Assembly: GCF_041956535.1 (NCBI RefSeq) | Contig: NW_027192191.1 | Span: forward strand, 1,375,443 to 1,439,442 | DNA from: Calcarisporiella thermophila CBS 279.70 | Taxonomy: Eukaryota > Fungi > Calcarisporiellomycota | DNA length: 64,000 bases | Direction: 5' to 3' | Shown: positions 1-64,000 of the stretch, piece by piece | Layout of the letters: each line of letters begins with the position of its first letter | Position numbering within the stretch: position 1 is the stretch's first letter | Notes under the pieces: model-generated | What the model saw: the letters and a program-made list of their open reading frames with translations, nothing else | What the model was told of the DNA's origin: nothing | The model's database searches: none | Translations under genes and position numbers: made by a program

Positions 1-3000
1 ATTGCAAGTATCCCCCAAAACCTGCCGAACGGATCATGTGCTCTATAGGTAAAATCTGAAGTAGCACGCGGTCGTGCGCTTTCTCTCTTGCACTCACAGT
101 CCCCATGGTCGCTACGTCATATGAAATGAGCAACTTGGTGAAGCAGTGGCAAAGATCAGCAATAGAGGAGCGGTGGCTAAAGGGGTTAAGAAGATAGACA
201 ACGAAATGGATATTTTCTGAAGGAAGTGAGGCGATAAGAGAGCCTGGCGTAAATGTAGAATAAGTAAAAGCAAATTCAAGACTTAAAAAAAATTTATTAC
301 CGAGATTCTGGCATACTGCCATATAACTCTTCATTTGTTGCTCTCTACTTGACTCTTCACCAGATGCAGCTAAATTATTTTGAAAAAATTTAATTAGAAT
401 GGGAATGGTTTTTTTTTTTTCACATAATAATCAATCCATACGTAGCAATGGCACAGGGACGAATCCCTTATAATCTCCGACACATCCCGGCTGATGCAAT
501 CCGAGCTGGCAGGTCTTTTAATAAAAAAAAATAAAAGTCCAGATAATTCGATGCATTCTTCAGAGTATCTGAGCTCACCTCATAAATCACGCTCAATTCC
601 CTGAAGAACATGCGAGTGTGGTCGGTGATCGCCTCTGTATCTGGGTGAAGCACAAACCAATGAACATTCTTCCGCGGACCGTAGGGCTCTAATCTCAATT
701 TCTCCCAGAATGGTAGTGATGCAGGGGAGGCTTCGAGCCACTCATCATTATGTCCCAACAAGATATCCGGTAGTGGTAGCGCATCTAGGTTGGGCTCCGC
801 AGGTCTTCGTTTCTTGACTTGATATTTTCCATACTTTGATTGTGTCTGATTCGTTTCTAGAGGGAGATTTTAAGTTAAAATCAATCAGCTCTTCAGGTAA
901 AGTATTAAATCTCCTGAACAGTTACCAGAGAGATCATAGTATTGCTGAACTGTCAAGGGTCCTTTCACTACGGTTGAACTTGATGAAGGTGGTTGTAAGG
1001 CAAGTGGTATATGTGTTGCAGCCATGGAAGGGTTACTATGTGTGTCGGAGTTCTCCCATGGCACTCGCTCGAAAGCGGAAGTGAGAATCGACTTGAACTC
1101 AGAGATAATATGACGAAATTCGTCACCGATAACGGGGGTCGATATGAGGGCTAAAATTAAGTAACAATAAGCTCTAATCAAATCAAAGCATACAAAGGGG
1201 ACAAATTCGCTTACATTCGTATATCCTTTGCAGCAGCTTTTGTCGCCTTGCCACCAAAAACTGAGTGTGTTCTCCCTCCAGCATCTCTCCGCCGTTCTCG
1301 GTAACTTCCGCTAATCCCCCACAAAATGGGTATCCTCCAACAACGGCCTGTCGACACACCAACTGTACTGTCTTCATGTATTCATCTCTAGGCAATGTAT
1401 CCAGTATAGAATTTCCGGCCTTATTGTCTTCCTTCACATCAATCTCCTTCCAATGCGGAGCAATTATGGGAGCAAAGAGCAAATCTTGCACGAAGGTATC
1501 TCTGCCAGTGGAATTTTTGTTACACAAAACCCTGAGACTCTCCTTGTCGCTGAAAAGAGTCCCAGCTGGTCGATAAGCAAGCGTTTCACTCCTATACAGG
1601 AGTGTCCATCTTGCACTATCTAGAACATCCTCTTCCATGACATTCTCACCCTCGCTCTCTCCGCTCTCACTTTCCAAGTCACTGGCATCTTCATCGCTGC
1701 TGATATCATTTTCCTTGTTCGAGACGAAATGGTTCAACAGCTTGGAGGCCGCACCATTTTTTCTCTGTGAAATCGCATAAGATATTGGTTTCTGTAATCG
1801 TTTAAGGCGATTGTGTGGACAGTAATCGGGCTTGTAGCTTTTACGAAGTGGGCGCTTATTTCGGATGGAGCGGGGCAATCTCACGACAAATTTGCCACCC
1901 ACTTGGTATTTCGAATCGTTGACGCCCTCTAATACTTGCAAAGGTGCAAATTCAGGAGGGATTAGGCTTGCGCGGCATTCGGCATCAGTCGTATTAATTG
2001 GAATGACATGCGGTTCCGAGGGATGTAATGATACAGAGGCGACCTTGGGTGATGCAGAGGTAGCCATCGTTGACGGGGCGGTTGAAGCGGTAGATGTTGT
2101 ATTTCTGGTTGTGTTGGTTGTAGTTACTGCTGAAGCTGAGGGCGGTAATGGAGCCGTCGTGGTGATTGATGATGCGATAGAGGGTTGAGTAGGTTCTACG
2201 TCCATACCGTCAACAAGATCGATGAAATCCGTAGAAACTGGCTCCTGTTCTTCGAGAACAAGGGACACATCGGCAGTCGAGCCGGTAGTTCCGAGGAAAG
2301 CCTGAAGATTCACATCTCCTAGAACTAACCCGTCAGCTTGCTGACTTCCTAAATTATCTGTAGTTGGAATGCTTGGCAATGACTCTTCAACAGTAGTCCC
2401 AAGAAGGCTTGAATCCATAGATTCCAGACCGGCTACACCCTTGGGTGCCTATAAAAATGAGTTCGGAATCTTAGTATGGAGAGTACAAGTTGTAATAAAA
2501 TTGACTTACTTCGTCAAAAAAGCTAAAATCATCCTCGGTAACCTCCATCCCTTCATCCAAATCTCCAAAATCGTGCGACATCATCATAACAGAGTTAATG
2601 CTATGATCCATGGACAATTCCATCGAGTCAAGAGGGGCATTGGCCGAGATAATATCGGGTGGAGAAGGATAAATAGGACCACTGGCATTGGGGGCGTCAG
2701 AACCGTTATTATTCTTGTTTCCGAGATTGATATCCTGGGAAGGATCAAAGTTTTGTGCCGGGATCGCAGCTTTTGAACCACTTCCACCCGAGTTGTACGT
2801 TAATGAGGCAAGATTTGGAGTTTGAGGAGTGGTGTTTGCCACATTGACTAAAGAAGATGGGTCGGCCTTTGTCTCCAAAACACTTATCCCGGTGGAATTA
2901 CCAGGCATCGGAGACGTGGAGATCTCTTCAGAGGTCGGTGTGGGCTTGTCAGAGGTTGAATGATGTAGTACTGGAGACGAAACTCCACTCCTAGGTTTAA

Positions 3001-4658
3001 TACTTCGCTTTCGCGTCGGCTTTTCCAAAGCCCGGACGGACTTATCAGTTGTGACTGCCTTCTCACAATGGGCCAACACGGACATGGCGATTTCTACTTC
3101 CGGATTTCGATATGACCAAAAGTCAATACAAGGACGCTTAGCCGCGCTCTCGCTTAATCGCAAGCTTGGAGACACATTTGAATTTAAACTTGGATCCTCA
3201 AGTTCTGGGCGTTTTGCACCATCCATTTGGCGCTTGTGCTTTAAACTTTCCCTCCATGCCAATCTATTCAGTTTATCTACAGGGTCTCCAATCGAGTCGG
3301 AACAATGCAGCGAGGAGATACTGCTATCATCTGATGGAACAAAAATCAGTCCCGTCGGATATCGAAGGCGCTTGCCTCCTGAAGTGACAACCGTGACTAA
3401 TGGAGGTAACGAGGAAAGGCGAGAGTCAATGCTATTTGAGTGAGCAAGTGAAGGTACGGGGATGCCAAACAGCGTAGACCATTCTTTGAGCACTTCAAGG
3501 CGATCTTCCACCAAGGTTGATTGTGAAGAGCATTCCAGAGTCGCTACTATACCAGCCGGGCTCAGGAGAACTGGAATAATCACCGAAGATAACTGAGGAT
3601 CAATTCCCTTTGGAAGAAAAAGGATTTATTGCGATGCATACCTTTCTTTTCTTTATCTCCAACTAAATCTTGTGCTTTGAGTGGAGTAATGTGTAGATGG
3701 GTTGCCACCGGTTGGAACACGAGATTTGAGGATGTCAGATATACCTGGTATGAGCAGGCCAGCGTTGTGAAGTGGGAAAAAGGCTGGCGTTGCGATCCTA
3801 TAATATTCCGAACAATATCATTGTCTGTAGATGATTTTGTGTTTGGAAAGAGATAATATTGGCCAAGCTTAATAGCGCCTTTAGAAGAAAATGACCTGCA
3901 ATGTTGGAATTAGAATTAGCGAGCGAATGAATGACAAGTGCATGAGAATAAAGACTAACCGATCAACTAAGTTGCGAATAGCTTCTAAAAAATATGTGTA
4001 TTCGATTGATCGTAAAACGGAAGACGAAGTAGGTGTTTTCGACGCATTTGCAGCAGGAGAAAAAGGGATGGTTGTGGAAAACATGCTCTCCCAGCTGAAG
4101 ATCCCCGATTTAATTTCTACAAAAAAGTGAGAATAATCGTTATTTTTCGCGTTTTGTTACCGATAGAAAAGAATGTATGCCTTCAAGATTGGCTAGTTCC
4201 ACGAATTCTTTCTGTGCTTGATCGTCTACATAAAATAGCCAAAGCTCTATAGCAAGTGAATCATCTGCCTCACTGCCACCGAGACGATCGGAATGATTTT
4301 TCTGCTGAAACCGCCAATATGCTGGGATCCCTTCATCCAGTGCATGTGTATACGCATCAAGAACTGGACTCGTAGCCTGGTTAGATGTATAGCGAGAAAC
4401 GAACGCTTGCAGCTGTGTAGACGAGCATTGATGCCGGTAGCAGCGATATTTTATTTGTGTAATCCCAGACTAATTATTAAGAAAAAGAGAGAGAGAGAGA
4501 GAGTTAAGGGATAAAAAGAGGTGAATGACGAGGAGCCACTTTTCAAATGATCGGCCTTAAGAGTGAAAGTTGAGAAAAAGCATGAACATCTGTGATTAAA
4601 AGGATACAATAACGAGTATATTCGTAAGGCTTGAATCGGTGATGGTGTTTCTTGCCAT
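1..4658 (-). CDS. MED13: Mediator kinase-module subunit 13, multi-exon, 3' end runs off the window
   Basis: Spliced N-terminus MARNTITDSSLTNILVI|SGITQIKYRCY; Med13-like blocks YFLEAIRNL, PVLLSPAGI, RYP..LIFV, VTEDDFSFFD, GPLTVQQY, LPFWEKLRLEPYGPRKNV, VVYLLNPF across ORFs 468-761, 885-1181, 1183-2418, 2471-3583; GT-AG introns join them. Confidence 0.88.
4470..4607 (-). other. U12-type (minor spliceosome) GT-AG intron 1 of MED13
   Basis: 5' splice site GTATCCTTTT; branch-like TCCCTTAAC (4511-4503) and TTTTCTTAAT close to the 3' AG; removal joins exons in frame (phase 0). Confidence 0.8.
4486..4503. repeat. (GA)n/(CT)n microsatellite inside the MED13 U12 intron
   Basis: agagagagagagagagag. Confidence 0.8.
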
Positions 4659-5260
4659 GATCTATGTGAAATCAAGAGAGAGTAGCGGGCTGTCAGTGTG
4701 AGTGAAATTCATTAAAAAGCTTGAAGATCCAAGATTGATTTCATTGATCCTCACCTATAATGTTTGTTCCAATCCTCCAGGAGTGAATCAAAATTAACAA
4801 GAAAGTGGAGAGTTGGAACAGAACAGATGGCAAGAGATGTAGCGCCAGTTGTTGCAGTTTAGGTAGAACAAAAAGAAGAGAGAGGATGATAATGTTTTGA
4901 TTAATAGAAATATGAAGAAATAAAGTCCGTTCCTCTAACTCGCCAAAACGAGACAGCTCCCCTACCCCCACGCGCAGTGATAATGAAAATCCAAATTCTC
5001 TATTTGAAATTTTCCTATTCCTTAATATTTACTCGACTGTAGAGCTAGAACCCGCTGCGTATATTATCCTTAAAAAAGGAAAACCTACCTGTAAGTAGAC
5101 GCTGAGAGTTTATACTAGAGTGTGTTCCTTGTTACAAACTCATGATTTTTTTTTCATATCTTTGCATCCAATATTCGTCTACTTGGCATTTTGATTTAGT
5201 GAAGTAACCCGGGAATAAAGAAACGATATTTTAGTTCACGTTTGCGAATTAAATCCAATA

Positions 5261-7072
5261 ATGTCACTCAATGACAAGGATATCAATGACGGCACTATGC
5301 ACACGGATGCATCCACATTAAACTGGCATGTTTCCTCAGAAGCAACCGAAAATTCTCACCATGCAGACTGGCCTGGACGCTGGAATCATATCAATAAGTT
5401 ACTAGAACGGAGCAGCTCCTTTTGTAGTCCAGATCAATTCATGCCTGGCGAAGAAGTAAATAATACTCTCTTGTAATCATTGAGGATGTAGCAATGAAAC
5501 TAAATCAATACGCGTATTACTAGACCAAGAATTTTCTTAGCCAGATCAAGTTGCTGGTAATTGGTGCCGGTGGTCTAGGATGCGAAATCCTTAAAAACTT
5601 GGCACTCTCGGGATTCCGGGATATACATGTTATCGATATGGACGTGATCGATGTTTCGAATTTGAACAGACAATTTCTCTTTAGGTAATTACTGCATATT
5701 TATTCCTATTTGATACTTTATTTAGTCTCTATTTTTCTTTAGAGCTTCGGATGTCGGAAGACCGAAAGCGACGGTAGCTGCAGAATTTATCATGAAGCGC
5801 GTACCTGGAGTCAAAGTGACGCCGTAAGCAGTCTATCTTTGCTGAACCTATTAGCGGGGCAAAATAATGATCAATCAATAGATATTATGGAAAGATTCAG
5901 GATAAAGACGAAAGCTATTACTCACAGTTTGGCCTCGTTATCAGTGGACTTGATTCGATTGAAGCACGGCGGTGGATCAATGCTACACTAGTACAAATGG
6001 CCCAAGATGATGACGTGAAACCATTGATCGACGGTGGGACTGAGGGTAAGTACACTTTAAGCTCATTTCTGGCGCCCTGAGTCAAGTCGCTTCACGGCTT
6101 GACATTTAGGTTTCAAGGGGCAAGCTCGTGTGATAATACCTACCATTACTTCGTGCTTCGAATGCTCCCTCGACATGTTTAACAAACCCACGACATTCCC
6201 CATTTGTACCATTGCCAACACTCCCCGTCTTCCAGAGCATTGTATTGAATGGGCATCGGTCTTAGAGTGGCCTCGCATCTTTCCGGGTAAGCAAACCGCT
6301 GCTGTTTAAAGGGATCACAAATCGAAACCAATATCACAAACACTCCTTTGTATTTAGACAAGAAGCTTGACACTGACGATCCTCAGCATATTCAGTGGCT
6401 GTTTGAGACCGCTTCGGACAGAGCCAGGCAGTTCAACATCACTGGTGTTACTTACTCGCTAACACAGGGAGTTGTGAAAAACATTGTCCCAGCATTTGCC
6501 TCGACTAATGCAATAATTGCCGGTGTGTATTCATAGAAACTTGCTATCTCTCTGTTTCTTCTGAGCTTATGGTGTCCCGTGATCTTTAATAGCCGCATGC
6601 ACAAACGAAGCACTCAAGGTCGCAACTAATTGTGCCAAATATCTCAACAATTACATGATGTATACCGGCACGGATGGCGTCTACACCTACACTTTTGAAC
6701 ACCAACCTAAACCTGACTGCCCCGTTTGTGGCACGGTCTCAGCCAAGATCGAGGTCGACCCTGAGCAAACCCTGCAGGAGTTTATCAGCTGGCTTACGGA
6801 GAAACCTGACACGTAAATATTGAATTGCTCTAGGTTATTTGGGTGGATACAAGAAGGATCCTAATGCTTACTTTCTCGACAATAGTCAATTAAAAAAGCC
6901 AAGCCTCTCGACTGGCTCTAAACAGTTGTATATGCAGGCCCCACCCCCACTTGAGCAGGCGACACGACACAATCTTCTATTGAAGATGAAAGAGCTTGTG
7001 GAGCCAGGCGATGAGATTGTTATCACCGACCCAACCCTTCCTATCAGTATGCAACTCAAGGTTGTCATGTAG
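5261..7072 (+). CDS. UBA3: NEDD8-activating enzyme E1 catalytic subunit
   Basis: [45 protein letters not shown], catalytic [20 protein letters not shown]-terminal [13 protein letters not shown]; multi-exon. Confidence 0.95.
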
Positions 7073-7315
7073 AGTCCATCGAATGCTCTGCATATAATTT
7101 TTTTTTTCATTCAATTTGGTGTGGAGGATATGAGCAGATTTTGTACATAGACCGCTATCTTTTTCTCGATTTACTTTATCCCAAAACCTTAAATGTCAAG
7201 TTGATACTAATTGATGGTTATGGATGCAATTTCAAGTGACGCAACGAATTCTATTTTATATTAATTTTTGGAATTTTCACCGAGACCACTAATTTATTCG
7301 CTTCAATTAATCGAA

Positions 7316-7350
7316 GATATCGCGGTATTGACGAATATTAAACGCGATAA
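7316..7350. promoter_or_regulatory. Pair of CGCG (MCB/SCB-like) boxes upstream of dUTPase
   Basis: TATCGCG and ACGCGATA in opposite orientation 40-70 nt before the ATG. Confidence 0.4.
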
Positions 7351-7386
7351 TCTATTTGTGTCTTAATCTCCTGAGAAGGGAATAAG

Positions 7387-7997
7387 ATGGTTGTTGGTGA
7401 ACCACCTGATCCCGCTGAAAATTACGAATCCATTGTTAAGAAACGTAAAATAGAAAACCCCGAAGAGTCGATTCATACATCTTCCGATATCGAGATGGCC
7501 GCTAATGTAAGATTTCTCGTTAAGCGTCTCAGCGACAAAGCTCGTATTCCTACACGTGGCTCTTCTCTTTCTGCGGGTTATGACCTATATAGCGCCAAAG
7601 ACATTGTAATTCCTGCAAGAAATAGAGCCCTCATTCCCACCGATCTCTCGGTTGCCCTACCTCCCAACACCTATGGTCGTGTCGCCCCTCGAAGCGGCAT
7701 GGCTTTAAAAAATTTTTTGGACACAGGGGCAGGTGTGGTGGATGCCGACTATAGAGGTCCTCTAGGAATTGTGATGTTTAATCATGCTGAGGAGGACTTT
7801 CAAGGTTTGCCAGCTTGCTCATTTTAGGAGATGAATCTGTGACTGAGTTTTTTTTCTTGTATGGTATAGTGAAGGAAGGCGATCGCATTGCACAGCTTAT
7901 AATTGAGCGTATATTCACTCCGGAAGTAGAGGAGGTTGAAGATCTGGAGCAAACGATTCGTGGTGCTGGCGGGTTTGGCAGTACCGGGAGAAATTAA
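7387..7997 (+). CDS. DUT1: dUTP pyrophosphatase (one intron, ~7805-7869)
   Basis: [42 protein letters not shown] motifs. Confidence 0.97.
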
Positions 7998-8201
7998 CAG
8001 TTAAATAGGCATGTATTTATACTTGTTTATATCAAATCAATCGATAGGAATAAATTCCTTCGTAATACTATTTTGTTTCGAGCTATTCAACGAACTCCAA
8101 GCTACTATGACAGTGATTGTATTGTTGAGAAAATGATAAATACAGCTAAATTACAGAGAGAAGGCTACTAGAAGTGCAACTAGGTCATGGTGTTCGCTAG
8201 A

Positions 8202-9483
8202 TCACTCCCAGTCACCAAAGAGTGGTGCTGTGGGTTTCTCCTGCATACTAAGCTGCTTGAATATAGCATGCTCCGGGCCAAGATGTTCGACCACTATCTC
8301 GTCTTCCTTTTCCATCTCATCGAGCTCTGTGCCTACATAGTGCTTCACATTACTCCGCGCCCCAATCAGTAAAATCTCACAGCCGTCATATTCGAGATAG
8401 GATGTGTCCTCTAGAGGAATGAATCTGCGTCCCTTGAAACGCTCGAGCAGGTCCTCCGGAAACTCTGCTTTCTGGCCCGATGAAAGACCTAGGTTTGGCG
8501 GTGCAGGGCCTTCGGGGTTCTTGATGCTAATGACAAAGCTTCCTACTTTTTCAATGTTAAGCTCCTCCTGAACCTCCCCGGGACTATGCGGAATCGTCAG
8601 TTCATAAGCCAGGTGGCGTGGTATAATGGAGTATACTCCATATCCACAAGGACGGCATGGCTCTAGGGTCCGGTGCCCGCGTGTCTGCGTATCGTATTCC
8701 TCTTTGCCCAGCAAATCATTTAGCTCCTTGAGGTCATGGGTTGCCTTGCGAACAAATCCAAAATAGCGCCCATGTGCTTCCACTTCAGGAAGCCTCTTTT
8801 TCCCAATCACAATGAGGCGATACTTTGCAACGGAGACTTTATCGTTGACACCGGTTTCCGCAGTGTATTCCTTATCGTCACGCTTGAGATATGTCGGCTT
8901 GAGAACAAAGTAGAAGCGCTGAATATCATCTGCATCACTCACTTCCGATTTTTTGACCTAGATGCACAATAAAGGATGAGTCTAGTGGAATGAATCTACA
9001 TGATCGAAGTGAAGAACTAGGTACCTTTGGTCGGTAGAAATAGTAGATGTGTCCTTTTTCCATAGTAGACTCTAACTCCGTATGGGTCGCGGCCTCAAGC
9101 TTCATTCCTGTGGATGCTTTGCTGCCTTTGCTCTCACGCTTCGTCTCGGCTTGATTTTCTTCCTTTACTTTCGAATCTCTGCCTCCCGCTGACTTTATAT
9201 CTTTTCCTTCTTTTTTCGTGGCCTCGGTTTTTCTCGCCTTTTTTTCTGGCCCCTCTTGCTCTTTCTTTACAGTTTTCTTTTTATCCTCCTCAAGTCTCTC
9301 GCCTTCCGCTTCTCCTGGCTTTTCACGCTTTCGTTTCCCACCCTCTTCTGTCTTTTGCGTGCGCTTTTTATCAGGCTCTTTCTGCGCTTCTTCCTGAGGT
9401 GGGTGCTGTTTGGTAACGGAGCGCGTCACAGGGCGGTGCGGAATATCTGTAGATATTCCTCGCGTTTCATGTTTGGTAGGCAT
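8202..9483 (-). CDS. Conserved uncharacterised protein (charged N-terminus; EKGHIYYFYRPKV ... IGKKRLP ... TRG.R ... SFVIS.KNP family)
   Basis: ORFs 8935-9483 and 8202-8942 joined by a phase-0 intron (~8959-9024); motif set resembles a plant/fungal/bacterial unknown-function family. Confidence 0.75.
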
Positions 9484-9667
9484 TCAGTATAATGTTTACT
9501 TCGAAATCATTCAAATTGGAATGGAAGAATAATACAAAAAAAAAGCGGTGGCAAGTAATGACCAAATATATAAAAGGCGTCCGTAGTGTGCAGTCACGGG
9601 TGACTTCGTTCTGACTCTATCTTGCCACTATTCCAATTCCACTCTTTATTCCATTCTATTGAAAGTA

Positions 9668-12472
9668 ATGGATGATAATTACTCGCGCCTCAAATTCTTG
9701 GTGAACAAAATCACAACGACGGGTTTATGGTTACTAGACGAGCAAGATTTAAAAGTATTTCCATGACAATATGTAATCATTTCACAGTGATCCTACAACC
9801 TCTGAAAATTTTGAACTCCTCAGGAAATTAAAAGAATCTGTAAGAAAAACGATGAAAATGTCGGATTGTGTTTTGATCTGATCATGACACAGCTTTCCAA
9901 GAAACATTCACAGGTCAAAATGCTTTCCTCCATTATATAACTCCGATGATGATATATTAAATTAGAGCATTTGTACATCCTATTGTAGATCCGCTACTCC
10001 TGTCTACAATTGATCAATGAACTTTTCATTCGTTCCCATATTTTTCGTCAAAAACTCGCCAATGATTTCCCCACTTTTCTGCAGCTCACCGTTGGCATTC
10101 ATCAGAAGGATCTACCTCCGCCAACGAGTGTGGCAGAGAAGCTTAAACAGCTCTCCCTTGCTTTGGTACATCAATGGTGTACAAAATATGGAGATGCATA
10201 CAAACAGGTAAACTGGAAAAGATTCACGTAGGCTGCCACTTTTTCGATGACATTTTTTGCGAAATAGCTGGATCTCGGAAAAGAGTATCTCCAGCAGAAT
10301 CTGAATTTAGATTTGTCTAATAACATTTTGACAGAGCAAGCGGCACGCGCGAAGGAAGAAGAAGCTCGACAAGTAATTAGAAAATTGAATCTCTTTGGAT
10401 TTCGGAATTTATAGCTGGACTCGCAATTGCTATAATAGGCGCGGATTAAGGCAATTAAGGAACGAAAATTCCAACAGTATTGTGACGAAATCGCGGAAGA
10501 GATGCCATCGTTAGAAGAGACTATCAAAGAGATGGTAAGTTATTCGAGTTTTGTTCGTCGGTACGCCCACAATTAACGCAAATTCCGGTTAATTATTTTT
10601 GTGAATAGAGGTCTTGTTTTGAGATTTTGATACCTATTTTCGAGAGAACAAGCTCGCAGCCAACTCCAGGCCTTTCGACATTTAAGGATGTAATGTAGCG
10701 TTGATTCTCAGGGTATTTCGACCTTCTGACCTAACCCATATACCGCTAGATGGCGGCTTCGTATGGCCTTGGCTCCAGTCGCTATACATTAACCATTACG
10801 ATTTCCAGAGATAAACCTCTGGATTTTATCGATGAGAATCCCGAGAACAAGATTGTCTATGATACGATGAGAGAGTTCTATCGAGTCATGGTGAAGAAGC
10901 AAGAGCCACTTGTGAGCCAGTGGATTAACGCGTTAACGAAGCTAGAAATTGAGGTGAGGTGTTTCATCCCGTACAATCCACGTATTCGGCTATTAGATCC
11001 ATACAGCTCTGGGTGATAGGATACGAAGGCGTTGGAGGAGCAACTAAAGCAACTGATCGATATCCGTACCAAATTTACAGAGATTAAAGAGAAAGCTGAA
11101 ATGCTGGGGGCGAATATTGACACTTCACGACCCGGTGCAGAAGAGCAGGAGGAGAATGAAGATGGTCTAGAACAAGAGTTCTTTGGAAGTGATGAGGAGC
11201 AAGCTGAATTCATGCCCCATTCCGATGGAAATGACCCGCAGGAAGGGCCGTCTAATGCTCGCTCCACACACGAAGAAACTTCTACAAATAAAGCGCGGGA
11301 GGAAAACAGCTCTAGCAAGCAACTTCCTAAGACGCAGCGTATTTTTCAGTTAGCGGACGAGCCGGGGCTTGAAGAAGATGTAACCTATCATCGTAATTTA
11401 CCGCAGGTTCTTATGAGCATGCAAAAACTGGACGAGAGAACAAGCGAGGATGTTGGAAAGGGAAAGCAAGCCGTGAGAGATAATGGTGCTATGGTGGAGG
11501 ATGAAGAAGGGAAGCAGCAAAAACCTACCAAAGAAGAATTGCTGAAGATTGCGCCCGTAGTTCCGGTAATGCTCCCACCTCTTTATTTTGCTTAAAATAT
11601 ATCAGCCTAACCTCTTATTTTTTGGTATCAGTGGGCGGATGATCTCTACTATTGGGACAAAGATGATCTTCAGTTCAATACCACCGGTTTAGGTTTGTCC
11701 GAATTTCTTCATTATGGTCAGAGAAGACGGAGACAAGACCTTTACATTTGCTTTTTAATTGCAGAATTTCATCACCGTTTTCTTGGAGACGGCACTGGTG
11801 AAAAGAATCTTTCAAGAAGCACCATGGAACGACTCAAGATGCGCACCGTCTACTATCAAACACAGCGTCCGCAAATGATTAAAGCGTGTCGTGCTCCATT
11901 AAAAACTGGGAAACTCTGCTCTCGCAGAGACCTGAGGGCGTGTCCGTTCCATGGTCCGATAATTCCTCGAGATGAGTGGGGAAGACCTGTGAAGGTAGAG
12001 AAATCGACGGAGAACCGATCTGAGAAGCAGATCGAGAAAGTAGATGAGGAAGATCTGTTAGAAGTGGAACCGAGGGAAGGGGGGGAGGCGGAGGAAGAGG
12101 AAGAGGAAGAGGAAGAGGATCAAATGGGAGCACCCAAAGCATCTACTATTTCAGAAGGTCAACAACTTTCATGGGAGGAGCTTGAAGACGACGTGATGCG
12201 CCAAGTGGGACAGGAGAAAATTTCGACTACTAAAAAGCGGAAGACTACGAAGCCCTCCTCCTACTTAATTGATATTAAGAAGAAGCCGCAAAATTCTATC
12301 ACACGGCTAGAGAGTCGACTTCGGGATCCGAAAATGAAGCGTCGGGTTGAAGAGGTGGGTGGAGATTGCCCTTGGCTATTCTCTGTACTGATAACTTATA
12401 GCTCTCCTCCTACAGGCCGAGAGATACCATGCAGACATCAAGCGAAGAAATAGAAAGGCCAACGTATGGTAA
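9668..12472 (+). CDS. UVSSA: UV-stimulated scaffold protein A (transcription-coupled NER factor)
   Basis: VHS-like N-terminus HSQIRYSCLQLINELFIRSHIFRQ, LPPP..A..L; DLYYW; HRF; C-terminal Zn motif CRAPLKTGKLCSRRDLRACPFHGPIIPRDEWG; multi-exon. Confidence 0.9.
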
Positions 12473-12702
12473 TATGTAAGATATACTGTAATTACTAGAG
12501 AGGGGAGGGGCACTCGGTCGAATGTCGGTGTCATCCATTTTTCAACCATCGGATAGGATATGATATCCAGAACTAATAATAAAGACTTCGTATATTTACA
12601 CATAATATTGATGTACAAACTGCTAAAGTGGGATTGATGACAAAAACAAACTCGATCGACATGATTTTGATCAAAATTTCGAAAAAAAATTTTCCCGTCC
12701 GC

Positions 12703-13184
12703 TTACATCTCCTGGCTCTCTGCACCCTTCTTCGTCTTGGACTTTTGGGGAAGGAGCGAGGCGTGGATATTGGGGAGCACACCACCCTGTGCGATAGTGA
12801 CATGCCCGAGGAGCTTGTTCAATTCTTCGTCGTTACGGATAGCAAGCTGCAGATGACGGGGGATAATACGTGTTTTCTTGTTATCGCGGGCAGCGTTCCC
12901 GGCCAACTCGAGAATTTCAGCAGCGAGATACTAAAGATGGATGATGATTAGATTTTGGGATTCTATCCGTGATCACGGAGAAATCACGCAATAACTACCT
13001 CCAGAACGGCAGCCATGTACACGGGGGCACCCGCACCTACACGCTGGGCATAATTTCCACGGCGCAGCATACGGTGAATACGGCCGACGGGGAACTGAAG
13101 CCCGGCCTTCGCAGAGCGAGAGGTTGCGGATTTGCCGGAAGAGGCCTTTCCACCGGATTTACCGCCAGATTTACCGCCAGACAT
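12703..13184 (-). CDS. HTA1: Histone H2A (one intron), C-terminal SQEM gamma-H2A motif
   Basis: [49 protein letters not shown]. Confidence 0.98.
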
Positions 13185-13541
13185 GATGGACAATTGCTAG
13201 TGCTAGTGAAGTATGGAAAAATCGGTTGGGGAAGAGGAGAAAGGCTGGAAAAGCGTTGGGGAAGCTGCGACGATGTGTGAGAAGAGAAAAAATGTGTCAG
13301 ATTTCTTGAGGCCAGAGGTTTAAATACTGCGGCACTCGACCCCCACCCGTCAATTTTATTTGCGGGCGAAAATTTTTTCAACGCGAAAACGCGAATTTTT
13401 TTCTGGGCTCCTTGCCGCAGGCATATAAAAACCCGGCCCTTCCAAAAATTTCAAGCACTTACTCGTTTTTCCACCCTCTCCCAAACCCCATCCTATTTTC
13501 CAGCCTCGCCGCTAGCACCCCACCCAAATCTCAAGCAAGCC
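13185..13541. promoter_or_regulatory. Bidirectional H2A-H2B promoter
   Basis: TATA boxes on both strands (TATTTAAA ~13319-13326 minus; TATAAAA 13424-13430 plus) flanking tandem ACGCGAA boxes at 13381-13395. Confidence 0.75.
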
Positions 13542-14026
<485 letters not shown>

Positions 14027-14548
14027 AAGATTCGACGATCATTTAGTGTTTTAGTAGTATTTGCCCCCGAGATTCTGTGTGTATATATATTATCTTTCTT
14101 TTTCAGCCTCTTTTACTTGTAACCATAATGTTTTTCCTGTGTGGAAATCCTCATGATATAAAATGCATTTGAAGGAATATTAATGACTCAAAGACTTTGA
14201 TCATAAAAGAATGACTTCTGAGATGACCGTCTTGCCCGATGTTTGTTCCATAATTCGAAGAATTCTCAATCGGAATCATCTTATGCTTCAAAATGTCCAA
14301 ACATTATTCCAGTTTAATAAAACTAACTAAATTACTATTACTACTATTATTGCTAATAATATTGGAATCGTTTCATTCCTTTTTTTTCTTTGGGCACTCA
14401 CTCTTTTCACATTAGATTATAGGGAAAGGTTTAGTAAGAAATTATCTTTTTATATTACAGAAACAGATCGTGTGAAGGGGATAAGGATTATGAATAGCTA
14501 ATATAATACAAACAAAAAAAAAAAGATAACCGGTTGGTGCACATGCGT

Positions 14549-15809
<1,261 letters not shown>

Positions 15810-16038
15810 CCAACACACTTTCCACCTGTAGTCTATTTGCAATTGAAACCAAGCGTGTGAAGAGACTGATGCTCTATTTGTGTTCTGTTTTTCTGTTTTC
15901 ATTATCTTGTACAGTAATATAATATTTTTATTGTTTCTTTTGTTTTGTTTTCTCTTAAATAGCAATGAATATCAACAATCCAAAAGAGGGGGTTATTAGA
16001 AGGAAAGAACGTTAACGATGGAGATGGTGAATAAATAT

Positions 16039-17518
16039 CTATGAGGCCTTGCGATGTAAAAATTCTTCCACCACGCGCTCCGCAGCCTCCCCAGACGTCA
16101 TATTGCCAGCAAACACTTCTGCCTCCAGTGTCTTCACCAGCTCCTTCATGGGTTGGTCACTGTGCAGCCTATTAGGAAAGAGGAGCGGTGATAAATACTA
16201 TAGCCTAACCCTATCAACCAAAGTCAGCAGACCTATCTATAATCCCTGAGGTAATCTGCCGCCACATCCAGAGTGTGCGCTGCTCACCACGTTTTTTCGC
16301 CAAATCGCCCGATTCCTATTTCGATTACAAAGGCATCACCAAGATCGATCCATGCTAGAAGGCGATAAGGGTCCTACTTACGCTCATGATTTTGTAGAAT
16401 TCTTGCATTTTCCCCCATGCACTCTCAAGCCCATTATTCTCCATGGACGACACCTGGCATACTTGTGGCCTCCAGGCTTCGTTAGTCGGCTTCAATAGCT
16501 TGAGCGCGCTCGTGTACTCCATGGCTGCACGACGAGCCGGTTCGATTAGAGTTCCGTCTGCTTTGTTCACTATCACCAAGTCAGATAACTCGACGATACC
16601 CTTTTTAAGACCCTACCATTCCCCCCCCCATAAAAAAATCACCGTCAGAGGTAGGCACAGGAATACATATGGAATGGAAATACCTGCAATTCATCTCCAC
16701 CCGCCGGTGGGACGAGAAGAACAAACATGTCCACCATCTCGGCCACCATTGTCTCCGACTGGCCTACTCCGACCGTTTCAACAAGAGTTACATCGTATCC
16801 AGCCGCCTCACATAATAAAATGGCCTCCGCCGTATTCCGAGCCACCCCTCCCAAAGTCCCTCGACTTGGCGACGGTCTGACGTACGCGTTATCTTGTCGC
16901 GAAAGCTCCGTCATACGCGTTTTATCTCCCAGAATAGACCCTCCTGTCCGCGTGGAGGATGGGTCTACCGCTAGTACGGCAAGTTTATGTCCTTTTTCCA
17001 GCAACATCATCCCAAATGCTTCTATAAATGTTGACTTCCCCACGCCTGGTGATCCGGATATGCCTATTCGAAAGCTTGGTTTGCGGTTTGGGTTGGTATT
17101 TGCAGAGGAGAGCAGCAGGGAAAGCAGCTGCTGAGATTGGAGGCGATGGTCTTCCCGATAGGATTCGACGAGGGTAATGGCGCGTGAGAGAGCATACCGG
17201 TCGCCATGGGTGAGTTCATTATAGAGAGAGCGGACTGTTGAATCTTTGCTCGCCTCTTGAGTCTAAAGGGGTTAGCGTATAAATAAATGTGGATGGGCAA
17301 CAGAAATATAGGGATGTTACAAACATTGATCTTTAGCTGCGCTTGGGAATATCTTCTTTCCCCTGCACGCGTCTATACAAACCATAATTAACTTTTGCCA
17401 CTCAAGTCCGCAATTTTCCCACGGAGAGCTCCCCATCGCGACTTACCACAAGGACCGATCGCAAAGCAATCGAAGGAATGGGGCGCAACCAACGATGTGA
17501 GGAGCGAAGAAGGGACAT
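16039..17518 (-). CDS. MMAA: Mitochondrial methylmalonyl-CoA mutase GTPase chaperone (MeaB/ArgK family)
   Basis: [10 protein letters not shown], GxPGVGKST P-loop, [42 protein letters not shown]; spliced presequence [24 protein letters not shown]|GKRRYS. Confidence 0.93.
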
Positions 17519-17939
17519 GCTACTTCCTTTCTCTTACTTTATGCTCGGTGAAGATGAGAGATCGCAATCCTCGGTGCTATGCCCAATAGGGCCCGTTCGA
17601 GTTCCTGTGACGACGTCACTGGAGCGGTTATTCAAATTGCCCTTAATTAGCATGAAGGGTTAGATTTACTCTTTATCGTATGCTGTTCCTTTGAGGTCAA
17701 CAACATATGGGGAATATCCATGGAAACATGCATGAAATTACTAAAAGAAAAGGTTGGGAAGAGGAGAATGTAGAAAAGAGAGAGAAAAAAAAAATCATTT
17801 TCCGGTAAAATCTTTAGATGAAAAAAAAAATAGCCATATTGTAGTATTCCTGCAAAAGAAGGGAATAACAAACTAAATTGGAGAGGCTCTTCTCCCCCGT
17901 TTGTTCTTGGTTTTCCTTTATATTTTTTTATCCTTTAGT

Positions 17940-18518
17940 TTAGATTGCCTTTTGATTTGCGGCTCCGCCCACGGCAGTCGCCCCGCCTTTACTTATCGCC
18001 GCGATAGCTTGATCCTTATCCACGCTGATTTGCACCGACTTTTCAGAGTGGAAAAACTCTAGACGGTGCACTATCTGTAACGAGCCATTCCACCGATTAA
18101 GCCGGAACACCACCTCATCCCGTACGTAGTCTTCCTGCATGCTCGCCTTTGTATCCGAGCTCGACTTGGCGGCCGCTATCACCGCTGCTCTATAGGGATC
18201 CGCATAGGCATCCAACTGCGCGTCGGCTTCAAACCGGTGCCGGAAATACCGCTCCATGTGATAGCGGGTGGAGGCCCGAGCAAACTCAATCACCTCGCCC
18301 GTGATCGCAATCGAGTGGACGTCCGACTTGTGGTCCGCGCTATCGGCAAGAGAGATATCGGCGTCCGCGTGGGCATCCATGTGTTTTTGCACGACCGGAA
18401 ATGAGGCGGCTTGAGCCACCTGGTTGCCGGTCCCTATCGCATTAGGGGGTGCTAGAGTGCGGCTCGAAAGGTGGGCGAAAAGCAGGACTAACAGGGATAA
18501 TGCGTGGAAAGACAACAT
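17940..18518 (-). CDS. Orphan protein with predicted signal peptide (192 aa)
   Basis: GC-rich intronless ORF with hydrophobic N-terminus; a GTAAGT...TTTAG intron ends just upstream of the ATG. Confidence 0.6.
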   Translation of the reverse strand: MLSFHALSLLVLLFAHLSSRTLAPPNAIGTGNQVAQAASFPVVQKHMDAHADADISLADSADHKSDVHSIAITGEVIEFARASTRYHMERYFRHRFEADAQLDAYADPYRAAVIAAAKSSSDTKASMQEDYVRDEVVFRLNRWNGSLQIVHRLEFFHSEKSVQISVDKDQAIAAISKGGATAVGGAANQKAI

Positions 18519-19040
18519 ATCCCTAAACGAAGCAACGAAAAAACAACAACAGAAAAACGATGTGAGATAACACTTACGCCGTTATTGCAAAAGAAAGAAA
18601 GGCGGGGGGGAAGAAAGTTGCGACCGAGCAATGGGGTGCGATTTTTTAGGGCATCTTTTTAAGAGAAGGGCGATAAATCAATATCATCAAAACCTCACTT
18701 CAAAATTTCTAAATTTGCATCATGGAGGGAAGAAGAAAATGATAATGATCAATCAATTTAATGCAGGAAATATCAGTGGAAAAAAAAAAAATAAAAGGAA
18801 TTCTATTATGTTTAGGTTAAATCAAAATATAGCTCTTTACAATACGTTTTCCCTTTCTCCTCCCCGCCCTCACCATACAGGTTCCCTTGTTTTTTTTTCC
18901 CGCCACCACTAATGCATTACTATTAAGCAGTAGGAAAAACTATAAAACAAAAGGTGTTTGCGATGAGGGAGATCGAAAATCGCCATCAGCTTAATGAGAC
19001 ACATGACAAATACAACGAAGCAACAGATTATGTGACATGT

Positions 19041-19816
19041 TCAAATTGGCAGCAGAGAGGAGGCTTGTCGTGCCATGAAACGCCCTCCAAACATAAGCGT
19101 GGTGGTTCCGCCCGGTAGATAGGATACAAAGTAGTATATCAAGGCAATGATTTGCACAACACTGCACACTATCGTTAGTACATAATTTCGTGCCCCAACT
19201 GCAAAGTAGAGCGTCGCAGCCATAGAGCCAAGATAGGCGGCGCTGAATGGGATGCGCTCCTTAGAGACCATGTGGCGTGCCCACGCAACGGGTCCACGCA
19301 AGAGGGCAATGCTAGCCAGGCAGAGTATCGAACCGACCGTGTATGTCACTGCAAATTTATGAGGAGCGAAAACAATCATGGGCAGCCAGAGGAAAAATGC
19401 CTAAAAATCAGGATATCACGGGGAGTGAGCGAGGTTGGTCCACCATGCCAAATCAACACGGAAGAAATTACCAGGAAAAAGCAGAGCAATCCACCTGCTA
19501 CGCACGCCACGAAACCAATCAATCTCTACGATAGAGCGAAATGAATTAGATCGCGCGACTTCCCGTGTCTATAGCAGAGTAGCTATTGGGAGGGTTCAAG
19601 TACCTCAGTGGTAGACAGACTAAACCAGCTCTCCTCCTCCTGTGCTCCAAGCGGCACATATCCCTGAACCTGCGATCGAATGTTTCCAAAAAACGAGCCA
19701 GCGCTGTCGCCGAATCGACGGAAAGTATCGCCTATCCCGCCGTTGGATTCCCTGTCCGAGACGTTGATATTAATGGTCCGGAGGGACTCGCGAAACCGCT
19801 GTTCGGGCGTTGACAT
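19041..19816 (-). CDS. SFT2: SFT2/Got1-family vesicle transport protein
   Basis: FSLS..ERL.GF, P.KFAVTYTVGS, L.GP, ERIPFS.AY.GS..ATLYF, YFVSYLPGG; two introns. Confidence 0.9.
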
Positions 19817-20301
19817 GATCTTGTGAGAAATTGGTTTTGGTGGGTAGGGTGTAGGTTAAGATGGAAATGGCCTCACTTTATCGGGGGAACTTTGCGTCTG
19901 CAATTAAATTTCATAAGCCATTTTTTCTTGTCAAAAAAGCCTCTCAATAGTACCACGGGGGATGAATAGATATATACTGTATTTATATATATCGAAGTTT
20001 TGGGAGATAAAAAAAGAGTAGAGGGTAAAAAAAGAAAAGAATAATAACAATAATAAGAATAAAAAAACGAAAACAAAACAAAGGAATAGAAAATCCAGCG
20101 AGCTTTGACCTCGCCAAAACAATTATAACGATGAGAAAGGAAACAGCCACAACATGAAGAAGAGACTAATATTTACTGTTGGTTGAAGGGAAAAAAATAG
20201 ACGTAATGAATAATAAGCGATTATAAAGTTCGTACACAGAAGAAAGTATTATATAGATCATGAGGGTCGGTAATAAAAGGAAAAAAAAATAAGAGTGATA
20301 T

Positions 20302-22044
20302 TTAAACATCCACTTGTCTCTCCAACTTCTCCAAACGCTCGCGCAAGCTCCCTAGGATCGCTTCGTATTCAACAGGATTGAGGGGATGAGGCTGTTTCAA
20401 GGACATTTGTGAAGCGCTCTCGCCCTCCTTCGTGGCCGGGGGGGATACATTAGAGCTGCCGGCCACTGTTGTGGATTCATTACGGTCAGCATTGCCTGAA
20501 ACACGGTCTCCGGTGCTAGGAGGGTTGGACGGAACTCGGCCATTGGGCTCCCCGCTGGAGTTCAATCCTTCCAAGCGTTCGACTCGGGCAGCCAACTTCA
20601 CAAGCATCTCTCTAATCTCCTCCTGGTCTGCCAGTCTCTCTTGCCAAGCCTCACGGAAGTACCCGTGGACGAGGCCCTCAATCATCCCGGTCGATTGCTG
20701 CAGCGTCTGGAGCAACGCGGTGGATTTTCTCATCTGGTCCTCAAGGGTTGATTTCAATGCTCGAGCGGCGTTGATGTTCTCGTAAAGTTTCTCAAAGGGT
20801 GCCAAGAAACTCTGCCGGTGCAGCTCCTTGGTAGATCCGTCGACCACAGGGATGGGGGGGGAACGGCGGGCAGAGCGGGGGAGCAATATTGGTGCAGTAT
20901 CGGGGGGCGGGGGATAGGCGAGATGTGACGAAGTATGAGGGGGGTGTGGCTGGAGATGGTGGTGCGGATGATGTGGGTGATGGTGGTGATGGTGGAGATG
21001 AGCGAGGGCCGGGTTAAACACCGCGGCTTTTGGTGCGAATTCCGTCGCGCGGGGCGATATGAGGGCACCGATGGTGTGATTGTTCGCGGGCACGACGTTG
21101 GGATAAGCACACGCCCGAGACTCGGTGTTTGGCTTGACGTCCACGTTGCTCCCGGTGGCGCCTCCAGTCGGGGTCGCAAACTGAGCACTCAACATCTGCT
21201 GATGACAACTGTGAGGTGCAGCGGAAATCACTTGCTGCTGCTGCTGTTGCTGGTGATGATAACCCAGGTTCAGGGGTGCTGACCTCAGCGCCAAGTGTGT
21301 ATCTGAATACGAGGGTGCATAAATAGTAAGGTTCCGCATATTCCGCGATCCGGGCCGTCCCTTGGTTCTCCGTGTTTGAGGTATATTGCTTCCAACAATG
21401 GGAGGCTGTGGGAGTGATGGCGAGTGTCGTGACAAGACCTCCCCAATCGAGCTATTTTGGGACGAAGGGTGACGGCCGGTGCTGCCTCCCCGCTGTTGCA
21501 GCGCAAGCTGCCTCGACTCGATGATCGCCTGCTGCTGCTGCTTGAGCTTTTGAGTCGCACGCAGCTGCTCATCTATTAGGGACTCGGAAGGCTTAGGGGC
21601 GACAACGCGAGCGCGCTTAGGTGTCCGCTCACCTTCCGAAGGAGAATGGGAGGTCTCCTCGAGACTCAGGCGCGCCTGAGCCTGCGACTGCTGCGGGGAT
21701 ACTGGTAAGGGGTGAAAGGGCACGTTTTTGGTATCTTTGTTTAATCTAAAGGGAAAATTATATGAGCTTCTGCTCTCCATCCAGGCCATCATCTGATGTT
21801 TTTATGTTTACCTTTTTGCCTCCACAATGGGCCGTGATGGCTGTGGTGTGGGATCAATCATGTGTTCAATGGCCATACTCCGGTTTTTGGAGAGTTTCTC
21901 CGCCGAAGGCTCCCCGTCCATCGAGGCCGAAGAGGGGGGTGTGAGGGAGATGTTCGGGTCCACGATGGTTGTGGAGTGGCCGGGATCATCGGAGAGGATT
22001 TCTCGCGAGGATGTTCGTTTGAGTCGCGAAACTCCTTGTATCAT
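20302..22044 (-). CDS. Largely disordered Q/H/P-rich protein with C-terminal coiled coil, unknown function
   Basis: ORFs 21808-22155 and 20302-21792 joined by an intron (~21746-21811, AKR|LNK); helical block FLAPFEKLYENI..LKSTLEDQMRKS. Confidence 0.7.
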
Positions 22045-22999
22045 TACTTCGCTGCGGTCGCTGAGGGTGATGGTATTATGATTGGGAGAGAGGTTTCGGG
22101 TCTTTGAGCAAGGAGGGATTAGCCAGAGGCAAGCTGAGGGAGGGAGGGTTTGCAAGGATTAGCGCACAGTGGATCAGGGAGATGGGGGATAAAGGGGGAG
22201 ACACTGGAAGGAGATGCTAGAGAGAGAGGGCGGGGATGGCCACCGTCATAGGGGCATTACGGGCACAAATGAAACGAGCAAAGGGCAATAAGACAAAACA
22301 AAGCCCAACAAACAAACAGGTAACAGAATAAAACGCGCGGACTAGCACAGCAGAAAATAGAACAGAACATTGAAATATTAAACGAGGAGCGGCATTGGCC
22401 AATGGCGTGGCTCCAATGGAGACAGAGGAGCAATTTGACTGGTTTTATCATCGGCCACGCTTTTCCACACCAACCCTACACAGCCGTCACAAACTTTTTG
22501 ACCCGAAGGTCGCACCTTTCATCAACTATTTTTATGAGGGTGATCAAGTGGCCGCCCGAGGCTCCTGGCGTTACAGATTAGGCCCCGCTCTCCCCCCAGC
22601 CCTCAATAAAAATGTCATGAAACATGGCTCATTTGCACGGGAACAGAAAATTGCAAAGCACACCAGTCACTTCTCTTTCAGAACCAACCCTATCACCGCA
22701 GCCGTACAAAAAGGCAAAGACAGAGGAAATATTTCGAAGACAGACAAGAAAACGAGCGAGCATCAATAACGAAAAATGGAAGAGGCTTAGGAATATACGG
22801 AGAAACCAAACACACAATAAAGCTATCCGAAGGAAGAACAAAAAAGAAGAAAAAATAAAATAGGAGTATAATATAATGTAGAAGATCACACGAGTCGACA
22901 AAAAGAAAAAAGATAATAGAACCAAAGTTAAGGAAAGGAAATTAAAGTAACCATTTAAAGTAAGATAAATGAATAAGAATGTAAACCGCGTTTCCTCCT

Positions 23000-24700
23000 T
23001 TATTCTTCCTGGGACTTGTCCTCATCCCCCAACGCCCCCTCCTCCCGTTCCCTCTGCTTCTTCCCCTTCTTCCCTTTCGATTTCTGGATCCGCTCACTTC
23101 TCCTCACCTTTTTCCCGGACGTTTCGTTCTCATCCTCCAGCTGCGCCTCCTCTTCCGCATTTATCCCCTCCGCTTCCATCGACTCATCCAAGTCTCTCTC
23201 AGCCTCCAGCCCCCTTTTATCTTCCTCTCCACTGGCAACTTCACCGATCTCTCCACTCTCGTCGTCTGCCATCTCCTCCCCTGTGGAATAGGCCGCTGAG
23301 AAGCGTCGTCGCAAGCTCTGGCTTCCATTCCGGCCCGTCCCTCCATCTCGCATGGCCGGTAAACGTCGGGGAGTTAGGCTTCTTCCGCGTTGTATAGGCT
23401 GTGAAGGAGAGACAAAATTAATGGATGCGTTCGGGTTTCCTAAGGAGGCGGCCATCGACGCAGGCTGTGCACCGCCGATGGGTGAGGTCGATCGCGAACC
23501 AATGGGACTGTGTTCCGACATGGGAGTCACCGGGCGTGATGGCACTGCCAGGTCAGCATGCGGTAAGGGAACCGACGTGGTGCCCATGCGCCGTTTGCGG
23601 CGCGATGGATTAAAATGTTTACAGTTAGGGCAGAAATATTGTATATCATCCACCTCTTGCGGCAAGACGAGTCCATTGTGCGAGAAACAATTCTCACAGA
23701 TGAGTGCGTATTTTGTCTCTGGTCCTTCGTCACCTACAATGACATCCACTAGCCGATCATACCAATTACGCTGGCCTGTGCTCTGGAGAGTATTAGGCCG
23801 CTGGTTCGGATTTTCATTGGTTGGAGAGGGTGCTATTGGTACAAAAAGCAAGTCGTGAGTTGGAAATTCATAACTTCCTTCAAGTGCTGACTGGCCTACC
23901 ACGAACAAGTGGAGTAGCGGGCTGCTGCGTCATCATACTCCCCTTTAGGTTGCCCGGAGTGGCATTACCAGCCAAGGGTGCTGCGTTTGGCGCCGGTGTA
24001 CGTTGCCGCAGCGTAGTAAGATTGGGCTGGATCGGCTGTACTGGCTTACCCGGCGTCTGTGGGTGACCCGCTCCAAGATGATTTGGCTTTTTCCCGCTAG
24101 GGGTCGATATCTGCGGTGGTTGTCCAGTTTTGCGCTGGGAAGAATCGTATCGGTCTAGCAAATTTTTGGTGGCATAATAGGCAGTACGCTTTTTAAGCTC
24201 TTCGACTTTAAGCTTTTGTTTAGCACGAAGATGCCCCAGGCGAGACTCTGAAATGAGCATAAAGAGAATTTAATAAAGCATCATAAGCTGATATGGAGTC
24301 GGACCTTACCTTCACTTGTCTGCTTTCTCCGATACCACATGGAGATGGTTTTTTTCACACCCATCACAATCGCAGGCCCCAGCAAAACAGGTAAAAGTTT
24401 GAGGACCCAAGAGTCCCACGCGTCAGAAGCGCGATTCAGGTACGAGAAGAATCCAATACAATAAAGCGAGTACGCGAGTAAAGAATAAACTAGCCACACT
24501 ATAACAACTCGGCGCTCGCGCACTTTAATCTCGGAGAGACGTAGCTCTGCCTTCTGAATTTTAGAGTCGAGATCGGAGAGGATCTTTTCCCAATCGCTTG
24601 GGTCAGTCTAGAAACAACACATTAATAGGGATCACAGCTGCTGTCATTGAAATGGACCAGTGAAAACTACCTTGTTATAACGTGACAAAAGCGCCCCCAT
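23000..24700 (-). CDS. LNP1: Lunapark, ER three-way junction protein
   Basis: N-myristoylation-type start MGALLSR, two TM segments, coiled coil, WYDRLVDVIVGD, YALICENCFSHNGL...YFCPNCKHFN zinc finger. Confidence 0.93.
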
Positions 24701-25834
24701 TTCTTGTTAAATAAACTAAACGATGACGGTAATGGACGAAAGAAAATAAAAAATTAATCTTGTAAAGGGTATATCTAATGAATGAAACTGATGATACTAC
24801 AATAAACCAATTAAGAAGATAGAAACACTGGCAAACAATGCAAGCGGTAATTATGATCTTTTCTTTTGTTCAATTATCTACTTATCAGCTATAGCCAACA
24901 AAAAATACTAAGGAATGAAGAGAAAAAAAAAAACGTTAAAATAGCAGCTGAAAAGAGTAGATATCTCCCCAAAATTTATCAGGTATTTTTGAGAGGCTTG
25001 TATGTAAAATGACCGTAGGTTATTACTGTAGATTGGATGGTAGCGGAAACATGAGGCAATGATACAGAGCAACCTTGAATATCTATGGATTTCGCTAACC
25101 ATAACGGCTATATTTTGTATAGAAAATAAAAAAAATATGTATAAATAATCAGAGAATATTTTATAATAATAAGAGCATCAAGATTATAAAGGATATTAAA
25201 CAGGATTGGCCCTCATACATGACTTGATAGAGCCTAATTTTTAGGTGTTAGATGGTTTTGGGATATAGGCAGTTTGCATCTTGATCCGGCATTGACGAGC
25301 AAGTTGGATTTCGAGTCTCGATTAGAATTCCAAGGCTAGTGAACCAATACCGCATTGACAATAGAGGCTAAATTCTTGGTCACTACGCATGGTTGAAGAT
25401 GTTGGAAGGAAAAATATTTCATTAATCGAATCAAGTTTCCTGTTGGGAATCCGAGTTCTCGTGATGAAAGCACCAAATTTATGCATTCTTCAAAATGCAA
25501 TACTATAATATTAAAGACTAAAACCCGACATATTTGCTTTTATTATTCAATTTACAATTGATTAAAACGAAAAATGAGCTAATCAGAGTGATTCAACGCA
25601 GTCATTTCTTGTCGGGCGACGTTCGTTTACTATGGGAGAGAAAGGGGCGATAGGAATTTAGTCAAAAAGGCCACCCATGCGTAAGCAAGAATGAAAATTA
25701 TTGCTCGCGATACTATACCTTGGAACGAGCGCGCATCTTTCTTCTCTTGCGCTTAAGACGCCTTTGACGCTTCTTCTTCCACTTGGCTCTCATTGTCTAT
25801 AGATTATAGAAGTTAACATTGAGAGAAGAATACA

Positions 25835-25856
25835 TGGATGGATGGATGGATGGATG
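25835..25856. repeat. (TGGA)5 microsatellite
   Basis: tggatggatggatggatggatg. Confidence 0.8.
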
Positions 25857-26137
25857 TTTGAATAAATGGACAGGATATCATAATGGAATGGACTACTTAC
25901 CGGCTAAAGTATAATTACGATAAACGACAAAATTGAGATGGGTAAGGAAGGATGCAACCACGAGAGAATTTGCTTTAATAAAAGACACTCAATTCACATC
26001 ACACATATTTAGAAATTGATAGATCAACCAAATTCGAATGAACAATTTTGAGGGACGACAGGCGAGGCTTATTCTCCAGAAAATACATCTTTGAAATTCG
26101 CATACCTTTAGAATAGTGACGAGAGAAGTTAAGGGAG

Positions 26138-27653
26138 ATGTTGAGCCGTATTAAAAGGCAAGTTCTCCAGCTAGATGCGTTCCCAAAGGTGTCAGCAGAA
26201 TATCAGCAGGCGAGCGAAGGGGGTGGATTGATTACATTGATAGTGGTCTTGATATTATGTTTTTTGGTGTCATCAGAATACCGAGAGTAAGTGGGCTAGT
26301 AATCGAGAGCTCATATTTCCAGATGCGTGCTGACCCTTTGCTCTTGTATATCACTAGGTACAGTAGTCTCCGCCATCATTACAATTTTCTGGTAGATAGA
26401 GAGGTTTACCGCGAGATGCAAATTAATTTAGATGTTACTGTCGCAATGCCGTGTGAATGTGAGCTATAGACAATATAAGGAGGAAGAATTTCGGCCATTT
26501 ACTAACCCTAAATTGCTTCATCTAGTTCTAAATGTGGATGTCCTCGATGCGACTGGTGCGCATTTGAATGCCAAGAAAGCACTTACAAGCAATCCTGTAA
26601 GTTCAAATACTGACATTTTTCCCCCGTGCTCTCTGCCCTAAACACTAATCAAATTTGCCTTTCCTCCAGGCTAAATTTGAAGTTGGCACCGCTCATCTCT
26701 TAGAGTATCTATTATAAACTACGATTTGACAAGTGGAGGTGCTCTTCCTAGGTATTAACCGCTCTCTTATGTTATTAGGAAGGTACTAGGAGATCAAGTT
26801 CCCACAGACCTTCGCAAAGCTATCCGTGACGCTAGGAAAAAGCTTCGAGAAAAACCAGTTCCAAAAGGTGAGTACCTGGATTTCATTCAACTACTTTAGA
26901 GTTTGTAATGGACTCTTACTGATCTTTCTTCAGAAAATGCGGATGCTTGTCGTATTTTCGGTTCAATCGAAGTGAACAAGGTCATGGGAAACCTCCACAT
27001 CACAGCACTTGGACATGGTCATGGTGGCACCCATGTGGATCATGACAGTAAATACTTCTTAATGATTCTGGTGCACCTGAGAGAGAGTGATTAACGTTGA
27101 TCCATTTATTACTAGGACTAAATTTCACTCATCGAATCGATGATTTTTCTTTTGGAGAAAATTTCCCAAATATCCGAAATCCTCTAGATAATGTAATTGA
27201 GTCGACCGATAACAGTAAGTTTTCTCTCGGCCGAGATGGACTTCCAATAACCCTCCTCACCTTCCCATCACTACTAATCCAGATATGCAGCGTTTCCAAT
27301 ACTTCATCTCGGTTGTTCCCACCACTTACATGGATGCCTCGAATAATATTCTTCGTACAAACCAATACGCCGTGTCAGATCATAACAAAAACATTGGAAC
27401 TTCGGGTGTCCCAGGAGTGTTTTTCAAGTATGATATCGAGCCTATTCTAATCCAAATCCATGAGCGCCGGTCGTCCTTTTTGCATTTTCTTGTAAGGCTC
27501 TCTGGGATTGTAGGAGGAATCTGGGTATGTGCAGGGATGGGACATAAATTCCTGTCAGCAGCATGGAGAGTTGGAAAGCCCAGTCCTATGAATGGAACTC
27601 GGCCGTTATTGAGAAACCCTAACCCTAGATCCAAGGTGAAGGCACCTATTTAA
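26138..27653 (+). CDS. ERV41: ER-Golgi intermediate compartment protein ERGIC2/Erv41-like
   Basis: LDAFPKV, DVTVAMPC, ACRIFGSIEVNKVMGNLHITA, NFTHRIDDFSFG, FQYFISVVPT, PGVFFKYDIEPI, RLSGIVGG; multi-exon. Confidence 0.88.
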
Positions 27654-28151
27654 TGGAGGACTTGATATTTTGGTTTATTTTCGTGGCCTTCTTTTTTTTA
27701 TTTTGCAAATATGAACATGAATAAAAATGGATGATGTATTTTCTTTAGAGTGCGAACTTTCCTACCCCAATCCTTGCCACGGCATATTTACACAATGTCA
27801 GAACTAAGTTGGATTCCAAACACTCTCCTTGAGGAAATCATAATAACCAATTTTGGCAATTTCGAGATCTCTACCTGGATTATTATCAAGAAATCTTAAC
27901 GGCACTCCGCTTAAAATAACTGAATCCAAATAGAGCTGTCCGCGCTTTTACTTTGGAGAGCGAGTGGACATTAAATGTGAATGTATATGGAGCCTTGTCT
28001 TTTTTTCCGCGAGAGACTTGTTGATGCTAAGAAAATCCCTGGTATTCCAATTCTTTTTTCGCTATTTCTCTTTTCCGTTTGTCCGAGATTTACGGATCAT
28101 TTGAATTGAAACAATTATTTTATTCCGTAGCCCACCTGTATAATATACAGG

Positions 28152-28206
28152 TTACAGGATGTCAAGTTAGAAATTATATTATAATTTCTAACTCGACATC
28201 CTGTAA
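28152..28206. mobile_element. Near-perfect inverted repeat; candidate minimal TA-flanked Tc1/mariner MITE remnant
   Basis: 26-bp arms with 1 mismatch and 3-nt loop: TTACAGGATGTCAAGTTAGAAATTAT-ATT-ATAATTTCTAACTCGACATCCTGTAA. Confidence 0.5.
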
Positions 28207-29104
28207 ATTGCTGTAGATACCTGCTTATGTACAGAGTTATTTATTTTATCTGAACACTGGGCCTCTCCTGGCTGAGCATGTGTCATTGCACATCAATCTT
28301 ACCCTTTTTTGAGCTATAAAATTTATAACCGGCTTCCCAAATAAGCTTCATCAATATATTGGAGGCTGAATTGTGGCGGTCTGTGAGAGGATACGTATCC
28401 AGTGAACCTTTATTTAACACAATTGAATATCAGCAAACAAACAAGATCATAGTGTATTTAACAAATAAAGCTGCAGTCATAACTCATCCATTGCATCCCG
28501 TGTTATGAAAATGGGGAAACTTGTCTCTTTTCTTGTTCCCCATCTCCCTCTTGGGATTCATCGTATCCAAATCAATTGAATAAACAGAGTGGAGTGATGA
28601 ACCACCAGACCACTCCCGCCTACTTCAATATTCTAAAAGCTTATTCGGGAGGACAGACTATCATGCAGGTAACTTACCTGATTATGATTGCTCGCCAAAT
28701 GAGAATGCAAATGGAACCCGTTACATTCAAAGCTCAGACGGAAGGCTCATCCCCGCCCACCCTATATTCGCATTTACTCAATTAAGCTAAGTGTTCACCT
28801 CAAGGATGTGTGGCTTTACATGTGTGTTACCATATTTGGGTTGTGGCGGTGACTATCAAGAGGCATTCGTTGGTTGTTCAAATAACAAGCCATTACGGGG
28901 ACATCACATAACATGACAGTATACTAGCTCGCTACCCTCCGAAGCACTTCATTAAGACGATTGGATATTAGTGGACAGGCTTTATTATCTCAGATAATTA
29001 TTGTTGCCACTATATATAAACACTAAAACTGAAGCCCTAAATAGTTTTATTCCTCCACCTACACCTCGACCGCGCTTTTTCTTTTGGTTTTCCCGATCTA
29101 TATC

Positions 29105-29551
29105 ATGAAGGCTCTCTCTATTCTTTTTGTTACCCTCCTCCCCACCCTCTCCCTTGCTGCCGATCATTTTGAACTCTTCAAGCGGCAAATTAACAACTAT
29201 CCCTCATGCGCTACAAATTGCACTGACTTAATTAGCTTAGCTGGCAAATGCATGCCCAAGGGTATCACTTCTCCTGAACAAGTGACAAAGGAAGTGCAAT
29301 TGCAAGCTATCCAATGCTTCTGCAATTCGCAAGATGCTGCCATTAGCGCTTATCAAAAATGCGCTCAGGTCTGTCCCCAATTAATGCAGTCCATTAGCTC
29401 TATTCCAACCGCGGAGAGTATCAAAGAAGGATGCAAAAACCCTCAGCAGGTTTTGGCAAATCAGAAGTCTGCAGCTTCTTCCAACGGAAAGATGGTTCGA
29501 GTAGGTGCAATGGCTGTCGCTGGCCTTGGTGCTGCTGCTGTCATGCTTTAA
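29105..29551 (+). CDS. Small secreted 8-Cys, probably GPI-anchored protein (CFEM-like spacing)
   Basis: Signal peptide, KR site, PSCATNC..C..CFC..C...C..C, Ser/Ala omega region and hydrophobic tail; TATA at ~29011-29020. Confidence 0.8.
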   Translation: MKALSILFVTLLPTLSLAADHFELFKRQINNYPSCATNCTDLISLAGKCMPKGITSPEQVTKEVQLQAIQCFCNSQDAAISAYQKCAQVCPQLMQSISSIPTAESIKEGCKNPQQVLANQKSAASSNGKMVRVGAMAVAGLGAAAVML

Positions 29552-32431
29552 TGTGCGCGCTACTTCCGTGCCTTTGTTCTGCAATAAAAGTCCTCATATT
29601 AGGGACGTTGTTCTATTACTTCTGTCTATGATCCAACCATTCCTGCGGTGTTTGTTATCGGTTGGGGTTTGCCTGTACTCTCCTGGGTTTTCTCTCTGGA
29701 AGAATCACCCAAAATAAATATGTAACTATTCCAGATTAAGCAACTGGTTACATTGTGTTAAATTTCTGTGAAACGCTTCATTCTAAATCCTGTAGATGAG
29801 TTTGGTAACTTTGGATTTCACCACCCAGCTCAAAGGCAAGCCAGTCAAAATTTAAAATATTAATTTCAGTGAAAATGCAATTCACGCAAGCAGTCCAATA
29901 TTTAGTCCGTTTAAAGAGCTTGTTCTCGGCTAATTCAAAAGAATTTGATTTTATCGGCCTTATACACTCTAGCTCTTTCGAACTCTCAGCTTTATGGATG
30001 ATGTTGGACTCCAGACTATTCCATTGTCAAACCCTTGTTTATATTTTAAGCCAATATAACAGGTATTAAGCGCAACCATTATATATATACTATATATAGG
30101 GGATTTTTAAAGAGTCGACGAATTCGCTACACATCGAGTTTGCTGTAATTTCTCAGCTTAGTCACGAATTTTGCGATCAAATTTGGATTTACCCTGGTAA
30201 TTGAGAGGGTATCTAGGGAAGAAGTTTGCCTCAAGCATTTGTCTGTTACTGATCAATGACGCCACAGTTAGAGACATCAAACCCTACCTCTGGTATTGGT
30301 AGCTTATTCCGACCGTGATATTGCTAAGTTCATTTTTAATATTGCAATATCTCATTTCTTGAACGATTCAACTGTTTTATTTAGTCTCATCCGGTTATAA
30401 ATCCTTTGAAATGAATTTCAAAATATCTCGATGTTAAAATGATTCCTCTATAGCCAAACCATAAAAATTCAAATTCTTTGCAAAGTAGAATTAAAAAACG
30501 AGGGATAAATGGCCCACATGAATACAATCCGGTTCGATGGAGAATAGTGAGAGTATCATTGGTGAAGCAGAGGGTAATTTATAAGAAAACCTTTATTTTT
30601 AACGGTATGGAAAAGCAAAAACACATCTATTTACATAGTGCTGTACTCAAACCGGCTAATGCTGCTTACACTTTAATTATCAGAGGCGGATAATTTATAT
30701 AAAAGAGAACTAGAATACTCCGTTAAAATGAGATAGAGTTGCAGTTAAGATAAACTTTTACTTCGATATTTGTTTAATAAGCTACGTTTGATCAATATCA
30801 ATCCTTATTAAGTTTGTGATTAGATTTTTCCCAATGGTGTCGCAATAGCACAGCTGACGAAGAAACCCTATATTCTTGCTGTGGAGAGCGGAGCCCTACT
30901 TAAGCCCATTTGTGATTGTTCGCCACGGCTTAAGGCCTTCTTACTTCATCCAAATCGGGGGTTGAAATTAAGCCCTAAAGATGCGCAATTTCAATTCTCC
31001 AACCCAAGTTCAGGTATAATGGCTATCTTTCCAACGCTGCATTGCTGCAAACCGAGATGAGAGGATCACGAAAAAGCAAGCAAAGTAGATGGGCTGGCGA
31101 GTATGGGCTCATTGAATCCTGCACCTTTGTGACCATTTTCAGGGTTAAGAGGATGCAATAAGCTGAACAAACCATGGAGGATCATCAAAACATATCCATG
31201 TCGTCGTATATAAAATTACTCAAATTATCGGACAGCTTGGAGATGAAATTTTCTTTTTTCTCTATAGTCAGCAATCCATGCTGACATATTCCCTCCTGCT
31301 TAGTCCCCCTTCATCTGACTTGTACTAAAGACCTCCTTGCATGGGTTATGAATCCTCAACATCATACTCGTTAGTTCACCTGTTTTCTTTTCTTCCCAAT
31401 GTTAAAAATAAAGTACAAGCTAGCGTAGTAATTTATTAACCCACTTATTAGGGATCTCATGCAATTAATTAAATTGTTCGTGCTTCTCAGTCCAAGATGT
31501 CGCTAGAATCATTTTACTATAATATCTGAACAAACAATTTAAGAGCAGCTTGCTAGAAACAAGTCAAGTATGGATTCCCGCCTCGCCTCTATTTGAGGAA
31601 TTCTTTGGATTATTATGACACATCGAATTGCGAAATTAGTGTTTTTTGCAATAAATTTCTTGGCTTTGCCACCTCTCTCCCAACCTAATCGTTTAAAGCC
31701 CCTAAGAGAGAATAATACGTGGGGTGTTGCTATCTTATACCACAGATTGTAGCATTTTAGCGATTTTTCGGTAATAATTTTGCTGGTATTGAAAGCTTGA
31801 GAAAGTCCGTCTCTTGTATACAAAATTTAGCAGTTAGGGATTTGGTCCCAGCTTCTTTACTAATCTCTGCGCAAAACAGTTATATCAAAAAGTTTATGTG
31901 GTCGGGTCAAGCGGAGCTAGAATCGCAACTAAAGTAAAGGCAGCTTTTCCCCGGAGTGTTCGGATAAATGTTATGACAGGCGTTTGAATGACCTTTGATT
32001 AAGGCGGATTGACTATTACTTTGCGAGGAGAGGTGTCTCCCCTGGCGTTAGTGTGGAATAACTCCTCGAAGGGGTTTCTAGGGGAATATTTGAATCATCG
32101 ACGGCATTGATTGCCATGGCCAGTGGATGCAGATGATGAATATCCCCCAGTCTTGGATTAGAAATTTGCGCGCATTTCCATTTACAACCAAAGCACAGAT
32201 ATGGTTAGGCCGATTTTCCCTTTACTATCACCTAATTTTGTACGCTCCTAGGTCATCTCTCAATTTCTCCCGGGCGCTCAGAAAATTACGAAAATCCATC
32301 CTCAAATGACGTTTTTTTACCGTCTGAACTATATTTATTGTCGCAGTTTTTCCAATTTCTCATTTTCTTCTAAAGGCCCCTTGCAGATATACCACGTGGA
32401 GCGAAATCAAAACAGCTTAACGATCTTGATC

Positions 32432-33340
32432 ATGTTCCGCACAGCGCTAGTGTCCTTGTTTGCCACCGCTCTTTTCGCTACTGCGACGTGGGGCGCCCCA
32501 ACTGGAGACGATGCCAAGCCAGTGTCTTTGGAGCTCTTCGTTATGAGCCGCTGCCCCGACGCAAGGAGGTGCGAGGCGCTCTTCACTGATGTTTGTAAGC
32601 TTTCGTGCCTTACCCTTAAGACAGGTCCAAATATACTAACTGGATGAACAAAATACCTGGTCCATGCAGTGAAAAAGGTAACCGTGCCTGTTGATTTCGC
32701 CTTTAACTACGTGGCCAAAAAGAATGAGACGGACCAATATGGAGCAACCTGGTAATTGTTCATGCCCTCTTTTTTCTTTCTGATCCGACTCGGTTTCTCA
32801 ATATCGATCTTGGTTTGGGTCTCTTTAGTAAGCATGGTGCCATAGAGTGCCTGGGGAACATTCAACAGCTTTGTTTCCACGAGGCCTATCCAGAGGCCGA
32901 CTGGTTGCGCTACGCGAATTGTATGAATGCAGAGTATGAGAGCATCGGAAGGGAAATAACTGGAGAAGCCCTGGCTCAGAAATGCGGTAAGCATCCTTTG
33001 TGTATCATTTCTGACTCTTACCATGCATATTGACTCCTTGGATCTACTCAATTCCACCTCAGCTATTGAGCAAGAAAAGGACTTTGCTCCCATCAAGACC
33101 TGCATCGAAAGTGGGAGAGGCGAGGAGCTGCACTTGGCCTCCATCGAGCGCACAGTCAACTCCAACATCACCCTCTCCTGTTCGGTGGTGATCAACGGGA
33201 AACTCGATTGCATCATCGATGGAGGTATTTGGAAGCAGTGCCAGCACAGTAATACCACGACTACGGCTGACGATTTCGCCAACATTATTAACAGCGCGAC
33301 GTCAGATCCAGTCCCGCGACTGCGTTTTGAGAGAGTTTAA
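32432..33340 (+). CDS. GILT (gamma-interferon-inducible lysosomal thiol reductase)-like protein
   Basis: Signal peptide, LFVMSRCPDA, spliced signature CKHGAIECLGN; three introns. Confidence 0.88.
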
Positions 33341-33659
33341 GAATAGCACAGGAAGCGAGAACTAGTCTTAATAGAAGATACCTTGATTAATATTTATATT
33401 TATATTGAAAAATATAAAATAAACTAACATATATATTATGCATATTGTATAATTTGAAAATCAAAGAGAAAAAAATGCAATAGGACAACAAAGCTAGGAA
33501 GACGACCTAAATAAATAGAACACCGGCTGACAATCCCATAGAACAAAATAAATCGTTGAAATAAAATTAGAATGGCAAAAATATACTATATATATTTTAT
33601 GTGTATAGAAAGAGTTTATTGTCGTGGGTTTCTCTCACCCTCCCTTCCCGTTCAAAGAA

Positions 33660-35212
33660 TTAGAATGCAGCACTAAGTCCCTCTGCAAATAGTCGAGGGT
33701 CAAGCCTTTCCGGGGCTGCACTCATGGGTGATTCTCTTGCGATTTCTCCGGAGCTCTTGGGGTTGTGCACCCCATTCCCAGAAGTTCCTGCATCCGAGGC
33801 AGAGCTCTGTCTCCGAATTGCATCGACATCAGGTCGGAATACCTCCCAGGCTCTTAGGATCTTTTTCTCCACTTCGAGTTGTCTCATGGCATATTCATTC
33901 ATAACTTTCGCCAAATCGCTGCATCCATGAGTCGCGTGCCTTGTCAGATCCTCGCGCAAACACGAGGTAATTCTTTGAAACCGCTGCTGGGTCTCTAATT
34001 CATGCGCTTTGGCATCCTGCAAGTCTTCAAGAGCCTCCGTCACCCGTTCTGCCTTGATAGTGCTAGAGGCACGTAGGCGCTCCATATGCTTTCGTCTTGA
34101 CTCTGTAGAGCGAATAGCCGATTCATGTTCCGAGAGCATAGCCAATCTATTGTCAAGCGCAAATTTTGCAGAAGATGCGTGGCTGGACTGGTATTCAAAA
34201 GCTTCTGCAAGCGTTGTGTCGCTTTCAGCCTGGAGGAGTAGGAGCTCTTGGGTTTGATGGAGGGTTTTGGCAAGCTTCAAAAGTGCACTAAAACAAGACA
34301 TTGTCAAGCATAAAGTACAAATAAAATAGAACGCATAAAAAATGCAATGGTCTCACACCTTGCTAATGATTGGTGACGCTCTCCATTTCCCATCCCAACC
34401 GTCTTAACCGCGAGCTCCTGTTCACTTGCTGCTAACCCTCGTCGTGCCTTAGCAACACGTTCCACACTTCGCAAGTTCGAAGCTAGTGTGTTTTCCAATT
34501 CTTGATAGCTGCTTTTGGCTGTTTCAAAATCTGGATCTACATCTTTCACACCGTTGCTAGTTGAAGCCACCCCTAAACCTTTGGCTATAAATCCAAGCCC
34601 GCTCGACTTTTTAGCTGTCTTGGTGGTTGCGGTACTAGGTAAAAACCCATACTCTGATTGGACAAAATCCCTTAATTCATCATCACGTGAAAGCAATTGG
34701 TGTGTAGATATACGAGCAATCCATGTCTGGACGGCAGTTTTAAAGCGATGGGTATCTTCTGCAGGATCTGAGGTTATGTTGGGAAGACGAGGTAATGCAG
34801 GCACAATACATTCTTTGTGGGTGATGGAAAGGTGCTGCTGTAATCGCTGAAACTCAACGTAGGTGCGTTCAACATTGGTCAGGGTGCGACGTTTATAGCG
34901 GGGTAGATTAGTCTATGTAGATTAGCAAGATGGCATGGTTAATAGGGAAAAAATATAGATGCGCTTCTCGGGGGTGGTCGGGTGATATTGAAAAATGAGG
35001 GAGTTTCTAATAGTTGTAGGTCACTACAATAGTAATCTGATCTACATTACCTCAGCATCGAAGCGAAAGAGAGGATCTTTACGGTTTTTGTCCACGCTTG
35101 TAATGGTAATTTTAAGATAGAAATCTTCGGCATTTGTATTTGCAGCGCTGTCTTTAGTATGTGTAGGAGAAGACAGAGAGGTGATAGTATTGGGGGCGGT
35201 GTTGGCGATCAT
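33660..35212 (-). CDS. VPS17: Retromer SNX-BAR sorting nexin, Vps17-like
   Basis: PX domain (KNRKDPLFRFDA, TNLPRY, VERTYVEFQRL, CIVPALP) followed by a helical BAR domain; two introns. Confidence 0.8.
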
Positions 35213-35405
35213 GTCAAAAGTAGGAAAATTATTGCACAGTGAAGAAGGCAAGTAAAAAAACTGAACCTTGACTCAAAATTTAAATTCAAATAGTGGCGCT
35301 GACAATCAGAAGGATTGAATGATATTTCAAGCATTTATGTTTGTCGTTTGAGACTCGACTTCGGCTTAGATTTCATAAATTGGAAGTTCTTAAAGGAATC
35401 ATAAA

Positions 35406-36739
35406 ATGACTAATTTAAGGATCCTTCTTTCCCCTTCCAACCGCATAGTGGCAAGTCGATGCTTCAGCGCAACACGTCCACGCTACCTCACAACAATACA
35501 GACTTCTTCTATAAACCTCTCCCTCCGCGTCGAATCTATGCCGATTCACAGACTGAGATCGATGCTGAAATACAAAAAAGAAACATCAAGGTAATAAGTC
35601 GTGCATCTGTTTCTTTCACGGACGCGCTGCAGCGATATTACGCTGCAGCAGAAATCCGATAAAATCCACGCGAGATTCTAAGTCATTTCTAGATATTGCT
35701 TCCCAGTCTATTTGAACCAGACTTGCTATTTCTCTACAGAGAATAGGCCCCCCTCATCTAGTGAAGAGAAGCCGAAAAAAACAACAAAGAAAGCGGTCGA
35801 AAATGCGCAACAAGTATTTAAAATGGTAGTTTTTTATTTTCCCTATTGTTTTATGTTGCCGATCTGCTATATGATTCAATTTTTACCCTTTCCCTCCCCT
35901 ACTCTGTATAGATTAAAGGCCAAATTCCGGCTCACGAAAATATCTATACGATACCCAATCTCCTCACTTTTTCACGACTAGTTGCGTCGCCTTTCTTAGG
36001 ATATCTTATAATTATTGAACAATATAAGTACGCACTTGCACTGATGGGTATAGCTGCTATCACTGATTTGGTATGTTAATATGCCTTCGTATTTTTCTGA
36101 TCATACACATTTAAAGGGAGCAATTTTATTCTGGATAGGTTGATGGGCATATTGCACGGAAGTACAACATGAAGACCGTGGTGGGATCCATCATCGATCC
36201 AGCAGCTGACAAGATGCTTATGACGGTTCTAACGGTGACGCTGGCGATGAAAGATCTGCTGCCTGGTAAATTTTCATACCTCCAATGTTACCTAACTTCT
36301 AGAGTAATTGATCTTATTCTACCTGGATAGTTCCTCTGGCTGCGATAATTCTCGGTCGTGATATAGGCCTTGTTATTTCCTCCTTCTACTATCGTTACAT
36401 TTCCCTGCCTCCCCCGGTAAACGGTTTTTTTTTTATTTTTTACTACTTTTAATTTATTTTAACCATTATTCCATGATTTTTTAGAAAACTCTTACACGCT
36501 ATTTTGATTTCTCAATTCCATCCGCAGAAGTTCATCCCACCATGATTAGCAAAGTGAACACGGCTCTTCAGATGCTTCTAATGGGTGTGACGCTTGCGGC
36601 TCCGGTTGCCGGATGGACTGATGCCATTGCTTTGGTGGGATTGCAGTGGATAGTTGGAACAACCACAGTCGCAAGCGGAGCAAGCTATGTGTTGTCAAAG
36701 GATGCGGTCAAAATTTTGCATAGGATCCCGAAGGAGTGA
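35406..36739 (+). CDS. CRD1: Cardiolipin synthase (CDP-alcohol phosphatidyltransferase)
   Basis: Mitochondrial presequence; HENIYTIPNLLTFSRL, TDLVDGHIARKYNMKTVVGSIIDPAADK, PTMISKVNTALQM. Confidence 0.93.
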
Positions 36740-36989
36740 ACCTCTCATTTCAAATTGGTGTTAGTGGATTTTTAATAGAAGCAACTGGCCATTTGTATAT
36801 TTTCTTACTAATTAGAATATATCCGCCGTATTCCCAGTTCCGTTGTAAGAATGTGGAAACGCAACGATAATGAATTAAGCATCACATTTTATCCCGAATT
36901 CCGAGAAAAGGGCATTTATTGTTCATGCCAATACCATCTATAATGCTCAAACATTATGCTAAGCTGTTAATAAATAAATAAATATATGA

Positions 36990-37022
36990 ATGAACAAATA
37001 AATAAATAAATAAATAAATAAA
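36990..37022. repeat. (AAAT)n microsatellite
   Basis: aaataaataaataaataaataaata run. Confidence 0.75.
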
Positions 37023-37118
37023 GACACAGATGGGCTATCTACATTCAATCCAGACATTCTATAGCAAGTCATTGCAGAATCCTGTTTTTCTATAGTTGTA
37101 TGATGGAAAAAGTTTGCG

Positions 37119-38490
37119 CTAGATGAAGTCCCAAGTAACGGGAACGCGCCCATCATCAAGATCCGCAATTTTCTTGAATGCATTTGGTGATAAATCGATA
37201 TCTTCATGTGCGCAGGGAGGACACTATGTATTCGCAAAAATCAGACCATGTATCAATTAGAGAGGAAAGAAATATGGGAATGGGAATTACCTTATCGACG
37301 ATGCGCACTTCCACGCTCCCTTTAGGTCCCTTTACCAGTGCGCGACGCCCACAAAGTGGTGCACCATTATCGCCTGGTCCATAGAGAGAACCACTGATAG
37401 CGGCTACTAAATCGTTATCCGTCGTAGTGGCCCTGTCGAATCCACAGGCTCCAGTACTGTCGCTTGGAGTATACCAAGTGCCTTCACCTCGTTTAGGATT
37501 AGCAAGCGATTTGGATTCTTCGTCGTTGGGTTTAGAATTATCTTTAGGATTTTGCTCTTTTTCTGGGTTAGGGGTTGGAACTGGCGCCGTATTCGGGGTT
37601 GGGGATTCCACTGTGACATTGTTTCCTGGTACAGTTTGAGTCTCAGGTGAAGGTACCGTTGTTGCCGTCATGGATGTCGAATGAGTTCCGGTTTCCGTCT
37701 GAGTCTCATTGCTTTTAATTTCTTCATTTTTTGTAGGTACACTTATAGGCTGGATAGGCTGGGCGGGTTGGGCGGGCTGCTCATTCTCCTGGATTTTCTC
37801 TTTCTTTTTCTCCTCTTTCTTTTCCGTCTCTACCACCCATTCCTCCTTTCTTTCCTCCCTACTCTTTGTTTCCGATCTTTCTTCCGAATATGTGTGTACC
37901 TCTTGTGTATTACTGTTTTCTTTTTCCTTCTCCACCTCCCACTCGTCTCCATTATACTTCTTTTCGGTTTGTATACTTTGCTCGCTACTCTCACTGGGTG
38001 CCGGATGGTTTATCGGTATAGCTTTGTTAAGTTCTTCAATCACAGTCCACCCAATACCAAGGTCTGCACATCGTTTTCCATTTTGTTCCTTTACTTCCAT
38101 TGTGCCGTTCAAGAACAAAATTATATCACGACTGAATTCAAGGGTTGTTGGGAACGACGTGCTACAAAGCAGAATTCTGGCCATGGTGCTATTGAAAAGT
38201 ACCGGGCTCATCTGAGGCTCGATTGGGACAGCGGCAGGAGCAGGCGCTGTGGTGGCAGGCTGTGGAGGTGAAAGCGGTATGCTACGCACGTATAACAAGT
38301 CGACGCATGTACCATTGAACTTGCTAAAAGCTTCAAACCCGATTTTTGTAGAAATAGCCGGAAGCTGGTCGGAGGAGAGGGTGATTGTGTTGTTGCAGAA
38401 GAGGATGCTCTTGCTCTCGCCCGAGGGCAATTGAATCGGTCTTGCTACTGAAATTGTGAATAAAAATGAAAGTAGACTGAGCCAAAACAT
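37119..38490 (-). CDS. Secreted RlpA-like double-psi beta-barrel (expansin/loosenin-like) protein with long N-terminal and charged linker regions
   Basis: Signal peptide; GEGTWY...GACG, DLVAAIS, CGRRALV, spliced IVDK|CPPCAHEDIDLSPNAFKKIADLDDGRVPVTW. Confidence 0.88.
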
Positions 38491-38803
38491 TAGGAATTCT
38501 TTATCTGATAGAAAAACTTCAAATATCCAGGAGATAGTTGAGCCGGGAATTTGTCAGCCTACTTATACTTATTAAGATGGGAGGGTAATTAAGGTTACTA
38601 AATACCCAGGAATTTTCTTTTTCTAACAGACCAATTGTGGTTGGTCTTCAAAACCCGTTTCTTTTTGTTTTATATTTTGACAGATTGATCCTGTCTTCAG
38701 CCATTAAATCAGGAAATACAATTTCTATATTAGCATCAACGTGGGTTTGTTTGAGTTTTGGAATTTGGAATTTGTATCTTTTCTATTAAAAAACATTACA
38801 CAG

Positions 38804-39312
38804 GCGAGAAAAATGGAGGAATGGGCGAAGGATACTGGCCTTGTGCAATGACTTATCCTGGCCACCTTCTCCACTGGGGTACTTTTGTCTTTCCTAAAAG
38901 AAGGATATTAATACTCTTATACTTCGATTGCTCTCTTAACCCATCAAGTTGGTTTCCGATGTGACCAACGGGAGTTGTGAGACCATTCGTATCGGAATGC
39001 TAGAGTGTTATGGAGCAATGCTGAATAAGCGGTGCGCAGACATAGGAAAGATTGCGACATATGATGCGATTGTAGATGTGCAATTAACGTTTGCCACTCT
39101 CAATATGGCAGAAAGATCAAAAATAAAGTAACTCGCAAAAGTTTACCTTGAACCTGAAGATACTGATGATTGAGGAGTAATGCATTAAGAGAAACTTTTA
39201 AATATATTTGAATTTTGGGGAGATTTCTTCCAAATTGTGAACTACTTTAAATATCATTTGCAGGGTCTCTAAAGATACTACATTTCATGGCGTTGAAGTG
39301 GAAAGTTTATAA
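38804..39312 (+). pseudogene. Possible spliced gene relic with an in-frame TGA
   Basis: Phase-consistent putative exons 38804-38878, 38949-39127, 39264-39312 bounded by GT/AG; TGA at 38849-38851; no start exon or family recognised. Confidence 0.25.
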
Positions 39313-39366
39313 AAAAAAATAAGCAAAATTATATATAATCTAAGCAAAAGTGTTCAACCAACGTCA

Positions 39367-40702
39367 TCACTCTTCATCTTCCTCTTCTTCCTCTTCATCC
39401 GCTTCATCCATATCTGATAGCACATCTTTATAAGATCGGTAAATATCATAGATTTTTTTACGGTTCGGTGCGCGAGTTGCCGGATCACCTCCTTTTCTGA
39501 ATAGCTCTGCCTTTATACCCTCTAGATCGTATCTAAAAATCTCGAGGTTTTTATTTCCGTTCTCCATCTCGTCCTCTTGTTCCTCGTCGTCACCTGCTTC
39601 ATCTTCCTCTTCCGCCATTGCTAAAATATCCGTTGTTTCACATTAGTAAAAAGAGAGTATAGAATATAAGATATAGATGAGAAATTGTCCATACCATGAA
39701 CTGCTGATTCTAAAATCCGACCAAAAATGTTCTCAACTAATTTGTTAAAGAGAATGTTGTTTGAAGTATTTGCTAGAAGGGTGAAAAATGGCTTTAACAG
39801 CTCGGCCGTGGGTACTTCGGAGGATGACTACGATAGTTATTCATGGTATTTATGATCAGTAGTGAAGAGAGGTAATGTGAAAGACTTACCTCGACCGGGA
39901 TAACTTTTTCCAACTCCTCAAGATAGACGTCAATAATGTGGTAGCGTATGCTGTCGGGGCATCGCGGATTCTCCGGACTATGAAAATTTTCGTATTAGGC
40001 TCGATCTTAATTAAATGAGAAATAAGTCAGTTTACATACGCTAATGGAACCTCTGATAGCGTATCTAGATAGCTCTCCATCATCTGCGAATCCCAGCTAT
40101 GCTCTGCAAGGAGCTTAAAAGAGTATTGTACAAATTTACGTAAGAGCATATAGTATTTGTCCATCCTATATTATGTTCTCTTTAATGCCAATGTTCAATC
40201 GAGTTACTAGTATAAACGACTATACCTGTGCCTGTCAATTCCATGCCATTCGCGACACGTTGTCTCCCAGAAGGCTTTAATAAATGAAATTACAGTTGAC
40301 TCGGGCAATTTCAATAACATGGCGGCCAGATCCTCAGCTAAAGCTTGTTGCACAAGAGGTTTATCAGACATCCAGAAACCTGAAGAGGAGTACGTTAAGA
40401 TTAGTATGTGCTCATTTTCCAAGAATATTCTCTCCTATCGACTACTTGCAATAGAACAGGCCTTTCCATAATTTCATAAGCTCAATGTATGGAAGTTGCT
40501 TTTGGCTAGTAAGGAATGCCGTGAGATTTCGCACAGCCTTATCACGGGTTTTTTTTTCTGTTCATTAGTGGCAAATGAGTAAACTATAATTCAAGGATAA
40601 TTTCCCAGGGGAACTGCTATGATTAATACGGATAATACCTGTTGAAGCAAGCTGCTTTGCGAATGGCGCAACAATATTTTGCTCCTCTGTTGTCAACTGC
40701 AT
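39367..40702 (-). CDS. RRP1: Ribosomal RNA processing protein 1 (Nop52/Rrp1)
   Basis: [48 protein letters not shown], acidic tail; includes one GC-AG intron. Confidence 0.93.
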
Positions 40703-41317
40703 CTCGCCGTGTTACTTTGTATGCCAAAAGCCGTTTATTGTATAAAATAGCCTGAAGTTACTCCCAAGTATGTAAAAATAGTGACTGCATGTGGCTTGGA
40801 CAACTCCGTAATTAGGGTGGAACTCCTGCGTTAATCGTTTGGGGAAGATAGAGAATTAGGGAGAAATCCTGCGCGTGCCTTATTTTTTATTTTTGTTCAA
40901 TCTTGTATTATCAAGCTATTGTGCAACTATTATACTACCGCCATTATTCTCTAATTCTGGCGTGTTTTACTCAGGCTCCCCTCGTTTCGTCTGCCGTTCC
41001 TTTGTTAAGGATATCAATATCATCTGAAACAGTTTTTCATTTCCTCTAGAGGTACGTAGTTGTCGCCCTTGAATTATTAGGTTGAATGCCTTAGGGATTG
41101 ATTGTTCTCATCCTCTCCATTTCATCTGTCCTATGTTCTTTTGAATTTCACACCCGTAATATGACGGTCGACTGATCCTTCTTCTCAAATTGCTATTAGG
41201 ATCTGATTAGACGAAAGGAGCTACAACGAGGGTTTCCCACTTGGGGAAGCGGTAAAGGGTACTAAAGGCACACACCAACCCCACATTGCCAATCACATAA
41301 TTCATCCCGCATTCTAT

Positions 41318-44300
41318 ATGACATCGCATAATAATTCACAAATAACGTGGTTAAAGCGCAATTCCACGCTCCGTCCTTCCTCAAGGCCTGTAAGCGGTAT
41401 TGGCGGTGGATTGGGTAGTCCCTCTGATCTTTCGTCCCCAAATAAAGACCTAGACTGGCTGCGTGATCTCTCTTCCAGCTATGAAGACATCCAGAAGAAG
41501 ACATATCTGAAATGGATTAATGTCCAACTGAAGCCATTCGGTGATGAAGTCAAATCTATCGAGCACGATCTACGAGATGGCAAACGCCTTCTGAAATTGC
41601 TTGAAGTTGTTTGTCAGGAGCCTGTTCCTCGTCCCGAGCGTGGATCGATGCGTATCCATCAAATGGCTAATGTGTCAAAAGCTCTCAACTTCATCGAGAA
41701 AAAGCTGGGCGAGCCTTTAAGGAATATCGGAAACGAAGATATCGTCGATGGGAACTTGAAGATCACTCTAGGGTTGATTTGGATTTTGATTTTTCGGCTG
41801 CAGATGTCAGGCTTTGCTGATGAAAGAAGTTCGGAAGCTGACAGCTCAGTCCAAGGGGTATAATTTCCTTCTGCTCGGGCTCGCCTTGAGATATTCAATA
41901 GTAGTTATTTACTAATTCTTTGGTTGAGTTTAGGATGATTTTAGCGATATCATGTCTCCTACCACGCCAACAAACTCTAATGGGCACCCTTACGAAGTCA
42001 CCTCTCCAAAGGCCAAGATACAGCGCCCTCCTTCCACCTCCGCACCTACCTCACGCAAGTCTTCCTCTCCCGTCAAGCTTTCATTACCGTCAAAAGACAA
42101 GAAGGATGTGAAATCAAAATTGCTTTCCTGGGCCCAGAGGACGCTAAGATCGTACTCCGAACATTTTCCACAGATCCAGGACTTTCATCGATCATGGAAG
42201 AATGGACTAGCGTTCTCTGCACTTATTCACAGCTATGATGCTAACCTGATGCCTGATTTCTACGAAATGTGCAAAGAAGAGAAGGATGGGGTTGAGAACA
42301 GTGAGGCAGTGGCACGGTGGCGGGAAAGATTGGCGAGGGTTTTTGAAATTGCACAGGAGTCAATGGGAGTACCGCGATTACTAGACCCAGAGGATCTTAC
42401 GGAAGTAGAAACACCTGATGAGCGTTCAGTGATGACATACGTGTCAGAATTTTATCGTGTTCTCCCAAAGAAGGAGGAGGGGTCGTCTCAGAAAACCACC
42501 ACTGCAAAGAAATCTTTACGAGCGAAAAACCGGAGAGGTGAAGAAGAGAGATCCAATAGTCAGACACCCTTTCAGATTGTGGAGGAGCTCTCTTCCAACG
42601 CACCCAAGGTCTTGGCGGAGATATTGCTGGATGATGAAGAAAGAGAGTTTCCGAAATCTCCGAAATCGCCGCTGGAAAATCTACAAATACAGGCACAGGC
42701 AGCCATGAAGCCTCCATCTGGAAAACGGGAAGTGGGCAAGTTACGTCGTGAGACCATGGATATGTTTCAGCGAAAGCCGACAACTGCCACTCGCCCTACA
42801 GAGCAGAAACGTATCTCGAGTTTGGATGATACTACTAAGGCACGCTTAAAGGCTGAATTGGAAGGAACTCTGCAGCGTCAGCTAGAGGGCTATCATCCTC
42901 TCCTGGGTAAACTATTCCGTAGCGTAGAAGCTTTGTGCAAATGGATCGACCAGCAGTACGAGGCACTTCCCTCCACTCCTTCCATTCTCACGGTGTCTAC
43001 GCTATCAGATGAAGCAGTCCAAGATCTACAAGAGGCACTTGTACGCATTGAGGAAAACTTACGCCGCCACCAGAGTGTATTCGGAGACTTGCAACAGCTA
43101 TATGAGGAGCAGATTGTTCCTCTTTTTTTCGGTGATCCCGACAGTGATGACGCTGCCACTACGGCGACCGTTCGTCTATCAGAAGTTCAACGAAAGCATA
43201 TCGAGGAATCTTACGAATTGGCTTCTACAAAGTGGAACGAACTGGGAAACATAATAGTGCAGTATGATGACAATTTGTCTGCCTTTGAGGTGTTGTTGCC
43301 TTTTGTCACGAAGGCAAACTATCTGTCAGAGGAGTGCCGGCAGGTTGCAAAGGCAGTTCGAGATACAATGCGAGTGAATCGTTTATCTCACGAAACCCCT
43401 GAGTTGTTTTTTGGCGCTAGTAAGATATCTGAGAGGAGGAACGGCCTTGATCAGATGCGTAGTCAGGCAAATTCGGTGGAAGATGAATTGGTCAAGCTAG
43501 AAAAGAATTTGGAAGAAGCCGCTACAACTTTAGCTCATGAGGGTCAAACCCCTGTGGTTCGGCAGCGCTGCCAGGAGGTACGTGAGCTAGGGTTTCCAGA
43601 GATGCACGGGGCTTTAGAATGGGCTGAAAAGGTGGTCTCTCTCGATGAGCAAATTGCCGACTATTTACAGCGTGCTGCTCGGATTTGTGACCATATCGCC
43701 GGATATAAAGAGAGGGCACAAGATATCGACAAAATCATCTCTGTATATGCTAAAGCCGATAACAAGCTACCCCTCCCTTCTGGAACGAGGCTGGAGCAAG
43801 AGGAAAAGGAGATAGAGCGTAGGCTCATTCTTCTCGAGGAGCTCAAGAGGCAAACTACAAATTTTTCAAGGGAGTCTGTTCAAGAATTATCCCAAACCGG
43901 CCAAGGGATAGTCGAGATGGTGAAGCGATTATTTATGGCTGAAGACAGTGAATGGACGAAGGAGACTCTTGAAAAAGATGTGGGCGTAGCTTGCGTGCAC
44001 TTCCAAAATGCAACCATAGATAATGCTATTACTGACCTAAGGCAGCTGATGGAGAAGGTGCAAGAATGGACTACCACCCAGCGGAGTGTTCTTCGATACT
44101 TGAAAAATGCTGCTAGCATACGGTCGCAAGTCGACGCAGCGGTTAGCAGTGCTCACGCTATAGAAACCGATGGAGAACGTTTGAGCCAAATTGAGTCGCA
44201 AGTACGTCAAGCATTCGCCGATTTGGATGCACTTTGGCGCGCTTCCGATCCTGTTGTGCAACCCTTAGTGCAGCAGAGACATCGAGCTATGGAGATGATA

Positions 44301-47300
44301 TTAGGCAATTCTCTTTCGGAAGTTCTCACAAAGCGTTCTGAGCTCATTATGCGAGACAAGGATAATGTCAGCTCTTCGCTGGCTGAGTTTGACGCCAGTG
44401 CAAACTCAATGCTCGACAAGATGAATGCGTTGATGCAAGAATTCCAATTCACAGTTGTAGGTCAATCGTCATCTCTATTTGTGCAAGGCGCAGTTACACC
44501 GCCGACCTCTCCAGGATACATGGAGCGCCGGGGAAGCACCGAGAGTACCGAAGAGGACCGAGACCAGAGTACACAACAACGAACCCTGGATGGGTTGACA
44601 TGCTCGGCTGAAGATGTGGAGCTGTTTCGAGAGAAACTTCGAAACTGTGTTGCTCGGTTGGATCAGTTCATTATTTCAGAGTGGAAGCCATTCCTCGAGC
44701 TTTATGCAAAAGCCTTTTCTGGCGCCAAAGAAAACGTCGTTGTTGATGCTCGTCTATCCGTTTTACAAAGGACTTTCGATGAGCTCGAGTCTCTGCGCCA
44801 AGCTCGATGCGATGAGCTTGCTTCTCTTGATCATGTGTTTCAGTTTGTGCAGGAGGCGCAGGCCATACAACGAGAGCTTGAGGCAATTCAGGGCAAATTA
44901 CAGAAGACAGGGGCAACCACCGATGAGAGCTTGCACTCATTAGAGGCTCGTGTGAGTGATACACAAAATCGCATCCGGCTTTTCCACACGAATTTCCCAG
45001 ATTTACTGGCGACTCTGGCGCCAGATTTAAATGATGAAGGGCAGTCGAAAGCCAGATATGCAAAGGTATAACTGAATATAAGAATGAGGATAAATTGAAT
45101 ACCACTGACACTCCCCATTTTGGATATATATAGCTTTATGAGGCTCTACTACAAAAACAGGAGGCGGTGCAAGCTTGGGTTGAAGAAGTTCGAGTTTGGT
45201 TTGTTGAAGCTGAGCGGATTCGTGTATGGCTCGAGGAACGCTCCAAAATTGTGGAATCTCGCCCAAGCATTGATCCACTTGCTCCAGATCTTAATGTTAC
45301 ATATTCCGAGGCAGAGCGGCTCAACTCAGAACATGAGGCTATTGTCCAGGAAGTGGAATCCTTTAATCAGGAAGATATGGCTCGACTTCGAGCGCATGTT
45401 AAGGCACTAACTGTCGCCCAAGCCAGAAAGGATTTGAGCCCAGCAGATACCACTACTATCTCGATTACGCTTAGCACCCTTACGATCCTCGACCACCTGA
45501 CTTACCTATTGCGAAGGCGCACATATGAGCTCACGCTTTTATCTCTGCGTACCCAGTGGGAGGAACAATATGGAAAGGCGGTTAAAACGGTGGAAGTTAT
45601 CAATAGGAAAATCAAGAGTTTTCTTACTGATAACGGGAGGTGGAGCGCAGGAGATTGTCCCGCTATACCATCACATAATGACTTTGCTTCCGCTCCACAG
45701 TTGGATTACAATGAACTAAAGCGTGGCCTCAAAGCACATCAAGAAGCGGCTGTCAAAACCCTATTGGAGATTGAGCGGAGTGTCTCCGAATTTAATCAAA
45801 ATCTCTTCTCGTCTACCCAGGACGTTTTCCAAGAGTTCGACGAAATGTGTGCAAAAGGTGCGCCTGAGCACCTTGAGTCGCGTCAGACTGCACTAGAAAA
45901 TCGCTTCGAAATTGCCACGAAACGTGCTGGTTTTGTACGTCAGGCTGTAGAGCAAAAGTTGGCTGTGGCCGACTACACATTCCAAGTGGATGTGCTTGTA
46001 TGGGACGCAGAGGGATTGCGGGACGATCTTATCGCAGCCGAAAGAAACACTCGCCCTGACGATCTCATTGACTTTTACCAATTGCAGGTAGATCAATATG
46101 CGGACAGGGCTAATGAAATAATCTCCATCTTGGGACCAAAGATCCAATATCCGAGCGCTCCCGTTGCTGAGGATGAGGCAGAGAACAAGGTGGTCAATGA
46201 AATGATTCGTGAGACGATCGAGGCAAGAAAGCAGAAGTTGCTAGATTTGGGTGAAGAGTTGGAGACAGCATTGAACGCATTAAAGAGGACGCTTTCATTA
46301 CATAAGCGATTAAAGCAGGTCGTAGAAGAGGTGACAAGGCTCCAGACTTGGCTTGAAAAGAAAGCCACCGAGATCAAAGCTGCTCTAGATCCCAGGATGA
46401 ACAATTCATCTAATATAGCCGACTCGGAGGTAGATCAGCTAAGAGTTCAACATCAGGACTTTGTGACCGAGTTAAAGGTGTTTGAAGAGAATGAGCTTGC
46501 TAATTTTCGGTCCGAAATTGAGTCTCTCTTGGGAGAAATCAGTGCTACTGCGGATTCAACTATAGATGTTTCTCAAATCAAGCCGGCATATGACCGTGTT
46601 GGGCAAGACTTCCAGCGCCTTCAAGAAATTCTCCACTCCTATTCACAGGACATCGTATTGCTCCAGCGGCGCCATCAGATTGAATTTGCTTCTCGTTCGG
46701 AAGAACTCCTGAGTCGACTTGGTTTGGTACGTAGGGAGGTCGAGGGACTGCAACCCGACTCTGTCGAAGAGGAACACATCGAGCGACTTGAGGTGGAATT
46801 TGATCAGTTAGAAAGTGTGGATCTCCGTACGCTACAGGATCTTGTGCGGGGTGATGGGCAAACCACGATGGATGGAAAACCGCGCCCCCGCCTCTCGGAA
46901 GAAGATCTTGATGTTATGGAAGAGAAGCTGATTGAAGTCGAGGGAGAATTTGTCGAGCTGCGCCACTTGTTCACCCGGCTAGTACGGGAAGCGAAAAACC
47001 ACCGTATGAACGTCGCATTCTTCAATAGTGCGGATCGCCTCCGCACTTCGCTTGATGGTGCAATTGAGCGATGGCGGTTAGCTGAATCATCACACGGTTT
47101 AATTGTTGGCGATGCATCGGATCGTGAGCATCTTCGTATTATTACTAAAGCTTTGCAGAAGTTGCGCCTCGACTATGCAGAGATCACGGAGGAGCATGAT
47201 GAGCTATACTCGTACTATGAACTACTCTGTGCACAAGACGAGCTCGACACACTAAATCAAGTACAAAGCCGGCAGGCCGAGCTCGAAGAAAAATGGGAGG

Positions 47301-49906
47301 AACTGACTTATAAGGCAGATACTGCAGACACTATAGTGTCTAGGGTTGGCCATTGGGTCGAGTATCATACCGCTGTAAGCCGTGTGGAAAATGAAATGTT
47401 CAGTGGTTTAACCGAGCGAGTGGAGCGGTTGGCGGCATTGGGATGGGATGCAATCGAGTCAGAGGTGAGAGAACTAAACGAGCGCATCGAAGCAGGAGAA
47501 AACATGTTAGCGTCCATCAAACAGGCTGCAGAATCACTTGACGTGGTTGAGGTTGCAATTGATTTGGACGATAAAAATCGTCGTGCATTTTTGCAGCACT
47601 ATGACCGTGCAATAGCATATGCAAGTGATCTTAGAGAAGCATTCCAGGCGTCGGCTGATTCGGTGTGTAAAGCGTCCCGCATTGCAGCGTTCCGAGCTCA
47701 AGCAAACAACATTCGATCTTTGTGTGGACATCAAACTGAGGTGCTGCGTTCACGATGTGAGGAAATAGAACGTTCTCGCTTTTATGCTCTTGATGTCGAG
47801 GCCCTAGAGAAAATACTTCGAAATACACAACAAGGCCATGATATGAGTCTCCAAGAATATTCGCGCTGTAAAGACCAAGCAGAGACCCATCTTCGCCCTG
47901 CTGTGCAAAATATGGAGGAGAGCTTCACCGGGTCACAGCGGGTTCGTGAAATTTTCGGCCAAGTGCAAACAGCCCTAGCAGATTTCTCTACCGCGCTGGA
48001 TGCCGAATCGCATCAATTAGAACTCGTGCGTCTCGTACTGGAGCAATGTCGGGAAGCACGTAAGATCCGCAACTGGATGGCCTCGTTCAAGGTGGTAATG
48101 CTGGGCATTCAGGTGAGCGCTGCAGATACCAGCGAGAAGGAAATCGATGAGTTGGAGGTGAAGAAAAACGAGTTTGCCCCGCAAATTGAATCCTTTATTG
48201 CGCGAAATAATGAAGCACTTCCTTTGCAAGAGGGATCCATTCTTCTGCGCTGTGAAGAGGCTGCGCAGGCAAGAGCAAATCGTGTGCTCGATGAATGGAA
48301 CGCTCTGCAAGAGCTCCTAGCAGCAATTAGAATTAGTCATGAAAAGTCACGAATGTCGATGGACATATCGCAGCGAGTGAAGGAGCTTCTTGAATGTATT
48401 TCCGAATTGAAAGGTCGAGTGCTTGCAGTCCAAATTCAGGGGAACCTCTCGGATGCTACATCGGATGCTGTTAACCGCCTCCCACGTGAAAAGGATGCAA
48501 TTAAATCGGACAACGAGTTAACGCAGATTGAGACAGAGGTGCGCGAACAATTGCTTCCTAAAGTGGAGTCTTTCGACGCTGTCCTGGTAGAGGCGGTGGA
48601 GAAAGACAGCTGCCTTGTACGACAGCGTGCCGAGATTGCCGAAGCTGTTGCTGGTCTTAATGGACTACTTGAGTCTAAGCGGCAGCAGGTTGGAGACGCG
48701 CTTAAAATCGGAAAAGCAATGTCGCTTTCAGATGAAGTTGAAAAGCTGCTCTCCAAGCTGTTTGAATTGATCGAAGCCTTTAAACCAAAACTTCGCAACC
48801 CTGACTTAATTTTAGTTCAACAGCAGTTGGAGCGCATGGACGGAGAGGCAAGGTTGATAAATTCCTCGATTGAGGAGAAAATGGGAGCCACACGAGAAGC
48901 CGCTACTCTCGTTGTGGATGACTGGCGGGTATCGGAGCGGATAGACGAGTTGGATGAGAGATGGGCGGAGGCGCGGCTGATGATACAGGAGTATAGAGAT
49001 TGGATTCGCAAGGCACGTGGTTCACAGACTCCACCGCGAAGCCCCATCGGGAGATCAAGAAAGACCTCAAGTAATATGTCAACCTCTCCGAGGTCATTGT
49101 CCCGCACCCGGCCCACCCGCCCCGCGTCCATTGCAACCGAGGCTGAGCTAGCATTCCGACACACTGGACGTCCCACGAGTTCGGCCTCGCGTCTCTCTAC
49201 ACGACATTCTATGTCGGGACGTGGTAGTCCTTCTCCACCCCCTCCGGCTTCGCGTCGCACCTCCATGAATGTTCGTCGATCTCGTATATTCTTCAAGACC
49301 ACGCCCAACAAATATGTTGCTGATCCAACCAATGAGCTTGACGTGGAGATCGGAAAGATTGTGAATGAGTGTCCGATTAAGATACATGTAGCAAAGGTGA
49401 ACGGAGAAGTTGGGAAGTATTGGTTTGGTGAAAAAGATCCCAAGTTGTGCTATTGTCGAATTTTGAGAAGCAAAATGATCATGGTCAGAGTGGGAGGAGG
49501 ATGGGTAGAATTATCGAAGTGAGTATATAGTACTTTTGCACTTGTTTTGGGATTGGACAATAGCTCAATATGCAATGTTTACCACACTAGGTTCCTTAAA
49601 GATCACGGATCAAGGGAAGATCGCCAAGCGCGTGCGTGCACTCTAGTTGATATTAATACCTCATCTACTGTCTCTCCATCATCTTTACTCACGCCAAACT
49701 CATCCCAAGCCTCCTCTTCTAGTCAAAATACCGCTGCTCGTTCATTAACGTCTCCACGCATGGCTAGGGCTGTCTCGCCTGGTAGAGTTGAAGGAGATAT
49801 GTTCTTACATACAGATGAGAATGGTGTGCAGCGAGCAGTTGCGATGAGGAAGGCAGGAGATAGAGAATATACACCAATCGTGAAGCGAAAGCCATTTATG
49901 ACATAA
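41318..49906 (+). CDS. ~2,790-aa tandem calponin-homology + spectrin-like helical rod + GAS2 (GAR) domain protein
   Basis: CH1 IQKKTYLKWIN...EDIVDGNLKITLGLIWILI; CH2 LLSWAQ...SWKNGLAFSALIH...LLDPED...PDERSVMTYVSEFY; GAS2 GKYWFG...CRILRSKMIMVRVGGGWVELSKFL; introns 41858-41933, 45066-45133, 49519-49590 all restore frame. Confidence 0.88.
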
Positions 49907-50406
49907 CAAAAATAACCTATATACCTATTATCCCCTTTAATATCTTTGGGCTTTGCAATTACTGGATTTCTTGTAATTTTAACCGATTTTTGAATGACAT
50001 CCATTTGTTTGTTTGTTTGTTTGTTTTTTGCATATTTTTTAAACAGGATGTTGAATTTTTTTCTCTATTGTTTTGTTAAAATATGTTCATAAAGATGAAT
50101 AATTTTTTTCCATTTGATTTCTTTTGTGTATGTCGTTTCTTTTGAAGCAAAGAAATGGAATTGCCCTGAAAAATATAAATAGATTCATTAAACACACGAA
50201 AAAAGAAATAAAATTATAAAAAAAAAGTCGAAAGATTTTAGAGAAACAAAAAAGTATATGCAGCGAAAGAAATAATCCAAATGAAAAATGTCAAAGCACA
50301 ATATCAATATCCCTACCTCCTCTGGTTCTAATATCAAAAGAGAGAAAAGTCGTATAAATTTATATAAATTGCCTCCGTTTTAAGCAGATGTATTCATTGA
50401 ATATAT

Positions 50407-51629
50407 TTAACTCCCAAAATAGAGAGTAAGAACGTTTGCACTAATATTAAAGCCGAAAAGAGATATCAAATAGAGGATACCAAATATAATGACTGGATAG
50501 AGGAACATTTCGGTGTGAACAAGGAACGGAAGGGCTAATAAGAGAGTGAAAGACGTGGTAAGCCATCAAACGAAGTGCATAGGCTCATATTTCAAACCTA
50601 CCATTGTACCCAAGGAAGGTCACATAAAAATAGTATATCACAGCTACGAGATACATTGTATTTCCCACAAAAAGCGATATCCAACCACGTCTAAGCAACA
50701 ATCCCATGAAAAAGAATTGTATGACATAGAGGATCAGGAACACGGGAAAGAATGCGTTGCAGTGCACATCGAATGCGTATTGCCATTCAACTTCTTGATC
50801 CACGCTGTGAGAAGTCACGCGTTGTTTGAGAAAATGATTTGATACAAGCCAGGAGAGGGTTGCGACAATGATTCCCACGATGACAAAGTCAACAAAGACC
50901 ATATAAAGCATCATGCGGAGAATGCCCACGAAGCCATGGCCATAGACAAGGCCCCATGCAACTGCAGAAACTAAAAACGATAAAATTACGTATAGCAGTT
51001 AAAATATAAAATTGAATATTGAATAAATGAATGGAATTAATTACTGCATAGCATGCCAGAGAGTAGAACCACAAACGCCGGATCATCACGCGACCACTGA
51101 TTTTTTGTCTCTAAATATTTATAAACTTACAGTGAATTTGAAAAGATTTTGGAAAGGCAGGTATAATGCCATACGTTTATGATAATATATGTTGCGATAT
51201 CTAAAATAAGGTCCATCATTAGTAACTTTACATCTGAAAATGAATATAGGAGATCAGAAATGAACACCTACACTCTCCGCGGGGATAGACATAGATAGGC
51301 CATTTGCCACAAGGCATACTAACAAGACGTTTCGAAACACAGGGTTAGCAGATATCAATAAATTTCTTTCATTCTTGTGCAGTCATTAAGAGCACTTATT
51401 GCATATTTGGATCTTAGAGGGGCGTGTAAATAAAACAGCGGATGCTGCTTACCTCAAAATCCATGTGAGGGAATCGAAAAAGTCTCCTTAAGAAAAGTGG
51501 TAATATACTAGTGGATGTCGATGTCGAAATTTCGGGATGGAAACGCCGGCGCCCACCATATCTCGATCGTGAATTATTGAATGATGAGTGTGCATCTGTC
51601 CGAGGTGCAGTAGTAGGGAGAATCGCCAT
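50407..51629 (-). CDS. UNC50: UNC-50/Gmh1 Golgi membrane protein
   Basis: HMDFE|YALWQM, VYRNIYYHKQTKNQWSRDDPAF, VEWQYAFDVHCNAFFP, YVTFLGYN. Confidence 0.95.
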
Positions 51630-52519
51630 TTTATTTTCACAAGATGTTCACAGATCTTTGGATAGGAGTCTAGACTATAGAAAAGAAACTGCGCCTACTT
51701 AATTTTGAACTTTATTTTTGTTGCAATTGCTCTAGGGCTCTATTGCACTCATAATTTGAAAACTCCATAACTTCTGTCTCAATGCGCATAAGCGCTGCGG
51801 CAGCAGCGATATCACTTTTTGGTATTGGATACCTTATCAAATATCTTTTACACCTAACTACCTTTTGTGACACGCTGCTAAGTGGTATCCCGGCACAGGT
51901 AACAATTATCTCATAATTCATCAAACAATGTCTTATTGAGCAATGAAATTTCTCTCTACAATTTTCTACTTTACTGCTTTACTAAAATCATCTCAATGTT
52001 TGATTTTAAAATTGAATTCTACTAGGGTTTCTTTTTCTTGTCACTCATTCTCTTGACCATAGTATTTTTCCTCATTCTGCTCCCCCTAGAAAGAATAGCC
52101 GATTATGAGGCACGGCAGGTAAATCCAGCAGCAAAAATTATATTAAAGGGACTCTTGTTCTACTCGTTTTACAATTAACGCTTGTTTTTCTGCAACAACA
52201 GAACAATAAATATACCTATCGCACTTCGGCTAGGGAGCATTTGCAACGCCGTGGAAGCTTCTAGTATGCAGACATGAAGGAATATATGCAATGCTTGGTT
52301 GGTCGCTTGCTATTTTTCCGATTTTTTTGTATATTTTATTAATCACGTATTTTCCTCGATACATTTTTCGATATTAATTCTTTCCTTGCCATATTACTAG
52401 AATCAATAAAGACATACTTTTATACAAAAATGTGACTGTTTTTCTGTAAAATTAAAAGTCTGCAAATTAGTTGGTTTTATCTTGGCATAAGCTGATCGAA
52501 TATAAAATTCTTCAACACT

Positions 52520-53549
52520 ATGGGTATTAGATGGCTTCCCTTGGAATCCAATCCACAGGTATAAATAATAATTAGAAATGTGTTTGATTTTGATGTAATC
52601 AGATTTATTAATGGCTTGACGCGCTTTTCTCCAGGTTATGAACGAGGTAGATTTTTGATTTTAAAAAGTGTCGTTTTAATTCATATTTATCGTGAATTTT
52701 TTTTCCAATAGTATGTCTATAAACTAGGCATCTCGAAAGAATGGGCTTACACTGATATCTGGGGTTGGCCTTTCTAATAGTAGATATGTTTCATCTCATT
52801 TAATTCTATCTTGTACATTCAATAATCGTAGGGCTTGACGAGGAACTGCTTGACCTCCTTCCCCAGCCAGTGATTGCGGTGATTATGCTTTTTCCTGTAA
52901 CCGAGAAATATTTAGCCTATAGACGCCAGGAAGATGAGCGCATAGGACAGCAGGCTAGCGCTTTAAGCCACGACATCGTGTTTTTCAAGCAAACCATTAG
53001 TAATGCTTGTGGGACAATGGGGCTGTTGCATTCGATAGCAAATAATGATAATGTGCTAGGAATAGGTAGTTTAATTACGTTTTGTATTGAAGAATGTAGG
53101 TCAGATGTAACATGTTTTTCATTTCATAGAGGAAGGAAGTCCCTTAGATAATATTCTAAAAAAGTGTAAAACTCTGACCCCTGAGGAGCGCGCCAAAGCT
53201 CTTGAAGAAGACGACGAGTTAGCACAAGTGCACATGGAGAGTGCTCAAGAAGGTCAAACTAAAGTAAGTTGATTAATTTTGTGAATTTTTTTAATATGAG
53301 ATTACTGAGCGTCGAACTCTCTCTTAGCCTCCAAACATTGAAGATGAAGTCGATCTTCATTTTGTATGTTTTGTCGAAAAGGACGGACATATTTTTGAGC
53401 TCGATGGGGCACGACCGGGACCAATCGACCATGGAGAGTGCACTGATCTACTCCATGGTTCTGTAAAAGTAGTTCGCGAATATATTGAGCGTGATCCAGA
53501 ACGACACCAGTTCACTCTCATTGCGCTAGCACCAAACCAAGAACTTTAG
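52520..53549 (+). CDS. YUH1: Ubiquitin C-terminal hydrolase UCH-L3/Yuh1 (peptidase C12)
   Basis: WLPLESNP, PQPVIAVIMLFP, FFKQTISNACGTMGLLHS, HFVCFV, ELDG; multi-exon including a 12-nt exon. Confidence 0.93.
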
Positions 53550-53842
53550 ATGATTAAGGAAACTATTTCTACGAAATAATATGGCTAGTGCAATTTTTCT
53601 TTTCCTATACACCTATGTTATTGAGAAGGGTTTTTATTAGAATGAAATAAACCTCATCTGAATTAATATGAGGGACACAAAATTTGTCATTAACTAACGG
53701 TTAAAAATATTTTCACATTTGGGCAAGGTATGGTATTTAAAAATATATAGTGACTCTATCATCAGTTCAATATTATTCAATTCGACTCTTGCTATCGAGA
53801 AAACACAACTGAAAATCGTAGGTTTGATTGCGATTTAACAAT

Positions 53843-56800
53843 TTAGAATGAGAACAAATTTTTTTCCTGCTCATAACCTAATTCTTCCAGCATAGGGAGG
53901 ACCGATTTATCAATCATCGCCGGAGGACCGCACACAAACGCGCCATGACGCTCGGAGGGCTCGAAGAGGTGCTCTTTCATCATGGATTTGGTGACGTGAC
54001 CAATATCATATTTCCACTCTATATTTTTGGGCTTTTCGCTAACCGTATACCATATCTTAATTCTAAAAGCAAAGGGAAAGAATGGATAATTAATAATCAA
54101 TTGTCATTTTCTATCACTTTCTTTCTCAAAAAAGTGAATCTTACCGGCTGGGATAATCTTTTTGAATTGCATCCAATTCTTCTCGGCATAAAATGTCATT
54201 TACTGACGTGTTGGCGAAAATGAGAGAGAGCATTGTGCGATCTTTTTGATCCTTTAAAACTCGATGCACAAGTTGATAGATAGGTGTAATTCCTATTAAG
54301 AGAGTTAGCAAATTTTTAATATAGAGATACTATGGATATATTACCAGTTCCGCCCGCAACCAGTGAAAGAACATCAAAGTGCTTTTCCTCTCCCTCGGTT
54401 TTATAGCGTCCATTACCTAAATACTCAATGCCACCTTCAGGCCCCTTAACTTCGACAGCATCGCCAATATCGAGCGAATCGAGTGCATTGGTTAAGATAC
54501 CGCCCGGAGGGAACTTGGGATCAATATTTGGCATATATATCTTGATAATGCAATCGAACGTGCCCTATCATCGTACTGACTATATTAATAATGTGAAAGA
54601 AGTAATAAAATAAAAATAGCATTACATCATCATCTTCAGGAGTCACGGGGCGTACTGGTGTATAAGGTCGCACTACCATACGATCTTTGAAGTGAATGCC
54701 CAGTTGAATATGCTTTCCGACTGGAAGTCCAAGCTGCGTCCTCTCTTCGGGCAATTTGAAGGTAAATCGACGAGTGTTCCAAGTGATGTCTTCCTTTTTG
54801 ACAAGTGTGACAGGCAGCCATCGATGCCTATGAAGTGCAATACGTTTGTCTATTTATGGGACAAAGTTGTTTTAGCATTTTTGAGTTATATTCTGGAAAT
54901 GTTAATTACCCTGTGGTGTGATTTTTTCGTCACCCTTCTTTTCTTCTTTCTTCTGACTTTTGCCGTGTTTCTCTTTGGCTACCTTTCCAATTAAATATTT
55001 TTGGGTCATTTTACGCGCTTGAGTATCATGTATAGAATCGAATTCCTCAGATGCATCCTTGCCAGCATTTGCCAGCAGTGGATGCGGTCCTAAGACCAAA
55101 GAGATTTCTAGTTATAAAATTGATTAACTCGACAATTGATAGTTTACCTCCTGGGTGTTCATTTAAGAACGACGTGACATCATACACTTTGTTATCTATA
55201 ATGATCCAGCAGTCCTTATCTGAATTATGTTTCTTAATCGTGTCGATATGATATTCTTTCTGGGGTACTGCTGCTTCTTGCAATTTTGCTTCGATCTGTT
55301 GTTCCAGTGAAGGCTGCATCCATCCACCCTTTCCACTTCCAGGTTCCACAGGGTGTTGGAATATAAACCGCGATTCTTCTGTAGTTTCATCCGCTAATTC
55401 CACACTTATTCTGACTCGATATATTGAGTTGTTCATCATGCCCATGAGGTTCCACATTGGCTCTGTGTGCTGTGTATTCTCTCGTGCGTCAAACGCACGT
55501 ACCATAATTTCTCGGCAATTTAGTAAGCCAATTAGGTCTACCTCACGCTCCCAGTGGCACCAAGTCCAATATCTACCATTTCGTAAAGGTTTATCAATGA
55601 ACTTTCGCCAACAATAATGCCAGGTCTCGCCTCCATCTAGCGATATTTCAACTCTGTTTACTTGACTACCTCCTCCACTATAGTCAAATAATCAATTAAA
55701 ATTTTCCCAATTTGGGTAGATACTCTTTCGCACTAACCAGTACGCATAACCTCGAATTGTGTATACCGCCTTTTTACCAGATTTCTTACACAAGTTGCTA
55801 AGTAATATTTGCTCGTTGTGGGCCGGATGAGTTATTACAGATTGAAGAGTGTGCTCTACCAAAAAGGTACGTGGAGTCAAAGATTAGAGTGGCAGCTAAT
55901 GATAAATGCTTCTCCTATTTACCATATAAGATGGTATGAGGTGAATACCACCATTTTTCTTTCTCAGCTTGTACGTCACTTAAAACGTGAGATGGCAGTA
56001 CTCTAAAAGAAAAAAAAATACATCAGCTAATATTACAATTGTACAATTGAGAAATGTTACCGGTTATCATGATAATGATAATAATTATCTGACTCTTGCT
56101 CACTCACGATAATCTTAGTTAACCATTTCACACTTCTTCCTCCTATAAAACCAGGAATAAGCACCCTGATAGGATATCCATGATCGGGACTCAATGGTGA
56201 TGAGTTCATCTCGTAGGCAAGCAATACATCGTTTCTCTCATTCAAGACATGAGATAAGGGGATACTTGTTGCGTAGTGACCATTGGGTAGTTTGTCCGCA
56301 CCTTCGAAGTGCACGAATTTGGCATTCATTTTAATTCCAAGTTCAAGCAAAATATCACGCAGGAGGCATCCACGCCAATAGGCAGTACTTATGGCACCTG
56401 AGCCCCAGTTGAAACCCTTGCTACGTCGAAGCATATTGAGCTCTTTCCGACGATTGCCATCACATGAAAGAGTGACAGGGATATGGATCCAATTACGGGA
56501 AACAATATCCTTCATAGCAAGTTCACAAGGCTTGTCAACTAGCCTTTAAAGATGATAAAAGTAAGCGACATTATCAATGAGAAAACCAACGAGTCAGAAT
56601 TATATACCCCTCAATCTTGATTTTATGTTCATCCCAATCAAGATTCGGCACGGAACCATGGTTACGCACGTAGTGTAGACTATTTGGAGTGATAAGGCCA
56701 TGGTCCATTAATTTGTGAAGTGGCGGTTCAGCATTTAGAGGATGTGATCCGGTAAGACGGATGAGATCTTTGTGTCGAGGAATCCAATTATCAGGTGTCT

Positions 56801-57501
56801 GTAAATTAGCAGTCAGTAAAATATATCATAAGAAGCAGAATAATTATGCCTACTGAACAAATACTTACATCTTGATCTTTATCATCGATTTCAAAAGTGC
56901 TCTCGACATTATAAACTGGCGATTTCTCGTTGAGACCATCATCTTCTTCAAATTTTGCAATATACTCAAATTCGCGTAGAGCGCGTTCATCTGGATGAAA
57001 GTCTTCTTCGGGCTTTTCTTCATATTTTGCCTTATTTTCCTCTCTACTCCCCTCTCTCTCTTTTTCGTCAGTTTTCTCACTTCTTGATTTATTATCCTTT
57101 TTTGCAGCCTGCTCTTTCTCTTCATCCGCCTTTTTATATCCCGGATACTCATTTGGGTGGAAGTCAGTCTTACCTATTAAAGTGATAAAAGGTAACTGTT
57201 AGACTTAGGAGAGATCAGAACGATTAAACTTCTAACAATTACCATTTTTACGGTCCTCTTCCAATTGTTTTTGCAACTCCTTTTGTCTTTTCAAACGCTC
57301 TTCCAACTCTTCGTTTTTCTTGTTTATATCTTCAATGGCAGAGTCGTAAGTGATTCGGTGTGCATTTGCGGAGAAATGGTGGTGCGATAAGTTCCGCACA
57401 CTTATCCATTCTGCATTGTTACTAGCATTAGTGTTGGGGCCATCTCGTTTATTGTTGTCCTTTTTTGAATTTGATTTGTTATAATCGATTGGCTCTGGCA
57501 T
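53843..57501 (-). CDS. niaD: Eukaryotic NAD(P)H nitrate reductase (Moco + dimerisation + cytochrome b5 + FAD/NAD domains) with charged N-terminal extension
   Basis: RLTGSHPLNAEPP, HYVRNHG, CDGNRRKELN, DHGYPIR..IPGFIGGRSVKW, WNLMGMMNN, b5 HPGG, RPYTP, AGGTGITP, CGPP. Confidence 0.9.
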
Positions 57502-57940
57502 TATCAATTGCGACAATGTAAAACGACCATTTCAAAGCGGAGGAAACAATATTAAGTGGCGAAAATTGCCGAGAATTTTGGCGTATTAGTTACGCGACTA
57601 ATTTTCTATAATAATTAAAATTTGAATTTGATACTACCAAAAAGGAAATAAACTCATCGTCTTATAATCTTTTGATACTTTTATATTTCATTTTAAATAT
57701 ACTTTTTGAGTGACGCCTCTAAAAGCTAAATAGAAGACAGCTCGAGCACCTCTGTAGTAATATGAATGTTTTAGCCACACCTGCTTAGTTTCACTAGCTA
57801 ATCTGTCGATTATACTCTAATACAGGAACTTACCTAGAAGAATGATAGAAGTCACAAAAAATAAACAAAAATCGTAGTCACAATCACTCTCAAAATTCTC
57901 GCTAGTAAGATCCGCTTGACTTTCATCCACAAACCGGAAA

Positions 57941-60900
57941 ATGGTGAAGAAGGTCATCGATCCTAGGATACACACACTTATCAAGAATGGTGTTCAAAAT
58001 AAACACCGTACATTCTTTGTTGTTGTGGGTGATAAGGGCAGAGACCAAGTGGTAAACTTGCACTGGTTGCTCTCTCAAGCGCAAGTGAGTTCGCGGCCGT
58101 CAGTTTTGTGGTGCTATAAAAAGGAACTTGGGTTCACAAGGTTAGTAGCAATGCTGTTTTTGATGTCTTGATTGATTTTCTCTTACATCATATAAAAATA
58201 TAGTCACCGTAAAAAGCGTGAAGCAAAGATAAAAAAGGAAATCAAGCGTGGTATTCGAGAAGCTAATACGGAAGATCCATTTGAACTCTTTGTTGCCGTG
58301 ACAAATATTCGGTACTGTTACTATAAGGAAACTCAGAAGATCCTAGGTAATACCTATGGCATGTGTATTTTACAGGTATGCTTTTTTAGAGCAATGGGTC
58401 TACCTCAATTATTAAATGCCAATTACTCTCCTGGATTAGGATTTTGAGGCTTTGACCCCAAACTTGCTGGCGAGAACTATTGAGACGGTAGAGGGAGGAG
58501 GAATTGTTGTGCTTTTACTTAAAACAATGAATTCTCTCAAGCAGCTCTACACGATGACTATGGTACCCTGCTCGCTTTTTTAAGTTGTTTGGAAATAGCC
58601 ATATTAATCGATTTTGTAGGATGTGCACTCACGCTATCGCACTGAGTCCCACCACGATGTCGTAGCTCGATTTAATGAACGATTTATACTCTCCCTCGGC
58701 TCATGCGAGAACTGCTTGGTTGTTGACGACGAATTGAATGTTTTACCCATTTCTGCTGGTAAAAACGTGAAGCCGTTGCCTCTCAAGACTCCAGTATGCA
58801 CTCTCTTAGCTCCTTTCTTTTATTCAGTTAACTCCAACTTTCTACATTTAGGATGAGCAATTAACTGAATCTCAGCGAGAACTCAAAGAGCTTAAGGATT
58901 CTCTTGCCGAAACGCAGCCTGCTGGTTCACTTGTTGCTACAGCACGAACTCTCGACCAAGCTAAGGCTATTCTAACGTTTATTGAGGCCATATCCGAGAA
59001 AACTCTCCGTAGCACCGTTACATTAACTGCCTCTCGTGGTCGTGGTAAATCTGCTGCACTGGGGATTGCAATTGCGTCAGCCGTTGCGTTCGGCTATTCG
59101 AACATTTTTGTAACTTCTCCCAGCCCTGAGAACTTGAAGACATTATTTGAATTTATCTTCAAAGGCTTCGATGCCCTCAAATACGAAGAGCATTTGGACT
59201 ACGATATTGTGCAGAGTACAAACCCGGCATTTAATAAGGCAATTGTACGAGTGAATATTTTCAGGCAACACCGACAAACTATTCAGGTATGATAATGTTT
59301 TGGAGACACCAGGAATTGTGTACTGACTGTCTTTGTCTGTCCTTTTTTATTATTTCAACAAAATATCATAGTATATCCAACCTCAAGATGCTCATACTCT
59401 TGGTCAAGCTGAGCTCGTCGTTATCGACGAGGCTGCTGCCATTCCGCTTCCCTACGTTAAGAAGCTTCTTGGTCCTTACCTGGTGTTTATGGCTTCAACC
59501 ATCAATGGCTACGAAGGTACTGGCCGCTCTCTTTCTTTGAAGCTCATCCAACAATTGCGCGAGCAATCTCGCGGGTTTGTTGGGAAGGTGAATGGGACTT
59601 CTAACGAGCACGGCACGGTCGTGAGCCGAGAGGGTAAAGAAGTCAAGCAGTCCGCGGAGGGAGTTACCGGCGGAGTAGCCGGAGGGCGTACCCTTCGAGA
59701 GATCAAGCTCGACGAGCCGATCAGATATAATCCCGGAGATCACGTAGAGAAGTGGCTCAACAAGCTGCTGTGTCTAGATGCCACTGCTGTTTCCAAAAAC
59801 ATCCAAGGCTGCCCACATCCTTCAGAGTGCGAGCTCTTCTACGTGAATCGCGATACTTTGTTCAGCTTCCATCCCGTGAGCGAAGTTTTTCTACAGCGAA
59901 TGATGGCTCTCTATGTCGCAAGCCACTATAAGAATACCCCCGATGATCTACAGCTTATGAGCGATGCACCCGCCCACCACCTCTTTGTGCTGCTCCCACC
60001 CATTCCAGAGGGAAGCCAAACTCTACCTGATCCATTGTGTGTGATTCAAGTGTGTTTGGAAGGTGAGATCTCGAAACAGACTGTACTGAACAGTCTGGCG
60101 AAAGGTGTGCGGGCAGGAGGAGATTTGATTCCATGGCTAATTGCACAACAGGTTTTGTATTCTCTAAAACATTCATTTCAACCCAACCACATCCTCTAAT
60201 ACCAGGTATAATTCTTCTTGCAGTTCCAAGATGATGATTTTGCTTCGCTCTCTGGCGCTCGTGTTATCCGCATTGCCACCCACCCCGACTATAGTAGCAT
60301 GGGCTACGGGTCACGCGCTCTTGAACTCTTGACTAAATTTTACCAAGGCGACTTTACTAACCTGAGGGAGAGTGACGAGTTAATGGGTGACGATGAGATT
60401 GTACGGGTAACTGATAAGGAGCTAGAGGTAAGAACTAGACTTATTTATTGCTTATTATTGTTTTGTATCGGAATATATATTTATACTTGTATTATGTAGA
60501 ATGTTACTCTGCAATCAGATGATATCCGCGTACGTGATCCTCGAAAGATGCCTCCTCTTCTGCTGAAGCTTTCGGAAAAGCGACCGGATCTTCTACACTA
60601 TATTGGCGTTTCTTACGGACTTACACAACAACTTCACAAGTAAATTGGATATTGTTTTCATCATCTTTGAATATGTATTGAGTTTATTTATTTTGCATTA
60701 TTTTTAGGTTTTGGAAAAAAGCTGGTTTCATCCCTCTCTATTTGCGACAAACTACTGTAAGTTGACGTGAGGGTTATGTTGTAGGGCTTTCCTTTTGCTA
60801 ATACCATCACCATTTCTTTAGAATGCTTTGACAGGAGAACACACCTGCGTGATGCTAAAGGTGCTCAAGAATGAAATTCTAGAAACCCAAACATCAAATG

Positions 60901-62145
60901 ACTGGCTGGATGCCTTTTCAAAGGGTAATTATCTCTACACTTTATCCGCCTAGAGAAATAATTGTAATTCCTAATCTTTCTATTTTTTTCAGATTTCCGC
61001 AAGCGGTTTATGTCCCTTTTATCCTATCAATTCCGTAGCTTCTCTGCCCTTCTTTCACTTAGTATCATGGAGGCGGCAGATGCTGGGAAATCAAAAACGA
61101 CTAAGTCTAGCCAATGTAAATACTCATGCTCTTAACCGTATCGACCTATTCTAATTTTTCTCTATTGTCTCGCCTCCTCTCCTTTTTTTTAAAAATATTA
61201 GTGCTCACCAAGCCGGAACTTTCTCAGCTTTTCTCTCCATATGATCTCAAACGTCTAGAGTCCTATGCAAACAACATGCTTGACTACCACGTTATCCTGG
61301 ATCTTTTACCAAAAATGGCCGAGCTTTACTTCCAGCGCCGCATGGCATCCAATATCCAACTTTCTGGAGTACAAAGTTGTATTCTGCTAGCAATTGGCTT
61401 GCAGCGCAAGTCGGTGGATGATGTAGAGGTAAGCTGTCCCCAGATGAGGAGATTTTAACGTGTGTTAATATGGCCCATGTTTCAAAATTGCATAGAGTGA
61501 GCTAGCGATACCTGGAAGCCAAGTCCTAGCTCTTTTCATTAAGATAATGCGAAAGTTCTCGAATTATTTCCGGGAGATCGAGGCGGAAGCTATTGCTGCT
61601 GAAATCCCCTCCGCATCCTCTGACACAGTACTCAATCGAGAAAAGAGCAAAGAGGATGGCGAGAGTGAAGGCAAGAAGAAAAATGTGGAGGACGAGGAGG
61701 AATGGGACCCTGTTCAGAAACCGCTCGATGAGGATTTAGAGGAGGCGGGCGATGAGGTCGTGAAAGGACTGCGTGAAAAGCAGCGGGAGCTGATTAATTC
61801 GCTGGATTTATCTCAGTGAGTTCACATCCCTCTTCTTTTTTATGAGTGCAATGTAGTTGATAGTTGTCAGATGAATAATATATATTGATACGGTTTCTCT
61901 CGTCTCTCTTCTTACTATTTGTATGTAGATATGCCATTGGTGGCAACGATGAAGAATGGAAGTCTGCAGAGGACCAAATCACCCAAACCATGGGAAAGAA
62001 AAACTCCTCTTCGGTTGTGAGCATCAAGAATCAGGCGAGCACGAAAAAGCGGAAGCCAACAGAGACAGCGGCCGAGATAGCAGCAAAAATGAAAAAGGCG
62101 AAGACGGGCAAATCAAAGATGAGCAAAAAGACGCGTCGGTCATAA
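57941..62145 (+). CDS. KRE33: RNA cytidine acetyltransferase NAT10/Kre33
   Basis: VLWCYKKELGF, QDFEALTPNLLARTIETVEGGG, TASRGRGKSAALG, IDEAAAIP, STINGYEGTGR, SHYKNTPDDLQL, RIATHP..MGYGSRA; ~13 introns. Confidence 0.96.
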
Positions 62146-62638
62146 AAAATGCATTCACATGTTTTAGACAATAAATTTAAATTATTAGAAAATATAAAGC
62201 GTAAAAGTAGCTGTTATAGGAAGGTGGCAGTGCTCTCGCGTTGTTACAAAAGCATAAACTTATAAAGCACCCCATTGCATTTCCCCGTGCAGCTTACACT
62301 TACTAATTAAAAATGTACACGCTCGTCGTCTTTTTTGTTATTCAAACATCAGCCGAGATGTACTCCGGTATTTCTTTTCCAATTATTTAAGGGAAAAGAC
62401 AATGGGCTAATTGTCATTGTATCTTTGCGAATGGAAATTTATGGCTGTGGCAATGCGCCAATTGTAACACGAGAAGTTTAATTCGTGCCAGTCTACCGCT
62501 CTAAGTTTATGAATACTACCAAAAGTAAAACTATTATCACCAACTAAATACTTTATTACAATTGTTGAATAAATTAACTATCAGCTCAAGACCAAGTTTG
62601 AATTAAGAAAAATGATAGCAGTAATCGGGAGAGGTGGC

Positions 62639-63503
62639 CTAGTTGGCCGAATACGTCACAGTAGGGATAAGCATCGTTGAAGTCGGGCCAGTTAGCGGTG
62701 GAAGGGTGACGTTGACAGGCAAATTCTTGCACTTGAGATTCCATTGCGAAAATGCACTTTCCGATTTTTCAGCGAGACTCCGGTACTCAGCATGTTCAAC
62801 TCGTCCATATGTTATCGTATAAGCCGCAACCTTCTGCATACAAGTGTTACAAAGCACTGACTCGGGCATATAGATGAGCATATCTTCCATCCTATATGGC
62901 GAGAGGATGCCATCATCGCTGGGGCGTAGTTCTGAAACGGTGACAAAAGTGCCGCGAGTGTATTGAGTTATATTAAGGTAAAGCCGCAGAGTGAAAATGG
63001 GACAGTAGGTGCCATCCTCCGATTTTCCACAAGCTAACGATAGAGGAAAATGAGTCCAGCGTAGCAGGAGAGAATCATAGAGAATGGGATAAAGTAAGGA
63101 AAGAGAGCCTACCAAAGTCCCTGAAAGTAGGCAGCTCTAGATAGCGATTTAGGGCGTAAGTAACGGTCTGGGATTTTGCCGCAATTTCCGCTGCACACGC
63201 CTTTTGTACAGCTTCTACTGCACTCTTCACCTCATCCATTGGGCAATACTCGAAACTCGCACAGTATGCATCATAAGCTGCCTTTGCAGTGGCCGGGTTT
63301 GCAGAGAGCGTATCTGCAACTTTTGGTAAATTGCGAGGGAAGCAGTTGCCTCGAAAACGTTCGTTGTTTCTCAAACTGTTTAAACTGTTGTCGCATTCGA
63401 CGGACAAAATTGCCACCTGGCGTTTGCTAGGTGCAGCGCCAGCATCAAGAACACACACCGCTGCGAGGACAAGAGTTAACAAAAGAAGCGCATCGAACTT
63501 CAT
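62639..63503 (-). CDS. Secreted Cys-rich protein of unknown function (one intron 63034-63112)
   Basis: Signal peptide MKFDALLLLTLVLAAV, KR site, spliced RDF|ACGKSEDGTYC, LCNTC, Thr/Pro tail. Confidence 0.75.
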
Positions 63504-64000
63504 AGCGGCTGAGGACTTAATAAATAATACGGGGAACAAGAAGTAAAGGCGGTGGAGAGATGCCCGCACATCAGCACGTTTTATGTGGCCCGTTAGTGGC
63601 AGTGACTCCCTTTTAAGCTGAATAATTTAACTCTACAGCCACCAAACTTCCAACCATTGGGGGTTGGTGAAATTCTAACTGCAACGATAAACGGATTGAA
63701 AACCATCCGACGTCTGAACCATTTTGAAGGATTGGATGATTCGGGAGGCTATGCTTACCGGATTCAATATTGAAAAAGACCATGATCTCTGTGAAATACT
63801 TTAGTGCAACAATAGTGCGTAAAACATTGAAAATATTGTGTAAAAGAGCTACGAGGCACATAAAGTGCTTTGGGGAACAAAATAAGGAGACAAGCCTAAG
63901 TCCGAGGGGTTGCATGCAAAAGTAAATTTAAATAGAGAGTTCAAAATTTGAACTTTCTTGATTTATTCAAGAGTAAGGCTTTAAATATTCGACGTCACAA

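What the first reader, a model, noticed from the sequence alone, without database searches (positions are those of the whole stretch)
41318..49906. Fungal spectraplakin-like giant cytolinker (CH1-CH2, ~2,100-aa helical rod, GAS2)
Seen: four exons splice into one ~2,790-aa frame that the ORF track shows as separate proteins. It has an alpha-actinin/spectrin-type tandem CH actin-binding domain, a long Trp-punctuated helical rod resembling spectrin repeats, a basic S/R/P-rich linker, and a C-terminal GAS2 domain. Known: actin-binding domain + spectrin rod + GAS2 is the architecture of animal spectraplakins (MACF1, dystonin, Shot), which crosslink actin and microtubules and are usually treated as animal-specific. 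I see no clear plakin/SH3 region, EF-hand or canonical SxIP motif. Inference: an uncharacterised actin-microtubule crosslinking system in early-diverging fungal hyphae, either a pre-metazoan ancestor of spectraplakins or a convergent fusion. This is the strongest candidate for novel biology in the window.
Basis: partly seen in the sequence, partly recalled or inferred. Interest (0 to 1): 0.82.

Follow-up and report, generated by a model that had tools for sequence, protein, structure and literature searches.

The report
Ancient fungal spectraplakin-like cytoskeletal linker
This is a real 2,790-residue gene whose product has an actin-binding head, a spectrin-repeat rod and a microtubule-binding tail like animal spectraplakins; it belongs to an old fungal family for which I found no experimental study, and its tail end looks like the source of the yeast spindle-positioning protein Kar9.

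Summary
Observation confirmed. Four exons give one 2,790-aa frame, and a public database protein (P0161) contains the four exon translations exactly, in order. CH1, CH2 and GAS2 pass Pfam cut-offs. The rod is made of spectrin repeats: AlphaFold models match alpha/beta-spectrin (Z 19.5), and a fungal-only rod profile hits beta-spectrin (E 1.5e-10). The same CH1-CH2 + long rod + GAS2 layout occurs in Chytridiomycota, Blastocladiomycota, Zoopagomycota and Mucoromycota; Glomeromycotan and basidiomycete orthologues lack CH. It is not a spectraplakin by membership: no plakin SH3, EF-hand, SxIP motif or GAR zinc site. Its CH pair groups with alpha-actinins, and an AU test rejects grouping with spectraplakins (p=0.035), which favours separate assembly over direct ancestry. 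A 2022 paper (PMC9145010) already mentions fungal CH/SR/GAS2 proteins in passing; I found no functional study. New here: the last three repeats align end to end with Kar9-GAS2 paralogues in this genome (HHalign 97%, E 3e-11), suggesting Kar9 is a truncated paralogue. Earlier scan notes had flagged those Kar9-GAS2 genes on other contigs. Crosslinking is inferred, not shown. No RNA reads could be obtained.

The parts
41318..41857 (+). Exon 1 (aa 1-180): low-complexity leader and CH1
41489..41791 (+). CH1 domain, alpha-actinin/spectrin type
   Evidence: Pfam CH E 4.5e-18; best PDB sequence matches are alpha-actinins, 112 bits against 87 for MACF1
41858..41933 (+). Intron 1, 76 nt, phase 0
   Evidence: matches P0161
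41934..45065 (+). Exon 2 (aa 181-1224): CH2, charged linker, first part of the rod
42108..42467 (+). CH2 domain
   Evidence: Pfam CH E 1e-17; best PDB match S. pombe Ain1 (5bvr) 82 bits, MACF1 59 bits
42801..45065 (+). N-terminal rod: all-alpha and spectrin-like, with no beta strand (no SH3) where a plakin domain would sit
   Evidence: AF2 mean pLDDT 82, no strands; Foldseek best rows are spectrin and actinin rods, E about 7e-3; HHalign to Glomeromycotan orthologue N-termini 97%, E 1.5e-11
45066..45133 (+). Intron 2, 68 nt, phase 0; joins the CH-bearing exon to the GAS2-bearing exon
   Evidence: collinear orthologues
45134..49518 (+). Exon 3 (aa 1225-2686): rest of the rod, basic linker, most of GAS2
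45191..46363 (+). Most conserved rod block: three spectrin repeats forming a unit of about 360-380 aa that is repeated 3-5 times in longer orthologues
   Evidence: AF2 pLDDT 94; VIA-align Z 19.5 to alpha-spectrin R15-17; Foldseek E 7e-5 to beta2-spectrin; repeat units in P0009, P0136, P0147
47891..49003 (+). Last three spectrin repeats; align with the folded domain of Kar9-like paralogues
   Evidence: Profile A4 hits beta-spectrin E 1.5e-10; HHalign to Kar9-GAS2 paralogues 97%, E 3e-11
48998..49288 (+). Basic S/R/P-rich disordered linker, where spectraplakins have EF-hands
   Evidence: net +18 in 97 aa
49340..49518 (+). GAS2/GAR domain, completed by the first codons of exon 4; microtubule-contact residues kept, zinc ligands absent
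   Evidence: Pfam GAS2 E 1.9e-12
49519..49590 (+). Intron 3, 72 nt, phase 2, inside GAS2
49591..49906 (+). Exon 4: end of GAS2, S/R/T-rich tail and a short conserved C-terminal motif; stop at 49904-49906
   Evidence: tail matches in Mucorales orthologues

Best explanation
A vertically inherited fungal cytolinker that works like a stripped-down spectraplakin. Shown: domain content, spectrin-repeat fold of the tested rod segments, distribution across fungi. Inferred: the CH1-CH2 pair binds F-actin (cortex, cables or patches). About 16-17 spectrin repeats (estimated from rod length at about 124 aa per repeat) act as a spacer of very roughly 80-90 nm and as a scaffold. The GAR domain, helped by the basic linker and tail, binds and stabilises the microtubule lattice. 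The protein would tie microtubules to actin for nuclear or spindle positioning or for polarity. It would do so without EF-hand calcium control and, in this copy, without a canonical EB1-binding motif. The family predates the split of chytrids from other fungi. It was most likely assembled separately from animal spectraplakins, from an alpha-actinin-related head and rod plus a GAS2 tail. The CH head was later lost in Glomeromycota and Basidiomycota. Kar9(-GAS2) probably corresponds to its C-terminal third.
For: Domains. Rod fold. Rod sequence homology to spectrin: with reversed-sequence controls. GAR residues needed for microtubule binding in GAS2 (R242, R252, G255, W257; PMC12084551) are kept in this protein and nearly invariant in 146 fungal members. 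Cooperation of GAR and a basic tail is described for Shot (bioRxiv 10.1101/122010). Distribution. CH tree: the fungal giants form one clade (100/98) on the same side as alpha-actinins (100/95) in two LG+C20 trees; the AU test against a giant+spectraplakin clade gives p=0.035. The last repeats show no match to MACF1/dystonin last repeats (0.4%) but match beta-spectrin repeats (95%) and Kar9 (97%). The genome keeps a separate conventional alpha-actinin.
Against: There are no binding, localisation or transcript data. The GAR zinc site, which is structurally important in animals, is absent family-wide, and the K266 position is acidic. CH has been lost or has decayed in many orthologues and GAS2 is undetectable in the Neocallimastix one, so crosslinking is not the only role under selection. 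A quick LG+G4 tree put the giants weakly (89) on the spectraplakin/dystrophin/nesprin side. The trees are unrooted and use about 210 columns.
Confidence: 0.62

Rival explanations
1. Shared ancestry: one opisthokont CH1-CH2 + long spectrin rod + GAS2 giant gave the fungal family and, after duplications, the animal spectraplakins. Beta-spectrin, dystrophin and nesprin lost GAS2, and plakin SH3 and EF-hands were gained in animals or lost in fungi. The function would be the same as in the best explanation.
For: Identical domain order; presence in the earliest fungal branches; proposed in PMC9145010. If the CH tree is rooted on alpha-actinins, the fungal clade becomes sister to all long-rod animal families together. 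One GAS2 gain with two losses is only one step longer than two gains. The quick tree leans this way.
Against: AU p=0.035 against direct sisterhood with spectraplakins; no rod similarity to MACF1/dystonin last repeats; no EF-hand, SH3 or zinc site. Among the 150 listed CH-pair hits, those with GAS2 that I could name were fungal or animal; none was a unicellular holozoan. That list is only the top of 5,120 hits, so it does not show absence.
Confidence: 0.25
2. Not a direct actin-microtubule crosslinker: mainly a microtubule-bound spectrin-repeat scaffold (for example at the spindle pole body, nuclear envelope or septum) or a Kar9-like adaptor that reaches actin through a myosin, with the CH head dispensable.
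For: Glomeromycotan and basidiomycete orthologues keep rod and GAS2 but no CH. One Mucorales paralogue has a decayed CH1. The most conserved part outside CH and GAR is a rod block. Kar9 reaches actin through Myo2 (own knowledge).
Against: CH1 and CH2 are intact and 45-58% identical to orthologues across four fungal phyla, which implies selection on actin binding in those lineages.
Confidence: 0.11
3. Annotation artefact: separate neighbouring genes joined by false introns.
For: No RNA reads were obtained; P0161 is probably also a prediction.
Against: Canonical short low-GC introns; the GAS2 domain itself spans intron 3; collinear single-chain orthologues in many genomes.
Confidence: 0.02

Closest known systems
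Animal spectraplakins (MACF1/ACF7, dystonin/BPAG1, Drosophila Shot, VAB-10)
   Same: CH1-CH2 head, long spectrin-repeat rod, C-terminal GAR with conserved microtubule-contact residues, basic S/R-rich tail.
   Different: No plakin domain with SH3, no EF-hand pair, no SxIP in this copy, no GAR zinc ligands; half the size or less; the CH pair and last repeats are not closest to spectraplakins.
Fungal 'CH/SR/GAS2' and 'SR-GAS2' proteins of Paradzik et al. 2022 (PMC9145010)
   Same: Very probably the same family, noted there as intermediate forms in fungi.
   Different: The paper gives one sentence and a figure I could not see; no accession could be matched in the supplements held. The passages read give no fold test, no survey across fungal phyla, no Kar9 link and no experiment.
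Alpha-actinin (including S. pombe Ain1)
   Same: Closest CH1-CH2 by score and by tree; spectrin-repeat rod.
   Different: Alpha-actinins have 2-4 repeats and EF-hands and no GAS2; this genome has its own alpha-actinin gene on another contig.
Kar9 (PF08580; structure 7ag9)
   Same: Three spectrin repeats followed by a basic S/R/P-rich region. This genome's three Kar9-like genes also end in a GAS2 or GAS2-like domain, and their folded domain aligns with the giant's last three repeats. The giant's first rod block matches 7ag9 at Z 15.5.
   Different: Kar9 is 650-1000 aa and has no CH. The giant itself does not hit the KAR9 Pfam model.
GAS2 / GAS2-like proteins
   Same: CH plus GAR actin-microtubule crosslinkers.
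   Different: They have a single type-3 CH and no spectrin rod.

Membership tests
Spectraplakin | Tandem CH1-CH2 actin-binding domain | tested here: met
Spectraplakin | Plakin domain: spectrin repeats with an inserted SH3 after the ABD | tested here: not met
   No SH3 or plakin Pfam hit at E up to 1; AF2 model of the exon-2 rod has no beta strand; definition
Spectraplakin | Spectrin-repeat rod | tested here: met
   below the Pfam Spectrin cut-off, but clear by fold and by profile
Spectraplakin | EF-hand pair before GAR | tested here: not met
   No EF hit in this protein or in chytrid, Allomyces and basidiomycete orthologues, while the animal controls hit; the position holds a basic low-complexity linker
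Spectraplakin | GAR/GAS2 domain | tested here: met
   R242, R252, G255 and W257 equivalents kept
Spectraplakin | Zinc-binding motif of GAR (CxC ... DxC) | tested here: not met
   0 of the fungal members have CxC before GAR and the DxC positions are not kept; present in the animal controls
Spectraplakin | C-tail with SxIP EB1-binding motifs | tested here: not met
   None in any exon; a loose SxIP-like pattern occurs in 60 of 132 homologues, significance untested
Spectraplakin | Monophyly with animal spectraplakins (CH pair) | tested here: not met
   AU p=0.035; a quick tree disagreed weakly
Spectraplakin | Binds and crosslinks F-actin and microtubules | not testable with these tools
   needs biochemistry
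Alpha-actinin | CH1-CH2, 2-4 spectrin repeats, EF-hands | tested here: not met
   Rod of about 2,045 aa, no EF-hand, GAS2 tail; the clade is separate from actinins; a true actinin lies elsewhere in the genome
Spectrin superfamily (broad) | CH1-CH2 ABD followed by tandem three-helix spectrin repeats | tested here: met
Kar9 | KAR9 Pfam domain | tested here: not met
   No hit for the giant; two of the three paralogues hit
Kar9 | Folded domain of three spectrin repeats homologous to Kar9's | tested here: inconclusive
   HHalign 97%, E 3e-11, 306 columns; control block 0.6%; but beta-spectrin triplets also reach 95%, E 2.5e-8
GAS2-like proteins | Single type-3 CH directly linked to GAR | tested here: not met
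   Tandem CH1-CH2 and a long rod

The most novel reading that the evidence does not exclude
The last common ancestor of fungi had a spectraplakin-grade actin-microtubule cytolinker that comes from the same long-rod opisthokont ancestor as animal spectraplakins, and yeast Kar9 is a truncated duplicate of its C-terminal third (three spectrin repeats, basic linker, GAR lost later in ascomycetes). Kar9 and MACF1/Shot would then be true distant homologues rather than functional analogues. The Kar9 half alone I put at about 0.6, the shared-ancestor half at about 0.3.
Probability: 0.2. Interest if true: 0.85.

Novelty: new variant of a known kind. Interest (0 to 1): 0.62.

Why it matters
Direct actin-microtubule crosslinking by one giant protein is usually taught as an animal feature, and fungal cell biology rests on yeasts and moulds in which I saw no such giant among the hits. 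This family shows that zoosporic and early hyphal fungi keep a CH-spectrin-GAR protein. It can be tested in tractable species that carry it (Spizellomyces punctatus SPPG_08355, Allomyces macrogynus AMAG_01583, Mucor lusitanicus). It also offers a concrete origin for Kar9 and a natural zinc-free GAR domain with which to ask what the zinc site does.

Tried and rejected
Pfam Spectrin does not reach its cut-off in the rod, and the first rod block's profile finds nothing in PDB by sequence; only the fold shows it. Hits to phage phi29 scaffolding protein are coiled-coil noise. I first read the genome as lacking a separate alpha-actinin; this was wrong, since an intron-rich actinin is on contig C4. 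P0139 had no contig on record. A local sliding-window HHalign control timed out and was replaced by targeted comparisons. A GAS2-domain tree was not built because no GAS2-like or protist GAS2 sequences were available, and PDB scores for GAS2 and MACF1 tie at about 27 bits. Paper searches for Kar9+GAS2+fungi found nothing, and searches for fungal GAS2 studies found nothing relevant; the library lacks most subscription papers. The Atlas feature hits to KAR9 clusters are weak leads only.
Full report
Observation. The ORF list shows four separate frames on the + strand between 41318 and 49906. Frame-preserving GT..AG introns at 41858-41933 (phase 0), 45066-45133 (phase 0) and 49519-49590 (phase 2) join them into 8,373 nt, or 2,790 aa plus stop. 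The introns are short and GC-poor (0.31-0.36 against 0.46-0.49), and two have branch-point-like motifs. A database protein of 2,790 aa, P0161, came back from a search with another species' CH pair. The four exon translations are exact substrings of it at residues 1, 181, 1225 and 2687. Orthologues run collinearly across the exon 2/exon 3 junction. All searches were made exon by exon and the joined step was left out.

Domains. Pfam gives CH in exon 1, CH in exon 2 and GAS2 at the end of exon 3, all above cut-off, with no SH3, plakin or EF-hand hit. Against PDB sequences both CH domains score best with alpha-actinins: CH1 112 bits against 87 for MACF1, and CH2 82 bits with S. pombe Ain1 against 59 for MACF1. 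The GAR domain keeps the equivalents of GAS2 R242, R252, G255 and W257, whose mutation weakens microtubule binding (PMC12084551; alignment). These positions are almost invariant in 146 fungal members. The K266 position is D or E, and the zinc ligands seen in the animal controls are missing throughout the fungal family. A 97-aa linker with net charge +18 sits where spectraplakins have EF-hands. No SxIP, LxxPTPh or EF-loop pattern occurs in any exon.

The rod is made of spectrin repeats. An AlphaFold model of window 45191-46363 (66-row alignment, pLDDT 94) matches three tandem repeats: alpha-spectrin R15-17 at Z 19.5, beta2-spectrin at 18.8, plectin SR7-9 at 17.6 and Kar9 at 15.5, with unrelated helical bundles below 11. 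Foldseek agrees (E 7e-5). The exon-2 rod model (pLDDT 82) is all-helical with no strand, so it has no SH3 insert; its best matches are again spectrin rods, though weaker. A profile of the last three repeats, built from fungal sequences only, hits beta-spectrin at E 1.5e-10 and alpha-spectrin at 1.3e-7; reversed-sequence controls score far lower. The middle of exon 3 was not modelled. About 16-17 repeats is an estimate from rod length. Longer orthologues grew by repeating a unit of about 360-380 aa.

Distribution. CH1-CH2 + long rod + GAS2 in one chain is found in Mortierella, Actinomortierella, Jimgerdemannia and many Mucorales. It is also found in Basidiobolus and Entomophthora, in Allomyces, Blastocladiella and Sorochytrium, and in Spizellomyces, Geranomyces and Thoreauomyces. 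Mucorales have a second, shorter paralogue with a decayed CH1. Glomeromycotan orthologues of about 3,200 aa have rod and GAS2 but no CH, and no CH gene is called within 10 kb upstream in Glomus cerebriforme. Basidiomycete orthologues of 1,100-2,000 aa also lack CH. The Neocallimastix orthologue has the CH pair and rod but no detectable GAS2. This genome has one copy and a separate intron-rich alpha-actinin. The family is therefore at least as old as the chytrid-Dikarya split and is not tied to hyphae.

Origin. In CH1+CH2 trees under LG+C20+F+G4, the fungal giants form one clade (100/98) on the same side of a 100/95 branch as alpha-actinins, apart from beta-spectrins, dystrophins, nesprins and spectraplakins. 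The result holds without three chytrid rows whose CH2 was only half aligned. Forcing giants and spectraplakins together is rejected at p=0.035. A quick LG+G4 tree leaned weakly the other way (89). Many reference rows were labelled by similarity to named members. The trees are unrooted: if rooted on alpha-actinin, the fungal clade is sister to all long-rod animal families together, so a shared long-rod ancestor that already carried GAS2 remains possible. The last repeats of the fungal rod do not match those of MACF1/dystonin (0.4%). I therefore favour separate assembly over direct ancestry, at roughly two or three to one.

The Kar9 link. The genome has three Kar9-like genes ending in a GAS2 or GAS2-like domain, on contigs C5, C13 and C18. 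They are paralogues of each other. One passes both the KAR9 and GAS2 cut-offs, one passes KAR9 only and one passes GAS2 only. The Atlas lists a 112-member, mostly basidiomycete cluster with KAR9 in 88% and GAS2 in 62% of members, so this fusion is widespread in databases. The folded domain of the three paralogues aligns over 306 columns with the giant family's last three repeats (HHalign 97%, E 3e-11). It does not align with the first rod block (0.6%), beta-spectrin (0.85%) or MACF1 (0.2%). The order three repeats - basic linker - GAR is the same in both. The caveat is that chosen beta-spectrin triplets also align with the giant's last repeats (95%, E 2.5e-8) and the Kar9 profile has only three rows, so the margin is modest. 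I read Kar9 as probably a truncated paralogue of the giant (about 0.6). Two earlier scan notes had flagged the Kar9-GAS2 genes; I saw them after finding the genes myself.

Mechanism. Shown: the anatomy and its conservation. Inferred from the known behaviour of CH1-CH2 pairs and of GAR plus basic tail: the head binds F-actin, the tail binds and stabilises the microtubule lattice, and the rod spaces the two and scaffolds partners. The likely role is to couple microtubules to cortical or cable actin for nuclear, spindle or polarity control. Loss of CH in several lineages suggests that the microtubule-bound scaffold role can persist alone.

What is known. PMC9145010 states that intermediate CH/SR/GAS2 proteins exist in fungi and uses them to place the spectraplakin ancestor at the base of Opisthokonta. 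The existence of the family is therefore not new, though I could not match accessions. Public annotations call members hypothetical, 'actinin alpha 2' or 'spectrin beta chain'. I found no functional study and no paper linking Kar9 to fungal GAS2 proteins, within a library that lacks most subscription journals.

Verdict. This is a real gene of the spectrin superfamily that works like a spectraplakin by inference but fails membership on plakin SH3, EF-hand, SxIP, zinc site and CH monophyly. New variant of a known kind; interest 0.62.

Noticed in passing
L015:7033-9279 (G000:C5), L013:6842-9409 (G000:C13), L022:3635-6151 minus (G000:C18): Three Kar9-like paralogues, each ending in a GAS2 or GAS2-like domain; the C13 and C5 copies carry SxIP-like motifs. 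In the C5 and C18 copies the GGGW hairpin has diverged.
   Followed up: yes
G000:C4:1198878-1201229 (-): Conventional intron-rich alpha-actinin gene (CH pair, rod, C-terminal EF region), separate from the giant.
   Followed up: partly
P0009, P0136-P0148 (Glomeromycota): Orthologues of about 3,200 aa lack CH and contain 3-5 copies of a three-repeat unit of about 360 aa, which shows rod growth by block duplication.
   Followed up: partly
P0200 / P0315 (Neocallimastix): Orthologue with CH pair and rod but no detectable GAS2 domain.
   Followed up: partly
P0261, P0246, P0268 (Spizellomycetales): CH2 is split by an insertion of about 65-75 aa.
   Followed up: no
P0188 (C. elegans M116.5): A 1,020-aa protein with three CH matches and GAS2, whose CH pair falls inside the spectraplakin clade.
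   Followed up: no
window 41052-41198 (approximate): A GT..AG, pyrimidine-rich stretch upstream of the ATG looks like a 5' UTR intron.
   Followed up: no
window 23003-23908 (-), 11695-12450 (+), 59483-60196 (+), 20305-21792 (-): Neighbouring exons match Lunapark zinc ribbon, DUF2043, NAT10/TcmA and, weakly, Mis12: ordinary eukaryotic genes with no evident link to the giant.
   Followed up: partly
L023:1959-6503 (G000:C3): Single 1,514-aa ORF with a long coiled coil (weak Filament and crescentin hits, below cut-off).
   Followed up: no
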